The notes under the pieces were generated by a model. The model had not been told where the DNA came from and made no database searches. It saw only the letters and a program-made list of their open reading frames with translations. This document shows positions 1 to 64,000 of a DNA stretch of 64,000 bases, piece by piece. The stretch is taken from assembly GCA_034437815.1 (NCBI GenBank), contig DAOTTC010000088.1, forward strand, positions 9,371 through 73,370, read 5' to 3'. The stretch's first letter is position 1, and the number at the start of each line of letters is the position of its first letter. This DNA is from Chloroflexia bacterium. Lineage in GTDB: Bacteria; Chloroflexota; Chloroflexia; QHBQ01; JADMIH01. The translations under genes were made by a program, and so were the position numbers.

Positions 1-2797
1 CCAGATTGTACGCAATGGAGGCCGCACCCGAGAAGGTGAATGCATACAGCAGGGGTATCGCTAGATTGAACCCGATTGCGGGGTCCACGCCTATCAACTT
101 AATGAGCACGGCTATCAGGAACTGGCCGTAGTAGTAATAGTTGATGTACCCACCCGAGAAGAATGGGTCCAGCGGGGGCATCCATGCGCTTCTCAGGATG
201 GCGTTGAGGAAGCCGAACTCCATGGGCTTTTCGCCCCCGTTGTACGGGTGCCATAGATCGGGATTGAGCAGGCGGATGAGCAGAAAAGCCCCGAATGCCA
301 GCAAGAAGACCACCTCGTAGAATACGACCAGCCTGAGCTTGTCGGCGAAGAATTGCCGTATCTGCTCTCTCGCGCCCAGCCGCCAGCACAAGTAAGACAC
401 CCCACCCGTCATCAGCATAAAGAACAGTATGCTCCATACGCTGAACGGCAACAGGCGTGCGCTGGCCGACATCCACACACCCCAGCCCACCATCAACAGC
501 CCTGCCAGTTTGGCGAACGGATAGCCCCGGTCCGGCAGATTACGCGCTACCGTGAATACGATGGGCAGTGCCAGCAAACCCAATATGTACGCTGCCACCA
601 GCCACAATAGCACGGCCACCCACTGGTAGCTCTCCTGAGCGAGTGGGTTCCATGCGTAATCGTTGAGCGCAGGCAGATCCGAGACCTTCTGGCCGTCAAT
701 GATCTCGCCGACCATAAGTGACTTGTCATCGCTCACTTTGCCGTGGCGCGTGGCCGAATACTCACCGGGCGGGCGGTTGAGAGCTGTGCTGAACATGGTG
801 CGCAGTTGGTCATCGCTCAGGTTGCTCACCTTCCTGAAGATGTCCACGCGCGGGTGGTCGTACACCGTGAAGCTCTCGTCGGCCGATTGGTCATCGAAGC
901 GCATGCCGAACAGCTCTGGCGTGACGTGTGCAGTGTATGCCTTCTCGAACCCTAGCTTGCCGGCGAACAATAGCTCGTAGAATTTAGTTTGCACGGGGTA
1001 CCGCCATGGCAGTTTAGGGATGGAGCCGTAGAGGCGGTTGCTGGCCAAGAATATATAGTCCGTCTGCCGGAGCAGGTCTTTGATGTACTCGAACTCCTGC
1101 TCTGGTGGCCTGTCATCGTACAGATTGAAAGCGACGTGGCCGTATCGCTCGCCTCCCCACAGTGGTAGCGCGTCATCCCAGCCTTCGGAGCTACGCACAG
1201 CACCTTCGGGCACGTTCTGTAATATCCATTCGGTAGCTTGCACCCGCGAGTGCTTCTGGCTGTATATGTTCATGAAGGCCACAGCCCACAGGAAAGCCCC
1301 GCCGATGGCCAGCACTCCTAGAATGGGGAACAGGTTGCGCCGGAGCATGTGTACGGCGGGGGTGGGGTGCATGGGGTGGCCGGCTGGGGCTTGCAGCCTG
1401 TATGGCTGATAGCGCTGTCTGGACCACAGCGTGCCCCGCACTACCATGGCCGCGCCAAGGATGCACAGGATGGGCACGAGCGGCAGCATGTAGCGCATCC
1501 ACTTGGCTTCGAGCGTCAGGATGGTGGCGAAATAGGGCAGTGCCCCCGCCATGAGCAGCACTTCTGCGGGCCTTCGTCGAAAGGCGTGCCATAGGCCCAC
1601 CAACATGCCTGCGAGCACTATCAGGCCGGGCAGGGGGCTGAGACCCCACAGCACCAGATTCTGAAAATGATACAGCACCGGCACGGTGCCCACATACTGG
1701 CGCGTGTACGGGGCGCCGTCCGCACGCCCGCTCTGTATCTCGGCCTCCTCCTGTATACCTCTCCACCATGGATTCGAGTCGAATACGGCTTCCAACCCGC
1801 CTTGCCTGAGCTGCGACCAATCGAAGCTCCACAGCACGTAAGGCTCGGTAATGGCGAAGGCCAGCAGGGCGCACACCATCGCCACCAGCATGTAAGGCAA
1901 GCCCTTGCGCACAAGATGCCCGGCGAAAGACAGACCCCTCTCATTGCGGCCTGCCGGTTGCAGCCCGACCGGGTCCCCGAACTCGGCACCCACCACACGT
2001 GTTTGCTTCCTGTATGCGGCGCGCAGTACCACTGCCGCCACTACCACGAGGGCAAATGGTGCGATGGATACCTTGCTGGCGATGGCGAGGCCGAGGCACG
2101 CTCCCGCACCCGCCGCCGCCCACCACGACGGGCGCTGCATCAGCACCACACTGAAGTACAGAGCGCCCATCATGAAGGTCACTAAGAAGGTGTCGGACGC
2201 ATAAAAATGCGATAGCTGGATGTGGGTCACAGCGAACGCCACCAGCGCGCTGGCGATTAATGCCGTGCCACTTGAGTACAATCTTCTGGCTATCAGGAAC
2301 ACCAGCAATATGGTGATGAGGTCGAAGATGCTGGACAGGTGGCGCCCCACTACCGTTGTGCCGTCATAGCCCAGATAGTAGCCCTTTGGTGTAGTGGCAG
2401 TGGGTGGCAGCAGCGTGTCCACCAGCCACGACACGCCGCGCGTCAGGTATACGGGCAAGGAGCCGTATGGATATCGGCAACCAATGGGGGGACAGTTGCC
2501 CTCGACTCTTGTGGAGCGCAGGTTGAGTGGGCTGGTGCGTGGGTCTAGAAGCTCCTCAGGCGTGCCGGGCCACGATAGGGCTGTGGTGCGCATGACTATG
2601 AAGCGCTCGTCTGGGTGCTGGTGGGTGCCCTGATCGAAATCTCGCCCGTAGAAGCGGAAGAAAGCCGCTACAAACAGTATACCGGCAAGCGCCAGTAACA
2701 CCCGGTGTCGCCGCCAGAACGGCAGGCGCTCTACGGGTGTGCCTTCAGGTTGCGACAGATAGAAAACCTCTCGATCGTCAGGGGGAACGAGCGACAA
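1..2797 (-). CDS. GT39/PMT-like glycosyltransferase fused to DUF2298 (Chlor_Arch_YYY) membrane domain; 3' end runs off window
   Basis: Absent from the ORF track because there is no stop in the window. Manual reading gives TTG at 2797 after GGAG, then ...RFYGRDFDQGTHQHPDERFI... and, near position 130-180, PPLDPFFSGGYINYYYYGQ (YYY motif). I checked the frame at both ends but did not read every codon. Confidence 0.8.
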   Translation of the reverse strand, partial: MSLVPPDDREVFYLSQPEGTPVERLPFWRRHRVLLALAGILFVAAFFRFYGRDFDQGTHQHPDERFIVMRTTALSWPGTPEELLDPRTSPLNLRSTRVEGNCPPIGCRYPYGSLPVYLTRGVSWLVDTLLPPTATTPKGYYLGYDGTTVVGRHLSSIFDLITILLVFLIARRLYSSGTALIASALVAFAVTHIQLSHFYASDTFLVTFMMGALYFSVVLMQRPSWWAAAGAGACLGLAIASKVSIAPFALVVVAAVVLRAAYRKQTRVVGAEFGDPVGLQPAGRNERGLSFAGHLVRKGLPYMLVAMVCALLAFAITEPYVLWSFDWSQLRQGGLEAVFDSNPWWRGIQEEAEIQSGRADGAPYTRQYVGTVPVLYHFQNLVLWGLSPLPGLIVLAGMLVGLWHAFRRRPAEVLLMAGALPYFATILTLEAKWMRYMLPLVPILCILGAAMVVRGTLWSRQRYQPYRLQAPAGHPMHPTPAVHMLRRNLFPILGVLAIGGAFLWAVAFMNIYSQKHSRVQATEWILQNVPEGAVRSSEGWDDALPLWGGERYGHVAFNLYDDRPPEQEFEYIKDLLRQTDYIFLASNRLYGSIPKLPWRYPVQTKFYELLFAGKLGFEKAYTAHVTPELFGMRFDDQSADESFTVYDHPRVDIFRKVSNLSDDQLRTMFSTALNRPPGEYSATRHGKVSDDKSLMVGEIIDGQKVSDLPALNDYAWNPLAQESYQWVAVLLWLVAAYILGLLALPIVFTVARNLPDRGYPFAKLAGLLMVGWGVWMSASARLLPFSVWSILFFMLMTGGVSYLCWRLGAREQIRQFFADKLRLVVFYEVVFLLAFGAFLLIRLLNPDLWHPYNGGEKPMEFGFLNAILRSAWMPPLDPFFSGGYINYYYYGQFLIAVLIKLIGVDPAIGFNLAIPLLYAFTFSGAASIAYNL

Positions 2798-2917
2798 CTA
2801 TGGCTCCCGGACAGTTCAAGGCTGGTTGCAGGTGGCGCCAATGCCCCAGACAAAGATTAAATCCGTGCCCGGCACACGGCACAACCCGACGTTTGCTTTC
2901 TCTGTTATAGTTGTGAG

Positions 2918-2947
2918 ATTGTAACATAGCACTCGGTATGGAGGCAA
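2918..2947 (-). promoter_or_regulatory. putative sigma70 promoter for the GT39/DUF2298 gene
   Basis: TTGCCT-18 nt-TACAAT with TG at the extended -10 position, on the minus strand. Confidence 0.45.
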
Positions 2948-3044
2948 GTGCGCCCTTGGCCGTAGGTTGCGCCAATCTTCTCAATTTGAGAGGTCAGGAA
3001 GGATGCGCGGGTATGATGATAAGCCTCCATATTGGTAGCGCGCG

Positions 3045-3233
3045 TTACGAGGACCGTTTGGTCTGCGTTTGTTCGCTGCGTGGGCGTGCAGGTTGGGCTG
3101 TTGTGGTCGTTCTTGCCCCTGAGCGGGCAGGCTCTGCTGTTGCGCCCTGCTGTCGCTCCAGCTTGCGTTTCAGTTCATACTTCTTTTCTTTAGCTCGATG
3201 CTTTTGCATAGCACGTCTGCGTGACTTGTTCAT
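3045..3233 (-). CDS. small basic hypothetical protein (62 aa)
   Basis: ATG 3 nt after the tatB stop, with RBS AAGAGGG; Lys/Arg-rich N-terminal helix. Confidence 0.65.
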   Translation of the reverse strand: MNKSRRRAMQKHRAKEKKYELKRKLERQQGATAEPARSGARTTTTAQPARPRSEQTQTKRSS

Positions 3234-3236
3234 GGC

Positions 3237-3755
3237 TTATCCCTCTTGCTGGTGTGGTTTATCACCCGAAGGGGGCGGGTACCAGATGTCCTCCGGCTTG
3301 TTCTCAAACGCAGAAGCCGACTCGTACTTCACCTCGGCGAAGGGCATGGGGTAGTCGAGTACCGGCAGTTCGGCTTGGGCACCGGTGGCAAACTCGCTTC
3401 GCATGCCCGTGCGGGCTTTAGCCTGCTCGTCCATGCGTGCCAGCTCTTCCAGCACTCTGGGTGGCATGTCACCACCCGCCAGATAGTGCTCTTGCTCTTC
3501 TGGGGTCATCTTCTGCAGAATGGGGTGCACGGACCACGGGTTGCCTAGCGCCGAGGATGTGACCGCCGACACCTGTGTCAGTTCATTGCTCAGATCGCGC
3601 CATGCTGACCGTGCCGGTTCCACGGCTCTGCGGAACTCGGCGATGGCTCTGCCTACCGTTCTGGCTGCCTCAGGCAACCGCTCGGGTCCAAGTATGATCA
3701 GGGCCACCACGAGTATGACCAGAATTTCCCACAACCCGATGCCGAAAATCTCCAT
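3237..3755 (-). CDS. tatB: twin-arginine translocase TatA/TatB family subunit
   Basis: IFGIGLWEILVILVVALIILGPERLPEAARTVGRAIAEFRR is the TatB signature. Confidence 0.85.
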   Translation of the reverse strand: MEIFGIGLWEILVILVVALIILGPERLPEAARTVGRAIAEFRRAVEPARSAWRDLSNELTQVSAVTSSALGNPWSVHPILQKMTPEEQEHYLAGGDMPPRVLEELARMDEQAKARTGMRSEFATGAQAELPVLDYPMPFAEVKYESASAFENKPEDIWYPPPSGDKPHQQEG

Positions 3756-3835
3756 TGCTCGATTCCCAACCCGGTACGATATGCCTCACATGTCGAGTGT
3801 ACCTCGCCGTAATAACCTCGCCTGCTCGCTATGGG

Positions 3836-4186
3836 CTAGCGGGCGTCTCCCTCTCCGCGGGTGCTGCTCACCTCACCCACCACCCATCTGGCGTAGGCAT
3901 GGTTCACTCCCGCGGGCTGGATCTGGAGCACGCATGGCAGTTCATAGCTATGCATGTCCAGAATCCTCTTTTCAGCGGCATTCGCTCTGGATTTGGACGT
4001 CTTGCATATAAGCACGTGCTCGATCTCGTCCGCCACTTTGCCCTGCCAGCGGTACAACGAGCGCGAAGGGTAGACGTTGGCGCAGGCGATCAATCTCTCT
4101 TCGAGCAGCGCACGCGCGATGCCTGTTGCTTCTTCCTCGCTCCCGCAGGGCACGTACAGCAAGATCAGATCGTGTGCGTTGTCCAC
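3836..4186 (-). CDS. cutA: divalent-cation tolerance protein CutA
   Basis: LLEERLIACAN...SLYRWQGKV...HSYELPC motifs. Confidence 0.92.
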   Translation of the reverse strand: MDNAHDLILLYVPCGSEEEATGIARALLEERLIACANVYPSRSLYRWQGKVADEIEHVLICKTSKSRANAAEKRILDMHSYELPCVLQIQPAGVNHAYARWVVGEVSSTRGEGDAR

Positions 4187-4465
4187 CGTGTAACCTCCGT
4201 TACAATTATACTTTAGACCGAAACTTGCACCAACCGGCTCGTACCGGGGCCGTGCGATTGCTGATGGTTGATCATAACGTAACTCTCACCTCTCTTGCCT
4301 TGTGGAGGGAGGGCCGGGTGTGGGGGGTAATCACCGCCGCGATTGAACTGGAAATGCTACGATGAAGTAGATTATAATGGTTGTGTGACTTGAAATGGCA
4401 TGCCGGCACGCTGGCACATTGGCCGGCACCGCCCTGCGGCTAGGCAGATAGCGCCGGAGGTGGGT

Positions 4466-6481
4466 ATGGCTTTGCGCCCCCAACAGTCGCCGAACTCCCT
4501 CAGCGATGAGGCCGCTGAAATATACGCGGCCATGCATGCGGCGAGTGTCTGCCTGCGCCTGCGTAGCGCGCTGTTGTGGCTCGCCGCCATCTTTCCTCTA
4601 GCTCTCATGAGCGCCGCCACGTGGATAGCCTTCGTTCGCTTCACCCTTGTGGAGCTTCCCGCATGGCCGGCCGGTGTTATCTTCGCTAGCTGGCTCGTTG
4701 TGTGGTTGGTATGGGTAGCACGCTATCGGCCCGCTCAGGCTCAGGCGGCTCGCTTCTTAGATCGTGTGCTTAATCTCGACGAGCGCGTTTCCACTTGGTT
4801 GGAGATCGAGCGCGGACGCAGGTTTGGCAGGTCTTATTACGCCCATGTATTCGCCGGTCGCCAACTGCTCGTCGACACTGTGGAGAAACTGCGAGAGCGC
4901 AGACATCGCATGCCTGCGGGCTTCAGCTTCAAGCCGAGACTCGTGCATGTGGTGGCCGTATCGGTGGGTCTGCTGGCGCTGGCGGCGGCCATCACCTTAC
5001 CTACCCCGCTCGACGAAGTGCGTGCGGAGCGTGCCGCCCTCAGACGGGCGGTGCAGGCGCAGATGGAGCAGATAGCCGCCCTGAGGCAAGAGCTGGCCGC
5101 CCACCCCTCACTGCCTGCCAATCTGCGCTCCGCTCTGCTGGCCGAACTGGCCGGTGTGGAGCAGCAACTCAGCATGACGAAATTGGACCGCGAAGCCATG
5201 ATCGCCGCGCTCGCCGATGCGCAGGAGCGAGTGCGCAGGCTCACCTCCGCGTCCGCATCCGATTTCGACCAACTTGTTGCGGCGGCACGGGTCATTCAAT
5301 CCGGGGCCGCCGAGAATTCTAACTGGGAGCCTGCCGAGTCGCCGGAGACCACCGACCTTGGCAGGGCAGCCGAAGCGTCCGAGTTCCTTGCGGACTACAT
5401 CCCGCAATTCACCGATTCGGAGCGCAGGGAGGTGGCACAGGCGTTGGAGCGCGCCTCTGACATAGTAAGCACCCGCCATGCCGAATTGAGCGAGGATCTT
5501 ACCGCGTCGGCCAAAGCTTTGCGTGCCCAAGATGAGCGCACGGCCTTTCGGTCTTTGAGGCTGGTGGCCGGGCACCTGCGCGAAGCCAATAGGGGGAGGG
5601 AGAGCGCGCTGGCGGTGGAGAGCACGCTGGCCAAGCTCGAAGAGGCACGCCAGAGCATGGCGCAGGCCGGGCTGACCACCGGCAGACGCACTCAGGTGGG
5701 CTTCCGCCGCCGCGATGCCATCACCCGATTGGACCCCGCGCTCACCGGCGCGAACGGCGGGCAGGGCACTCAGGCTGATGCAGGGGACATGCAGGGGGCC
5801 GGCTCCAACCGGCCTCAGGGTGAGGCCGATCAAAGCATCGGTAAGTCGGGCATGGGCCCGCGGGTCGGCCAGAACGTGCCTGCCTTCGGCAGTCAGGCCG
5901 GCTCCAATAGAGGGGCGGGCGGCTCCACTTCTTCAGGCTCAGACTCCGGACGATCCGGTAATTCGGGCACAGGCTCCGATCGAGAAGGGGGTAACGCGCA
6001 GCAGAGCGCGGACCAACAAGCTCAGAACGGTTCTACAGGCACATTGCAGGGACCTGTGAGTGCGCCCATCACCGGCGCAAACGGCGCTATCAGCCGGGTG
6101 CAGAACCCGGCGGGCAGGGGTGTGGGCGGCGGTAGCCAGCCCGATGATTCCGGATCGGCCAGCGACGAACAGGGCGACGAGAAGGTGTACGTGCCCGGTC
6201 CCATCCCGCAGGCCGGGGAGGATAGATCCACCACTGTGGCCGGCCAGCAGGAGACGGATCCGGCGCGCACCGAGGGTCTCGAAGGCAGGGCAAGCGGCGG
6301 CACGAACGGCGAGTTGACGCAGGCCGGGCGCGGTCCCGGCGTGCTCACGCCCATCCATACCCCCTACAGGGAGATCATCGGTGAATATGCGCGGCTCGCC
6401 ATGCAGGCCCTCGACCGTACATACATACCGTCCGATGCGAGGCAGTACGTCAGGGATTACTTCACCGAGTTAGGCAAGTAG
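4466..6481 (+). CDS. membrane-anchored coiled-coil protein with Gly/Ser-rich disordered region, MoxR-operon associated
   Basis: ATG at 4466 after GGAGGT; N-terminal TM helices, long helical region, low-complexity linker, C-terminal IPSDARQYVRDYFTEL motif. Confidence 0.75.
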   Translation: MALRPQQSPNSLSDEAAEIYAAMHAASVCLRLRSALLWLAAIFPLALMSAATWIAFVRFTLVELPAWPAGVIFASWLVVWLVWVARYRPAQAQAARFLDRVLNLDERVSTWLEIERGRRFGRSYYAHVFAGRQLLVDTVEKLRERRHRMPAGFSFKPRLVHVVAVSVGLLALAAAITLPTPLDEVRAERAALRRAVQAQMEQIAALRQELAAHPSLPANLRSALLAELAGVEQQLSMTKLDREAMIAALADAQERVRRLTSASASDFDQLVAAARVIQSGAAENSNWEPAESPETTDLGRAAEASEFLADYIPQFTDSERREVAQALERASDIVSTRHAELSEDLTASAKALRAQDERTAFRSLRLVAGHLREANRGRESALAVESTLAKLEEARQSMAQAGLTTGRRTQVGFRRRDAITRLDPALTGANGGQGTQADAGDMQGAGSNRPQGEADQSIGKSGMGPRVGQNVPAFGSQAGSNRGAGGSTSSGSDSGRSGNSGTGSDREGGNAQQSADQQAQNGSTGTLQGPVSAPITGANGAISRVQNPAGRGVGGGSQPDDSGSASDEQGDEKVYVPGPIPQAGEDRSTTVAGQQETDPARTEGLEGRASGGTNGELTQAGRGPGVLTPIHTPYREIIGEYARLAMQALDRTYIPSDARQYVRDYFTELGK

Positions 6482-6603
6482 GGGAGCTTGTGCGCGCACC
6501 CTGTGCGCCCGCGTATGCATAATGGCGGCGGGGTGGGGCAACGCTCCGGGCTCTCAACGTGGTAATGTGCTAGGTCTCATCAAAGCTTGTAAAGGAGTGA
6601 TGC

Positions 6604-7677
6604 GTGGCAGCTATTCATTCAGCACAGGCGGGCGTGCGAGATGACCAGCCCGGCCAGACCAGCGCCGCTACTGGCAGCGGTGCGTCTCTGGCGGAAATAA
6701 CGCCTGAGGAGTTCAGGGAGAAGGCACTGAGGATTGAGAGCGAGGTGGGCAAGGTAATAGTGGGCCAACGCATGCTGGTGCATCAGGTGCTGGTGTGCTT
6801 GTTGGCGGGGGGTAACGCCCTGTTGGAGGGCGTGCCCGGTCTGGGTAAGACGGTGCTAGTGCGCACCCTCGCGCAAGTGTTGGACTGTGAGTTCAGCCGC
6901 ATCCAGTTCACCCCCGATCTCATGCCGGCGGACATCATCGGCACCAACATCCTTGTGGAGGATGAGGCTGGGGGGCGGCGCTTCCAGTTCCAACCGGGTC
7001 CGATTTTCGCCAACTTGATACTGGCGGACGAAGTGAACCGCGCCACGCCAAAAACTCAGTCCGCGCTGTTGGAGGCCATGCAGGAGGGCACCGTGTCCGT
7101 GGCACGTACCATCTACCAGCTTCCCAAACCTTTCTTCGTGCTTGCCACGCAGAACCCGCTGGAGATGGAAGGCACATATCCCCTGCCCGAGGCCCAACTC
7201 GACCGCTTCTTCTTCAAGCTCAACGTAGAGTTCCCTACAGCCGCCGAGTTGATAGCTATATCAGACCGCACCACCTCGGGCATGGAGCCGGTGGTCAACC
7301 GGGTGGTGGACGGCCCCCAGATTCTGGCGATGATTCACCTTGCCAGACAGACCCCGATAGCCACCCATGTGACCGCTTATGCCGTCAGGCTCCTTCAGGC
7401 CACCCACCCCACGTCGCCTCTGGCAACCCACATGGTTCGGCGATATGTACGCTACGGCAGTTCACCGCGCGGCCTGCAAGCTATGATCCTCGCGGGCAAG
7501 ATTATGGCTTTGTTGGACGGTCGCTATAATGTGGCCTTGCGCGACATCCGCACCGCAGCTCTGCCCGCCCTGCGCCACCGAATCATCTTGAACTTCGACG
7601 GCGAGGCCGAAGGCATCTCCACCGACGCCATAGTGGCTTCGGTTCTGGAGGAAACGCCCGAAGACGAACCCGCCTGA
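6604..7677 (+). CDS. moxR: MoxR family AAA+ ATPase
   Basis: LLEGVPGLGKT (Walker A), RIQFTPDLMPADI, LADEVNRATPKTQSALLEAMQE, ATQNPLEMEGTYPLPEAQLDRF. Confidence 0.96.
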   Translation: MAAIHSAQAGVRDDQPGQTSAATGSGASLAEITPEEFREKALRIESEVGKVIVGQRMLVHQVLVCLLAGGNALLEGVPGLGKTVLVRTLAQVLDCEFSRIQFTPDLMPADIIGTNILVEDEAGGRRFQFQPGPIFANLILADEVNRATPKTQSALLEAMQEGTVSVARTIYQLPKPFFVLATQNPLEMEGTYPLPEAQLDRFFFKLNVEFPTAAELIAISDRTTSGMEPVVNRVVDGPQILAMIHLARQTPIATHVTAYAVRLLQATHPTSPLATHMVRRYVRYGSSPRGLQAMILAGKIMALLDGRYNVALRDIRTAALPALRHRIILNFDGEAEGISTDAIVASVLEETPEDEPA

Positions 7678-7730
7678 CCCGACAGGCACCGGCACCGAGC
7701 AGCCGCCACGCTACTAGATAGGACCGCTCA

Positions 7731-9779
7731 ATGGGTCTGCTTGAACCTCTAGCCCTTGCGGCGCTCCCGCTTGTGGGCGTGATTATCGCTCTATATCTGC
7801 TCAAGCTGAGACGGCCAACCACCCCTGTCGCCAGTTTGCAGATGTGGTCTGCTCTGGCGCGTGACCGCGAGGCCAATACCCTGTGGCAGCGCCTGCGCTT
7901 CTCGGCGCTGTTGCTGTTGCAGTTGTTAGTGCTATTGCTCCTCATACTTGCCCTTGCCCGCCCATGGGTGCAATCTCCAGCCGGTGTGGGGCACAACGTG
8001 GTGCTCATCATAGATGTGTCTGCCAGCATGGCGGCGACCGACGCCGAGCACACCGGCCGGCGCACCCGCCTTCAGGCCGCGCAGGATCACGCCAGAGGCA
8101 TAGTGGACAACTTGCCCGAAGGTGGCACGGCCACCCTTATCGCCTCCGATGTGCACGCTACCATACTGGTGCCGACCACCAGCGACCGCTCTCGCCTCCG
8201 TCGGGCTATTGACGAGTTGACGGTGCAACCCACCGGCACCGATATGCTGGAGGCTTTCAAGCTGGCCTCCGCCTTGGCCGCTGGCCACCCCCACACCGTG
8301 GTGTGGGTGCTGTCCGATGGCGCTTTCCCGCCTGTGGGCCAACTGGTCGAGCCTGTGCAGGGCGAGGTCCGCTTTGTCTCGTTTGGCACGGGTAAAGCCA
8401 ATCAGGGCATCACTGCGCTGTCTCTGCGACAGCAGGCGGGCGCGGTCAGCTTGTTCGTGCAGATAGCCAACTCCGGCACGCAGACTACCACTCGCCGTCT
8501 GGATTTGATCGTTGACGATGCCCCGTGGAACGCCCGCACGGTACGTATCGGCCCCACCACCAGCGCCGAGTTGGTGGTGGACAATGTGCCGATTGGAGCG
8601 AGGGTAATACACGCAAGGCTGGCGGGTGTGGATGCCCTGCCCCTTGACGACGAAGCATGGGCCATAAATCGGGCCAGCGTGCCGGCCAATGTGCTTCTTG
8701 TAACCAAGGGCAACAGATTTCTTGAGTTGGCCCTGTCTCTGCTGCCTACGGTGGCCCTGTACAAGGTGGCGCCCGCCGATTACCACCCGCAGGTCACCAT
8801 AGAGGGGGCACCCCCTGACCTGACCGTGTTCGATGCGGGCCTGCCCGCCTCCGCCATGCACACCCTGCCTACCGGCAACCTGCTGCTGTTCGCGCCCCCC
8901 GCAGGCAACCCACTTATACAGGTGCAGGGAGTGATCACTCAGCCTGCGCCGCTCGCCCCGGCCTCCACTGCCGATCTTGCTCCGGCTTCCCCACCCAACC
9001 GATCTGCCGAGGGCATGAGTGGGCAGGACCCCGGCCAGCGCGAGCCGCTTCTGCGCTTCGTGGACCTGTCCTCCCTGCATATAGCCAGATCTATGCGCTT
9101 GCAGGTGCCTGCGTGGGGCCGCGAAGTGCTGTCCAGCGATAAAGGGCCGTTGATTATCGCAGGGGAGGAATCGGGGCGCAAGGTGTGCGTGGTGGCCTTT
9201 GACCTGCATGACACCGACCTGCCCGTGCAACCGGCCTTCCCACTGCTCATGCGCAATCTGGTGACCTATCTGTCCCCCGACCCTACCGGCGGCCTGCCCG
9301 TGAGCGTGTCCCCGGGCACGCCGGTGGGTATCGAGCCGGTGTCACCTGAGGTGGACTTGGTGTTGGTGGAAGACCCGGCGGGGCGCGAGCACCGCTTCGC
9401 GGTTAGCCCGGACCTCCCACGTGTGACCTTCGCCGACACCGCTCAGCCCGGTGTGTATTACGTCACCCATTATGCGAACGGGCAGATCGTGGGGCAAGAG
9501 GCGTTCGCCGCCAACCTGTTTATGCGCGATGAGAGCATGATAGCGCCCAACCCTAAGCCCGACCTACCGCGTGCGCAGGCATCTGGCACCAGCGGTACGG
9601 CGTCCGGCCCACTGCCCGCTGCCGAACCGCAGGAGTTGGTGCGGCGAGAGCTGTGGCCGCTTGTGGCCCTGTTGGGCTTCTTGCTGCTGGTTATCGAGTG
9701 GCTGTATGCCCAGCGCATGGCTGTTCGCAGATGGTTGACCGAGGTCGAGACGCGCCGTGCCGGGGCCGGCCGCACATGA
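7731..9779 (+). CDS. BatA-like N-terminal domain + vWA domain membrane protein
   Basis: N-terminal PLVGVIIALYLLK, MIDAS DVSAS, C-terminal TM RELWPLVALLGFLLLVIEW. Confidence 0.88.
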   Translation: MGLLEPLALAALPLVGVIIALYLLKLRRPTTPVASLQMWSALARDREANTLWQRLRFSALLLLQLLVLLLLILALARPWVQSPAGVGHNVVLIIDVSASMAATDAEHTGRRTRLQAAQDHARGIVDNLPEGGTATLIASDVHATILVPTTSDRSRLRRAIDELTVQPTGTDMLEAFKLASALAAGHPHTVVWVLSDGAFPPVGQLVEPVQGEVRFVSFGTGKANQGITALSLRQQAGAVSLFVQIANSGTQTTTRRLDLIVDDAPWNARTVRIGPTTSAELVVDNVPIGARVIHARLAGVDALPLDDEAWAINRASVPANVLLVTKGNRFLELALSLLPTVALYKVAPADYHPQVTIEGAPPDLTVFDAGLPASAMHTLPTGNLLLFAPPAGNPLIQVQGVITQPAPLAPASTADLAPASPPNRSAEGMSGQDPGQREPLLRFVDLSSLHIARSMRLQVPAWGREVLSSDKGPLIIAGEESGRKVCVVAFDLHDTDLPVQPAFPLLMRNLVTYLSPDPTGGLPVSVSPGTPVGIEPVSPEVDLVLVEDPAGREHRFAVSPDLPRVTFADTAQPGVYYVTHYANGQIVGQEAFAANLFMRDESMIAPNPKPDLPRAQASGTSGTASGPLPAAEPQELVRRELWPLVALLGFLLLVIEWLYAQRMAVRRWLTEVETRRAGAGRT

Positions 9780-9807
9780 CGCACGCCGAAGAGAAGAACC
9801 GTGAGCT

Positions 9808-12561
9808 GTGCCTATGGAAATGCCCTTCAGCATAAGCGAGCCTAAAGCGCTGATCCTCCTGCTTAGCATCCCTCCGGTGGTGGTGGTGGGCTGGCTCAGC
9901 GCACGCGCTCGGCCCCGCGACAGGCTGCGCATTGCCGTGAGCACCGGCCTACGCTCGGCCATCCTGCTGCTGGTGGTGCTGGCGCTGGCCGGCCTTCATC
10001 TAGTCACCTCTGGCGGCCCTCTTAACGTGGTGTTTCTCATAGACGAATCGGCCAGCGTGGCACCGGAGACCAGAGAAGCCGCCTACCAATATGTCAGACA
10101 GGCCATCGCTTCCATGGGGCCAAATGACTGTGCTGGCGTGGTGTTGTTCGGTGAACGGGCAATCGTTGACCGCGCCCTCTCCGCCGACACGCGTTGGCAG
10201 CACAGCGGCAGGCACCCTGCCGAGGTAGCTACCAACCTTGCCGATGCAATGCAGGTGGCCAGTGCTCTGTTCCCGGAGGGTGGGGCGCGCAGGCTCGTGT
10301 TGCTTAGCGACGGCGTGCAGACGGTGGGCAGCGCGGAGGATGTTGCTCGCCGGCTGGGCCTTGTCGGTATACAAATATCGGTGGTGCCGCTGGGCGTCAA
10401 CGCCCACAATGAGGTGGCAGTGGAGCGCGTGCTCAACCCCACCAGTCTGCATGTCGGCGAAGAGTACGATGTGCGTGTGTTGCTGAGGAGCACATCCGAG
10501 CGCGTGGCTGTGGTCAGTCTGTACGATGGAGACCAGCTCGTGGCCCGGCAGGAGGTACAACTCCGTGCCGGGGATAACGTGGTCGAATTCCGCCACAAAG
10601 CCACACAAGAGGGTTTCCGCACCCTGAGCGCCAGCGTTACCTCGGTGGACGACCGCTACGCGCAGAACAATCAGCTTGCCTCATTCGTTATTGTCAAGCC
10701 CCCGCCGAAGGTGTTGCTGGTGGCGGGCACCCCTGCTGATGCCGGCCCGTTGAAGGCGGCGTTGGAAGCCAGTGGCGTGCGGGCCGACGTGGTAGAACCC
10801 ATAGCCATGCCCCACGAACCCGATAATCTGGGTCAGTACGATGCCGTGTTGCTGGTCAACGCCTCTGCCGAGACGGTGGGCATACAGGGCCAGCAGGCCT
10901 TGCAGCACTACGTGCGCGACATGGGGCGTGGGCTGATCATGGTGGGTGGTGAGCTGAGCTATGGCGCGGGTGGATACCTGCGCTCGCCGCTCGAAGAAGT
11001 GCTGCCTGTGAGCATGGACGTGCGCACCAACGAGCAGCGCGCCTCTATAGCTCTCACCTTCGTGGTGGACAAGTCGGGGAGCATGGGCAGATGCCACTGC
11101 GGTGGCTCCCAGCAGTTCAGCCCGACCATGCGCACCGAATTCGGCGTGAGCAAGATCGAGATAGTCAAGCAAGCCATCCGTAAGGCCGTCGCCCTGCTCA
11201 ACTCCTCCGACGAGGTGGGGGTGGTGGCCTACGACGCCGACCCCCACTGGCTGGTGCGCCTAGCCTCGATGGGCACCATAGGCGAGGACGGTTTGAACGC
11301 TCGGCTCCAACCGCTCGTAGCCGAGGGTGAGACCGACATGCATAAAGGTATCAGCGCCGCCACCATCGAGCTTGGCGCCAGCAATGCACGGCTGAAGCAC
11401 ATGATTGTGTTGAGCGATGGTTGGACGCGTCAGAGCGAGTTTACAGACCTGTTGTCCGCGATCAGCGCCAGAGGCATCACCTTGTCCACCATCGGCGTGG
11501 GCGAAGGGCCGGGCGACCTGCTCAAGGAGCTTGCCGAAAAGGGGGGAGGGCGGTACTATCACGCTGAGGACGTGAACGAGCTGCCCGATGTGGTGCTGAA
11601 GGAGACGGTGCGGCTGGTGGGGGCCTATTATGTGGAGCAACCATTCAAGCCTGTCGTAGTCAACAGCAGCCCCATCTTGAATGGGTTGGACCCGAACAAC
11701 CTGCCGCCTCTGCTCGGTTATAACAGCACCACCCCTAAATCCACCGCCGATGTGCTGATCAAGTCGCCGCAGGGCGACCCCATCCTTGCCACATGGCAGT
11801 ACGGTCTGGGACGAGTGGCGGCGTGGACTTCCGACGCCAAAGGCAGATGGGCCGCTGAATGGGTAGGGTGGTCCCGCTTCTCGCAGTTCGCCGGCCAACT
11901 GGTGGGCTGGACCCTGCCGCGCTCTGCCACGCCCGGCATGGAAACCAGTTTTTCCACTCTTGCAGGCTCTCTACCGTCCACTCAGGACGTGCTGGTGAGG
12001 GTGGAGTCTGCGGACAGTACAGGGGCGCCGCGCAATTTCCTGCGATCCAGCGTTGTGATCACCGCTACGAACCAGATCGGCGCAGGGTCCGGGGTGCCCC
12101 CACCAGCGCCAGCAGCCGGTGGGGGTGAGACGTTCCACGCCGCGCTTGTCCAACAGTCCCCGGGGGTGTATGAAGGTGTGGTCAGGGGCTTGGGCGAGGG
12201 GGCATACGAGGTGTATGTACAACAGCTGGACCCTTCCACCGGCAGGGTGGTGGCAGTGGAGCGCACTGGCCTCGTGGTGCCCTATGCGGGTGAATATCGC
12301 CTGCCCACCGGTGTGGAGGTAAGGGCCGAGGCCCTGCTGAGCGACGTGGCGGGGCTGGGTAGGGGCCGGCGGCTGGACATCTCCAACCCTGCGGCGGCTT
12401 TCACACACGACATACCTTCTCAGCCGGTGCGCCTGCCGCTGTGGCCGTGGCTGCTTCTGCTGGCCCTGCTGCTCTTCCCGGTGGACGTAGCTGTGCGCCG
12501 CTTGAGTCTCACCCGTGCCGATCTGATCGAGGTTCTGCGGGCCGGCAGGAAGGCGGCCTGA
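9808..12561 (+). CDS. double vWA domain + glutamine-amidotransferase-like (DUF1355-type) membrane protein
   Basis: MIDAS DESAS and DKSGS; GGELSYGAGGY; WQYGLGRVAAWTSD; C-terminal TM. Confidence 0.88.
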   Translation: MPMEMPFSISEPKALILLLSIPPVVVVGWLSARARPRDRLRIAVSTGLRSAILLLVVLALAGLHLVTSGGPLNVVFLIDESASVAPETREAAYQYVRQAIASMGPNDCAGVVLFGERAIVDRALSADTRWQHSGRHPAEVATNLADAMQVASALFPEGGARRLVLLSDGVQTVGSAEDVARRLGLVGIQISVVPLGVNAHNEVAVERVLNPTSLHVGEEYDVRVLLRSTSERVAVVSLYDGDQLVARQEVQLRAGDNVVEFRHKATQEGFRTLSASVTSVDDRYAQNNQLASFVIVKPPPKVLLVAGTPADAGPLKAALEASGVRADVVEPIAMPHEPDNLGQYDAVLLVNASAETVGIQGQQALQHYVRDMGRGLIMVGGELSYGAGGYLRSPLEEVLPVSMDVRTNEQRASIALTFVVDKSGSMGRCHCGGSQQFSPTMRTEFGVSKIEIVKQAIRKAVALLNSSDEVGVVAYDADPHWLVRLASMGTIGEDGLNARLQPLVAEGETDMHKGISAATIELGASNARLKHMIVLSDGWTRQSEFTDLLSAISARGITLSTIGVGEGPGDLLKELAEKGGGRYYHAEDVNELPDVVLKETVRLVGAYYVEQPFKPVVVNSSPILNGLDPNNLPPLLGYNSTTPKSTADVLIKSPQGDPILATWQYGLGRVAAWTSDAKGRWAAEWVGWSRFSQFAGQLVGWTLPRSATPGMETSFSTLAGSLPSTQDVLVRVESADSTGAPRNFLRSSVVITATNQIGAGSGVPPPAPAAGGGETFHAALVQQSPGVYEGVVRGLGEGAYEVYVQQLDPSTGRVVAVERTGLVVPYAGEYRLPTGVEVRAEALLSDVAGLGRGRRLDISNPAAAFTHDIPSQPVRLPLWPWLLLLALLLFPVDVAVRRLSLTRADLIEVLRAGRKAA

Positions 12562-12620
12562 TGTGGTTTGATGTGGTAGCGAATGGGTGGAGAGGTATGC
12601 CCCTCTTCTCCTCCCAATGC

Positions 12621-12714
12621 ATAGCCTTTCCGAGGGTGCTGGGATGCCCCTTGTCGGGGGTGTGGGGGTGTCCCACACTTCTTCTTATTCTTATCCCTAT
12701 CTATAGCCTTTCTA
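12621..12714 (+). repeat. degenerate copy of dispersed REP/PATE-like element (family I) flanked by ATAGCCTTTC motifs
   Basis: GAGGGTGCTGGGATGCCCCTTGTCGGGGGTGTGGGGGTGTCCCACAC aligns to the copies at 15303, 44932, 45013 and 54563. Confidence 0.6.
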
Positions 12715-12723
12715 GTATGCCTT

Positions 12724-13491
12724 ATGAAGACTATTGACTTCAATTGTGATATGGGCGAGGGCTATGGCCTGTGGAAGCCTGCGTCGGACGAGCAGCTAAT
12801 GCCCTATATCAGCTCGGCCAATGTGGCCTGTGGCGGTCATGCCGGCGACCCCGACACCATGGAGGCCACCGTGCTCCTTGCCATGCGCTATGGCGTGGCT
12901 GTTGGCGCGCACCCATCCTACCCGGACTTGCTTGGCTTCGGGCGCAGGGTCATCCCCTTCACCCCAGATGAAGTGCGGCGCTTCGTGCTATGCCAGATCG
13001 GTGCTCTGTGGGCCGTGTGCCGCGCCAATCGCGCAGACCTCACGCACGTAAAGCCGCACGGTGCTCTGTATAATAGTGCGTCTACAGACCGCGCACTCGC
13101 GGACGCAGTGGTTCAGGCTGTGCACGCGTTTTCCGCCGGGCTTCTGCTGTACTGCCTGCCCGGATCGGAGCTTGAGCACGCAGGTATGGATGCCGGGCTT
13201 GAAGTGGTGCGCGAGGGCTTTGCAGATAGAGCTTATGAACCAAATGGCTTACTTGCTGACCGTCGCTTGACTGATGCCCTGCTCAAATCGCCCGAACAGG
13301 TGGCACAGCAGGCCCTGTCGCTGGCTAACGGGCATGTGACCGCTCGCGATGGCAGTGTACTCAACGTGCAAGTGCGTAGCATCTGCCTGCATAGCGACAC
13401 TCCGTCAGCCGTTGCCTGCGCCCGGCAGGTGCACATGATCCTCAAGGAGCATGGGTTCACAATCGTCTCACCAGCTCATGTACGGGCATAA
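12724..13491 (+). CDS. pxpA: 5-oxoprolinase subunit A (LamB/YcsF family)
   Basis: IDFNCDMGEG, SSANVACGGHAGDP, GAHPSYPD, HVKPHGALYN, SICLHSD. Confidence 0.95.
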   Translation: MKTIDFNCDMGEGYGLWKPASDEQLMPYISSANVACGGHAGDPDTMEATVLLAMRYGVAVGAHPSYPDLLGFGRRVIPFTPDEVRRFVLCQIGALWAVCRANRADLTHVKPHGALYNSASTDRALADAVVQAVHAFSAGLLLYCLPGSELEHAGMDAGLEVVREGFADRAYEPNGLLADRRLTDALLKSPEQVAQQALSLANGHVTARDGSVLNVQVRSICLHSDTPSAVACARQVHMILKEHGFTIVSPAHVRA

Positions 13492-15274
13492 GCACCCCAC
13501 CCCTGTTATCCACCGCATGGGTGAATGCGCCTTGCTTGTGTGGTTCGACAGTGGCATCAGCGTGCCGGTCAATCGTCTGGTACACCGTCTGGCCTCAGCG
13601 ATAAGGCAGGCCTCTTTACGGGCTACGCTCGATGTGGTGCCTGCCTATTCCAGCGTATTGGTGGTTTTCGATCCGGAGCTTCTGCCTGAATCGGAACTGC
13701 GGGCAAGGCTTGAAGAGCTGTATACCCTGTGCCTGCGAACTCCTGCTCAAACCCAAACCCAAGGTTTCCAACAGGCCCCAGAGGGTCAAGAGGGGCGGCA
13801 GGGGCAACTGCATATCATACCCACCGCTTATGGGGGAGAGGCAGGGCCGGACCTGTTCGAGCTGGCGCAGGTGCTTTCCCTTTCCCCGGACGAGTTCATT
13901 CGACTGCACTCTTCCCGCCTGTACAGGGTGTTCTTCTTAGGCTTCCTGCCCGGCTTTGCCTACATGGGCCTGCTGCACCGCGCCCTCGCCTGCGCTCGGC
14001 TGAGCGTACCCCGCGTGCGCGTGCCACCCGGGTCTGTAGGGGTGGCGGGCCGCCAGACGGGCATCTACCCGTTCGCCAGCCCCGGCGGGTGGCGGGTGGT
14101 GGGTCGTGTCTCAGTGCGTGTGTGGGACCCCTATTCGTCCCGGCCCACGCTGTTCAGTCCCGGCGATACGGTGCGCTTTGTGCCCACCGAGGTGCCTCCA
14201 TCTGCCCTGTTCCAGCCCGCAGAGCCTGCACCACCTGCTGACCCACCATCATGGCCTGCGCTTGAGGTGCTTGAGCCCGGTGCGCTCACTACCGTGCAGG
14301 ACGCAGGTAGGCCGGGTCTGGGGCATCTGGGCGTGAGCAGAGGCGGCGCTTTTGATGTGTCTGCGGCCCTGCGGGCCAATGCGCTGGTGGGCAACCCTCC
14401 CAATGCCGCAGTGCTGGAAATCACATGGAGCGGCCCCACCCTGCGTGTGCTGCGCAGCACAGCTATAGCCCTGACCGGAGCCGACCTGCACTGCATGGCT
14501 GGTCACAGTGCGGTGCCGGTGGGCATGTCGTGGTTTGTGCGTGCGGGCACTGTGTTGCGATTTGCGACGAGTACCCCACCGGGCGCCGGGATGCGTGCCT
14601 ATCTGGCGGTGGCCGGAGGTGTGGACGTGCCCGTGGTGCTCCAGTCGCGCTCTACATACCTGCCCGCGGGCTTCGGAGGTTATAGAGGTCGGCCTTTGCA
14701 AGCAGGCGACGTGCTGGGTGTATGCCCCGCCACCGTGCCGCCTGCCGCCGTAGCCGGTCGGTTATGGCCGCAGGTCCGGTCGTCCACACAGCAGACCCGC
14801 CACGTGCCCTCGCAAAATGAAGTATCGCTGCGCTTCGTGCCGTGCGAAGGCCCATGGGCGGTTTCGCGCCGTGTGGTAGACGATTTCATGTCCCGAAGAT
14901 GGGTGGTGGGCGTCAACAGCGACCGCATGGGCACGCGGCTGTCGTGCCCAGAAGGTCCGCCGGACTATATTAGTACCCGGCGGGGCGAGCTCGCGTCCTT
15001 CGGAGTGGTAAGCGGGGCCATCCAACTGCCGCCCGGCGGCAGCCCTCTGTTGCTCAACGTAGACCACCAGACCACAGGCGGGTACCCTCTGCTGGGCGTG
15101 GTGGCTATGGCCGACCGGCCTCTGCTGGCCCAACTGGCTCCCGGCCAAAGCGTTCGCTTTGTGGAAATATCGGTGGAGCAGGCTCGCGCCGCCTTTGCCG
15201 AAGCACGTGCCGAGTTACGTGCCGGCCTGCTCGCGCTTGGGGTCAGCACCGGCGCCCTTCCACCGGGCGTGTGA
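13478..15274 (+). CDS. pxpBC: 5-oxoprolinase subunit B+C fusion (allophanate hydrolase subunit 1+2-like)
   Basis: PxpB motifs GFLPGFAY and GRQTGIYPFASPGGW, then PxpC motifs TTVQDAGR, SDRMG and DHQTTGGYP; ATG at 13478 overlaps the pxpA end. Confidence 0.92.
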   Translation: MYGHKHPTPVIHRMGECALLVWFDSGISVPVNRLVHRLASAIRQASLRATLDVVPAYSSVLVVFDPELLPESELRARLEELYTLCLRTPAQTQTQGFQQAPEGQEGRQGQLHIIPTAYGGEAGPDLFELAQVLSLSPDEFIRLHSSRLYRVFFLGFLPGFAYMGLLHRALACARLSVPRVRVPPGSVGVAGRQTGIYPFASPGGWRVVGRVSVRVWDPYSSRPTLFSPGDTVRFVPTEVPPSALFQPAEPAPPADPPSWPALEVLEPGALTTVQDAGRPGLGHLGVSRGGAFDVSAALRANALVGNPPNAAVLEITWSGPTLRVLRSTAIALTGADLHCMAGHSAVPVGMSWFVRAGTVLRFATSTPPGAGMRAYLAVAGGVDVPVVLQSRSTYLPAGFGGYRGRPLQAGDVLGVCPATVPPAAVAGRLWPQVRSSTQQTRHVPSQNEVSLRFVPCEGPWAVSRRVVDDFMSRRWVVGVNSDRMGTRLSCPEGPPDYISTRRGELASFGVVSGAIQLPPGGSPLLLNVDHQTTGGYPLLGVVAMADRPLLAQLAPGQSVRFVEISVEQARAAFAEARAELRAGLLALGVSTGALPPGV

Positions 15275-15302
15275 TGCCCGTGCCCGTGCTCGCTTTGCTG
15301 TT

Positions 15303-15418
15303 ATACCAATTCTCCATAGAAAGGCTATAAATTGTGAGGAGAGGACAAGTGGGAGACTAGGGGACTGGGGAACACCCCCGTACCCCCGGCAGGGGCGCTC
15401 CCCTGCACCCCCGGTATT
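15303..15418 (-). repeat. dispersed REP/PATE-like element (family I) with 26-nt ATAGCCTTTCTATGGAGAATTGGTAT module
   Basis: Minus strand reads AATACCGGGGGTGCAGGGGAGCGCCCCTGCCGGGGGTACGGGGGTGTTCCCCA...ATTTATAGCCTTTCTATGGAGAATTGGTAT. Confidence 0.8.
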
Positions 15419-15482
15419 GGGGATACTTCCGCGCCCAGAGGGTACCCGTCGGCAGGGGAGCACCCCCACTATAGGGAAGGGA

Positions 15483-15505
15483 TGGGGAGGGCCAAGCCCT
15501 CCCCA
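15483..15505. repeat. hairpin repeat family II
   Basis: TGGGGAGGGC-CAA-GCCCTCCCCA, a 10-bp stem; related copies at 55903 and 59104. Confidence 0.65.
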
Positions 15506-15545
15506 AACTCCTCCTCTATTGCATACAAAGTGCCATGAAGTAGCA

Positions 15546-15848
15546 CTAAGTCTTGCTGTACGAGCCTTTGCTAATCCTGTGGGCGCGCCCACCGGCGCTG
15601 AATTCGAGATTGCGCATGACGCCCACACGGGCACCCACGTCTATCGGACGGCCCCCCTCTGCGCCCTCACTTTCAATGAGGGCAGGCACTGGCACCGGCA
15701 GCGCCTGTCCTGCCCTGCCCGCTTCAGGCAGAGCCTGCACCAACCTGTCGCCCGCTACCGTTATGCTTAAATCGTCGAAAGTGTCGTCCGGGCTTTCAGG
15801 CACCCGCTTGCTTCGCTCCATGCGCCGCTTGCTGTAATATCCGTCCAT
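15546..15848 (-). CDS. hypothetical protein (~100 aa)
   Basis: Strong AGGAGGTG RBS before GTG/ATG at 15851/15848, downstream of the mutase; no recognisable domain. Confidence 0.35.
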   Translation of the reverse strand: MDGYYSKRRMERSKRVPESPDDTFDDLSITVAGDRLVQALPEAGRAGQALPVPVPALIESEGAEGGRPIDVGARVGVMRNLEFSAGGRAHRISKGSYSKT

Positions 15849-15947
15849 CACACGGCACCTCCTGCTATGCTCGAAATGCAATTTGTACTGAGTAAAGGTC
15901 GGACGCCAATCGCCGGTTGTTGGCAATTGCTCATTGCGCATCGCGCA

Positions 15948-17603
15948 TTACTCGAACGTTGCACGCTCTTCGTACACACCAAAAGTCTGGCGAAGCGCAT
16001 CGCTGATCTCGCCCAGCGTGCACTCCTTCTCCACGCATTCGATGATATAGGGCATGAGATTGGCCTCGGTAGCTGCCGCCTGCTTGAGCCGGTCCAGCGC
16101 GGCCTTGACAGCCGAGTTGTCCCGCGATGCACGCAACTGCCTGAGGCGCTCGGCTTGCTCGGCCTGCAATTTGGGGTCTACCCTCAGGATAGCCGGGCGA
16201 GGGGCCGCCTCCATCTGGAAGCGGTTCACTCCTACGATCACCCTCTGCCCTGCCTCCACCTGTCGTTGCCACGCGTAGGCCGCGTCCTGTATCTCCTGAT
16301 GTTGGAACCCGGCCTCGATCGCGGCCAGCGTGCCACCCATGGCGTCAATGCGCTCCAAATAGCGTCGTGCTTCCTGTTCGAGGCGATCGGTCAACCACTC
16401 CACATAATACGAGCCGGCCAATGGGTCAACCGTAGAAGCCACGCCGGTCTCGTAGGCGATGATCTGCTGAGTACGCAGAGCCAGCAGGGCAGAGTGCTCG
16501 GTAGGCAGAGCCAGCGCCTCATCCAGTGCGTTGCAGTGCAGGGACTGCGTGCCCCCCAGCACGGCGGACAGCGCTTGCAGGGCCACCCGCACCACGTTGT
16601 TGTCCGGTTGCTGCGCGGTCAGGGTAGAGCCTGCGGTCTGAGTATGAAAGCGCAGCATCATGGACTGTGGGTTGCGTGCGCCGAATCTTTCTTTGACGAT
16701 TCTGGCCCACAACCGCCGCGCCGCACGGAACTTGGCTATCTCCTCGAAGAAGTCGCTGTGGGCGTTGAAGAAGAAAGCCAGCCGGCGGGCGAAACTATCT
16801 ACCTCTACCCCGCGGCGCAGCACCTCTTCCACGTAGGCGATGGCATTGGCCAGCGTGAACGCGATCTCCTGCACCGCCGTGCAACCGGCCTCTCGCATGT
16901 GGTAGCCGCTTATGGAGATGGGGTTCCAGCGTGGCAGGTGGTCCGCACAATAAGTGATCAGGTCCCCCACCAGCCGCATCGAGGGGCGCACCGGGTAAAT
17001 GTAGGTGCCCCGAGCGATGTACTCTTTGAGGATGTCGTTTTGCACGGTGCCGCTCAGGGCGGCCTCTTGGATCCCGCGCCGGCGGGCTACCACTATATAC
17101 ATGGCCAGAAGGATGGCAGCAGTGGCGTTGATAGTCATAGAGGTGCTCACGCTGTCCAGCGGAATGCCCTCCAGCAAGGTCTCCATGTCGAGTATGGAGT
17201 CAATAGCCACCCCGACCTTGCCCACCTCGCCCTGCGCCATGGGGTGATCGCTGTCATAGCCCATCTGTGTGGGCAGGTCAAAGGCCACCGAAAGCCCGGT
17301 CTGGCCCTGTGCAATCAGGTAGTGAAATCGGCGGTTGGACTCTCGGGCCGTGCCATAGCCAGCGTACTGACGCATAGTCCACAGCCGCCCCCGGTACATA
17401 GTGGGCTGTACGCCCCGCGTGAACGGATACTGACCGGGGTAGCCTAGATCGCGGTCGTAGTCCAATCCGGCGATATCTTCGGGTGTGTACAACCGCTCCA
17501 CCGGCAAGCCCGAAGCAGTGCAAAATTCCTGCTGGCGTTCGGGCATGCGCTCCAGAGCAGGCTTCAATATGTTGTCTTCCCATGCACGACGTTGCTCAGA
17601 CAC
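15948..17603 (-). CDS. mcmA: methylmalonyl-CoA mutase, large (substrate-binding) subunit; no B12-binding domain
   Basis: [24 protein letters not shown] (Tyr specificity residue), [14 protein letters not shown] (Arg), [23 protein letters not shown]. Confidence 0.93.
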
Positions 17604-17681
17604 TTGTCAACTCCTGTGCGATCCCTGAATAAAACCCTTATATTTGCACCCCGCGCCGGCTCCTACAACCTCCGGTCACTC

Positions 17682-18227
17682 TCACTCAATAGTGATCAGA
17701 GGCTTTCCGCCCTCGACGACCGTGCCGGCTTCGACGTGCACCTGCGCTACCGTGCCGTCGCGTGGCGCGACAATGTCGTTCTCCATCTTCATGGCCTCTA
17801 ATACCACCAGCCTTTGGCCGGCCGCCACATGGTCGCCTGCCCCCACCACTACGCTTTTTACCAGCCCGGGCATGGGTGCGGCTACCACGAACCTGCCAGC
17901 ATGCGCAGCCTGTCGAGGGGCCACTTTCTGGAGCCGCCACTCGCGCTCGGTGAGCACTTTGAGGTCGAACCTGTAGCGCCACAGGGCTATCCTGTAGCCG
18001 TCGCCCATGCGCTCCACAAACAACTGATAGCTCTTGCCATCCAAGATGAGCGAATACAATCCTTCGCCCGTGTGTGGCGAGATGTGCACCGGCGCGAAAT
18101 CCACCTGATAGCTTTTGTGCTCGTCCGCCTGCTCAACGCGCATCATGCGCACCACGGTGCCCTGTTGAGTGTGCGCGATGTCCACGCTCATCTCATGATC
18201 GTCGAACCGGACGTAATACTTAGCCAC
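17682..18227 (-). CDS. biotin carboxyl carrier protein (acyl-CoA carboxylase)
   Basis: APMPGLV...LEAMKMENDIVAP biotinylation motif; GTG start at 18227 after AAGGAGG. Confidence 0.92.
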   Translation of the reverse strand: MAKYYVRFDDHEMSVDIAHTQQGTVVRMMRVEQADEHKSYQVDFAPVHISPHTGEGLYSLILDGKSYQLFVERMGDGYRIALWRYRFDLKVLTEREWRLQKVAPRQAAHAGRFVVAAPMPGLVKSVVVGAGDHVAAGQRLVVLEAMKMENDIVAPRDGTVAQVHVEAGTVVEGGKPLITIE

Positions 18228-19779
18228 GGAGGGCGGCCCTCCTTGCGGCGAGTCGCCAGTTGCTCTGGGGTTGCCGTCTGCCGTCTTCCGCCTCCACGCT
18301 CCGTCCTGCAATTGCAGCCACGGGTTGCACGGTGGCGCCAGCCTGTCGTTGGCGGTCGGCCACCAGCGCACCAGCGAGGGCCGCCACCTCCGCCAGATGC
18401 TCCCTGTCCTCGGTGACCATCCGGCTCTTGCCCGACAGGAAGCGCTCCACGAAGCGAGTGTCTAGCCTGCCACGCTGGAAGTCCACAGACTGCATCACTC
18501 CAAGATGGAAGGGCACATTGGTTTGCACGCCTACGATGCGGTACTCCTCCAAGGCGCGGCGCATGCGCAGTATGGCATGGGCGCGGGTGGGCGCCCATAC
18601 GATCAACTTAGCGATCATAGGGTCATAATAGATCGAGACCTTGCCACCTCTGTACACACTGCTGTCCACGCGCACCCCCGGCCCTCCCGGCTCTGACACA
18701 TCTGTTATATCGCCCAGCGACGGGGCGAAGTTGTTGAATGGGTCTTCGGCGGCGATGCGGCATTCGATGGCGTGCCCGCGCATGCTCACATCTTCCTGAC
18801 GCAGGCGCAGCGGCCTGCCGGAGGCCACTCGTAATTGCTCCAGCACGAGGTCTACACCAGTGACCATCTCGGTTACTGGGTGCTCAACCTGAAGCCGGGT
18901 GTTCACTTCGAGGAAGTAGAAGTTCCTGTACCTGTCCACCAGAAACTCCACCGTGCCTGCCGAGCTGTAGCCCGAGGCCCGCGCCGCCGCCACAGCCGCC
19001 GCGCCCATGCGCTCGCGCAGTGCCTCGTCCACCGCCACGGAAGGCGCTTCCTCTATCAATTTCTGGTATCGCCTCTGGATGGAGCACTCGCGTTCACCAA
19101 GGTGTATCACGTTGCCGTGTTGATCGGCCAGAACCTGTATCTCGATATGGCGCACCGAGTCCAGATACTTCTCCAGATAGACGGTGCCCGACCCGAAAGC
19201 CGACAGGGCTTCGCTGCTGGCAGTGCGCAGTGCGGCGGCCAGCTCTTCCGGGGTGTGCACTATACGCATGCCCTTGCCCCCGCCGCCCGCCGAAGCTTTG
19301 ATCAGCACGGGATAGCCAATGCGCTCGGCCACCTTAGCGGCCTGCTCCGGGTTGTCTACCGCCACGTCCATGCCCGGCACCACCGGCATGCCCACCGATT
19401 GCAGCGTTCGGCGGGCGGCCAACTTGTCGCCCAGCATGCGCATGGCTTGTGGGGGCGGGCCGATCCACACCAGCCCTTCGTCCAGCACCGCCTGCGCGAA
19501 GTCGGCGTTCTCGGCCAGAAACCCGTATCCGGGGTGCACCGCATCCGCCCCCGACTTGCGAGCCACCTCCAGCAATTTATCTATTCGCAAGTAGGATTGC
19601 GCCGAGGGTGGCGGGCCGATAAGGTAGGCTTCGTCGGCTGCGCGCACGTGCAGTGCCGTGCGGTCGGCCTCTGAATACACCGCCACCGACCGAATGCCCA
19701 CCTCCGCGCATGCCCGCGCGATGCGCAGGGCGATCTCGCCCCTGTTGGCTATCAACACCTTGTTTATCTTCCTGACCAT
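18220..19779 (-). CDS. accC: biotin carboxylase subunit of an acetyl/propionyl-CoA carboxylase
   Basis: KVLIANRGEIA, HPGYGFLAEN, KASAGGGGKGMR, ERECSIQRR, EVNTRLQVEHPVTE, YDPMIAKL. Confidence 0.93.
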   Translation of the reverse strand: MVRKINKVLIANRGEIALRIARACAEVGIRSVAVYSEADRTALHVRAADEAYLIGPPPSAQSYLRIDKLLEVARKSGADAVHPGYGFLAENADFAQAVLDEGLVWIGPPPQAMRMLGDKLAARRTLQSVGMPVVPGMDVAVDNPEQAAKVAERIGYPVLIKASAGGGGKGMRIVHTPEELAAALRTASSEALSAFGSGTVYLEKYLDSVRHIEIQVLADQHGNVIHLGERECSIQRRYQKLIEEAPSVAVDEALRERMGAAAVAAARASGYSSAGTVEFLVDRYRNFYFLEVNTRLQVEHPVTEMVTGVDLVLEQLRVASGRPLRLRQEDVSMRGHAIECRIAAEDPFNNFAPSLGDITDVSEPGGPGVRVDSSVYRGGKVSIYYDPMIAKLIVWAPTRAHAILRMRRALEEYRIVGVQTNVPFHLGVMQSVDFQRGRLDTRFVERFLSGKSRMVTEDREHLAEVAALAGALVADRQRQAGATVQPVAAIAGRSVEAEDGRRQPQSNWRLAARRAALRG

Positions 19780-19845
19780 ATCGTGCCTTTCCCCCCGTGG
19801 GTGCGCGTCTGGCCGGCGCGTCGCACCATGCCGTGCCGGGGTCCG

Positions 19846-20772
19846 TCAGCATGCATGCACCTGCCGGTTGCCTGCGATGAAAGCCTGTAGATATCTGCTT
19901 GCCGGTTGCCTGCCCAGCATGTCGAGGATGTACAGCGAGGCTCGTGCCACCGACTCCGCATCCACACCCGTCTCTATGCCCATGCCGTGTAGCATATACA
20001 GCAGGTCCTCGGTCGCCAGATTTCCCGATGCCCCCGGCGCGTAGGGGCACCCGCCCAGACCGCCTGATGACGCATCTATGGTTGTGATACCCGTTTGCAA
20101 GGCCGCCAGCACGTTGGCAAGGGCCGTGCCCCGCGTATCGTGGAAGTGCATAGCCAGCGCGTCTAGCGGCACGTCACCCTGCAACAGTTCCATCAACTCG
20201 TAGACTTGATTGGGTGTGCCCACGCCTATGGTGTCGCCGAGAGACACCTGCCACACCCCCAACTCCAACAGGGCCAGCGTGACCGCACGCACCCGCTCCG
20301 GTGGCACCGTGCCCTCGTAAGGGCACCCGAAGGCCGTGCTCACGTAGCCGCGCACCTTCACGCCGTGCTGTTGGGCCAGCCTCATCACCGGCCTGAAGTT
20401 CTCCAGCGACTGCTGGACGGTCATGTTGATGTTGGCAAGGGTGAAGCTTTCGGAGGCTGCGGTGAACACGGCTACATCGGTGGCCCCGGCTTCGAGGGCG
20501 CGCACCATGCCTTTTTCGTTGGGCACCAGCACAGGATAGCGCACACCTTCGATGCGCTTTATGCCGCGCATCACTTCGGCGGCGTCGGCGAGCTGAGGCA
20601 CCGCGCGCGGGCTGACAAACGAGGTAACCTCGATAAATCTCAGACCGGTCTGGCTGAGGTAGTTGATGTACTGTATCTTGGCCTCGGTGGGCACCGGGTG
20701 CGCTTCGTTTTGCAGGCCGTCGCGCGGCCCGACCTCGTATACAGTCACGCGCTTCGGATACGCAGTTGCCAT
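19846..20772 (-). CDS. liuE: hydroxymethylglutaryl-CoA lyase
   Basis: EVGPRDGLQNE, SLGDTIGVGTP, HFHDTRGTALAN, GGLGGCPYAPGASGNLATED; ATG at 20772 after AGGAGG. Confidence 0.95.
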   Translation of the reverse strand: MATAYPKRVTVYEVGPRDGLQNEAHPVPTEAKIQYINYLSQTGLRFIEVTSFVSPRAVPQLADAAEVMRGIKRIEGVRYPVLVPNEKGMVRALEAGATDVAVFTAASESFTLANINMTVQQSLENFRPVMRLAQQHGVKVRGYVSTAFGCPYEGTVPPERVRAVTLALLELGVWQVSLGDTIGVGTPNQVYELMELLQGDVPLDALAMHFHDTRGTALANVLAALQTGITTIDASSGGLGGCPYAPGASGNLATEDLLYMLHGMGIETGVDAESVARASLYILDMLGRQPASRYLQAFIAGNRQVHAC

Positions 20773-20788
20773 GCTCCACCTCCTGCTC

Positions 20789-22861
20789 TCACTCATCACC
20801 CGCCTTCTCCAGTTCAACCAGCACATCTCCCGCCGATACTTGATCGCCCTCGCGATAATAGACGCGAGCCACCCTGCCTGCATGGGGGGCGCGCACGGTG
20901 AACTCCATCTTCATAGCCTCGATGATGACGAGTGGCTGTTGCTCTTCCACCGGCTGGCCCTCCGAGGCGAGTACCTTGAGCACCTTACCCGGCATGGGGC
21001 TTTGCAGGCTTTCCTCCCCCCGCAGGTGTATGGCGCGGGACAGGCGATCGGTGGACAGGGGCGGCATATGCGTCACCCTGTATTCGCGCCCACCCCGCCG
21101 CACGATTATCACCCCATCTCCCTGCCTGACGTACCTGATGGTATAGAGCGGGCCGTGCTTGTCGAGGCGCATTTGCACGCTCGGCCCGGCGACCGGCGTG
21201 CCGTCGCTACCAATGTGCTCGCCCGATGGGCTTGACGACAAGCTCAGTTCCACCACACCCTCGTAAACAGGCTCCCCGGCCAGCACACTGGCTCGCCAGC
21301 TATCAGGCTCGCCGGCCACCCCCGACAACACTACCTCATAGGGTCGCCCTTCGACCATTAGCCGGGCCGAGAGTTGTTGGCGGGCCAGCCTCCAGCCCGT
21401 GTGCGCCCATACATCGGGTCGGTTGGAGTTGCTGCTCCTGACGGCGTCGGAAGGGTCCAGCAGGAAGGCCGCCGCAGCGGCCAGAGGCACTTCCACAGGC
21501 ACGCGGGCCATGTCTTCAGGCCGGAAATGCCGTGCTATGAACGTGGTCGTGGTGTTGCCTGCCAGCACTTGGGGGTGGGCCACCAGCCATCTCAAGAAAT
21601 GGAGGTTAGTGGTCGGCCCCTCGATCTCGATCTGGCTGAGGGCGTCCTGCAACTTCCTGAACGCCAAGAGGCGAGTCTCGCCCTCTGCAATCACCTTGGC
21701 GATCATCGGATCGTAATATGGAGAGATGGCATCGCCTTCAGTGACGCCGGTGTCCACACGTATATGCCGGTCGGTCGTGGGCAGGCGGAAGCGCTGTAGC
21801 GTGCCGGTGGCGGGGAGGAAACCTGTGGCGGGGTCCTCGGCGTACAGCCGCACCTCCACGGCGTGTCCGCGCAGTTGTACATCGGGTTGGTCGAGCCACA
21901 GGGGTTCGCCTGCCGCTATGCGCAGTTGTGCCTCAACCAAATCGATGCCGGTGACCTGCTCGGTGACCGGGTGCTCCACCTGAAGGCGCGTGTTCATCTC
22001 CAGAAAGTAGAAGTCGCCCTGCTCGTACACAAACTCCACGGTGCCGGCGTTGGTGTAGCCCACCGCTTTAGCCAATGCCAGCGCGGCCTGCGCCATGCGC
22101 TCGCGAAGTGTCTCGTCCACCGCAGGCGAGGGGCATTCCTCCAAGACCTTTTGGTGCCGCCTCTGGATGGAGCACTCGCGCTCGCCCAGATGTATCAGTG
22201 TGCCGTACTGGTCTCCGAGCACCTGAACCTCGATATGGCGTGGTTCGGTGAGATACTTCTCCAGCATCACTGTATCGTCTCCGAAGGCGGCCAGCGCCTC
22301 GCGCCGCGCGCCCTCCAACTCTTCATCGAACCGGTCAGGGGCGTTCACCACGCGCATACCTTTGCCCCCGCCGCCCGCCGAAGCTTTGATCAGCACGGGA
22401 TAGCCGATCCGCTCGGCTTCAGCACGCAATCTATCGGGCGATTGGTCGTCCCCGAAGTAGCCGGGCACCACAGGCACCCCGTGCTGCTCGGCCAGACGCT
22501 TGGCTTGGATTTTGGACCCCATAAGCGCGATAGCCCGCGGCGGCGGGCCGACCCATGCCAACCCTGCGTCCATAACTGCCTGCGCGAAGTCGGCGTTTTC
22601 GGCCAGAAACCCATATCCGGGATGGATGGCATCACAGCCCGCCCGTGTGGCAACTTCAATGATGCGGTCACCGCGTAGGTAGCTGTCGGTGGCGGGCGCG
22701 GAGCCTATGTGGTAGGCCTCGTCGCATACGCGTGTGTGCAAAGCGCGCGCATCGGCATCTGAGTACACAGCAACCGTGCCAATGCCCAGACGGGCACAGG
22801 TTCTGGCGATGCGCACGGCGATTTCCCCTCGATTGGCTATCAATAGCTTCTTGAACGGCAT
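20789..22861 (-). CDS. liuD: 3-methylcrotonyl-CoA carboxylase alpha (biotin carboxylase + BCCP)
   Basis: Full BC motifs plus C-terminal SPMPGKV...EAMKME; lies within the liu cluster. Confidence 0.92.
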   Translation of the reverse strand: MPFKKLLIANRGEIAVRIARTCARLGIGTVAVYSDADARALHTRVCDEAYHIGSAPATDSYLRGDRIIEVATRAGCDAIHPGYGFLAENADFAQAVMDAGLAWVGPPPRAIALMGSKIQAKRLAEQHGVPVVPGYFGDDQSPDRLRAEAERIGYPVLIKASAGGGGKGMRVVNAPDRFDEELEGARREALAAFGDDTVMLEKYLTEPRHIEVQVLGDQYGTLIHLGERECSIQRRHQKVLEECPSPAVDETLRERMAQAALALAKAVGYTNAGTVEFVYEQGDFYFLEMNTRLQVEHPVTEQVTGIDLVEAQLRIAAGEPLWLDQPDVQLRGHAVEVRLYAEDPATGFLPATGTLQRFRLPTTDRHIRVDTGVTEGDAISPYYDPMIAKVIAEGETRLLAFRKLQDALSQIEIEGPTTNLHFLRWLVAHPQVLAGNTTTTFIARHFRPEDMARVPVEVPLAAAAAFLLDPSDAVRSSNSNRPDVWAHTGWRLARQQLSARLMVEGRPYEVVLSGVAGEPDSWRASVLAGEPVYEGVVELSLSSSPSGEHIGSDGTPVAGPSVQMRLDKHGPLYTIRYVRQGDGVIIVRRGGREYRVTHMPPLSTDRLSRAIHLRGEESLQSPMPGKVLKVLASEGQPVEEQQPLVIIEAMKMEFTVRAPHAGRVARVYYREGDQVSAGDVLVELEKAGDE

Positions 22862-23655
22862 CACTCGACCCACCTTGGTCGGCGCTTCTCGATAAAGGCC
22901 CGCAATCCCTCCTGCCCCTCCTCGCCCACGCGCAGAGACGCGATGGTGCGTGCCGTGTACATCATGACCTCGTGTGGGGGCAGACCGGGCACTGTGGCGA
23001 TCAGCTCTTTGGCGCGCACTACAGCTGTGGGCGCGCTGGACTTCAACTCTTTGAGCACGCGCTCCACCTCTTCATCGAGGTGGTCGGGAGGTACCACTAC
23101 ATGCACCAGCCCGATGCGGGCCGCGCGGTCCGCATCGAATCGCTCGGCGGTCAGGAACAGCGCTCTGGCGTGGCCCCGCCCTATTTTAGCCAGCACATAA
23201 GGGGATATGACTGCGGGGATAATGCCCAGCTTGGCCTCGGAGAAGGCGAAGCGTGCATCTTGGGCGGCCACCACGACGTCGCACACGGCCACCAACCCTA
23301 CCCCGCCGCCCAGCGCCAGTCCGTGAACGCGCCCCACCACCGGTACCGGACAGCGGTTGATGGTGTCGAACATGCGGGCCATGCTCAGGGCGTCCTGCAC
23401 ATTGTCTTCTTCTGTCATGTTGAGACTGGCGCGCATCCAGTTCACGTCTGCGCCAGCGCAGAAGCTTGGGCCTTCACCGGCCAGCACCACGGCACGTATC
23501 TCGCCGGGGCTGTGGTCGCTCACCTCTTCGAACGCCGAGCGCAGCTCCTCGATAAGCTCAGCGTTGAAGGCATTGTGCACCTCCGGCCTGCTGAGGGTAA
23601 CCCGGCATATCCGGTCTTGGGCTGTCAGTTTGAGGTGTTTGTACGGAGTCGCCAT
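22861..23655 (-). CDS. liuC: methylglutaconyl-CoA hydratase (enoyl-CoA hydratase family)
   Basis: LSRPEVHNAFN, FCAGADVNWM, ALGGGVGLVAVCD, FSEAKLGIIPAVISPYV. Confidence 0.92.
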   Translation of the reverse strand: MATPYKHLKLTAQDRICRVTLSRPEVHNAFNAELIEELRSAFEEVSDHSPGEIRAVVLAGEGPSFCAGADVNWMRASLNMTEEDNVQDALSMARMFDTINRCPVPVVGRVHGLALGGGVGLVAVCDVVVAAQDARFAFSEAKLGIIPAVISPYVLAKIGRGHARALFLTAERFDADRAARIGLVHVVVPPDHLDEEVERVLKELKSSAPTAVVRAKELIATVPGLPPHEVMMYTARTIASLRVGEEGQEGLRAFIEKRRPRWVE

Positions 23656-23728
23656 TGTCTCCTTCTCCATGCACATGCGCTCTATTGAGAGAGCAGAGCA
23701 TTACGCTGTCGGCTAGCGTGCCGGGAGG

Positions 23729-25336
23729 TCACATCCTGAACACACCGAATCTGGTGTCGGGGATGTGAGCATTGAGGGCCGCCGAGATGCCCAGCGCCAG
23801 CACGGTGCGCGTGTCCACGGGGTCAATGATGCCGTCGTCCCACAGGCGGGCGGTGGAATAATATGGGTTGCCCTCGGCCTCGTACTTTTCGAGGATGGGG
23901 TGCATGAACTCCTCCTGCTCTTCAGGCGTCATATCCCTGCCAGCTGCACGCAGGTTGTCCAACCGCACAGTAAGCAGCACGTTGGCGGCCTGTTGTCCGC
24001 CCATCACCGATATGCGGGCGTTGGGCCACATCCACAACTGCCTTGGCTCGTAGGCACGCCCACACATCGCGTAGTTGCCTGCTCCGAACGACCCGCCGAT
24101 GATCACCGTGAACTTAGGCACCTGCGCAGTAGCCACAGCGGTGACCATCTTGGCCCCGTCTTTGGCTATGCCTTTGTTTTCGTATTCGCGACCCACCATG
24201 AAGCCCGTGATATTTTGCAGGAACACGATAGGCACGCGTCGCTGAGCGCAAAGCTCGATGAAGTGGGTGCCCTTGAGGGCGCTTTCCGAGAACAAAATAC
24301 CGTTGTTGGCGATGATGCCCACCGGAAATCCCATGATGCGGGCGAAGCCGCACACCAGCGTGGTACCATACAGCGCCTTGAACTCGTGGAAGCGCGAGCC
24401 GTCCACTATTCTAGCGATAATTTCGCGCACGTCATAAGGTCTGCGGGGGTCGCTCTCCACAATACCGTATATCTCCATGGGGTCGTATAGCGGCGGTTCG
24501 GGGGGCAGTACGTCCCACGGGTAGTGCTTGCGTCGATGCAGGTTGGCAACGATGTCGCGGGTGATGGCGAGGGCGTGCTCGTCGTCCATGGCGTAGTGGT
24601 CGGTGACCCCGCTTACGCGGCTGTGCACGTCGGCCCCGCCCAATTCTTCGGCGCTTACCTCTTCGCCAGTGGCGGCTTTGACGAGGGGCGGCCCGCCGAG
24701 GAATATGGTGCCCGTGCCGCGCACGATCACCGTCTCGTCAGACATAGCGGGCACATAGGCGCCACCCGCCGTGCAGGACCCCATGACCACGGCGATCTGC
24801 GGTATGCCTTTGGCCGACATGCGGGCCTGATTGTAGAAGATGCGCCCGAAATGGTCTTTGTCGGGGAACACCTCGGCCTGCAATGGCAGGAAGGCCCCGC
24901 CCGAATCCACCAGATAGATGCAGGGCAGATGGTTTTGCTCGGCTATCTCTTGAGCGCGCAGGTGCTTTTTGACGGTGATGGGATAGTAAGTGCCGCCTTT
25001 GACGGTAGCGTCGTTGGCTACTATCATGCATTCCTGCGCGCACACCACGCCGATGCCTGTGATGATACCCGCACCGGGGGCCTCGCCGTTATACATATCC
25101 CATGCAGCTAGGGGCGAAAGCTCCAGAAAGGAAGTACCCGCATCCAGCAGGCGCTCCACCCGCTCGCGTGCCAGCATTTTGCCGCGCGCTCGATGTTTTG
25201 CGATGGCGTCCGCGCCTCCGCCCTGACGCACTACGGCCAGCCGCTCGTGCAGCTCGGCCACGAGCTGCACCATATGAGCGTGGTTGGATTTGAACTGCTC
25301 AGAACGGGCGTCAACGTGAGATTTGATAGTGGACAT
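23729..25336 (-). CDS. liuB: 3-methylcrotonyl-CoA carboxylase beta (carboxyltransferase)
   Basis: [58 protein letters not shown] terminus. Confidence 0.96.
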
Positions 25337-25378
25337 GAACTCTTGTGACGTATATGCTTCTGGCTCGCAAAACCATAT

Positions 25379-25411
25379 CAGACCTCCGGTAGGCCATCCA
25401 CCGGAGGTCTG
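25379..25411 (-). terminator. hairpin downstream of ferredoxin, probable terminator
   Basis: CAGACCTCCGGT-N9-ACCGGAGGTCTG, a 12-bp stem; weak U-tract. Confidence 0.55.
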
Positions 25412-25482
25412 TCATTCCCATGAACCATGGTATTCAGCGATAGTTGGCACCGGGGTGCGTGCCTGTCGGACCATGCGGCTAA

Positions 25483-25740
25483 CTACTGGAAGAACTCGCG
25501 GTTCTTGGCGATGTATTCGACGTATTCCTCGGGCACGTCATCTTCTGGGTAGATGGCGTTCACCGGGCATTCGGGTTCACAGGCCCCGCAGTCTATGCAC
25601 TCATCTGGGTTGATGTACAGCTGGGGCGCTTCATCGAAACCGGGTTCGTCTTTGCGGGGGTGTATGCAGTCCACCGGGCAGACGTCCACGCAGGCCGTGT
25701 CCTTGACGCCTATGCATGGCTCGGTGATCACGTAGGTCAT
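25483..25740 (-). CDS. fdxA: 7Fe-type (FdA-like) ferredoxin
   Basis: [26 protein letters not shown]...[16 protein letters not shown]. Confidence 0.95.
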
Positions 25741-25811
25741 CGTTGATGTTTCCTCCTCTCAGGAAATGCGTTGTCGCACAACGCATCGCCAGTATCTTCT
25801 CGTTTGAGACC

Positions 25812-25839
25812 ATTATACAACGGGCGTCCTGCGTGTCAA
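25812..25839 (-). promoter_or_regulatory. sigma70 promoter of fdxA
   Basis: TTGACA-16 nt-TATAAT, perfect hexamers. Confidence 0.75.
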
Positions 25840-25872
25840 GTACCGGCCTGTGGAACCCCCGACTTGCCTTCA

Positions 25873-25901
25873 TTGACACTACCTTAATATAGTGCTATAC
25901 A
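25873..25901 (+). promoter_or_regulatory. sigma70 promoter upstream of candidate 6S RNA / ACT gene
   Basis: TTGACA-17 nt-TATACA. Confidence 0.65.
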
Positions 25902-25906
25902 TGGGT

Positions 25907-26081
25907 GTGCAGGAGTGTGCAGGCCGTACTGGCTCCGAACCCGTTTACAGATAGAATGTCCTGCCAGACTGCCGTGTGTGCTCGGTCGGTCGCTCCGCAA
26001 GGCCGAGTGGGTGGTGAGTATGCCCTCGGAGAGCTGGGAAGCGCATGACCGTGCGCTGTGCGGCGGGCGCACATCCTGCTC
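25907..26081 (+). ncRNA. ssrS: probable 6S RNA
   Basis: ~175 nt starting at the predicted TSS. The ends pair (GCAGGAGTGTGC/GCACATCCTGC; GCCGTAC/GTGCGGC), with an A/U-rich central bubble, an apical stem CTCGGTC/GGCCGAG and a small 3' hairpin GCGCAT-GACC-GTGCGC. No covariance search was run. Confidence 0.55.
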
Positions 26082-26115
26082 GGTCGTCGGGCCCATATAA
26101 CAGGAGGGTAGGAAA

Positions 26116-26529
26116 ATGCCAGTAGGTACAGCTTTGCGTGTGCGTTTGCCGAACCGCCCCGGAGAGCTTGCCCGTGTGGCGGGGCAACTCGGCAACGCCG
26201 GCGTGAACATCCAGAGCGTAGCGGGCGTGGTAAGCGACGATGAAGGTGTAGTAGAGTTGATGGCCGACGATTTAGACCGTGCCGCCGCCGTGCTTCAAGA
26301 CGCAGGTGTTTCCGTACAGCGAGTGCAGGTGCTCGTGCAACCTGTATCCGAGCGCTTCGCCAGCACCCCCGGCACTCTCGCTCAGGCGGCGGGGGCATTG
26401 GCGGCGGAAGGCATCAACATCGAATCGATCTACCTGCTGCCCGGCGGACCTACGGGCGTACAGGTCGTGTTGGGCTGTGACCGGCCGGAGAGAGCCGAGC
26501 AGTTAGTCTCTCCAATGGCTATGGCCTGA
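26116..26529 (+). CDS. ACT domain-containing protein (two ACT repeats)
   Basis: LPNRPGELARVAGQLGNAGVNIQS and STPGTLAQAAGALAAEGINIES. Confidence 0.88.
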   Translation: MPVGTALRVRLPNRPGELARVAGQLGNAGVNIQSVAGVVSDDEGVVELMADDLDRAAAVLQDAGVSVQRVQVLVQPVSERFASTPGTLAQAAGALAAEGINIESIYLLPGGPTGVQVVLGCDRPERAEQLVSPMAMA

Positions 26530-26591
26530 TGCCGTGCGGGTGGCGAGCGTGTGTGCAGGGCGGCAAATTTGTATCGGCTTGGAGAATTTTC

Positions 26592-27110
26592 ATGCCCATG
26601 GACGACCCTTCTGTGCCAGACCGACGCACTATTGACGTGCTTGTAGAGATACCTCGCGGAAGCCGCAACAAATATGAGTATGACCACAAGCGCGGCCGCA
26701 TCCGCTTGGACCGCGTGCTCTATTCCTCCGTGCACTATCCCACAGACTACGGCCTAATCCCGGAAACGCTCTCGCTCGACGGCGACGAACTAGATGCGCT
26801 GGTCATGGTGGAGGAACCTACCTTCCCGGGCTGTCTGGTAGTTGCCCGCCCCATTGGGGTGTTGCTCATGGCGGATGAGAAAGGTGAGGATGCCAAGATA
26901 CTGGCTGTGCCCGAATCAGACCCTCGCTTCGACTCCATCAAAGAGCTATCCGATCTAGCCCCTCACTGGCTCCGCGAGATAGAGAACTTCTTCGCCAGCT
27001 ACAAGCGCCTTGAAGACCGCGATACCGAGCTTAAGGGTTGGGACGGGCGTGACGCTGCATGGCGCATCATTGAAGAGGCACGCAGCCTGTACCACCGGCA
27101 CCGCAGCTAG
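26592..27110 (+). CDS. ppa: soluble inorganic pyrophosphatase (family I)
   Basis: EIPRGSRNKYE, LDRVLYSSVHYPTDYG, DGDELDALV, GEDAKILAV; start after GGAGA. Confidence 0.95.
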   Translation: MPMDDPSVPDRRTIDVLVEIPRGSRNKYEYDHKRGRIRLDRVLYSSVHYPTDYGLIPETLSLDGDELDALVMVEEPTFPGCLVVARPIGVLLMADEKGEDAKILAVPESDPRFDSIKELSDLAPHWLREIENFFASYKRLEDRDTELKGWDGRDAAWRIIEEARSLYHRHRS

Positions 27111-27122
27111 GGCTGATTCCAT

Positions 27123-27158
27123 GGCGCACATGGGGGCGCACGTGGGGGCGCACGTGGG
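27123..27158. repeat. 3 x 12-nt tandem repeat
   Basis: GGCGCACATGGG GGCGCACGTGGG GGCGCACGTGGG. Confidence 0.8.
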
Positions 27159-27422
27159 ACGATAATCCGCGAGGGTACGTGGTGGACGACCAGTCCTCCT
27201 TCCCGTACCCACCTTCGCGCGCTTCACGCCCAGTCTGTTCAGCCCCAACCCCCATGAATCATGAATGCGTGCTGGCTCCCCCTACATGGCTAACCGGCGC
27301 CAGTACTATCTTGCCGTTGCGGGGGCCATCCCATTGGCTGTACAATCTGGGGTGTGCAACCGGGATGGTGGTTGTTCGTCAACATAGTGTACAGCTGAAT
27401 ACCCTGACACCTTCACCTTGTT

Positions 27423-29819
27423 GTGAGGATGCCCATGCGGAACTTTCACAGCCCTGTTACACGCACTCCGGTGCGCGCGTCCCGGTCATGCGCGCCGGTC
27501 GGGTACATGTATGCCGCAATTGCGCTGACGTGTGTAGCGTTGATGGTGGTGGTGAGCGGCGGTGCGGCGCACGCAGAGGATGGCGCGGCCAAGGGCCGGC
27601 TTGGATCGGGTGACCCCACCGGCGCGGCCGCGCAGGCCACACCGACTACGATGCCCACCTTGCCGTCCACCCCCATTAGTGGGGCGCCGGCCGATCAGAT
27701 GGTCGCTGCCAGCTTCGAGATGGCCTCGCGCCACTGGGGCGTGCCTGTGCAGGTGCTGATGGCCGTCGGCTATGTGGAATCGCGTTGGGAACAGCGCAGT
27801 GGCGAGCCGTCCCTTGACAACGGCTATGGCATCATGCACCTGCGTGAGGGTGCAGGTGGCACCCTGCGGCGGGCATCGGAACTGACGGGCCTGCCGGAGG
27901 TCTATCTCCGGGTGTACGTCGCAGCAAACATCGAGGGGGGAGCCGCGGTCTTGAGCGACATATCCCGCAAGCTCCACCCAGCAAACCCAGACACCAACCA
28001 CAGAGACCTCACAGACTGGTATGACGTGGTGGCCGAGTATTCTGGCGCAACCGATCCATACGTCAAAGAAGCATACGCACAGGAAGTGTTCAAGGTAATA
28101 GCCGAGGGGCGCAGGGCCACGCTGTCCTCAGGCGAAGTGGTCGTTTTACCTCCCTCGAAAGTGGCCGGGTTACCCATTCCAGCAGGTGCGGCACCGTCCA
28201 GCGAAGACTACCCACCGGCTCGTTGGGTGCCAGCGCACCCCAATAACTATACGGTGGGCAGGCCGTTCGGCCCCCTGAGCTACGTGGTTATACACGTCAC
28301 CGAAGGCTCGTATTATTCGGCCATCTCATGGTTTCAAAACCCCAACTCCAACGTCAGCGCCCATTACGTCATACGCTCGTCCGATGGTGAAGTCACCCAG
28401 ATGGTGCGCGACACCGACACCGCCTACCATGCGGGCAACTGGACTTACAATGTCCGTTCCATAGGCATTGAGCACGAAGGCTATATAAATCAGCCTTCGT
28501 GGTTCACCGATGCCATGTACAGGTCCTCCGCGGCGCTCATGCGACACCTTGCCACACGCTACGGCATAAAGAAGGACCGCGCCCACATCATAGCCCACTC
28601 CGAAGTGCCGGGGGCAACCCACCGCGATCCCGGCCCGCACTGGAACTGGAATTATTACATGAGTCTGGTGCGTCAGGACTCCTTGCGGGCAGCTCTTGTG
28701 GACAACACCGATGCCAATTTCAGGCCGGTGCCTCCGGACATCACCCCGGAGAACTATTGGTGGGTATACACAGGTGGCTACAACGGCTCCAACACCTATG
28801 TCACCGGTTCGGTATCTCAACAGCAGTACAGCTACAACTCCGGAACATGGAGCACGCGCCTTGCCAATAGCGGCTATTACGACGTATACGCTTTTGTTCC
28901 CTATGTGGACAACAACACCCCCGACACCGCCAACGCGCGTTACAGGGTGAATACCGCATATGGGCAGCAGCTCGCCCCTACCAGCCAACAGGCTATCACG
29001 GACAGGGGCACGGGCGGTTGGGCTCACCTTGGCACCTTCTACTTCGCGAGCGGCACGGAGGCCAGCGTATATCTGGACGACTATACAGGGGAGGCTGGGC
29101 GCAACGTGTGGTTTGATGCAGTCATGTGGATCCCGGCAGTTGAAGGTCCGCCACCTCCGCCCCCGCCTTCTCCTACCCGCACCTCTACTCCCACCCGCAC
29201 TGCCACGCGTGCCCCCACGCGCACGCCTACCCCAATACCCACCGCTACCCCGTCCCCAACGCCCGACTGGACCCCCGGTCCATGCGGCATGCGCTTCAGC
29301 GACCTGCCTGATACCCACTGGGCGTACCAACACATCGCCTATATCTATTGCCGAGGCGTGATCTCAGGGTACGCGGACGGCACATTCCGCCCAGACGCGG
29401 GCAGCACCCGGGGCCAGTTCGCCAAAATGCTGGTGTTGGCTATGGGCTGGTCCCCCTATGTGCCGCAGTACCCCAGCTTCAGTGATGTACCACCCGATAA
29501 CCCCTTCTATCAGTATGTGGAGACGGCTTATGCATGGGGCGTGATAACAGGCTATGCGGATGGCACATTTCGCCCCATGGCTAACATCACCCGCGCCCAG
29601 ACGGCAAAGATGGTGGTGCTGGCCAAGCAGTGGCCCCCGCTCAACCCCCCACAGCCCACTTTCTGGGACGTGCCTTCCGACCACTGGGCCTATTCCTACG
29701 TAGAAACCGCTTCCAGCCGTGGCATTGTGGGTGGGTATGCAGACGGCTCTTTCCGCCCCGGCAACCTGCTGACACGAGCCCAGCTGTCGAAGATGCTGGC
29801 GCTGTGCATGCAAAACTAG
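27423..29819 (+). CDS. secreted cell-wall hydrolase: lysozyme/SLT-like domain + N-acetylmuramoyl-L-alanine amidase (Amidase_2) + golvesin-like domain + PT linker + 3 SLH
   Basis: Signal peptide ending AHA; VESRW..GYGIMHL; VIHVTEG, VSAHYVI, IGIEHEG, IAHSEV, HRDPG; PT-rich linker; three GY-DG-FRP..TR(G/A)Q SLH repeats. Confidence 0.9.
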   Translation: MRMPMRNFHSPVTRTPVRASRSCAPVGYMYAAIALTCVALMVVVSGGAAHAEDGAAKGRLGSGDPTGAAAQATPTTMPTLPSTPISGAPADQMVAASFEMASRHWGVPVQVLMAVGYVESRWEQRSGEPSLDNGYGIMHLREGAGGTLRRASELTGLPEVYLRVYVAANIEGGAAVLSDISRKLHPANPDTNHRDLTDWYDVVAEYSGATDPYVKEAYAQEVFKVIAEGRRATLSSGEVVVLPPSKVAGLPIPAGAAPSSEDYPPARWVPAHPNNYTVGRPFGPLSYVVIHVTEGSYYSAISWFQNPNSNVSAHYVIRSSDGEVTQMVRDTDTAYHAGNWTYNVRSIGIEHEGYINQPSWFTDAMYRSSAALMRHLATRYGIKKDRAHIIAHSEVPGATHRDPGPHWNWNYYMSLVRQDSLRAALVDNTDANFRPVPPDITPENYWWVYTGGYNGSNTYVTGSVSQQQYSYNSGTWSTRLANSGYYDVYAFVPYVDNNTPDTANARYRVNTAYGQQLAPTSQQAITDRGTGGWAHLGTFYFASGTEASVYLDDYTGEAGRNVWFDAVMWIPAVEGPPPPPPPSPTRTSTPTRTATRAPTRTPTPIPTATPSPTPDWTPGPCGMRFSDLPDTHWAYQHIAYIYCRGVISGYADGTFRPDAGSTRGQFAKMLVLAMGWSPYVPQYPSFSDVPPDNPFYQYVETAYAWGVITGYADGTFRPMANITRAQTAKMVVLAKQWPPLNPPQPTFWDVPSDHWAYSYVETASSRGIVGGYADGSFRPGNLLTRAQLSKMLALCMQN

Positions 29820-29960
29820 CCGAAATCGTGGGTTGATGGGGCGCATTACAGGGCCAACACCAGAACCGTTGGGCTGTGCTCGCTTTCGTGCTCTCCCGCG
29901 CCTTGTGGTATACTCTATAAAATGAGTGTGAATAGACGCACCTGAGCATTTGGTCCGGCA

Positions 29961-30500
29961 ATGTGGGATGAAGAGCTAATCGAGCTTGCGGAGCGAGCGG
30001 GTGGGCTGTTGCGAGATGCAGGGCTAACGGTTGCCGTGGCCGAGTCCTGCACGGGCGGCCTGCTTGGGGGCGTCCTCACGGCGGTGCCCGGCTCCTCTGC
30101 GTACTTCCTCGGCGGCGTGGTCGCCTATCACGATTCCCTCAAGACCGGCCTGTTGGGCGTTCGAGCCGACGTGCTGGCGCAACACGGTGCGGTCAGCGCA
30201 CAGTGTGCAGTGCAGATGGCGCAGGGCGTATGTCGTGCCACGGGAGCCGACATCGGCATAGCTATCACGGGGATAGCAGGCCCCACCGGTGGCACCCCGG
30301 AAAAACCCGTCGGCACCACCTATATCGCCTTGGTTGGGCAGGATATGCTTCAGGTGGAACGCTTCCTGTGGCAGGGCGGGCGCGAGTCCAACCGCACCAG
30401 CTCTGTCAGAGCCGCCCTGAAAATGCTCTTGGCTGTCCGAAAACCACGGAGACACAGAGAGCACGAAGGACACAGGGTAATGTATGGGTTCGAAGTTTAA
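29961..30500 (+). CDS. cinA: CinA C-terminal domain protein (NMN deamidase PncC family)
   Basis: TVAVAESCTGG, VPGSSAYF, HGAVS, ITGIAGPTGGTPEKPVG. Confidence 0.92.
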   Translation: MWDEELIELAERAGGLLRDAGLTVAVAESCTGGLLGGVLTAVPGSSAYFLGGVVAYHDSLKTGLLGVRADVLAQHGAVSAQCAVQMAQGVCRATGADIGIAITGIAGPTGGTPEKPVGTTYIALVGQDMLQVERFLWQGGRESNRTSSVRAALKMLLAVRKPRRHREHEGHRVMYGFEV

Positions 30501-30518
30501 CCACCAAGACGCAAGGAC
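30444..30518. repeat. CACAGAG/CACCAAG-type short repeats
   Basis: CCACGGAGACACAGAGAGCACGAAGGACACAGG and CCACCAAGACGCAAGGAC; related to the tracts at 31993-32060 and 42464. Confidence 0.55.
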
Positions 30519-30633
30519 TGGGGAAAGAAAAGACAGTGCAGCAGTCTGCCCGGATGCAGATTGCTATGGCATCAACTGACGACCGACGGCTACACCGGCA
30601 TATAACATTAGACGTGAGGAACGACCCCAACAT

Positions 30634-31980
30634 ATGATCGCAACTAAATCGGAGTCTTGGTCGGCGTTATCTGAAGAGTACGAGCAGACGATACTCGCCA
30701 ACGGCCTGTGCGTTATCACTACCTGCATGCCGCACACCCGCTCGGCGGCGGTACAATTCTACATCAAAGTGGGGGCACGCCATGAGCCTGAGGCGCTCAG
30801 TGGCATCAGTCATTTTGTGGAGCACATGGTGTTCAAAGGCACACAGCGGCGGCCCAACCCAGTGGAGATATCCGAAGCCATAGAAGGGGTGGGCGGCTCG
30901 CTTGATGCCTGCACTGACCACGAGCACACCCAATACCGAGCGCTGGTGCCTGCAACTTACTTGCACACCGCACTGGACGTGATCACCGACATGCTACGCA
31001 GCCCCACTTTTGCGCCTGAAGACGTTGAGAAAGAGCGCGCGGTTATCCTCGAAGAGATCGGCTCCACTTACGACTCGCCAGCCGACATAGCTGAGCTGAC
31101 GTTCGATAGCATGTTATGGGGCAACCACCCTCTCGGCAGGGACGTTGCGGGCACGACACGCAGCGTGCGACGCATCCGACGCACCGATTTATTCGAGCAT
31201 ATGGCGCGTCACTATCGGCCGGCCAACATGGTCATCAGCGTGGCGGGCAACGTGACCCATTCCGAAGTGGTTGAGCAGGTTCAACACCTATGGGGAGATG
31301 TGGACGGTGGACCTGACGGTATGGCTCGCACGCAAGCAAAAGCGAAGGCGGAAGGGCCTTACATCGTACCGCCCGACCCTCCCACTCGCGGCCCACACGT
31401 GCGCATATACCGCAAGCGCACAGAGCAGGTGAACCTCATCGTGGGCGTGCCTGCCCTGCCCTATACACACCATGAGCGTTATACGCAGGACGTATTGGAC
31501 GTCATCCTCGGCGGTGGCATGTCCTCTAGGCTCTTTGTACGCCTGCGAGAAGAACTGGCGCTCGCATATCACGTGGGAAGCTTCGTGCGCACCTATGCCG
31601 ACGTAGGTGCTTTAGGTGTGCACGCGGCTGTGGATAACGATGCCTTGCCGGTGGCTCTGGACGCTATAATGGGCGAACTGAGACGGATCAAAGAGGAAGG
31701 GGTGCAGGAAGTCGAGCTTCGCAAGGTCAAGCAATATATCATAGGCCACACATTGCTGGGCCTTGAGCGCAGCAGCCACGTGGCCCACTGGACGGGCTGG
31801 CAGAGGCTCATGCTGGGACGCGTGTATTCAGTGGACGAGGCGCTGCAAGCCATAGAGGCCGTGACGACGGATCAGGTGCATTCGCTTGCGGCTCGGCTGT
31901 TCACCGCCGACAAATTGTGTCTGGCGGTGGTGGGGCCGACCCGCGATCATGCCGAACTGATGGAGCATCTGGTTATCTGA
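30634..31980 (+). CDS. M16 family (pitrilysin-like) zinc peptidase
   Basis: GISHFVEHMVFKGT (HXXEH), GGGMSSRLFVRLRE. Confidence 0.94.
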   Translation: MIATKSESWSALSEEYEQTILANGLCVITTCMPHTRSAAVQFYIKVGARHEPEALSGISHFVEHMVFKGTQRRPNPVEISEAIEGVGGSLDACTDHEHTQYRALVPATYLHTALDVITDMLRSPTFAPEDVEKERAVILEEIGSTYDSPADIAELTFDSMLWGNHPLGRDVAGTTRSVRRIRRTDLFEHMARHYRPANMVISVAGNVTHSEVVEQVQHLWGDVDGGPDGMARTQAKAKAEGPYIVPPDPPTRGPHVRIYRKRTEQVNLIVGVPALPYTHHERYTQDVLDVILGGGMSSRLFVRLREELALAYHVGSFVRTYADVGALGVHAAVDNDALPVALDAIMGELRRIKEEGVQEVELRKVKQYIIGHTLLGLERSSHVAHWTGWQRLMLGRVYSVDEALQAIEAVTTDQVHSLAARLFTADKLCLAVVGPTRDHAELMEHLVI

Positions 31981-31992
31981 AGTTTGGCGAAC

Positions 31993-32104
31993 TACAGAGG
32001 CACAGAGAGCACAGAGCACACAGAGTAATCGCATGAATTAACCCACCAAAAGCACCAAGTACACCGCTAGAATTGGTAAAGCACTAACGACTGACCACTG
32101 ACGA
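31993..32104. repeat. cluster of short tandem repeats (CACAGAG, CACCAAG, ACTGACC/G)
   Basis: ACAGAGGCACAGAGAGCACAGAGCACACAGAG; CCACCAAAAGCACCAAG; ACGACTGACCACTGACGAC. Confidence 0.65.
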
Positions 32105-32139
32105 CGCGGTGCCGGAAAGCCACCGCGCAACGTGCCGAC

Positions 32140-33891
32140 ATGATAAGCTGCTTTATATCCGACCCTGATGAATTGAAAGCCCTGCTGGCGGTGGCGCGTG
32201 GGGAAGCGCCTGCCGAGCTGGTGTTGCGCGGTGGCCGGCTGGTGAACGTGCTGTCGGGCGAGGTCTATCCAGCAGAGGTGGCCCTGTTTCGGGGGCGGAT
32301 CGCCGGGGTGTCGGAGGTTGCAGGCGTCTATCAGGCCGACCAAGTGATCGAGCTGCATGGGGAATACTTGGCGCCGGGCTTCATAGATGCCCACGTGCAT
32401 ATCGAGAGCAGCCTGATGCTGCCTGCCGAGTTCGCCAACGCGGTGCTGCCGCACGGCACCACGGCCGTGGTGAGCGACCCGCACGAAATAGCCAACGTGC
32501 ACGGCCTCGATGGTATACGGTTCATGCTCGCGGCCAGCGAGGGATTGCCTCTGCGTGTGTTTGTGATGCTGTCGTCCTGCGTGCCGGCCACCAATATGGA
32601 GACCTCCGGTGCGCTGCTTAAAGCACAGGACCTCGCCGACCTGCTCGGTGAGGAGCGGGTGCTGGGCATCGCTGAGATGATGAACTACCCCGGTGTGGTG
32701 ACCGGCGACGAAGATATGATGCGGAAAGCGGCGCTCGGCCACGAAGCGCGATTGCGGGTGGATGGGCACGCGCCGCTTGTACGCGGGCGCACTTTGCAAG
32801 CATACATCGCTGCCGGTGTAGCCTCAGACCACGAGAGCGTGTCCGCACCCGAAGCGTTGGACAAGTTGCGCTCCGGTATGCAAGTGCTGATACGCGAAGG
32901 CTCCACCGCTCGCAACCTCAAAGCCCTACTGCCCGTGGTCAACGAACGCACGGCTCGCTTCTGCTCGTGGGCTACCGACGACAAGCAGCCAGACGACCTG
33001 CAAACGCAGGGCCATATAGATCACAGCGTGCGAATGGCCGTGGCTAGTGGGTTGGACCCGATGTTGGCCCTACAGATGGCTACCATAAACACTGCCCGCC
33101 ACTATGGCCTGCACGACCTCGGCGCGGTGGCTCCCGGCTACCGGGCCGATCTAGTGACGTTCGAGGACCTGCGCGATGTAAGGATCACGCGCACTTTCGC
33201 GGGTGGCAGATTGGTGGCTCAGCATGGCGAGATGGTCGTGCCTGCCCGCAATCACGTCTCTCCACCGCGCTCGGCTATGCATGTGGCCGTGTTGGACGAG
33301 GGCTCGTTCCGGATTCGGGCTGAGGGCGGGCGAGCGCGGGCCATCAGGGTGCTGGCCGAGCAGATAGTGACCGGCTCAGAAGTGGTGGATGTGCGTGTGC
33401 AAGATGGTCAGGTGCTGGCCGATCCAGACAACGACCTGTTGAAGATGGCGGTCGTCGAACGGCACCGGGGCACGGGCAACATCGGCGTGGGTCTGGTAAG
33501 AGGGTTTGGCTTGCGCACAGGCGCGCTGGCTTCCAGCATAGCCCACGACTCGCACAACATCGTGGTGGTCGGAGCTTCAGACTACGATATGCTCGTGGCC
33601 ACCCGCACTGTGGTAGATATGGGTGGTGGCATATGTGCCGCGAGCGGCGGTCATGTGCTGGCGCGCCTCCCACTGCGGGTGGGGGGTTTGATGTCCGACC
33701 GGCCTGTGCACGAGGTACGCGAAACCATGAGGCAACTGCTGGAAGCGGCCTTCGGTCTGGGCTGCACGTTGGCCAACCCTTATATGCAGATGGCTTTTCT
33801 GGCCCTGCCGGTCATACCGGAGCTCAAACTCACGGATAAGGGACTGGTGGACGTCACAAGGTTCTCGCTGTGCCCGCTGTTTGTGGATTGA
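32140..33891 (+). CDS. ade: adenine deaminase
   Basis: PGFIDAHVHIESS, HGTTAVVSDPHEIANV, SDHE, LIREGS, TDDK, SSIAHDSHN. Confidence 0.96.
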   Translation: MISCFISDPDELKALLAVARGEAPAELVLRGGRLVNVLSGEVYPAEVALFRGRIAGVSEVAGVYQADQVIELHGEYLAPGFIDAHVHIESSLMLPAEFANAVLPHGTTAVVSDPHEIANVHGLDGIRFMLAASEGLPLRVFVMLSSCVPATNMETSGALLKAQDLADLLGEERVLGIAEMMNYPGVVTGDEDMMRKAALGHEARLRVDGHAPLVRGRTLQAYIAAGVASDHESVSAPEALDKLRSGMQVLIREGSTARNLKALLPVVNERTARFCSWATDDKQPDDLQTQGHIDHSVRMAVASGLDPMLALQMATINTARHYGLHDLGAVAPGYRADLVTFEDLRDVRITRTFAGGRLVAQHGEMVVPARNHVSPPRSAMHVAVLDEGSFRIRAEGGRARAIRVLAEQIVTGSEVVDVRVQDGQVLADPDNDLLKMAVVERHRGTGNIGVGLVRGFGLRTGALASSIAHDSHNIVVVGASDYDMLVATRTVVDMGGGICAASGGHVLARLPLRVGGLMSDRPVHEVRETMRQLLEAAFGLGCTLANPYMQMAFLALPVIPELKLTDKGLVDVTRFSLCPLFVD

Positions 33892-33946
33892 CCGCGCGGG
33901 TGGGGCCGGAAGGCAGAAGGGTAGAAGGGTAGGTAGGAAAAATACA

Positions 33947-35827
33947 ATGGCTACGGAAACCATGGGTACCATGCGCCCGACTCCGATAAATGTGCTTCCG
34001 CCGGAGGTGGCGGCCAAAATCGCCGCGGGCGAAGTCATCGAGCGCCCGGCCTCGGTGGTGCGCGAACTGTTGGACAACGCCATTGATGCGGGTGCGCGCC
34101 ACATCCGCGTGGAGATCAGGGGTGGTGGCCGAGAGATGGTGCGCGTAGTGGACGACGGTTGCGGCGTATCGCGTGAGGACATGCCGCGTGCCTTTCTGCG
34201 TCATGCCACCAGCAAGATACGCACGGTAGACGACCTGTGGGCGGTGCGCACCCTCGGTTTCAGGGGCGAGGCCCTCTACTCCATAGCCGCCGTCGGCAAG
34301 GTGCACTTTCTCAGCCGCCCGGCCAACAGTCATGCGGGTTACGAAGTATCGGTGGAAGGCGGGCGCATAGTGTCGGCCGGGCCGAGGGGCGCACCGTATG
34401 GCACGGTGGTCACGGTACGCGACCTATTCTACAACCTGCCCGCCCGCCTGAAGTTCCTCAAGAGCCGTCAGGCCGAGGCGGCCCATATCACGGCGCTGGT
34501 GCAACAGTACGCTATGGCCCACCCTGCCATCCGGTTCTCCCTGACGAGCGAAGGGCGGCTCACATTCCAGTCGCCCGGCGATGGCGACCTGCGCACCGCA
34601 GCCGCCTGCGTGTATGGCTCTGAAGTTGCCGCCTCGCTCCTGCCCGTGGGCATGGAGCCAAACGGCGAGCCGGAAGGGGCAGACCATGGCGAAGAGCCTC
34701 TCACGGGCACCGAGCTCGACGTGTACGGATACGTGTCGCCGCCGGCCATTTCGCGCGCTAGCAGGCAGGCCATGCACTTCTACGTGAATCGGCGGGCCGT
34801 GCAAAGCCGCATGTTGTGCATTGCCGTGGAAGAAGCATACCATTCCCTGCTCATGGTGGGCAGGCACCCCATATCCATCATCCATGTGACCATTGACCCC
34901 GGCCTGCTGGATGTGAACGTGCACCCGGCTAAGCTGGAGGTGAAGTTCCGCGATGAGCGTGCCGTGTTCAGCGCCGTACAGAGAGCCGTGAGGTCTGCGC
35001 TGGCCGCACATGTGCCACCACCCATTTATGGCACCCGCGGCGCTCAAGGTTGGCAGTTGCCCTCAGGTCCAGCCGGTCTGGAAGTCGAATTCAGCCCTTG
35101 GCCACAGCGCTCCTTCGTGGAAGGCGCACAGTCGGATATGTGGTCCGGTTCGGGTTCAAGGGAGTTCGGCGCGGCCGGCCCCACCCCACCCGGCGCGGAG
35201 ACCATGGACGTGCCGCCCTCGCCGCTGCCGCCACCACCGGCGCGCAACCTGCCGCCTCTGCGCGTGGTCGGTCAGGTGGGCGGCACATACATCATCGCCG
35301 AAGGGCCGGATGGGCTCTTCCTTATAGACCAGCACGCAGCTCACGAGCGCATCCTGTACGAGCAGTTGCAGACGGCCATCGGCACGGGCGGAATATCCGT
35401 GCAGCCGCTGTTACAACCCCTGCCGTTGGAGCTCACCGCCCGGCAGCGCGCGCAGGTCGAGCCGGTGCTGGTCGCCATGGCGGAACTGGGCTTCGAGTTC
35501 GAGCCTTTTGGGGAGAGCGCCCTGCTGGTCCGGGCGGTGCCCGCCATATATGCAGGCTCAAAGCGCGATCTGGGTCAGGATTTGCTCCAACTGCTCGATG
35601 AAGTGATCCACGGCAGCTCGCCTGAGCGCTGGCGCGACAACCTGCTCGTCACCCTAGCCTGTCATAGCGCCATCCGTGCCGGTCAGACCCTCTCCCTCGA
35701 TGAGATGCGCGCCATGCTCAGCCAGCTGGAGCTTTGCAAATATCCGAGGGCATGCGCACACGGCAGGCCTACTATGTTGCATCTCACGCAGGGACAACTG
35801 GAGCGGGAGTTTGGCCGCCGCGTGTAG
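33947..35827 (+). CDS. mutL: DNA mismatch repair endonuclease MutL
   Basis: KIAAGEVIERPASVVRELLDNAIDAG, TLGFRGEALYSI, DVNVHPAKLEV, DQHAAHERILYE endonuclease motif, ACH and CAHGRP. Confidence 0.97.
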   Translation: MATETMGTMRPTPINVLPPEVAAKIAAGEVIERPASVVRELLDNAIDAGARHIRVEIRGGGREMVRVVDDGCGVSREDMPRAFLRHATSKIRTVDDLWAVRTLGFRGEALYSIAAVGKVHFLSRPANSHAGYEVSVEGGRIVSAGPRGAPYGTVVTVRDLFYNLPARLKFLKSRQAEAAHITALVQQYAMAHPAIRFSLTSEGRLTFQSPGDGDLRTAAACVYGSEVAASLLPVGMEPNGEPEGADHGEEPLTGTELDVYGYVSPPAISRASRQAMHFYVNRRAVQSRMLCIAVEEAYHSLLMVGRHPISIIHVTIDPGLLDVNVHPAKLEVKFRDERAVFSAVQRAVRSALAAHVPPPIYGTRGAQGWQLPSGPAGLEVEFSPWPQRSFVEGAQSDMWSGSGSREFGAAGPTPPGAETMDVPPSPLPPPPARNLPPLRVVGQVGGTYIIAEGPDGLFLIDQHAAHERILYEQLQTAIGTGGISVQPLLQPLPLELTARQRAQVEPVLVAMAELGFEFEPFGESALLVRAVPAIYAGSKRDLGQDLLQLLDEVIHGSSPERWRDNLLVTLACHSAIRAGQTLSLDEMRAMLSQLELCKYPRACAHGRPTMLHLTQGQLEREFGRRV

Positions 35828-35855
35828 GCCTCCCCGGGCCATGTCACCGCAGTGT

Positions 35856-36689
35856 CTATGGCGTTGTGGGTGGCGGTTGTTCGAGTTGCACTCCTACCCC
35901 GCTGATCAATCCGGTGTAGGATAGCAGGGCAAAGATGGCCGCTGATACCACGAGCACGCCCAGCAGGAAGGCCCAGTCGCTGCGTGTGACCGCCAGCCGC
36001 TTATGATAGGTGCGTTGTGGATATGCGCCGAATGCTCTGCTGTCCATGGCCACAGCCATGCGCTCCGAGCGGCGGATGGCTCCTGCCAGCAGTGGTATGA
36101 CCTCCCTCCTGAGGTTTTGCAGGCCTGCTAGCATTCCGCCCCTCGCCCGCGCCCCGCGCACCTCCCCAGCGGCGCGAATGTTGTCGTATTCGGCAGCCAG
36201 TATAGGCACGAAGCGGTAAGCCGCCAAGATGGCATAGGCCAGCTTATAGTTGAGCCTTGCCTGCTGAGTGAGGCTGAGCACCAAATCGCCGGGCTTGGTG
36301 GTGGCGACGAGCATCAGCGACGTGGATATCAGAAACAGCACGCGCAGACCAATGGACAGGCCCAGCTGCAGACCCTCCCAGCTGATGGTGAGCGGCCCGA
36401 TGGTCAAGATGGGAGTTACCGGGCCGATGTCCCTGTGGAACAGGGTGTTGATGACCACGAAGGACAGCGCGAAGTAGATGAAGGGTGCCATACTGCGGGC
36501 AACATATCCCATAGAGATACGACCCAACACCACAGTAACAAACAACGAAACCAACAGGAAAACCAGCGGCGTGACCACATCCAGTACGAACGTGATAGCC
36601 ACGGTTACTGCTATGATGGCGACCAACTTTACCGTGGGGTTCAGCCGGTGGAGGAAGCTATCGCCTTGTTGATATGTAAATGCGCGCAT
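35856..36689 (-). CDS. ykoC: ECF transporter T component (YkoC-like)
   Basis: LHRLNPTVKL, YRFVPILAAE, AMDSRAFG. Confidence 0.88.
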   Translation of the reverse strand: MRAFTYQQGDSFLHRLNPTVKLVAIIAVTVAITFVLDVVTPLVFLLVSLFVTVVLGRISMGYVARSMAPFIYFALSFVVINTLFHRDIGPVTPILTIGPLTISWEGLQLGLSIGLRVLFLISTSLMLVATTKPGDLVLSLTQQARLNYKLAYAILAAYRFVPILAAEYDNIRAAGEVRGARARGGMLAGLQNLRREVIPLLAGAIRRSERMAVAMDSRAFGAYPQRTYHKRLAVTRSDWAFLLGVLVVSAAIFALLSYTGLISGVGVQLEQPPPTTP

Positions 36690-38494
36690 AGCTCATTGCA
36701 AAATTGGCTAATTGATGTTGCCAACGCCAGATTGGAATGGTACGCCCGCAGCGCCTCGGACACAGAGAACACGGGAGGTACATCGAGACGCGCCTCACCC
36801 ACCAGTCGGCGGTCGGAGAACAGCTCAACCACCGACCCCTGAAACACCACCCGTCCATCAACCATCACACCCACAGCGCGAGCATGCTCGGCCACCAACT
36901 TCATGTCATGGGTGATAACTATTATGGTCACACCGCCCTCGTTCAGGCGCTTCAGATGCCTGAGTATCACTTCGGTGTTCTCACGGTCCTGCCCAAAGGT
37001 CGGCTCGTCCAGCACGAGTATCTCCGGTTGCAGCGCCAGCATCGTAGCCACACTCAATCTGCGCTTCTGACCCTGACTGAGGTTGAATGGATTGGCATGG
37101 CTGTGCTCTTGCAGGCCGAACTCTTCCAGCAAAGGCTCAACTCTGTCACGCACCACATCCTCCGGCAGGCCACGCGCCCTGAGGGAAAAGGCCAGCTCGT
37201 CGTATACAGCGAGCGTTACGAACTGGTACTCCGGGTTCTGGAACACATAGCCGATATGGCGGCTAAGCTCGGATGGCGACTGCCCGGCGACATCGCGCCC
37301 CAGCACGCGCACCGTGCCAGATTGAGGGCGCGCCAGTCCGATGAGATGGCGTGCCAAGGTAGTCTTACCGGAACCATTAGGCCCTACTAGAGCGTAGAAG
37401 TCCCCCCTGCCAACCTGCATGGAAGCCCCATGGAGCGCAGGAGTGCCATCAGGATATGTGTAGTGCACTTGTTCCACCTGCACCACAAGCTCGGTGCGTC
37501 GAGCCTGAGCGGGCAACCCCTCCCCGGCCTGTGTCACCATGGTTGTCACGGTCTCGCCCCCGCTCTGGCGGCCATCCAGCGACGTTCCGCCAGCACGGGG
37601 AGGGCTCTGTGAATCGAGAAGCCTGCCCACCGCCTGCACCATCTCCAACTCAGTCAGCGGCAATGGGTCGAGCACCACACCGCATCTCCTCAAGTTAGCG
37701 GCAAGCTCGGTGACCTGAGGCAACCACACCCCCAACCGGTCCAACTCATCGTAGTGTCGGTCGAGTATCTCGCGAGCAGGCCCACTCAACACAATGGTGC
37801 CATCTCGGCCAAGCACCTCAATAGTGTCTACCTGCGTGATGAGTTCATCGAGCTTGTGCTCGATTATCAGGATGGTAAAGCCCTCCTGCTTGAGGCGCGC
37901 CAGCAGGGCGAAGAACTCGGAGGTGCCCGCAGGGTCGAGGTTGGCAGTGGGTTCGTCCAACACCAACACAGACGCACCCATAGCAAGGGTAGCGGCCAGC
38001 ACCAGCCGTTGCTTCTGACCTCCACTCAGCGCATCGGTGCCTCTATCTTCCATGCCCTGAAGGCCCACGCGGCGCAGGGCCTCGTGGATGCGCACGGGCA
38101 TCTGCTCGGGAGGGACGCACAGGTTCTCCATGCCGAACGCCACCTCCTCCTCAACGGTAAGGGTGGCTATCTGTGCGTCGGGGTCTTGAAACACCAGACC
38201 CACCTGAGTGGTGAGCCATGGCACCGATGTCTCGGTGGTGGAGCGCCCGTTGACCAGCACCTCACCACGGATTTCCCCGTCCATATGGTGCGGGATCAGC
38301 CCATTGAGGGTGAGGGCAAGCGAGCTTTTGCCCGCACCACTGGGACCGAGCAACAGCTTGACCTCGCCACGCCTCAATTGCAGATTGACACCCCGAAGCA
38401 CCACACGCCCGGTCTCCGGGTAGCGCAGACGTAGGTCCCGGACAAGCACGGGGTGTGTTGGGGGTTGGGGTTGCGTCTGAGGCATCGCGCTCAA
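36641..38494 (-). CDS. ykoD: ECF transporter duplicated ATPase (YkoD-like)
   Basis: Two ABC domains: GPSGAGKS/LSGGQKQR/LDEPT and GPNGSGKT/LSQGQKRR/LDEPTFGQD. Confidence 0.92.
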   Translation of the reverse strand: MSAMPQTQPQPPTHPVLVRDLRLRYPETGRVVLRGVNLQLRRGEVKLLLGPSGAGKSSLALTLNGLIPHHMDGEIRGEVLVNGRSTTETSVPWLTTQVGLVFQDPDAQIATLTVEEEVAFGMENLCVPPEQMPVRIHEALRRVGLQGMEDRGTDALSGGQKQRLVLAATLAMGASVLVLDEPTANLDPAGTSEFFALLARLKQEGFTILIIEHKLDELITQVDTIEVLGRDGTIVLSGPAREILDRHYDELDRLGVWLPQVTELAANLRRCGVVLDPLPLTELEMVQAVGRLLDSQSPPRAGGTSLDGRQSGGETVTTMVTQAGEGLPAQARRTELVVQVEQVHYTYPDGTPALHGASMQVGRGDFYALVGPNGSGKTTLARHLIGLARPQSGTVRVLGRDVAGQSPSELSRHIGYVFQNPEYQFVTLAVYDELAFSLRARGLPEDVVRDRVEPLLEEFGLQEHSHANPFNLSQGQKRRLSVATMLALQPEILVLDEPTFGQDRENTEVILRHLKRLNEGGVTIIVITHDMKLVAEHARAVGVMVDGRVVFQGSVVELFSDRRLVGEARLDVPPVFSVSEALRAYHSNLALATSISQFCNELCAHLHINKAIASSTG

Positions 38495-38593
38495 TTGCTT
38501 TTAGTGTCACATGGTGCAGTGGGGGAGCGTGGGTAGGCAGGGACAAACTCTGCCTGCCTATGCCCACACTCCACAATGAACCCGTCCAGCGCC

Positions 38594-39448
38594 CTAAAAC
38601 TCCGCAGATTGCTCCGCGGCCCGGCGCTCGCGCCCGATAGCGAAGCGGTCCAATACACCTGTAGGTAGCAGGGCATCGGCCAGCAGTTTACTGCCTACCA
38701 CCGCGAACACCAGCACGCTGACGGTCCCGGCCACGAAGTTCACGGCCAGAGCGAAAGGCGCCAACTGGCTGTTCCAGATGGGGTAAACGTACACAAAGCC
38801 GGTAATGGCCGCACCCAGCCCTGCGAGTATGAGCGTGAGCCAGTCGTAGCGCTTCCAGCCGGTGAGGGCGAACACCACTTCCGCACCGAGGCCTTGAGTC
38901 AGCCCGGCTATGGCGGAACCCAGTATGCCCCACGGACTGCCCAAGAGCACGGCGATCACCCCGGCCAACGTCTCACCCACCAGCGCCGCCCCCGGCTTGC
39001 GGATGATGTAGGGCACAAGGATGGCCGGGATGAACCAGAAGCCGTTGACCAACGCCGACCAGTCACCGGGTATGCTCCGAAGCGCAGGTGCCACAGCGTT
39101 GTAAACGAGGGCCCACAACACGAACAGCCCACCGAACACCGCCCCCAACACCGCGCTGAGCATCAGGTCGGCTGTGGTCCACCCCACCAGTATAGTCTTA
39201 GTCCACTTGACCGCCGCGATCACTATGCCGAACACCACCAGCCAGAACACTGCTGAGGCGATGCCGAGTGCGAGGTTGTTAGTCTGGTCTTCGGCGGGTA
39301 ACGTCCTATCCAGCCACCAGTAGAAGGGGATCCAGAGTATGAAGAACGCCAGCAGGGCCACCCCGATCACCACCACTGCCGGTGTGCGATAAACGGCCTC
39401 TTCAGTGCGCCTTATCGGGCCGCGCTCAGGTTGTACTGTTGCACCCAT
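38594..39448 (-). CDS. ykoE: ECF S component of thiamine/HMP transporter (YkoE family), N-terminally extended
   Basis: IIRKPGAALVGETLAG, GSPWG, QGLGAEVVF; operon under a TPP riboswitch. Confidence 0.85.
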   Translation of the reverse strand: MGATVQPERGPIRRTEEAVYRTPAVVVIGVALLAFFILWIPFYWWLDRTLPAEDQTNNLALGIASAVFWLVVFGIVIAAVKWTKTILVGWTTADLMLSAVLGAVFGGLFVLWALVYNAVAPALRSIPGDWSALVNGFWFIPAILVPYIIRKPGAALVGETLAGVIAVLLGSPWGILGSAIAGLTQGLGAEVVFALTGWKRYDWLTLILAGLGAAITGFVYVYPIWNSQLAPFALAVNFVAGTVSVLVFAVVGSKLLADALLPTGVLDRFAIGRERRAAEQSAEF

Positions 39449-39463
39449 GATTTTCCTCCTTGT

Positions 39464-40180
39464 CTATACAGTTTGTAGATGCAGCACCACCACCAGTAAC
39501 CGTCCCGAATCGAACTTCACCTGTGCCAGAGGGCCGAGCAACCGGTTACTCACACCCCGGCCCCTACCGGGATAGAGGCTCTCGTTTCGCAGTGGATATT
39601 CGAGGTCGCGGGTCACGACGCCAGTGACCTCGTGTCCGACGGGTAGCAGGGTGAGGGTGTCGCCCGCGTGCCCAACGATCTTGTTCCATACGCCGGGCTT
39701 GGCCAAGAACACCTCCTGTCCGCCGTCCACCAGCCTCACATCGAACGGGGCTACCTCAGGGTGGGTGAGCAACAGCACGTTGGCAAGCGTATGGTCCAAC
39801 CGCCCCCCGATCGCGCCCAGCACATAGACAACATCGGGTAGCCATTCAAGTGCGGCCAACACCGCCAGCTCGGTGTCGGTCTCTAGCTTGGTGGTGTGCT
39901 CGAAGCGGCGGAAGGGCACCCCACGAGCCTCCAGTTCGGCGCTCATCGCCGGGGGCATGCTGTCGAGGTCCCCCACCACCAAATCGGGCACCAGCCCCAG
40001 TTGCGCCGCCAGCATGGTCCCACCGTCTGCGACCACCACGCGCTCCGGTCTGGGCAGCCAGCTTGTGGACGCCCGTATATCGTTTGTGGGACCTGCTGCC
40101 AGCACCCACACACACCGAGGCCCACCCGACTTACCACCGTTCTCGCGGCTCACCTCCAAGTTCCCGGCATCCTCTGTCAA
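39464..40180 (-). CDS. thiN: thiamine diphosphokinase
   Basis: VVVADGG, VVGDLDS, KLETDTELA, GAIGGRLDHTLAN, GRGVSN. Start is uncertain but must lie downstream of the terminator at 40214. Confidence 0.9.
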   Translation of the reverse strand: MTEDAGNLEVSRENGGKSGGPRCVWVLAAGPTNDIRASTSWLPRPERVVVADGGTMLAAQLGLVPDLVVGDLDSMPPAMSAELEARGVPFRRFEHTTKLETDTELAVLAALEWLPDVVYVLGAIGGRLDHTLANVLLLTHPEVAPFDVRLVDGGQEVFLAKPGVWNKIVGHAGDTLTLLPVGHEVTGVVTRDLEYPLRNESLYPGRGRGVSNRLLGPLAQVKFDSGRLLVVVLHLQTV

Positions 40181-40213
40181 ACTCGTACCCCCGCATAGAC
40201 AAAAAGCTAACAT

Positions 40214-40253
40214 AAAAGGAAAGGCCGCAAACCCCAGCTCGGAGAATGCGGCC
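40214..40253 (-). terminator. riboswitch expression-platform intrinsic terminator
   Basis: GGCCGCA-N17-TGCGGCC followed by TTTCCTTTT on the minus strand. Confidence 0.7.
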
Positions 40254-40285
40254 CGCAAGTGCATAACGTGAGATGTTGTGATGCA

Positions 40286-40384
40286 GGTGGCTTCCCTACG
40301 CTGGCATTACCCAGTATCAGGTTTGAAGGGTCCGCGACGAACGGCCGCGTTCTCAGCCCGGCTTCCCCGAGCTCCCCTAGCACC
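40286..40384 (-). promoter_or_regulatory. TPP riboswitch
   Basis: Minus strand reads GGGGAGC...GGCTGAGA...ACCCTTCAAACCTGATACTGGGTAATGCCAGCGTAGGGAAG, matching the THI-box consensus. Confidence 0.95.
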
Positions 40385-40429
40385 AGATGAATATTCGATT
40401 ATTAACGGGAAAGGCGCCTTTCGATTTCT

Positions 40430-40458
40430 ATTATAGCACTGCTTGCGCAATGTGGCAA
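40430..40458 (-). promoter_or_regulatory. sigma70 promoter of thiN-ykoEDC
   Basis: TTGCCA-17 nt-TATAAT. Confidence 0.7.
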
Positions 40459-40523
40459 GGGCGCCGTTGGGGAAAGAGAGGGCTGTGCCTTCTCCTTTCC
40501 CCTTCCCTCTGTTATAGCGCAGT

Positions 40524-41420
40524 TCACACGCACCCCTGCTTCCGACGCCGCTGGCGGGCCGCCTCGAACAGGATGACGGCGGCGGCTATGGCCGCGTTGA
40601 GCGACTCGGTGCCCCCCATCATGGGGATGCACACCAACCCACCACCCCCCTCAGCCAGCAGACGGGCCTGCTGGCTGATGCCGTGCGCCTCGTTCGAAAT
40701 GATCAGTGCCGCGGGCTGTAGCCAGTCAACTTCATCATAGCTTTGCCGTGCCGCCGCATCGGTGCCGAATATGCGGGTGGCAGGCACCCCCAGCATCTGA
40801 ACCGCCCTTTCGATCTGAGGCCAGTCGCTGTTGGGATAAATCGGCAGGCGGAAGTGAGCACCCATGGCTGACCGCACCACTTTGGGGCTATACACATCCA
40901 CGCAGTCCGGGCTGAGCCATACTGCGTGCACACCTGCGGCCTCGGCAGCACGCAGGATGGTGCCCAGATTGCCGGGGTCTTGAATGGCGTCGCATATGAG
41001 CGCGAGCGCCGGGGCGGGCGCAGGAGTCGGCGGTTCGCGGTCTACAATGGGGAAGGCCGCCACAATCCCCTGTGGGTGAACGGTGTCCGAGGCCGACTGG
41101 AGGGCACGCACGCTGGCTTCCAATAACATCGGTGGCTTGCCCGTGTCGGTTCGCAGCTTACGAAGCGAGGTCAACAGAGCTTGCCCGCGCTCGGTTCTGG
41201 CAAGCAGTTCGGGATTGTACAGACATACGGCGGGCACGTAACCCGCACGCAACCCTTCTTCGACGGCCCGCACCCCCTCGACCAGAAACCGACGTTGCTC
41301 ACGTCTGCCTTTTGTGGTGGTCAAGGCGCGCAGGGCTTTGACGGTGGGATTGGCCGAGCTGTCGATCACTGCGCCGTGCACCTTCCAACGTGTTGGCTCC
41401 CGATGCTGCGCACTTGCCAC
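40524..41420 (-). CDS. TrmH/SpoU family RNA 2'-O-methyltransferase
   Basis: IQDPGNLGTILRAAEAAG, VVRSAMGA, IISNEAHG, ESLNAAIAAAVILFE. Confidence 0.93.
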   Translation of the reverse strand: MASAQHREPTRWKVHGAVIDSSANPTVKALRALTTTKGRREQRRFLVEGVRAVEEGLRAGYVPAVCLYNPELLARTERGQALLTSLRKLRTDTGKPPMLLEASVRALQSASDTVHPQGIVAAFPIVDREPPTPAPAPALALICDAIQDPGNLGTILRAAEAAGVHAVWLSPDCVDVYSPKVVRSAMGAHFRLPIYPNSDWPQIERAVQMLGVPATRIFGTDAAARQSYDEVDWLQPAALIISNEAHGISQQARLLAEGGGGLVCIPMMGGTESLNAAIAAAVILFEAARQRRRKQGCV

Positions 41421-41523
41421 AGCGAAAAGAATACGGCTGTTCCACCATCAGGCGAGAACAACCGCGCAGTCCCCTGACCTGTGTTCATCGGCGGGGCGGG
41501 TGTACGGGCTGGGCTATGCGCCG

Positions 41524-42012
41524 CTATGCACCGGCTCTGGCAGTGCGCTTGACCTGAGCAGAAGAGGTCTCTCCTGCGGCAGGTAGTTCGGGGGTCTCGG
41601 CCATCTCCTCGGCGGCTTCGAGAGCCTGACTGGCCGCTTCCTGAATGAGCGCAGGAGCCACGGGTCTCCCACCGGCCAGAGCCACCAGATTGGCGAAGGC
41701 GGCGGCATCCCGCACTGCTAGATCGGCCAGAGTCTTGCGGTCAAGGGTCACGCCGGCGGCGGCCAACCCCGCCATGAACTTACTGTAGGACAGCCCGCCA
41801 AGCCGCGCGGCTGCGTTGATCCTCACTATCCACAACCTGCGCATATCGCGCTTGCGCGTCCGCCGGTCGCGGTATTGATAGCGCAGGGCGCGCATAACCA
41901 TCTGGTTGGCGAAGCGGAACAACCTGCTTCGCGTACCATAGTAGCCCTTGGCGGCTTTCAGAACCTTGGCGTGTCTGCGATGGCGCGTGCGTCCTCTCTT
42001 AATGCGTGCCAT
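41524..42012 (-). CDS. rplT: 50S ribosomal protein L20 with ~45-aa C-terminal extension
   Basis: [21 protein letters not shown]..., [31 protein letters not shown]. Confidence 0.97.
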
Positions 42013-42097
42013 ATATGCGTCCTTCTCCTGTCAATTTGTCTCAATTCCCTCGAGCGCAGAGCATGGCGGCCCGACAGGTCACTGCTACGATGCTATA

Positions 42098-42298
42098 CTA
42101 TGCGCCGTAAGGCAACAAGCGCTTCACCTGCTTCTTGTTGCTGGGGTTCAGCGGTAGCATGCGGTCGAACATCTGCTTGACGCGGGTGGACTTCTTGCGT
42201 CTGAAGTGACTCTTCATATGCTTGGTGCGCATAATCTTGCCCGTGCCGGTTATCTTGAACCGCCGCGCCGCTCCTTTGTGTGTTTTCATCTTGGGCAT
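42098..42298 (-). CDS. rpmI: 50S ribosomal protein L35
   Basis: MPKMKTHKGAARRFKITGTGK; immediately upstream of rplT. Confidence 0.97.
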   Translation of the reverse strand: MPKMKTHKGAARRFKITGTGKIMRTKHMKSHFRRKKSTRVKQMFDRMLPLNPSNKKQVKRLLPYGA

Positions 42299-42366
42299 GA
42301 CACTGTTTCTCCTGTGTCTCGTTGGTCAGGCTATTTTGCAGTGCTCCGTACAGGTCACAGCCGAAA

Positions 42367-42395
42367 ATTATACCACATATGCATGCTCTCTGCAA
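42367..42395 (-). promoter_or_regulatory. sigma70 promoter of rpmI-rplT
   Basis: TTGCAG-17 nt-TATAAT with TG at the extended -10 position. Confidence 0.75.
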
Positions 42396-42463
42396 GCGCG
42401 ACCGGCCCGCGCAGTTCCACCAACAATCGGGATCGTAAGCTGCCAGTGGTTAGAGCAGAGCTA

Positions 42464-42517
42464 ACCACCAAGAGCCATCAAGACACTAAGGCTGATGGCT
42501 GATGGCCACTGATAGCG
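42464..42517. repeat. CACCAAG-type and CTGATGG heptamer repeats
   Basis: ACCACCAAGAGCCATCAAGACACTAAGGCTGATGGCTGATGGCCACTGATAGC. Confidence 0.55.
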
Positions 42518-42522
42518 GTTGC

Positions 42523-42551
42523 TTGACAGGCCTGCGCCCTTTGTCTAAACT
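42523..42551 (+). promoter_or_regulatory. sigma70 promoter of the Asp-box protein gene
   Basis: TTGACA-17 nt-TAAACT. Confidence 0.65.
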
Positions 42552-42602
42552 AAGTCTCAGACCCGCCGACTGCGCAAGCCCCATCCCCACGCAGAAAGAC
42601 CC

Positions 42603-44891
42603 GTGAAGATGATACACCGTCGCCCGCGCCTCCTCAGCCTGCTAGCTTGTGCGGGCCTTATCTTAGCGCCCGCTCTATGCGCAGCATCTTGGTTTGCCGG
42701 TCCGTCTGCGGACGTCCTGAGGCAGACCGCCGACCTCTACGACGTGCGTGTGAACCAGACGACCACCGCCGACCAACACGAGCCTACCCTTGCGGTGGAC
42801 CCCACAAACCCCAACAACGTGATCGCCGCCGCCAAGGATTGGCGCACTGGACCCAAGCAAGTATGGCACTATCTCTCTACGGATGGCGGGCGCACTTGGG
42901 CCGACGGGCATATCGCCGGCCTGCCTACCGAATTGCCCAACCAGAGCGACCCTGTGCTGGTGTTCGATGCTATGGGCACGGCCTACATGGCCCTCATAGG
43001 TTACAACCAAAACGATTTCTCTGTGGGCGGTATCTTCGTAGCCCGCTCCCGCGATAAGGGCCGAACATGGGACGTGCCGGTGCTCGTTGCGGCCAACAGT
43101 GCTGACGTGTTCAACGACAAAGAATGGATTACTATTGACCGCAGCACCAACCCCACCACCCGGGGGAACATCTACGTGACATGGACCCTGTTCAGGAGGC
43201 TAGGACGCAATAGAGAGCGAGGGGACATCGTTATCTCGCGTTCCACCGACGGCGGACGCACCTTCTCAGAGCCGGTGGCCGTCAACCTACAGGGTCAGGT
43301 GCAAAACCAAGGCTCATGGCCCGCGGTGGGACCCAACGGCGAGGTATACGTGCTGTACTACACCGACGTACCTGCCGATGAGAACGATGCCTTATATGTC
43401 GCCCGATCGACCGATGGGGGCCAGACCTTCCCACAGGTGCGCAAGGCCGCTAACGTACGCCGCCCCCCCAGCCCCCTCCCCGGCAGCCGGTTCCGCATGT
43501 TCGTACTGCCCTCCATGGCTGTGGACCCGCGCAACGGCACTGTGTACGTGACGTGGAACGACTATAGAGCCGGTGAAGCCGACGTGCTGCTGGTGACCTC
43601 AACCGACGGCGGGAGCACGTGGTCCACACCCAAGCGCGTCAACGATGACCCGGCATCCCAGCGGCGCGACCAGTTCTTCCCGGCGGCGATCGCCGGCCCG
43701 GACGGCACACTGCACTTGCTGTGGCTCGACCGCCGCGATGACCCGGCTAACAGGCGCTTCGTCCCATATTATGCGCGATCAACCGATGGGGGCAATTCCT
43801 TCAGCACCAACATTCGCATTGCCGCCGCCGCCAGCGACCCAGACGTGGGTTTCGAGGGCGTGCTCATAGGCGACTACATCGCGCTCGACGTCTCCTCGGA
43901 TGGAAGCAGGGTGTACGCCGCATGGGTGGACACCCGCAACGGCCATCAGGACATCTACTTCTCAGCCTTCGATGCCCGACAGGCCACCGGAGTGCCGGTT
44001 GCCCCCTCGTTCACCACCACGCCCACCCCTCTCATGGTGCCCTCGCCGCAGCCGCTCACCGGCTTCGCCGATGAAGCCTTCAAGCGCAAGTGGGAGCGGG
44101 CAGACAGGCCCGTGCTCACCTACCGGACCAGCAGGCCATGGCTCTGGGGACCGGTGTCCTTCGCGGCGGCCCATGAACCGTATGCGCAAGGGGCCGACGG
44201 CACGCGCCACGTCCAATATTTCGACAAAGCCCGTATGGAGATCAACCGACCCGATGGCGACAGACAAAGCCCATACTTCGTCACGAATGGACTGCTGGTG
44301 GTGGAGTTGATAAGCGGTCGCATCCAGACGGGCGATCAGCAGTTCGAACCGCCGCGCCCTCCCTCCCAAGTGCCCGTTGCGGGCGACATCAACAGCCCGA
44401 ACGCCATTACTTATGCCTCGTTGGCCGCTGTCGCCTCGCTTTCAGGGGAGAACCGTGCTCCCGACCGCACCGGCCACAGCGTCACCGCCGTGCTGGATAA
44501 TACAGGTCAGGTGCGCGATGACCTCAGCAAGGCGGGGCAGGTAAGGCTCGTCAGGTATGTGCAGGAGACGGGTCATAACATACCGGACGTTTTCTGGAGT
44601 TTCATGAACGCGCGGGGTCTCGTATATGATAGCCCTTCCGAGAGCTATGTCGACGCGCCCATCATGGAATGGCTCACCGATCTGGGCTACCCCATCACCG
44701 AGCCATACTGGACCTATGTGAAAATCAACGGGGTAACAAAGTGGGTAATGGTGCAGGCCTTCCAGCGGCGGGTGCTCACCTACGTGCCCGATAACCCTCC
44801 GGGCTGGCAAGTGGAGATGGGCAACGTAGGCAGGCATTATTACGATTGGCGCTACCGCCAACAAACGCCCGCGCCACGCCGCGCACGCTGA
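42603..44891 (+). CDS. secreted BNR/Asp-box beta-propeller (sialidase-like) protein with Chloroflexota-type C-terminal domain
   Basis: Signal peptide; six Asp-boxes (STDGGRTW, SRDKGRTW, STDGGRTF, STDGGQTF, STDGGSTW, STDGGNSF); PT linker; FADEAFKRKWERADRPV...QYFDKARMEI...GYPITEPYW...EMGNVGRHYY. Confidence 0.88.
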   Translation: MKMIHRRPRLLSLLACAGLILAPALCAASWFAGPSADVLRQTADLYDVRVNQTTTADQHEPTLAVDPTNPNNVIAAAKDWRTGPKQVWHYLSTDGGRTWADGHIAGLPTELPNQSDPVLVFDAMGTAYMALIGYNQNDFSVGGIFVARSRDKGRTWDVPVLVAANSADVFNDKEWITIDRSTNPTTRGNIYVTWTLFRRLGRNRERGDIVISRSTDGGRTFSEPVAVNLQGQVQNQGSWPAVGPNGEVYVLYYTDVPADENDALYVARSTDGGQTFPQVRKAANVRRPPSPLPGSRFRMFVLPSMAVDPRNGTVYVTWNDYRAGEADVLLVTSTDGGSTWSTPKRVNDDPASQRRDQFFPAAIAGPDGTLHLLWLDRRDDPANRRFVPYYARSTDGGNSFSTNIRIAAAASDPDVGFEGVLIGDYIALDVSSDGSRVYAAWVDTRNGHQDIYFSAFDARQATGVPVAPSFTTTPTPLMVPSPQPLTGFADEAFKRKWERADRPVLTYRTSRPWLWGPVSFAAAHEPYAQGADGTRHVQYFDKARMEINRPDGDRQSPYFVTNGLLVVELISGRIQTGDQQFEPPRPPSQVPVAGDINSPNAITYASLAAVASLSGENRAPDRTGHSVTAVLDNTGQVRDDLSKAGQVRLVRYVQETGHNIPDVFWSFMNARGLVYDSPSESYVDAPIMEWLTDLGYPITEPYWTYVKINGVTKWVMVQAFQRRVLTYVPDNPPGWQVEMGNVGRHYYDWRYRQQTPAPRRAR

Positions 44892-44931
44892 CGAAAGCTC
44901 CGCCTTTATTTTCTTAATTTTCCTAGCGGTA

Positions 44932-45108
44932 AATACCGGGGTGCAGGGGCACTCCCCTGCCGGGGATTGTTGGGGTGTCCCCTAGCCCCCCACTTGTCTA
45001 CTCCCTACAATAGGGGGTGCAGGGGCACTCCCCTGCCGGGGGTTGTGGGGGTGTCCCCCACCTTTCCCTCTACCCGCAATCCATAGCCTTCCTATGGAGG
45101 ATTGGCAT
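44932..45108 (+). repeat. tandem pair of family I REP/PATE-like elements plus 26-nt module
   Basis: Two copies of GGGGTGCAGGGGCACTCCCCTGCCGGGG...GGGGTGTCCCC, then ATAGCCTTCCTATGGAGGATTGGCAT; between convergent genes. Confidence 0.85.
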
Positions 45109-45136
45109 CAGGGGAAGATGCGCCGAGCCAGCGAGC

Positions 45137-48100
45137 CTACGGCAAAGTGACCAGCACGACACCCGAAGCTCGCGCCAGCAGGTTGACCCCACCATTGGTC
45201 AATTGCATGTACCGCGATGGCATGGGGTAGAAGGTAATGTGCACAGGGTCGGGTGCCACGCTCAGCACCTTGAACCTGAGCTTTGCGATGGTGAACGTGC
45301 CTTGCGGCGGTGTTCCTTGCAACAGCCCTGCAGAATAACCGAGGGCACCGCCTTTGCCGTCAACCCAGTTGCCCATGACCGCGGGCAGAGCCACCCCCGG
45401 CTCAACTGCCTGAGCAGGTGCCCCCTGCGCGTCTACCAACAAGAGCCGGTTTGCGTCATACCTTACAATGAATGCCGCCCCGTCCACGGGTTGGGTGCCC
45501 GTGTCGGCCAGCACTTCGACCTCTACGACCTCGCCCACGCGCGCGCTGGTTCTGCTGGCAGCCATGCGCATGGTCAACGTCTTCTGTAGTTGCTCGGGGT
45601 TCAGCCATGGAGACAGCGCGTGCGCCAAGTTGGTGCTCATCGCCATCGTCCGCACCCCACCGTCCGCCGAGATGTCGCCACACAGGTCGAAGCCGGAGCG
45701 AAGCAGGCTGACATCGCTCATGCTGACCTCCCCATCGCCGTTCAGGTCTGCGGCGGGGTTGAACCCGGGCGTGCTCTTGTCGACACCCAGCATGGACTGC
45801 ACCACAGCGAAATCGTTGACGGTGACGCAGTTGTCGCCATCAACATCGCCCTCCACTTGCGCCTTCATATCCAGTTCAACCACCGCCGATGGGGTGATGT
45901 TGACCGATGCGCGCGCGGTTTGCAGGCTATGTGGGCCTTTCACATGCACGTTGTACACCCCGGCAGGCAGGCCCCTGAACACAGCCACGCCGTTGCGGTC
46001 GGTGGTTGCGCTGTATTTGGCCACGATTTTGGCGTCCTGTGGGGTGGACAGGAACAAGGTCAGCGGCTGAATCCAACTATCGTTGGGGGCTTTCTGCCTG
46101 CCCAGCCACTGTACACGCACGCGCAGCGCACCCGGCCCCTGTCCATCGGAAGGCGCAGGTTGCACCTTTGGCACCTGCGGCCCACCGGACGCGGCAAGCA
46201 TGGTGAACTCTAATCTACCCTGCGTGCTTTTGCTGTAGTACTGCACACGGATCGTGTGCATGCCCGCGTCGAGGTCTGCTCTGTATCTCTCGGTGTGCCA
46301 GCCTTCCCAGAACCAACCGTTGACCGCCAGCACCCCGTCAACCCACAGCCTTGCACCGCCCTCGCCCGAAATCACGAAATCATAGGTGCCCGGAGCGACC
46401 TGAATCTCCTTCGTAAACTGGGCTGACCACCCTTCGGTGCCGAGGCCATAGCTCGTAGATTTGCCGGTGGGCCACGCAATATTGGGTTCGGGCACGTCCC
46501 TCACCAGCGTAGGTTGGCCGGGCAGCTTGAAGGCGGGCGCGTCCTGCGGTGAAGGGGGTTTGTAGCCGGTGAAATATTCGGCCTTCCAGCCCGTGAACCT
46601 ATCGGGCCACGGCGTAAGTCTCACCGAGCCGCCGCTGATGCTGAGCAGCCCTCCGGTGAAGCTCTGGCTCTGTGCGCCGCCCAGTTCGGGTGCAGCCACA
46701 AAGGGGTCGGAGATGGGCGGGCCCACCCACTCAGGGCCGGGCGGCACATGTGTCGCATATGCCTGCGCGATAGCCCCGGATAGCACATAAGCCCGCGGAG
46801 CCGATTTGAGCACATCGTACACCAGCCACACGCCTCCCCCGCCCTGTGGTCCACTCAGCGGTTGGGCCAGCACATTGTATTCGGAGATATAGGGCAACCA
46901 CCAGCGCACCGCCCCTATCGGCCTGCCCAAAGCCTGCACCCCGCCATTGCGATTATACGCCTCCATGAATACCTCAGGCTTGGTTGAACCTTGCCCGACG
47001 GTGAAGGTGGGTGGTGCCGGCGGACGGCCGGTAGGAGTGACAGTGCTGGCCGCGGTGGGCGCGGGCATACCATCATAGCCGCCACCCGGCGGCGCCGGGC
47101 TAACGCGCGCCCCCGAATAGTAAAACTCGGTTATCCAGCCCCATGGTTTGCCTCGGTCTGCGTAGTAGGCGGTGCCCCACTGAGTCATGTACGAGCTTGG
47201 CCACGGACACTCGCCCACGGGGTCGGGGTCGTATGAGCCCGCGCAATACTGAGCTTGAAACAGCACCCCGTTTCTGGTCAGGCTGTAGTTGAAGGTCGCA
47301 TCCACTGCGGCATCGGTGCTGGCGTAGCTGACGTTGGGGTCGTACACCTGATCGTCGACGTTGTCCTTGAGGTCTGCGCCCAGAGCCGTCTGCTTGCCTC
47401 CTCTGCTGATCCAGAACCACGCATATGTCTTCACCGCCATGGCCCCTGCTTTCAACGCTTCGGGCGACCATGTGGGTATCCATTCATTGGGAAGCACGTG
47501 CTTCAGGTAGTCTCGGAACGGCACCACTTCCACCTGCCCGGTAGCCACCCGATACACTCGGATGGTCGCGGGTGGGGTCTGGCTTCCCGTCTGGTAAGCC
47601 ATGATCGCCGGCCTTTCATTGACGCTAGCGCCGACAGTCGCGTCAAGGTCCAAGCCGAACGCTGAGGTTAAGTCTAGTAGGGCTGCCCTGCCGTGCGCGG
47701 CGGCAGTGAGCACTGTTGCATCGTTACCCGCGAGCTTCAGACGCGCATGTATGCGCAGGGTATCCCCACGGTAGTACACCGCACCGTGCAGGGTCCACAG
47801 TGCGTAGCCTTCCTTATGCACCTTCACCGTGACCGGCTGGCGGTCCGCACTCGTAACGGCCTCCGTATCCTCTAGTGTATGCAGGGGGAACGCGAAATAG
47901 CCATTCTCATCGGTGAAAGCATGAGCGCCGTCGTTGATGGTTACCCGCGCATTTGCGACCGGCCCACCCGACCCCTCCTCGAGCACATGGCCTTCGATGG
48001 CAGGCGATGACGCCGAGCGTGCATTAGCCTCGCCCGCGCCTACAGGTTCTTGAGCATACACCGGCAGGTCGGCGCCGGAAGAGAGGAGATCGGTGGAAGA

Positions 48101-48190
48101 ATATATGCGACCCGCCCCCGCAAGCAGTATCACAAGCAGGAGCGGCAACAACAGGACGCGCGCAACCGTCTGATGGTTAAACCTCGGCAT
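45137..48190 (-). CDS. secreted SpoIID/LytB-domain protein with carboxypeptidase-regulatory-like, LGFP-like, PA14, X-dockerin and cohesin modules
   Basis: YLKHVLPNEW..EALKAGAMAVKTYAW (SpoIID); WKAEYF..WSAQF..GGARLWVDG (PA14); GDVDGDNCVTVND and ADLNGDGEVSMSD (dockerin); C-terminal VGEVVEVEV..VDGAAFIVRYD (cohesin); ATG at 48190 after GGAGG. Confidence 0.85.
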   Translation of the reverse strand: MPRFNHQTVARVLLLPLLLVILLAGAGRIYSSTDLLSSGADLPVYAQEPVGAGEANARSASSPAIEGHVLEEGSGGPVANARVTINDGAHAFTDENGYFAFPLHTLEDTEAVTSADRQPVTVKVHKEGYALWTLHGAVYYRGDTLRIHARLKLAGNDATVLTAAAHGRAALLDLTSAFGLDLDATVGASVNERPAIMAYQTGSQTPPATIRVYRVATGQVEVVPFRDYLKHVLPNEWIPTWSPEALKAGAMAVKTYAWFWISRGGKQTALGADLKDNVDDQVYDPNVSYASTDAAVDATFNYSLTRNGVLFQAQYCAGSYDPDPVGECPWPSSYMTQWGTAYYADRGKPWGWITEFYYSGARVSPAPPGGGYDGMPAPTAASTVTPTGRPPAPPTFTVGQGSTKPEVFMEAYNRNGGVQALGRPIGAVRWWLPYISEYNVLAQPLSGPQGGGGVWLVYDVLKSAPRAYVLSGAIAQAYATHVPPGPEWVGPPISDPFVAAPELGGAQSQSFTGGLLSISGGSVRLTPWPDRFTGWKAEYFTGYKPPSPQDAPAFKLPGQPTLVRDVPEPNIAWPTGKSTSYGLGTEGWSAQFTKEIQVAPGTYDFVISGEGGARLWVDGVLAVNGWFWEGWHTERYRADLDAGMHTIRVQYYSKSTQGRLEFTMLAASGGPQVPKVQPAPSDGQGPGALRVRVQWLGRQKAPNDSWIQPLTLFLSTPQDAKIVAKYSATTDRNGVAVFRGLPAGVYNVHVKGPHSLQTARASVNITPSAVVELDMKAQVEGDVDGDNCVTVNDFAVVQSMLGVDKSTPGFNPAADLNGDGEVSMSDVSLLRSGFDLCGDISADGGVRTMAMSTNLAHALSPWLNPEQLQKTLTMRMAASRTSARVGEVVEVEVLADTGTQPVDGAAFIVRYDANRLLLVDAQGAPAQAVEPGVALPAVMGNWVDGKGGALGYSAGLLQGTPPQGTFTIAKLRFKVLSVAPDPVHITFYPMPSRYMQLTNGGVNLLARASGVVLVTLP

Positions 48191-48276
48191 TGGCCCTCCG
48201 CTGAGTTTGTTGTGGCAGGGTCTATGTCGTTGTCGCGCTATCACACGAGCGCGCTCGATTGTAATTCATTGCGAAC

Positions 48277-48305
48277 ATCTTAACATAATACGCACGCTTA
48301 TGCAA
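48277..48305 (-). promoter_or_regulatory. putative sigma70 promoter of the SpoIID gene, overlapped by an inverted repeat
   Basis: TTGCAT-17 nt-TAAGAT with extended -10 TG; CATAA-N9-TTATG palindrome across it. Confidence 0.5.
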
Positions 48306-48490
48306 TAGGTAATTGGTACTTTCGCCAAAATTGGCATACTTTTCACGCAATGAGCCAACACACTCACAAGGGCCGACTCATACTATTTGTCAATTGTGCA
48401 ACCCTCGGGGGTATAAGTCCCCGGCTCTTTGCTCTTTTTCCCTCCGTGTTGGCGGAGGCTGTCCCCCGATGCCACGAGGCATATCCTTAG

Positions 48491-49513
48491 GTGGTGCTCC
48501 GCACCAATCTGGTATACTGGTACAGGCCGAACCGTAGGGGAGGGGAATATTACAAGGATCGGGGCGTGATTTATCACACCCCTGCACTGCATGTAGATGC
48601 GATGCCTGCAACAGATTCTCACCAACCTATCGCGTACCATGACGCGGTGGCCAGAGCTTTTAGCCTTTCTGCTCCCCTCTACGATGCCGACCAGATATCC
48701 AATCCCATTGCGAGGTGGACGCGAGCGCGCAATTTGGCTTTGCTGTCGAGCCTGTTCAAGCCCGGCGACCGTGTTCTGGAGCTTGGTTGCGGTACCGGTG
48801 TTGAGGCCATATATCTGGCGCGCCGTGGGGTCACAGTCGTGGCCACCGATCCGGCCCAAGCGATGATAGCCGAGGTGCAATCCAAACTGGCCGAGGGTGG
48901 TTCAGCCCATGATGTGGCCGGGCGCATCACACCCCTAGTGCTTGCCGCCCGCGATGTTTGGCTGCTTATTGAATCCTATGGCCCTCAGGCCTTCGACGGG
49001 GCGTATTCTAGTTTTGGCCCTCTGAACTGCGAACCCGATCTGGCTCCGGTAGCAGACGCGCTGGCGGCGTTGGTCAGGCCGGGCGGGCGAGTGCTCATCT
49101 CTGTCATCAACCGCTACTGCCTGTGGGAGGCGGCGTGGTATCTTGCGACCGGCAAACCTCGAGTGGCCTTTCGCAGGTGGGGGGGACGTGCCGGCGCCAC
49201 CGTAAGAGCTGATTGGCCCCACGAGAAGATCACAATCTTCTATCGAACCCCCGGCTCGATGCGGCGCGCCTTCGGGGCGCATTTTCGGTTGGAGCGCACC
49301 CTCGCGTTGCCATGGCTTCTGCCGCCACAGTATCTGGCCGGGCTGGTGCGGCGCTCGCCGCGCTTATTCCGGTGGCTGGCACGCGTGGACCGTGCCCTCG
49401 CCGGCACGTGGCCTTTCCATTCTCTTGGCGACCACTGCGTGCTGGTGCTGTCCAGAACGCCCCCAACAAATGCAGGCTCGCAGAGAACAATTGGGGAGGG
49501 TGGGTCGCCGTGA
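48491..49513 (+). CDS. class I SAM-dependent methyltransferase
   Basis: VLELGCGTG motif I, FDGAYSSFGPLNC; start uncertain. Confidence 0.88.
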   Translation: MVLRTNLVYWYRPNRRGGEYYKDRGVIYHTPALHVDAMPATDSHQPIAYHDAVARAFSLSAPLYDADQISNPIARWTRARNLALLSSLFKPGDRVLELGCGTGVEAIYLARRGVTVVATDPAQAMIAEVQSKLAEGGSAHDVAGRITPLVLAARDVWLLIESYGPQAFDGAYSSFGPLNCEPDLAPVADALAALVRPGGRVLISVINRYCLWEAAWYLATGKPRVAFRRWGGRAGATVRADWPHEKITIFYRTPGSMRRAFGAHFRLERTLALPWLLPPQYLAGLVRRSPRLFRWLARVDRALAGTWPFHSLGDHCVLVLSRTPPTNAGSQRTIGEGGSP

Positions 49514-50817
49514 TTGTGCTTGGCAGCCGCGGCCGCAGACAGCTAAAATCCAGAATACGCAATTTATGGCCCACCTCTGGGCTGTTGCGTCAGGGCGCCA
49601 CCCTGTTTTTATCCAACAGCCTCGGTCAGGCCCTCGCTTTCTTGACGTCCATCGCCGTGGGCAGGCTACTCGGTGTGCACAGCTTTGGCCAATACGCCAC
49701 GGTCATGGCATTGGTGTTCGTGCTGGGCGTTTTCGCCGAGATGGGCATGGAGACGCACCTGACCAGAGAAGTGGCCCGTTCGCCTGCGAGGAGCAGAGAG
49801 CTCTTGCTGGCGTCGCTGCTGGCCAAGAGCATGTTGGGCGGCGTGCTGGCACTGGCGCTTGCTCTGCCCGCGCTTGCCGGCCTGTTGGCCCCGGATAGGA
49901 GCAGCGTGCCGGCTGTGCAAGTGGCGGGTCTGTTGCTGGTACTCAACGCATATAACGCATCGTTCAGCGCGGTGTTCCGAGCATGGGGGCGCATGGGTTA
50001 CGTTCTGGCAATCAATGTCTCTGGCCTCTCCTTGCAGCTGGCCGGAGCCATACCCGTGCTTGTGGCCTTCCGCAGCGTGCCCGCGCTCATGGTGTGGCTT
50101 GTGGTCGTGCAGGTCTATGAGCTGGCACTTGGTTGGTGGCTGTTCCGGAAGAGCGAGCGAATGTATGGGACCGGCGCATTGCACCCACGCCTGCGCTACC
50201 TTGCCGCCGACCTGTTGCGCCGGTCGCTGCCTTTCACCCTCGCCGGGGTGGTGGGAGCGTTGACCCTGAGGATCGATCTTTTCCTGATAGAGGCGCTGCG
50301 AGGCGTATCCTCGGCAGGGGTGTACGGCGTTGCCCTACGTTTAGCCGACCTGCTTGTGCTGGCCCCCAACTCTCTGTATGCGGCCCTGCTGCCCGCGCTG
50401 GCAGTGGCACACAATGGGGGGTCGGTCGGCACTACCTACCGAGAGGCAGTGCGCGCGATGGCCCTCGTGGGCTTGGTTGCCACACTCCTTGGCCTGCTGC
50501 TGGCCGACCTATTTGTATGGTTCAGCTTCGGGGAAGACTTTCGGGCCGCCGCGCACCCCCTGCAAGTGCTCTCCCTTATGCTCCCGGCCCTGCTGGTGAA
50601 CCGCACTACCACAGTGCAATTATACGCCAGCTACCGTGAGGCTCACGCCAACGTGGGGCTAGTGCTGAACCTTGGGGTGCGGGTTGCCATGGGCCTCATG
50701 CTTGTGGGAGCGTGGGGTGCACCGGGCGCGGCGCTGGCCGCTGTCAGTGGAGAGTGCGCTTTGTTATGTTTTTACTACCTGACGGGAGCCATGAGGGCAG
50801 AAAGCACCCAGCGATGA
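49510..50817 (+). CDS. Wzx/MOP-family oligosaccharide flippase
   Basis: Multi-TM; GRLLGVHSFGQY, EMGMETHLTREVAR, GVYGVALRL; GTG overlaps the upstream stop. Confidence 0.88.
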   Translation: MIVLGSRGRRQLKSRIRNLWPTSGLLRQGATLFLSNSLGQALAFLTSIAVGRLLGVHSFGQYATVMALVFVLGVFAEMGMETHLTREVARSPARSRELLLASLLAKSMLGGVLALALALPALAGLLAPDRSSVPAVQVAGLLLVLNAYNASFSAVFRAWGRMGYVLAINVSGLSLQLAGAIPVLVAFRSVPALMVWLVVVQVYELALGWWLFRKSERMYGTGALHPRLRYLAADLLRRSLPFTLAGVVGALTLRIDLFLIEALRGVSSAGVYGVALRLADLLVLAPNSLYAALLPALAVAHNGGSVGTTYREAVRAMALVGLVATLLGLLLADLFVWFSFGEDFRAAAHPLQVLSLMLPALLVNRTTTVQLYASYREAHANVGLVLNLGVRVAMGLMLVGAWGAPGAALAAVSGECALLCFYYLTGAMRAESTQR

Positions 50818-51530
50818 AGCGCCGATGGAAGCGGTTGGTCAGGTATGTGTTGAAGCGGGTGCTGGACTGGCGCTTCCGCAACTTCCGGCCGGGTGCCCGG
50901 CCTGCGCACGAGGTGCGCGTCGCTGGTTTGCGTTTGCGTGTGCTGACTGGCGTGTTCGATCCCCGTCTGCACTTTACCAGCGCGTTCCTCGCGACCTACC
51001 TGCGCAGGCCGGGGGTAGTGCCGCCCGGTGGCCGGGTGCTGGACCTCGGCACGGGCACAGGCATCATGGCCATCACCGCCGGTCTAGCCGGTGCCGGGCT
51101 GGTGGTGGCCACCGACATCAACCCGGCGGCAGTGCGGTGCGCAACCGGCAATGTGCTTCGCTACGGCCTGCAACATCGTGTCATGGTGCGTGCGGGCGAC
51201 CTGTTCGCACCGGTTGCGGGTGAGCGCTTCGATCTGATCGTCACCAACCCGCCCTACTACCGTGGTGAACCACGCACTATGATCGAGCGGGCTTATATGG
51301 CCGGCAGCGCGCATGAGTGGCTGGCCCGCTTCGCCTCGGGCCTTCACAAGCACTTGACCCCACACGGCCAAGCCCTTGTTGTGCTCGGCGACTCGGCGGA
51401 CATATCTGCGATCCTTGCGTTGCTGGAAGCCGCGGGCTTGCAGGTCATGCTCGTGGCCCACCGCGACATACTGGTGGAAGCGCTGTATATCTACGCACTG
51501 GTCCCTACGCAGACTGCTCCGAGGGTTTGA
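50814..51530 (+). CDS. HemK/PrmC-like (NPPY) methyltransferase
   Basis: VLDLGTGTG, TDINPAAV, GDLFAPV, FDLIVTNPPYY; ATGA coupling to the flippase. Confidence 0.88.
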   Translation: MKRRWKRLVRYVLKRVLDWRFRNFRPGARPAHEVRVAGLRLRVLTGVFDPRLHFTSAFLATYLRRPGVVPPGGRVLDLGTGTGIMAITAGLAGAGLVVATDINPAAVRCATGNVLRYGLQHRVMVRAGDLFAPVAGERFDLIVTNPPYYRGEPRTMIERAYMAGSAHEWLARFASGLHKHLTPHGQALVVLGDSADISAILALLEAAGLQVMLVAHRDILVEALYIYALVPTQTAPRV

Positions 51531-53257
51531 TGGATTGGTCGGCACCACAGGTGAAGAGCGCTCCGCGGGTACCCTGTGGGCTGGCGCCTCTGCTCGCTTT
51601 TGCAGGCGTGGCTTGTGTAGGCGCTTCACTCTTAGCCTACCTCCTCCTTCGATTCCCCTTCGATGGATTGTACGGGCAAGACAGCTACGCTTATTACTAT
51701 CAGTCCCTCGAGCTGTGGCGTCGGCTGACCGGTGGGGAGGTTCCCCGATGGCCCTTCGAGGGAGTGGGGCTGTATCATTGGCCGGTTGGCTACCATCTGC
51801 ACATAATTGCAGGCTTGGTGGTGGGCGATGGTCCACAGGGTGGGCGCGCGATTACACTCGTCATGGCCGTGCTCCTGCCGGTGATGGTGGCTGTGCTTGC
51901 ATGGGAGCTGTTGCGCTATAGGCCAGCGCCCGAGCGCCTGTTTGCCGGCGTGGTGGCGGGCCTCACCCTGCTGTTCACAGGCGTGTATGTGCGCAGTGGA
52001 CTGGCGCTCATGTCCGACCTGCCCGCCCTGTTCTGGACGATGTTGGGGCTAAATTGCTGGGTACGCGCCGTGGCCCTGAGCGATAACCCCTATCCGCGCC
52101 GCGCCGCACCTGTTGCGGTCTATGGGTTTATCGCGGGGCTGGCTCTGGGCATGGCTGTCGCAGTGCGCTATACTTCCGTGTTGCTGGTGGTCCCGGCTCT
52201 GGCCTATCTCCTTGCGTACAGGCCGCTTCCTGCGAGCGTAGACCCACGCGCGGCAGGTGAGCACCCAGTGCAATCAAGAACGAGGTTTGCCCGACCGACG
52301 TGGGCACTGCAGTCACTACGCCGGTTGCTCACGTGGGGGGGAGTGGGATTTGCTATGGGCCTGCTGCCTCAAATCGCCTACAGGTTGTCTTACACCAACA
52401 GCCCTGCCGGCTTGCCCGTGGACTGGAACATGGGCAACTTTTTTGCGACCATTGTTAGCAGGTCGTCGGGTGACATGGCTGTGTTCTCTTACCCGATGTC
52501 GGTGTTCTATGTGGTCATGCCCGCCGCTGACCCTTCGGGCACTTTCCTCTCGCCGTTATACCTGCCTGCTCTGGCTCTGGGTCTTGCCCTGATGGTGCGC
52601 AAGAGGCAGTGGCCCGCCCTCACACTGCTCGTCAGTTGGTGGTTGGTGCCCGCCCTCTTCTTGAGCGGCACCACATTTCAGACCCACCGTTATGTGCTGG
52701 CATACCTGCCGCCGCTGGCTGTGTTGATAGGCACGGGCACAATCAATGCTTTGAGGAGCGCTGCTTCGACATACAGCCTGCCGTTAGCTTGGGGCCGAAA
52801 GTGGGCCGCGGCGGTGTTTGCAGCACTTGCACTTGTAGGCATCGTGGGAGGTCTATCCCATGGTCTGGTGGCGGCGCACGATAATGCCCGAATGCTCGCC
52901 GGCTTTCAAGCCGAGGAACAAGCGCTGGCCTCTCTGGTGAAAGAGGCCGTGTCACTACCGCATGCGCCAACTGGACAAGGCTCCGTGGGCATTGTGTGCT
53001 TCGGAGTGAGCGCAGCCCTTTACCATAATACAGGTTGGGCGGTGCTGGATTTCTATAACCACGATGAGGCTGAGATAAACCACTTTGTGCAAGCCCACGA
53101 CACCAGCCTGCTGGTGGTGCCGACCGAGCTTATGGATACCCGTTGGCATAATACTCCCTCGGCCCGGCGCTGGCATTATATGCAACGGGCCTACCGGCTG
53201 GTCTTCGCGGGCCGGATCGGTCAGTACAGCGTGTATCTCGTCGAGGGGATGCGTTGA
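51530..53257 (+). CDS. GT-C fold (PMT/ArnT-like) membrane glycosyltransferase
   Basis: DGLYGQDSYAY acidic first loop, HWPVGY, LMSDLPAL, RYVLAYLPPL; multi-TM. Confidence 0.8.
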   Translation: MDWSAPQVKSAPRVPCGLAPLLAFAGVACVGASLLAYLLLRFPFDGLYGQDSYAYYYQSLELWRRLTGGEVPRWPFEGVGLYHWPVGYHLHIIAGLVVGDGPQGGRAITLVMAVLLPVMVAVLAWELLRYRPAPERLFAGVVAGLTLLFTGVYVRSGLALMSDLPALFWTMLGLNCWVRAVALSDNPYPRRAAPVAVYGFIAGLALGMAVAVRYTSVLLVVPALAYLLAYRPLPASVDPRAAGEHPVQSRTRFARPTWALQSLRRLLTWGGVGFAMGLLPQIAYRLSYTNSPAGLPVDWNMGNFFATIVSRSSGDMAVFSYPMSVFYVVMPAADPSGTFLSPLYLPALALGLALMVRKRQWPALTLLVSWWLVPALFLSGTTFQTHRYVLAYLPPLAVLIGTGTINALRSAASTYSLPLAWGRKWAAAVFAALALVGIVGGLSHGLVAAHDNARMLAGFQAEEQALASLVKEAVSLPHAPTGQGSVGIVCFGVSAALYHNTGWAVLDFYNHDEAEINHFVQAHDTSLLVVPTELMDTRWHNTPSARRWHYMQRAYRLVFAGRIGQYSVYLVEGMR

Positions 53258-53292
53258 TCCCACGCCCCTTTGCGATGGAGTTGGCGATATGA

Positions 53293-53320
53293 AGCCACGA
53301 TAATTACCGTTATCGTGGGT
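53293..53320. other. dif-like tyrosine-recombinase core site (11-6-11)
   Basis: AGCCACGATAA TTACCG TTATCGTGGGT; perfect 9-bp arms, extending to 13/15 bp; 130 bp upstream of the recombinase gene. Confidence 0.6.
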
Positions 53321-53355
53321 ACATTGGCTAAATTAGACCGCGCAGTGGATATCCG

Positions 53356-53383
53356 TTGCGATAAGGCCTCGCGCATGTATAAT
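53356..53383 (+). promoter_or_regulatory. putative sigma70 promoter of the recombinase
   Basis: TTGCGA-16 nt-TATAAT. Confidence 0.6.
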
Positions 53384-53450
53384 AGCAAGTGTGCCTCTGT
53401 GCCTCGTCCGTAAAGCTGCAAACAGCACCCACACACGACAGGATACGATC

Positions 53451-54548
53451 ATGGCATCGGCCGTAAACAAGCCCAGACACCACCGGCTCTCGGACAGCGC
53501 CGCCGGTGACCCGGGGGAAGCCACCCCGATAACTTCTCACATATCCGCTCCCACTTCGCAGTGGCCTGAGGCTCTTACTACCTTGCCTGCCCCTCTGGCC
53601 TGCCCAGACCCGGTCGAAGTGGTGCTCGCTGGGGTGTTATCCGGCAACAGTAAGCGGGCCTATCTGGGGGACATCAGGCATTTCTTGGGCTACTTGCAAG
53701 AGCGGGGCATTGCCTTGCAGCAGGTGTCCAAGCCTGTTATGATAGGATACCGCGCATATCTGGCCCACAGGTATGCACCCGCCACTGTCAACAGGCGGCT
53801 GACGGTGGCTCGCCGGCTGGTGACCGAGGCTTGGGAGCTTGGTTTGCTGGTAGGACAGGCGCGCAATCCCGCCGAAGGGCGCGCGGTCGCGGGTCTCAAG
53901 CATGGAGGAGACCGTGGGAAGCCGGCGCTCACAATGGAGCAGGCGCGCCAACTGTTAGCGCACACCCGCGCCGCAGGCGATCTGCCGGCCCTCCGGGATG
54001 CGGCGCTGTTGCACCTGTTGATCGGCACGGGCATGCGCCGGTCAGAGGTGGTGGCAGCGCGCCTGTCCGACCTCAAATTGGAGAACGGCTACCATGTTCT
54101 CGTGGTGACGGGCAAGGGCAATAAGCGGCGGTTGGTCAAGCTCAACGACGGCGTGCTGGCTGACCTATATGCATGGCTCACAGCGGCAGGTCGTGGTTAT
54201 GTCAACTCGCAGGGCAGGTTCGTGCCCACCACCATATATGCGCCGCTGTTTTCCGCGGTGAGGCGCATAGGACGCGGCCCGGCTGCGCACTGGCGGGTGA
54301 GCGACAAACCATTGTCCGATTGGTCGGTGTGGCAGATAGTGACCCGGCGCATAACCGGCGCGGGGCTTGAAGTGGACACGTCGCCCCACGGCCTGCGCGC
54401 CACGTTTATAACACTGGCGCTCGAAGCCGGTGCCACCATCTCCAAAGTGCAGGACGCCGCCGGCCACAGCGACCCCCGCACCACCGACCGCTACCGGAGG
54501 CGCAAAGCCACCCTCGACGACAACGCCGCGGATTACGTTCGCCTGTAA
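53451..54548 (+). CDS. tyrosine recombinase (XerC/D-like, N-terminal SAM-like domain)
   Basis: RDAALLHLLIGTGMRRSEV (R), GKGNKRR (K), HGLRAT (H-X-X-R), AGHSDPRTTDRY (H, Y): the full catalytic set. Confidence 0.93.
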   Translation: MASAVNKPRHHRLSDSAAGDPGEATPITSHISAPTSQWPEALTTLPAPLACPDPVEVVLAGVLSGNSKRAYLGDIRHFLGYLQERGIALQQVSKPVMIGYRAYLAHRYAPATVNRRLTVARRLVTEAWELGLLVGQARNPAEGRAVAGLKHGGDRGKPALTMEQARQLLAHTRAAGDLPALRDAALLHLLIGTGMRRSEVVAARLSDLKLENGYHVLVVTGKGNKRRLVKLNDGVLADLYAWLTAAGRGYVNSQGRFVPTTIYAPLFSAVRRIGRGPAAHWRVSDKPLSDWSVWQIVTRRITGAGLEVDTSPHGLRATFITLALEAGATISKVQDAAGHSDPRTTDRYRRRKATLDDNAADYVRL

Positions 54549-54562
54549 CAGTGGCACAAGAT

Positions 54563-54638
54563 GGGGTGCAGGGGCACTCCCCTGCCGGGGGTTGTGGGGG
54601 TACAAGTGTCCCCACCTCTCCTAATTTATAGCCTTTCC
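54563..54638 (+). repeat. family I REP/PATE-like element
   Basis: GGGGTGCAGGGGCACTCCCCTGCCGGGGGTTGTGGGGG...CTCTCCTAATTTATAGCCTTTCC. Confidence 0.82.
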
Positions 54639-54700
54639 GGGATAATTGACCTCACACAGCGTGTCTTGTGAATACAAGCTGGCGAAAGGAGCCAACGAGC

Positions 54701-55006
54701 ATGGTGCGGGTAATCCGCAGGCAAGAAGGCACTCCAGTGACCGAAGCCTCGATCAGGCGTCAGTTCGAAGCCGAAGGTCTACAACCTTACGCATGGTCCA
54801 ACGCCCCGGGGGACGTGTACGGCGTGCATTCCCACCCCTACCATAAGGTGCTCTACGTGGTGCAAGGTTCGATTACTTTTCGCCTGCCCGATAGGGGCGA
54901 ATCGATAGAGCTTCAGCCGGGGGACCGCCTTGAACTGCCCCCGGGAGTGCGCCACGACGCCATAGTCGGACCGAAAGGTGTAGTGTGCCTTGAGGCGCAC
55001 ATGTGA
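54701..55006 (+). CDS. cupin domain protein
   Basis: YGVHSHPYHKVLYVVQGSI and LQPGDRLELPPGVRH cupin motifs. Confidence 0.88.
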   Translation: MVRVIRRQEGTPVTEASIRRQFEAEGLQPYAWSNAPGDVYGVHSHPYHKVLYVVQGSITFRLPDRGESIELQPGDRLELPPGVRHDAIVGPKGVVCLEAHM

Positions 55007-55093
55007 AGGACGGGCGACAGGCCCCTCTTCTCTCACCTCTCACCCGCTCGGCCATGAGCATGGCGCGCATCTCGCGCCTGTCGCGCCTGCCGT

Positions 55094-55288
55094 CTACAGT
55101 TCGCCGCGCTCTTCTTTCTGCCTTATGTCCTCAAGGATCGTCTGTCGATCCCCTTCGGCCTGACTAGGCTTGTGCGCAGGCATGGGTTCGGCACGCTCGG
55201 AGAGTGGCTCATCGCCAAGTGACCTGACCTGTGACCCCTCGGGGTCGTTGGATTGTGCTCGGCCACCTTGTTCATTGTCCATGTCCAT
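55094..55288 (-). CDS. small acidic hypothetical protein (64 aa)
   Basis: GAGG RBS, follows osmC on the same strand; no recognised domain. Confidence 0.55.
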   Translation of the reverse strand: MDMDNEQGGRAQSNDPEGSQVRSLGDEPLSERAEPMPAHKPSQAEGDRQTILEDIRQKEERGEL

Positions 55289-55347
55289 CTGTGCGACCTC
55301 ATAGTCTCATAGTCTCATGTCAGTCAGGTGAGGCTCGTGGGCATTGC

Positions 55348-55791
55348 TCACTGTTCCAGTGTGGGGCGGACCTGAATGTTCACGTTACCTTTGAGCGCTC
55401 GGGACACCGGACAACCCTCGCCTGCCGCACGGGCCACTTGCTCGAAGTCCTCTTGGCTCAGGCCGGGCACTCTGCCCCGTACATCAAGCTCCATCGTGGT
55501 GATGGTAGGCTTGCCGTCAACCCGGTCGAAAGTGCACACTGCCGTGATAGACAGGCGGCTCGGCGGGTGCCCTTTCTGCGCAAGCTCGTTGGATAGCGCC
55601 ATCGCGAAGCATGATGCGTGGGCAGCGGCGATCAATTCTTCCGGGCTGGTAGTGCTGTCCGGTTCTTCGGCACGTGCCCTCCATGTAACCGGCTGGTCAC
55701 GCAGCACTCCACTGCCCACGCTAACTCTGCCTTGACCCTCTCTCAGACTGCCTTCCCACACCACCTCGGCTCGTCTCTGTGCCATCGGCAT
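55348..55791 (-). CDS. osmC: OsmC family peroxiredoxin
   Basis: WEGSL, TSPEELIAAAHASCFAMAL, CPVSRAL. Confidence 0.94.
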   Translation of the reverse strand: MPMAQRRAEVVWEGSLREGQGRVSVGSGVLRDQPVTWRARAEEPDSTTSPEELIAAAHASCFAMALSNELAQKGHPPSRLSITAVCTFDRVDGKPTITTMELDVRGRVPGLSQEDFEQVARAAGEGCPVSRALKGNVNIQVRPTLEQ

Positions 55792-55902
55792 AGCAGTAGC
55801 AAACCTCCTTGGTCACCGATAATAGTCAGGGTGAAACCCACCAGTTGGATGTAGCAAAATCCGAGCCATGAGAAGCAACTGGTGCATATTCATGCAAGAC
55901 AT

Positions 55903-55925
55903 TGGGGAAGGGCTGTCCCTCCCCA
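55903..55925. repeat. hairpin repeat family II
   Basis: TGGGGAAGGGCTGTCCCTCCCCA. Confidence 0.55.
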
Positions 55926-55960
55926 GCCTTTCCTTCCCTACCTCAACGTCTTGCACGCCT

Positions 55961-56788
55961 TCAACCCTTATAGGTCAGCACCCGGCCCCACAGGCTCTTG
56001 GTACCCCAGATGCCCGACCGGAGGGCCTCAAGTTGGACGATCTGACTGTGATCCACAAACAGGTTCACCTCGGGGCCGTAGTTCTTGATGTACCACGCAA
56101 ACACCTCTGGGTCGGCGGCTTCGAACATCACCCGCTCCAGACCCAGCTCTGAAATTATGCGCGCTACCACATCGGTGCGCCATGTGGTCACATTCTCTGT
56201 GATGCCTTCGGATTCGATCATGATAAGCGAGGCCCCGGCTTCAATGCACCGGCGAGCTATGTGGATAGCCCAACCTACGTCTCGTGTGCCCTCGGCTTCC
56301 AACTCGGCCGCCGAGGTGGCCCCGCCGGCCCCGAACTGCACACCCACTTCTGGTTTGGCTTTGAGGCCAGCTTTATGCACCCGCTCCACCAGCCGCACCA
56401 TGTCGTCCACCGGCATGGTGATGAAGCCCCCGGACACCTCGATAATATCGAAGCCCACATCACGACATTCGCCAATGTACCGGTCCACTGCTTCCGGCCC
56501 CTGTGTAAGCACGTGCTCAATGAAGCCGCCTGTGGACACCTGCACATCATAGCGGTGGGCGAGGTCAATCAGTCCTACCAATGCGCTCCGAGGCATCAGC
56601 GAGAACGACCCCCCCGCAAACTTCAGTATGTCCACGTACTGCCCCATGGTCTCCAGCACGTCCTCGAGATAGCGCCGGCCCATTGGCGTGTAATAAGGCC
56701 CGCGAATCTCCGTGAGGCCCCGGCTTCGGGGCTTGGGGTCGCGATGGTTCACCCTCAGGAACGAGAAAGCCCTGCTGTCGTCTGGCAT
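55961..56788 (-). CDS. comA: phosphosulfolactate synthase (ComA family)
   Basis: KPRSRGLTEIRGPYY, VDILKFAGGS, STGGFIE, KPEVG, IMIESEG, VNLFVDHSQ. Confidence 0.9.
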   Translation of the reverse strand: MPDDSRAFSFLRVNHRDPKPRSRGLTEIRGPYYTPMGRRYLEDVLETMGQYVDILKFAGGSFSLMPRSALVGLIDLAHRYDVQVSTGGFIEHVLTQGPEAVDRYIGECRDVGFDIIEVSGGFITMPVDDMVRLVERVHKAGLKAKPEVGVQFGAGGATSAAELEAEGTRDVGWAIHIARRCIEAGASLIMIESEGITENVTTWRTDVVARIISELGLERVMFEAADPEVFAWYIKNYGPEVNLFVDHSQIVQLEALRSGIWGTKSLWGRVLTYKG

Positions 56789-56958
56789 GGACAGTGCCTC
56801 CTTTCATGGTTAGGTGCTGAAACATGAGCACCAAACATCACGGATTTGCAGACCCATTATAACCCAATGTAAGGTGGCATTCAGGCTCGGATTCTTCGTG
56901 CTGTGCTGGTCCGGTTTGTGCTGAAATCCAATGTCGGGGATACAGGGAGGATGGCTAT

Positions 56959-59076
56959 ATGGCGGGCGACGCAGATATATTCAAGTACGAAACCACGCGT
57001 CGGGAACGCGAATTGATGGTCAAACAGCAGATCGAAGCGCGGGGTGTGCGCGACCCGGCGGTGCTCAAAGCTATGCGTGAAGTGCCACGTGAGCTTTTCG
57101 TGGAGGAACACCAGCGCCCCTTTGCCTACGCCGATACCCCATTGCCCATACCAGAGGGTCAGGTCATCACCCAGCCCTATCTGGTAGGGCTGATGGCTCA
57201 GGCGCTACAATTATCGCCTACGGACAGGGTGCTGGAAGTAGGCACCGGCTCGGGTTACGCGGCGGCTGTGCTGAGTCGCATAGCCGGCGAAGTGTACACT
57301 ATCGAGAGGTTCCCGTCGCTGGCGGAGGCCGCCATGCAACGGCTCGCCGAGCTTGGCTACAACAACGTGCATGTCAAGTTGGGCGATGGCAGCCTCGGCT
57401 GGCCGGAGCATGCCCCATATGATGCGATCTCGGTGGCCGCAGGCGGTCCGGCTGTGCCCAAAGCTCTGCTCGACCAACTCAAGATTGGCGGGCGCATGGT
57501 AATACCACTCGGTGACCGGCATGGTCAGTCTCTGGTGCGCATCGTGAGGCGTGGACCAGACCGCTATGAACGGCAAGATCTGGGGCCTGTGCGGTTCGTG
57601 CCGCTTGTTGGCGAACAGGGCTGGCCTGACGACCCCGCCCCCTCAGGTCGCAATCCGGGCAGCGACAGGATCGAACCAGACGTCCGCCACCACACACCGA
57701 ACCCCCCTGATCCGCCCGACCCCGATTCACCACGCAGACGGTATGAATTGCTGGGTCAGGTCGAGTCCGTGGCCGCGCTGATAGCCGAAGGGGCAGAGCC
57801 AATTGCCGACATTGAGAAGGCCACCTTGACCGCTTTGCTGAAGCGAATCGCGGGTTGTCGCGTTGTGCTCATCGGAGAAGCTACTCATGGTACTTCCGAG
57901 TTCTACAGGATGCGAGCGGCAATCACCCGTGCCCTGATTCAGCAGCAGGGCTTCAATTTCGTCGCGGCTGAAGCCGATTGGCCCGACACAGCCCGCGTAG
58001 ATAGGTATGTGCGCCATGCTACCACCCCCGGACGTGCCGCGCGTATCTTTGTGCGCTTCCCTACTTGGATGTGGCGCAACGTAGAGGTGCTCGATTTCGT
58101 GGAGTGGCTCCGCGAACATAACATGCATCTCCCACACAGCCGGCGTGTGGGATTCCACGGGCTTGACCTGTACAGCCTGTACGAGTCGGTGGCCGAAGTA
58201 CTGCATTACTTGGAGCAGGTAGACCCTGAGTCGGCACGCATCGCCCGGGCGCGTTACGGATGCCTGACGCCCTTCCAGTCCGACCCTGCCCTTTACGGCC
58301 ATGCAGCCATCACCGGTCAGTATAAAAGTTGCGAGCAAGAGGTGGTGCAGATGCTGGTAGACCTCTTGCGAAAGCGTCTGGAGTTCGAGTCAGGCGCGGA
58401 TGAGGAAGCAGGCGAGCGCTTCTTCGATGCTTTGCAGAATGCCCGTGTCATAGCCGATGCCGAGAAGTACTATCGCGCCATGTACTATGGCACCGCCGAA
58501 TCTTGGAACCTGCGCGACCGGCATATGTTCGAAACCTTGCAAACGCTTATGGACAGGTACGGACCCGATGCGAAGGGCATCGTTTGGGCACACAACTCAC
58601 ACGTGGGGGATGCCTGTGCGACCGAGATGTTCGAGCGTGATGAGATCAATATCGGGCATTTGGCGAGGCAGGCATATGGCATGGAGGCGTACATTATAGG
58701 CTTCGGCACTGACCATGGCACGGTAGCCGCGGCCTCCAACTGGGGTGAGCCTGTGCAGATAATGCAAGTGCGCCCGGCCCACCCTCGGAGTTATGAGCAC
58801 TTGTGCCACCGCTCCGGAGTGCAAGCCTTTATCCTCAGCCTGCGCCAACCGGCCGTGCAAGCGCTCGACGAGGAATTGCGCGTGCAACGGCTGGAGCGAG
58901 CTATCGGGGTCATCTACCGGCCAGAGACCGAATTGCTCAGCCACTATTTCGAGGCCAGCCTGCCCGCGCAGTTCGACGAGTATATCTGGTTCGACGAGAC
59001 GCACGCTGTCACTCCTCTGGGTCGACCGCATGCGCCTCGCCTGCCCGACACCCACCCCTTTGCTTTGCTCGACTAA
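56959..59076 (+). CDS. pcm: protein-L-isoaspartate O-methyltransferase fused to erythromycin esterase-family domain
   Basis: VLEVGTGSGY, GDGSLGWPEHAPYDAI; then IGEATHGTSEFY, RFPTWMWRN, WNLRD, WAHNSHVGDA, ERAIGVIYRPE. Confidence 0.92.
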   Translation: MAGDADIFKYETTRRERELMVKQQIEARGVRDPAVLKAMREVPRELFVEEHQRPFAYADTPLPIPEGQVITQPYLVGLMAQALQLSPTDRVLEVGTGSGYAAAVLSRIAGEVYTIERFPSLAEAAMQRLAELGYNNVHVKLGDGSLGWPEHAPYDAISVAAGGPAVPKALLDQLKIGGRMVIPLGDRHGQSLVRIVRRGPDRYERQDLGPVRFVPLVGEQGWPDDPAPSGRNPGSDRIEPDVRHHTPNPPDPPDPDSPRRRYELLGQVESVAALIAEGAEPIADIEKATLTALLKRIAGCRVVLIGEATHGTSEFYRMRAAITRALIQQQGFNFVAAEADWPDTARVDRYVRHATTPGRAARIFVRFPTWMWRNVEVLDFVEWLREHNMHLPHSRRVGFHGLDLYSLYESVAEVLHYLEQVDPESARIARARYGCLTPFQSDPALYGHAAITGQYKSCEQEVVQMLVDLLRKRLEFESGADEEAGERFFDALQNARVIADAEKYYRAMYYGTAESWNLRDRHMFETLQTLMDRYGPDAKGIVWAHNSHVGDACATEMFERDEINIGHLARQAYGMEAYIIGFGTDHGTVAAASNWGEPVQIMQVRPAHPRSYEHLCHRSGVQAFILSLRQPAVQALDEELRVQRLERAIGVIYRPETELLSHYFEASLPAQFDEYIWFDETHAVTPLGRPHAPRLPDTHPFALLD

Positions 59077-59103
59077 TGTCGACCTCCTGTGGAAGGGCAA
59101 AGG

Positions 59104-59134
59104 GAGGGGTTTGGGTAAGGCAAAGCCCTAGCCC
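59104..59134. repeat. degenerate hairpin repeat family II
   Basis: GAGGGGTTTGGGTAAGGCAAAGCCCTAGCCC resembles the minus-strand reading of the 15483 copy. Confidence 0.45.
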
Positions 59135-59139
59135 GCCTG

Positions 59140-60849
59140 TTATTCTCCGGGCAGGCTGCTGAGGTTCTGGTTCTCCGCGTAATCCACCGGCACCTCTATC
59201 ACCGATGGCACGTCGAGGTCAAGAGCGCGTCGAATCAATGGCAGGAAGTCTTCTGCACGCTCGACCCGCCATGCGGGCAGGCCAAAGGACTGCGCATACT
59301 GCACAAAATCCGGGTTGGCGAACTCTACGCCGTGTGCGCGCCCGAAGCGCCGCATCTGGTTCAGTTCGATGAGGCTATAGCGATTGTCCGTCCACACCAC
59401 GTTCACAAAGGCCGTGCCCAGCCTCTTCGCGGTCTCCAACTCTTGCGAGTTCATCATGAAGGCCCCATCGCCACTCACCGCGACCACCTTGCGCTCCGGC
59501 AGGGCGAGCTTGGCCGCTATTCCACCGGGCAAGGCTATGCCCATGGATGCGAAACCGTTGGCTATGACCACGGTGTTGGGCCTGCTGGCTGGGAAGAAAC
59601 GGGACAGCCATACTTTATGGGCACCCACATCACTGATGAGTATGTCATCGTCGCCCAGTGCCTGCCGCAGGTCCCAGACTACTCGCTGCGGCTTGATGGG
59701 CATGGCAGGGTCATTGGCATAACGGCGTAGCTCCTTCAAATGGCGTCCCGCCTGCTGACCTGCCGCTCCTGCCGCTCCTGTCGCACCCCCCTGCTCGCCC
59801 CGGAAATTGGAGTGTGTCCCGCACAGCGCCGCCAGCGCTCTCAGCGACTCCCCGATCTCGCCCACCACTTCCACCGATGGGATATAGTGTCCATCAATCT
59901 CGGCCGGGGTGCTGTCAATATGCACTATCTCCTTATCGCGCTTGGGGTTCCATAGGGCAGGCGCCCATTCGACCAGATCGTAGCCAACGGTCACCACTAG
60001 ATCGGCTCTGGCAAGTTGCTCCATACTAGCCAGATCGGCGCCCGGACGCTGTAGTCCCACAGCCGGCAGGGCCAGAGGGTCGCGATAGTCGAGCGCCCCC
60101 TTGCCCATAAACGTATGGGTCACCGGTACGTTGAGCGCGTGGGCGAACTCGCGCAGGGCATCCGCCGCGCCCCACCCCGCGGCCTGCCTGCGTATTACGC
60201 CATTGCCTGCCAGCACGAGCGGGGCACTTGCCGCGCGAATCAGCTCTGCGGCTCGCTGAAGCGGCTTCTCCCCGGCCCGTGGATACGAGGTGCGGCGCAC
60301 CGGCATGGGCTTGATGTCGGCGGGCAATGGCTCACCGGCCACATCCTCTGGAAGCTCCAGATGCGTGGCTCCCGGCTTTTCCAGCCTTGCCAGCCGAAAC
60401 GCTTTGCGCACCATCTCAGGGATAGCGTCCGGCCTCTCAATACGGGCATTCCACTTGGTGACCGGCTTGAGCATCTGCACCACGTCAATGTACTGGTGGC
60501 TCTCTTTGTACACCCGCTCCAACCCCGCCTGACCTGTGATAGCCACCAGCGGCGCGCGATCCAGATAGGCATCGGCTATGCCCGTGATCAGGTTGGTGGC
60601 TCCCGGTCCCAGCGTCGCCATGCACACGCCCGGATAGGTGCTCAACCGCCCGTACACGTCTGCCATGAAGGCCGCGCCCTGCTCGTGCCGGGTGACCACA
60701 AACCGGATCTGCTGGCTGTCGGCCAGCGCGTCCAATACGTCCAGTATCTCCTCTCCCGGCAACCCGAAGATGTATTTCACGCCTTCGTTTTCGAGGCACC
60801 GCACCAGCAACTGCGCCCCGATTTGCCCGTCACGCTGTATTTTCACCAT
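59140..60849 (-). CDS. TPP-dependent enzyme, acetolactate synthase-like (possibly 2-oxoglutarate decarboxylase clade)
   Basis: FGLPGEE, RHEQGAAFMAD, TLGPGATN, SDVGAHK, GDGAFMMN TPP motif. Confidence 0.9.
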   Translation of the reverse strand: MVKIQRDGQIGAQLLVRCLENEGVKYIFGLPGEEILDVLDALADSQQIRFVVTRHEQGAAFMADVYGRLSTYPGVCMATLGPGATNLITGIADAYLDRAPLVAITGQAGLERVYKESHQYIDVVQMLKPVTKWNARIERPDAIPEMVRKAFRLARLEKPGATHLELPEDVAGEPLPADIKPMPVRRTSYPRAGEKPLQRAAELIRAASAPLVLAGNGVIRRQAAGWGAADALREFAHALNVPVTHTFMGKGALDYRDPLALPAVGLQRPGADLASMEQLARADLVVTVGYDLVEWAPALWNPKRDKEIVHIDSTPAEIDGHYIPSVEVVGEIGESLRALAALCGTHSNFRGEQGGATGAAGAAGQQAGRHLKELRRYANDPAMPIKPQRVVWDLRQALGDDDILISDVGAHKVWLSRFFPASRPNTVVIANGFASMGIALPGGIAAKLALPERKVVAVSGDGAFMMNSQELETAKRLGTAFVNVVWTDNRYSLIELNQMRRFGRAHGVEFANPDFVQYAQSFGLPAWRVERAEDFLPLIRRALDLDVPSVIEVPVDYAENQNLSSLPGE

Positions 60850-60852
60850 TTT

Positions 60853-63393
60853 TCATCCCCTTTCATCCCCCGTCCGAATTTTAGGTCTGGGTCTCGGTCT
60901 TTTCAGGATCAACATCCCCAGCAGTGCAAGGGTCAACGCGCTTATGGTGCCGGCCGGCACGAGCGTGGTCGGCACAAAGGTGAAGGTCACCACGTGCTTG
61001 CCAGCGGTGAGGGGCACGGCTCTGAGCAACAAGTACGCAGTGTATATCTTCTGCGCGCGCCCGTCCACACTTACCTGCCACCCCGGATAGTTCGGGTCGG
61101 CTAACACCAGCCATGCCGGTTGCCGTAGGTCCACCTCAATCTGTACGCTGTTGCGTCGGTAGACAGTGATCCGAGAGGCGCCTATATGCGTTGGGGAGCG
61201 CCCCTGCGCGGTCGCAACCCCGGCGTCCTCGACCGGCGCTGTGGCGGTCGGCTCTTCCTCAAGCAGTACCACTTGTCGAGGGTCGAAATCCTCTGCCGCC
61301 AGCAGTGCCTTTATCTCTTCGGCGCTGGCTACTCTGGCCTTCGGCACTATAAATGTTCTGGGCAGCGCGTTTGGGTTCTCGTAAATAATCAACTCCTTAG
61401 AGTAAACAATGGTGAGGTTCGCCACGGCTGCGGTGGTCAACGGGACCGCGCTGGTTATGTATCGCACCCCCAGCAGCGAAGCAGGCGTGGATGTGTACAC
61501 CTGCGGGCGTATGAACACATTGGAGTATGGGCCTCCTCCCCGCTTCGGCAGCACTCCGGGGTCCACTGTTGCCCAGAATTCTTCGTACCTTCGCGTGTGC
61601 AGGGAGTCGTAGCCGTGTACCGAGTCGAAGCCATACAGGGTCTGGGTGTTCGGGTTGAGCACCGGCATCGGGCTGTCAATTCCCATTACGCGCCACTGCC
61701 CATGTGCGGACCGCAGCCGGTTGATCGCTTCAAACTGGGGTGCTACATCGTCGGGATCGACGAAAGAATTGTAGCCGGGCACGGCTGTGAGCAGGTCGAA
61801 GCTCACAGCAAGCAAAAGCGCCGCCCCCCACAGAGGCGACAGCGCATACCACGCCCCAACGGGCGTCGCCCTCTGCCCTCTGCGTATGCGTATTCCATCA
61901 AAGCGCAGCAGGGCGATTAGCGCAAGGCTCAGCGCAGCCCACACTATTCCCCGGCCCAGTTGGCTTTCTTTGAGCGCGCGGTGTGCGGGGTCCTGCTCGG
62001 TCGAGTAGAGCACCCACGCATAGCCGAAAGCCGCAACCGAAGCGACACACAGCGCTCCCATCGGCCATATAGTGCGGCTTATAGCATGGTCCGTGCCCTT
62101 CTGCGAGCGACCCACCAGAGCGTCATATCCGATGCCTGCCAACACGCACAGCCCGAATATTAGCAGGTAACCTATGCGCGATGGCACGAGCGCATTCAGG
62201 CCCGGCAGCCACCGCAGGTACAGAAACGGTCCGATGCCATAGGTTACAAGCACCGCGATCAACGCCAACCCGGCCCACAACCATACGTGTCGGAAGGGGC
62301 GTTGCAACAGCGCCACCCCCGCCAGCAATAGGGGTGCTACCCCTATATACCATAGGTCGCCGAACACCATTGGCGGTCCGATGCCCGGCACTGCGGTGCT
62401 GAAGTATTCGGGCATGAGCATGCGGAGCAAATTGGCAAGTGAAGGCGAGTTCGAAGACACACGCCCGCTCGTTCGCGTAGCTTCACCCACCAGCTCGAAG
62501 ATGGGAGCCAGATGTACTGCCGCCAGCGCGAGGCCACCTGTCATCGCCAGCACCCCGCGACACGCCAACGCCGCCGCTCCCCTCCAGCCCCCCGCCAAGG
62601 CCCCTGCTGCTCGCCATATCACCCAGCACGCGAGGGCGAAGTAGCTGTAGAGCACCCACTGCATGTGCCCTGCAACCGCCTGTAACCCACATATCAGCGC
62701 CGCCCCTGCCACCCATCGGGCCTGACCTGACTGCATGGCCTTGTCCGTGAACAACAGCATCCACGGCAACCAGCCATATACCGATGCTACTCCTGTGATG
62801 TTCAGCGCAAGCTGCATCATGCCGCTTCCCGCGAACGCCAAACCAGCGATGAGCGCCCCTCGCCTGCTTACGTGCAGATGACGGCAAAGATAATACATGC
62901 CCGTCCCCGCCAGCAACAGGTTGAACAGAACTAGCGCCTGTATAGAGGTCGACAGGGGTAGGAGCCACAGTATCCACGTGACCGGATAATAGAGTTGGCT
63001 CTGCGAGTTGGCTGTGTACGGAAAGCCGCTGAAAGCATGGGGGTCCCACAGAGGCCACTCGCCGTCTATCACCGCGTTTCTGGCGAACACCATCCAAGGC
63101 AGATACAACAGGGCCGAGTCGGCCACAACAGGGTTATGTACCGGCCTGTCTGCGAGCCGGTTCCACGGGGACCATAGGGCCAGCGTGTCGGAGGCTATGG
63201 GCACTTTGCCTTGCAGCACCGGTGCACACAGGGCCAGCGCGAACCCCGCGAGCACCACCAGCGCCCCTGCGTCCGCTTTGAGAGCGGCCGAGGCGCGGCT
63301 CGCGTGCTCCAGCATCCGCGGGCGTATCGTCTTCGCTGCAATCTCGGCGCCGGCATCAACAGCGCTTGAGCTTTCGCTACCGCCGGACAGCAT
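60853..63393 (-). CDS. YfhO family membrane protein (GT-C-like)
   Basis: WPLWDPHAFSGFP, YYPVTW, AGHMQW, C-terminal LVLADPNYPGWQVSVDG..LRAVPLTAGKHVVTFTF. Confidence 0.88.
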   Translation of the reverse strand: MLSGGSESSSAVDAGAEIAAKTIRPRMLEHASRASAALKADAGALVVLAGFALALCAPVLQGKVPIASDTLALWSPWNRLADRPVHNPVVADSALLYLPWMVFARNAVIDGEWPLWDPHAFSGFPYTANSQSQLYYPVTWILWLLPLSTSIQALVLFNLLLAGTGMYYLCRHLHVSRRGALIAGLAFAGSGMMQLALNITGVASVYGWLPWMLLFTDKAMQSGQARWVAGAALICGLQAVAGHMQWVLYSYFALACWVIWRAAGALAGGWRGAAALACRGVLAMTGGLALAAVHLAPIFELVGEATRTSGRVSSNSPSLANLLRMLMPEYFSTAVPGIGPPMVFGDLWYIGVAPLLLAGVALLQRPFRHVWLWAGLALIAVLVTYGIGPFLYLRWLPGLNALVPSRIGYLLIFGLCVLAGIGYDALVGRSQKGTDHAISRTIWPMGALCVASVAAFGYAWVLYSTEQDPAHRALKESQLGRGIVWAALSLALIALLRFDGIRIRRGQRATPVGAWYALSPLWGAALLLAVSFDLLTAVPGYNSFVDPDDVAPQFEAINRLRSAHGQWRVMGIDSPMPVLNPNTQTLYGFDSVHGYDSLHTRRYEEFWATVDPGVLPKRGGGPYSNVFIRPQVYTSTPASLLGVRYITSAVPLTTAAVANLTIVYSKELIIYENPNALPRTFIVPKARVASAEEIKALLAAEDFDPRQVVLLEEEPTATAPVEDAGVATAQGRSPTHIGASRITVYRRNSVQIEVDLRQPAWLVLADPNYPGWQVSVDGRAQKIYTAYLLLRAVPLTAGKHVVTFTFVPTTLVPAGTISALTLALLGMLILKRPRPRPKIRTGDERG

Positions 63394-63450
63394 ATGGCAT
63401 TCAGGTTAGGATACAGAAGGCCTTACGTTTTACGTCTTATACCACCTCGG

Positions 63451-64000
63451 TCAGTAGCCAGTCAACCTGTCAATCATGCCGCGCTCCTTGGCCAACCGCT
63501 CGACCCAGCTGTAGAACAGATAAGCCCCCAATGCGCATATCGCGGCGCTCGCCATCAGGATGAGCAGCAACTGCCCGTTATCAATGCCGGCCAGTGCAGG
63601 GCTGACCGGCGTATGTTGCACGGGCGCGGTACCGGCCCCGGAGATGCCGCTCTCTGTAATGGTGACGATACCACCTGTCATGGCCCGCCTCATGGCTTCC
63701 AGCCAGTAGGTCACAGGTAACAACAGGCCCACCTCACGTAGCACCGGCGGCAAGATGTCTATCGGAAAATACGCCCCGCTGAACAGTAACAGGCTTCCGC
63801 CCACCACCTCACCTATGAAACCACCATGCCGCGCCACCACCAACGCCACTCCTGCCAGCACTAGCCCCAGCGCGAGCAGTACCACCATGCCTAGCAGGAA
63901 GTATGGCACCAGCCAGCCCCACTGCACCCTGTTGATGTCTAACCGCAGGCCAAGCAACAGCGCCCCTGTGCCCAGCAACACCACAGTGGTCAACAGACCC
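63451..64000 (-). CDS. ABC-2 type transporter permease; 5' end outside window
   Basis: SGAYFPIDILP..LPVTYWLEAMRRA; multi-TM. Confidence 0.85.
   Translation of the reverse strand, partial: GLLTTVVLLGTGALLLGLRLDINRVQWGWLVPYFLLGMVVLLALGLVLAGVALVVARHGGFIGEVVGGSLLLFSGAYFPIDILPPVLREVGLLLPVTYWLEAMRRAMTGGIVTITESGISGAGTAPVQHTPVSPALAGIDNGQLLLILMASAAICALGAYLFYSWVERLAKERGMIDRLTGY

Follow-up and report, generated by a model that had tools for sequence, protein, structure and literature searches.

The window analyzed here, a 64-kb stretch of DNA from a Chloroflexia bacterium, contains a gene for a tyrosine recombinase preceded, in noncoding DNA, by a symmetric dif-like site. The features of the locus are as follows.

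53293 to 53320, no strand assigned: 28-bp dif-like core site with an 11-6-11 layout, AGCCACGATAA / TTACCG / TTATCGTGGGT, read directly (inverted repeat I6)
53293 to 53303, no strand assigned: left arm, predicted binding site of one recombinase monomer, with the inner end CGATAA
53304 to 53309, no strand assigned: central (overlap) region TTACCG, 6 bp, asymmetric
53310 to 53320, no strand assigned: right arm, the left arm inverted
53326 to 53333, plus strand: moderately conserved motif flanking the core site toward the recombinase gene, reading GGCTAAAT in the window and GTGTAAAT in most orthologs
53356 to 53383, plus strand: sigma-70-like promoter of the recombinase gene, TTGCGA-16-TATAAT, 10/12 matches
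53451 to 54548, plus strand: tyrosine recombinase of 365 amino acids, recognized by its Pfam domains and catalytic hexad
54668 to 55006, plus strand: small cupin-domain gene (Pfam Cupin_2), a conserved downstream neighbor given for context

The recombinase falls within the tyrosine recombinase superfamily, matching the Pfam domain Phage_integrase (PF00589) at 1.3e-25 over residues 160 to 351 and Phage_int_SAM_1 over residues 61 to 125. The catalytic residues R196, K222, H313, R316, H339, and Y348 are all present, in keeping with a first-pass annotation of this DNA that had described an intact R-K-H-R-H-Y recombinase 130 bp downstream of the site. The hexad is invariant across 27 family members, and catalysis is therefore under selection. 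The protein is of the simple, Xer-like class, consisting of SAM-like core-binding and catalytic domains with no arm-binding domain. Its N-terminal tail of approximately 55 amino acids is variable, unconserved, and of low complexity, and the start codon is uncertain because the public gene call (P0001, 309 amino acids) starts later. The promoter was likewise found where it had been annotated, 35 bp after the site, and orthologs carry a TATAAT, TAGAAT, or TACAAT box aligned with its -10 element. The flanking motif, in which columns G87, A91, and A93 of alignment A2 are invariant and which is also found in loci L122 and L123, is possibly an accessory or regulatory site. The G+C-rich hairpins lying 3' of the recombinase stop codon also have no T run.

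The genes neighboring the module in the window are ordinary metabolic and cell envelope genes. No tRNA and no second tyrosine recombinase were found in the 64-kb window, which agrees with the earlier statement that no tRNA, phage gene, or second integrase lies nearby, and no replication, partition, or transfer genes were seen near the Chloroflexia locus. The cupin gene adjoins the recombinase gene in L002, L004, L006, L007, L018, L122, L123, and L124. A role as the integrase of a prophage or genomic island was considered and rejected, there being no tRNA, no att repeats, a conserved synteny, and no copy of the site in viral contigs. The sole Rfam match in the window was a TPP riboswitch elsewhere, with no known RNA element at the site.

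The core site falls between the stop codon of the upstream gene (53257), which is 36 bp away, and the recombinase ATG (53451). Its position and symmetry were read in the sequence just as first annotated: perfect 9-bp arms (53295 to 53303 and 53310 to 53318) flank a 6-nt spacer, and when the arms are extended to 53289 to 53303 and 53310 to 53324, 13 of 15 positions match (87%). With approximately 28 bp in an 11-6-11 arrangement, inner ATAA and TTAT ends, and a noncoding location, it has the layout of a dif site, and the TTACCG spacer is the sole source of direction in an otherwise symmetric sequence. The palindrome alone is unremarkable, because inverted repeats of such quality are common in the window (60 of comparable quality within 30 nt); what makes the site significant is solely that it is conserved and linked to recombinase genes. 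By chance, 0.02 copies of the exact 24-nt pattern are expected in 64 kb. The core site was found once in the window, even allowing three mismatches, and no half-site-plus-spacer matches above chance were detected there. Cumulative GC skew, computed over the 64 kb, has a small local maximum at the site that tracks the coding strand and is not a window-wide extremum.

Conservation of the site among orthologs and relatives

The pattern CCACGATAA-N6-TTATCGTGG was present upstream of the recombinase gene in 9/9 orthologous loci, which comprise all orthologs with DNA in hand, counted as distinct loci, and whose proteins share 62 to 76% identity. In every ortholog the site lies within about 300 bp upstream of the gene, and at most about 360 bp from where the conserved part of the protein begins. 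The arms CCACGATAA and TTATCGTGG are invariant in these nine loci and in seven more distant recombinase-linked loci, the identity of the three outer arm bases being imposed by the search pattern in the cross-phylum comparison. Ortholog spacers vary (TTACCG, TTACTG, TTCCTG, TGACCG, GGGAAA, and CTGTTA). The rest of the intergenic DNA is unalignable, with a mean column identity of 39%; of 25 invariant columns, 19 fall in the arms.

At positions 12 to 14, in its outer flanks, the palindrome varies symmetrically between lineages, with nine cells changed on both sides, and 16 to 18 of 500 shuffles reached the observed values. Selection for a stem-loop could account for this symmetric variation as well. 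Among the orthologs, the seven inner pairs are constant and compensatory changes are absent.

Upstream of the site, most loci have a gene for a PMT-like glycosyltransferase; in L018, L123, and L124 a methyltransferase takes its place, and in L010 a molybdopterin oxidoreductase/cytochrome b561. Whichever gene is upstream, the site accompanies the recombinase in all loci. The order methyltransferase, PMT (where present), site, recombinase, and cupin is conserved on contigs of 200 to 640 kb. As judged from these comparisons, the locus is chromosomal and vertically inherited.

When 185,579 species genomes were scanned, the pattern CCACGATAA-N6-TTATCGTGG was found at 25 loci. Four of them are in Chloroflexia, each beside the ortholog, with one site per genome, a count of exact matches in four species-representative draft metagenome-assembled genomes. 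Two of the checks suggested in the first-pass annotation, recurrence of the 28-mer upstream of orthologs and a single copy per genome, were borne out. Among the 21 loci outside Chloroflexia, 5 have a tyrosine recombinase gene within about 0.1 to 1.1 kb, which far exceeds the share of a genome that is near such a gene (estimated at about 0.5%). The ortholog group with the exact site is narrow, with about 20 protein clusters and a presence in four species genomes; as such, it cannot be a phylum-wide system. No match to the core site was found in IMG/VR viral contigs. In a metagenome scan, the matches listed were mostly relatives with 25 to 45% identity.

More distant relatives, at 32 to 41% identity, have different symmetric sites with 6-bp spacers at the 5' end of the gene. 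These include TGTAAA-N6-TTTACA in L035, L046, and L047 and CCTACGATAA-N6-TTATCGTAGG in L071 and L078; coding-region controls for these sites reached a maximum of 9/11 matches. No symmetric site was detected in relatives L037, L038, and L041.

In Proteobacteria, the very same core lies between divergent kfrA-like and recombinase genes, including on plasmid pND6-1. The kfrA-linked plasmid recombinases are 23 to 30% identical to the window's protein and form a distant branch in a rough neighbor-joining tree; horizontal transfer as the cause of the shared site was considered and is unsupported at that identity and distance. Nothing relevant to kfrA-linked recombinases was found in the literature searched. 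Other relatives of the window's protein, with 33 to 36% identity, are encoded on cyanobacterial, Deinococcus, and Rubrobacter plasmids, and nothing convincing in the way of symmetric sites was seen upstream of the Rubrobacter, Anabaena, and Deinococcus plasmid relatives. CGATAA-N6-TTAT/TTAC, flanked by different outer bases, also occurs on plasmid pADP-1 and on a plasmid of Deinococcus, and the inner CGATAA therefore looks like a family-wide trait.

Comparison with known Xer and resolvase systems

The recombinase scored below the curated cutoffs of the equivalog models for XerD (TIGR02225; 107 versus 329.6 bits), XerC (TIGR02224; 105.3 versus 335.15 bits), XerS (NF003462; 56.2 versus 267 bits), and XerA (NF040815; 82.3 versus 220 bits) and is therefore not an equivalog of any of the four. 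The best solved relatives of the family profile in the PDB are XerD (139 bits), XerA, and XerH. At the specificity motif, which is XKX in XerA, RQX in XerD, and XRX in XerC (PMC2958812), the window's protein has S-D-W in a profile alignment to XerD.

The site resembles the dif of XerC/XerD systems in its 28-bp, 11-6-11 layout (as defined in PMC2958812) and in its inner ATAA and TTAT. In a comparison with the dif sequences of E. coli, B. subtilis, and F. alni (PMC3025954), the inner CGATAA of the left arm equals that of the XerC arm of the actinobacterial Frankia alni dif, CACGCCGATAA. When Kono et al. picked genomes by KEGG XerCD orthologs, only Dehalococcoides was included among the Chloroflexi. 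The site differs from XerC/XerD dif in that its arms are identical, it lies beside the gene, and it has no XerD-type arm (TTATGTnAAnT). Since the arms are identical, one protein species would be expected to act there, not a heterotetramer.

The difSL site of XerS is 31 bp long and has non-identical arms. The window's site differs from it in its identical arms and 11-6-11 layout, and the protein falls outside the XerS model. In XerS/difSL of streptococci and lactococci, one tyrosine recombinase and a dif-like site adjoining the xer gene together form one module (PMC2958812, PMC9765430), an arrangement that the window's pair would share. The archaeal XerA/dif system resembles the module in that XerA ranks with the best solved relatives of the window's protein, whose host, unlike that of XerA, is bacterial; in Sulfolobales, dif is close to xerA (PMC2958812).

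XerL/dif of Legionellales is likewise a single-recombinase system with long uninterrupted inverted-repeat arms, in which XerL alone is necessary and sufficient (PMC9765430). The dif site directly adjoins xerL on Coxiella plasmids; in Legionella, more than 400 kb separates the two (PMC9765430). XerL differs from the window's protein in being longer (catalytic Tyr at 387/389) and in belonging to a separate clade. A match was found to a Coxiella plasmid integrase of 314 amino acids, which is shorter than XerL with its catalytic Tyr at 389; the DNA upstream of this integrase showed no palindrome.

In Cre/loxP of P1 and ResD/rfsF of F, a homotetramer resolves replicon dimers at a gene-adjacent site with symmetric arms and an asymmetric spacer. 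The Chloroflexia module is like these in its symmetric arms, asymmetric spacer, and site adjoining the recombinase gene; it differs in its conserved chromosomal neighborhood and in its spacer of 6 bp, not 8.

Proposed role of the module and alternative explanations

On the sequence evidence, the recombinase and the 28-bp site read as a cognate recombinase/site module with a dif layout. We propose that the palindrome is the core recombination site of the adjacent recombinase and that the two make up an Xer/dif-type resolution module, self-contained and passed on vertically, for which the likeliest substrate would be the chromosome; we put the probability of this reading at roughly 0.5. The best reading of its biological role is chromosome-dimer resolution by a single recombinase, which is favored by the single site per genome, the conserved catalytic residues, and the vertical inheritance. 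Of the first-pass proposal of a single-recombinase Xer/dif module, the gene-linked site with a dif layout stands, and chromosome-dimer resolution by a lone Xer protein is a role that we infer.

In the proposed mechanism, one monomer would bind each of the identical arms, (A)CCCACGATAA. With a single site per genome, a substrate with two sites arises only in a dimer, and the two copies then carried on one molecule would synapse as a homotetramer. Y348 would cleave at the arm/spacer borders, 6 bp apart, and two sequential pairs of strand exchanges, proceeding through a Holliday junction, would convert the dimer to monomers, with the asymmetric 6-bp spacer setting the direction of the site. The site is 35 bp upstream of the promoter that serves the recombinase gene, and its occupancy would therefore probably also feed back on expression of the recombinase; autoregulation through the site is plausible from this position.

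A further-reaching version, which we offer tentatively, is that the module is this Chloroflexia lineage's own chromosome-dimer-resolution system, an Xer-like homotetramer with a symmetric dif in its promoter region, within a wider Chloroflexota/Armatimonadota clade that has lineage-specific, gene-adjacent dif sites.

The placement of the site ahead of the -35 box also raises the alternative that it is mainly an operator for the recombinase promoter, bound by the recombinase or another protein, with the true recombination target elsewhere or lost. The sites of relatives would suit an operator as well, in that they overlap the transcription start or the 5' untranslated region and ribosome-binding site: the L046 site comes directly after TTGACA-17-TAGAAT, and those of L071 and L039 are 3 nt and 10 nt before the ATG, respectively. 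We nevertheless consider this explanation unlikely, since the invariance of the six catalytic residues across the family indicates selection for recombination itself, the 6-bp spacer flanked by ATAA and TTAT inner ends has the geometry of a crossover site, beyond that of a mere dimer operator, and the scanned genomes contain no other match that would provide an alternative target. Moreover, regulation and recombination at one site are compatible.

It is improbable that the site works with a diverged partner on the chromosome as half of an inversion or excision switch of the kind that drives phase variation or developmental excision. Known tyrosine recombinases do pair a strong gene-adjacent site with a weaker partner, and the genome-wide scan covered exact matches only. 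However, the window holds neither a second full site (at up to three mismatches) nor a partial match above chance, each of the four genomes has one exact site, and synteny is kept to the left and right of the module, where no alternative arrangements are apparent.

The proteobacterial modules near kfrA-like genes, and the cyanobacterial, Deinococcus, and Rubrobacter plasmid relatives, suggest another origin, in which the module is a chromosomally fixed relic of plasmid multimer resolution that has no chromosomal role, or serves an unrecognized secondary replicon. This we regard as quite doubtful: the kfrA-linked proteins are too far removed in sequence and in the tree, the locus has a housekeeping type of synteny on its large contigs and lacks nearby genes for replication, partition, or transfer, and the catalytic residues have stayed intact across the 62 to 76% range of divergence, which points to purifying selection.

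Finally, the palindrome has little claim to be an RNA hairpin, whether a terminator or 3'-end stabilizer of the upstream gene or a 5' untranslated structure; the hairpin is predicted to be stable (-28.1 kcal/mol, z = -4.07), the site follows closely on the upstream stop codon, the outer flanks covary, and local terminators may be atypical if the T-less hairpins after the recombinase gene are a guide, but the tail of the site (GTACATTGGC) has no U-tract, no terminator was called there, the inner pairs are invariant with no compensatory changes, the upstream gene differs between genomes, and the same sequence, always with a recombinase, lies on plasmids between divergent genes, where a terminator is impossible. 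The specific reading as terminator of the upstream glycosyltransferase gene was rejected on the same grounds.

No description of dimer resolution in the class Chloroflexia was found in the literature searched, and a large dif survey covered Dehalococcoides as the sole member of the Chloroflexota. With a defined 28-bp site and one 365-amino-acid enzyme, the question of dimer resolution becomes directly testable. If confirmed, the Chloroflexia module would join XerS, XerH, XerA, and XerL as a fifth independent Xer system that relies on a single recombinase, and it would be unusually clean in having identical arms and in taking its direction from the spacer alone. So compact a recombinase/site pair could also be usable as a recombination tool. 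The link to the plasmid kfrA-recombinase modules suggests a way for such cassettes to pass from one type of replicon to another; if chromosome-dimer resolution is indeed the role of the Chloroflexia module, the core that it shares with the kfrA plasmids would show that dif/Xer cassettes have been exchanged, or have evolved in parallel, across plasmids and chromosomes.

Site, promoter and recombinase gene in the window

53293-53320: dif-like site, AGCCACGATAA TTACCG TTATCGTGGGT, read directly in the window
53356-53383: promoter, TTGCGA-16-TATAAT, beginning 35 bp past the end of the site
53451-54548, plus strand: recombinase ORF, 365 aa, with its ATG at 53451, 130 bp past the end of the site

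The first-pass annotation had described here a symmetric site, a sigma70-like promoter and an intact R-K-H-R-H-Y recombinase, with no tRNA or second integrase nearby, and each part was borne out. The arms are perfect over 9 bp (53295-53303 and 53310-53318), with 6 nt between them, and symmetry reaches 15 nt per arm if two mismatches are allowed. The ORF matches Pfam Phage_integrase (1.3e-25) and an N-terminal SAM-like domain, and its product has the full catalytic set R196, K222, H313, R316, H339, and Y348. Neither a tRNA nor a second tyrosine recombinase was found within the 64-kb window. The stop codon of a PMT-like glycosyltransferase ORF, at 53257, lies 36 bp before the site, and the genes around the recombinase encode methyltransferases, a polysaccharide-synthesis protein, a cupin, ComA, and a TPP enzyme. 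The palindrome taken alone is not statistically special, because 60 comparably good short-range inverted repeats occur in the window, and the case for the site therefore rests on comparison with other genomes. No inversion or excision partner site with diverged arms was found in the window, and over the 64 kb profiled, cumulative GC skew follows the coding strand.

The following features were also observed.

40276-40388, minus strand: TPP riboswitch (62.9 bits to Rfam RF00059), preceding ORF 39464-40264 of the same strand
45137-48244, minus strand: 1,035-aa protein with SpoIID, PA14, carboxypeptidase-regulatory-like and dockerin domains and a weak match to cohesin; a neighbor resembling it is conserved in locus L123, in L124 and on the contig of the protein-search match P0019
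54549-54640, after the recombinase stop codon: two G+C-rich hairpins without a T run, GCAGGGG-CACU-CCCCUGC and GUGGGGG...CCCCCAC, whose fold does not exceed shuffled sequence in stability (z = -0.24); should they act as terminators, the terminators of this genome are atypical
56959-59076, plus strand: 705-aa fusion of a protein-L-isoaspartate O-methyltransferase (PCMT, 9e-62) and an erythromycin-esterase-family domain (1.8e-134)

Conservation of the site and its surroundings among orthologs

A protein search returned about 20 ortholog clusters at 62 to 76% identity, the next matches reaching only 46% or less. DNA was available for nine distinct orthologous loci, namely, the window and loci L002, L004, L006, L007, L010, L018, L122, and L124 from other assemblies (L123 is identical to L018 and was counted with it), on source contigs of up to 641 kb. 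In all nine, CCACGATAA-N6-TTATCGTGG lies shortly before the recombinase gene, no more than about 360 bp ahead of the conserved part of the protein. Retention of the site upstream of orthologs, on which the earlier proposal depended, thus holds for these nine loci, and the arms are without any change, while the spacer varies (TTACCG, TTACTG, TTCCTG, TGACCG, GGGAAA, and CTGTTA). The intergenic DNA outside the site is all but impossible to align: columns average 39% identity, and of the 25 that are invariant, 19 fall in the arms. Only the -10 box and a short motif to the right of the site are otherwise recognizable. The outer flanks of the palindrome differ symmetrically from lineage to lineage, which fits coevolution with a homodimeric binder, and a stem-loop function could to some extent account for it too.

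The short motif (53326-53333) reads GGCTAAAT in the window and GTGTAAAT in most orthologs, as compared at the aligned positions in L004, L006, L007, L010, L018, and L122, and lies 4 to 13 nt from the site, toward the recombinase gene. The motif is too distant from the -10 box to serve as its -35 box and resembles the TGTAAA half-site of a sister recombinase group (L035, L046, and L047).

The gene order methyltransferase-(PMT)-site-recombinase-cupin is kept among the orthologous loci, and this conserved neighborhood argues for vertical inheritance of the recombinase locus. The gene immediately upstream of the site is PMT in most of them, the MTS methyltransferase in L018, L123, and L124, and a molybdopterin oxidoreductase/cytochrome b561 in L010. 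The site goes with the recombinase and not with the upstream gene. It is predicted to fold into a stable RNA hairpin (-28 kcal/mol, z = -4), and the first-pass annotation had allowed that the site might be just the terminator of the upstream gene. That reading fails, since no terminator-like signal was called at the site, no T run follows the hairpin, and the upstream gene differs between loci.

Directly 3' of the recombinase gene in eight loci is a cupin gene of about 100 aa (54668-55006 in the window). In several loci the two genes share a strand with only 11 to 30 nt between them and hence may be cotranscribed; in L002 the cupin gene is oppositely oriented. The methyltransferase ORF 50712-51530 overlaps the longest PMT-like ORF (51317-53257) by 214 nt in a different frame, and the true PMT-like start is therefore probably further downstream. 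Fusions of the methyltransferase to adjacent domains, with products of 532 to 668 aa, occur in L122, in L124, and on the contig of P0019.

Sites of distant relatives, other phyla and plasmids

For each of 80 metagenomic relatives, we searched the upstream 600 nt for palindromes of 11-6-11 layout, with coding-region controls that never exceeded 9/11 matches. Scores of at least 10/11 were limited to the orthologs, L035/L036, L071, L078, L117, and three loci chosen through the site itself (L011, L021, and plasmid pND6-1, L032). L035/L036 (41% identity) have their own site, GGGTTGTAAAA GTGTCA TTTTACAATCC, and L071 and L078 (32 to 33% identity) have CCTACGATAA TGACCG TTATCGTAGG, a change symmetric in both arms. 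L046 and L047 have sites like that of L035, with which they cluster in a rough neighbor-joining tree.

L035 2888-2915, L046 about 352-377, and L047: (C)TGTAAA-N6-TTTACA(G), directly upstream of the sister-group recombinases (36 to 41% identity)
L009 5095-5118, L011 6082-6105, L016 2527-2550, and pND6-1 about 2798-2825: (T/A)ACC(C)ACGATAA-N6-TTATCGTGGGT

In L046, L071, and L039 the site is right at the promoter or 5' untranslated region: immediately past a perfect TTGACA-17-TAGAAT promoter in L046, and 3 and 10 nt before the ATG in L071 and L039, respectively. The -35 box of L035 overlaps a third half-site, TTTACAG. Gene-adjacent sites are frequent among the relatives and not universal, as no clear symmetric site was found in the 600 nt upstream of L037, L038, and L041.

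A scan of one genome per species (185,579 species) with the 18 specified bases of the site matched 25 loci, against about 9 expected by chance under uniform base composition (5.96e11 bases / 4^18; our arithmetic). Four are Chloroflexia or Chloroflexi metagenome-assembled genomes with one exact match each, always adjoining an ortholog, which agrees with a site unique in its genome, a point raised by the first-pass annotation. Several other matches look like chance terminators with A and T runs on their flanks. Five of the 21 non-Chloroflexi matches (L009, L011, L016, L021, and L031) have a tyrosine recombinase gene within about 0.1 to 1.1 kb, encoding a distant protein (23 to 30% identity). In the gamma- and betaproteobacterial L009, L011, and L016, the site separates the recombinase gene from a divergently transcribed one that encodes a coiled-coil protein of some 350 aa with a KfrA_N domain. 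Pseudomonas putida plasmid pND6-1 (replicon type IncP in PLSDB) has the identical arrangement and site, ACCCACGATAA GCGCGG TTATCGTGAGT; in plasmid pADP-1 the site is diverged and asymmetric, TTTCGATAA TGTCAC TTATTACAGG. Relatives of these kfrA-linked recombinases occur on >1,000 PLSDB plasmids, and those with the same site are not close kin of the window protein in a rough neighbor-joining tree. Since orthologs, the five loci from other phyla, and pND6-1 all pair the site with a recombinase, the recombinase is its one constant partner.

In L031 (Granulicella mallensis, 4667-6719), the site is followed by a YhcG/DUF1016 PD-(D/E)XK nuclease and a 308-aa tyrosine recombinase, a two-gene unit unlike both the Chloroflexia and plasmid arrangements. 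In L021 (2500-3542), the recombinase gene beside a perfect site copy is apparently frameshifted, being read as two ORFs of 174 and 173 aa; across the site is a Schlafen/AlbA_2 plus HATPase_c_4 protein.

Relation to known systems and proposed mechanism

By its sequence, the window protein is a simple, Xer-like tyrosine recombinase. The best solved relatives of the family profile are XerD (139 bits), XerA, and XerH. Membership in the named families was rejected, as scores fell far under the curated cutoffs: 107 against 330 bits for XerD, 105 against 335 for XerC, 82 against 220 for XerA, and 56 against 267 for XerS. The Xer specificity motif is RQX in XerD, XRX in XerC, and XKX in XerA (PMC2958812); the window protein reads S-D-W there in the profile alignment.

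The layout of the site is exactly that of dif: 11-6-11, with ATAA and TTAT at the inner ends. The site's inner CGATAA equals that of the XerC arm of Frankia dif, CACGCCGATAA, and is probably widespread among sites of this class; the outer CCA is the same among scan matches because the search pattern required it. The module resembles XerS/difSL and XerH/difH in having a single recombinase with its site adjoining the gene, archaeal XerA in its 11-6-11 site with near-perfect arms, and XerL in its long perfect arms and gene-adjoining site, there on plasmids (PMC9765430). It would work in a manner like plasmid resolvases such as Cre/loxP. The literature searched held no papers on dimer resolution in Chloroflexia or on kfrA-linked modules.

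Identical arms suit one protein species. The catalytic residues are invariant in 27 recombinase family members, so selection acts on recombination itself. Where a genome has a single site, two copies share a molecule only in a dimeric replicon or when a site-mimic element enters. On the basis of the dif layout, identical arms, invariant catalysis, and single site, we propose dimer resolution, with steps modeled on what is established for XerCD, XerA, XerH, XerL, and Cre. One recombinase monomer would bind each arm, and two sites on a dimer would synapse in a homotetramer. Y348 would cut at positions 6 bp apart, and two strand exchanges, one after the other, would resolve the dimer; the asymmetric spacer would give the site its direction. 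Binding at the site, close to the promoter, probably regulates recombinase expression as well.

The case that the site and recombinase form a cognate pair is strong. The kfrA-site-recombinase unit appears to be a plasmid maintenance (multimer-resolution) cassette not described before, and for the Chloroflexia module, circumstantial evidence gives moderate support to dimer resolution as its biological role.
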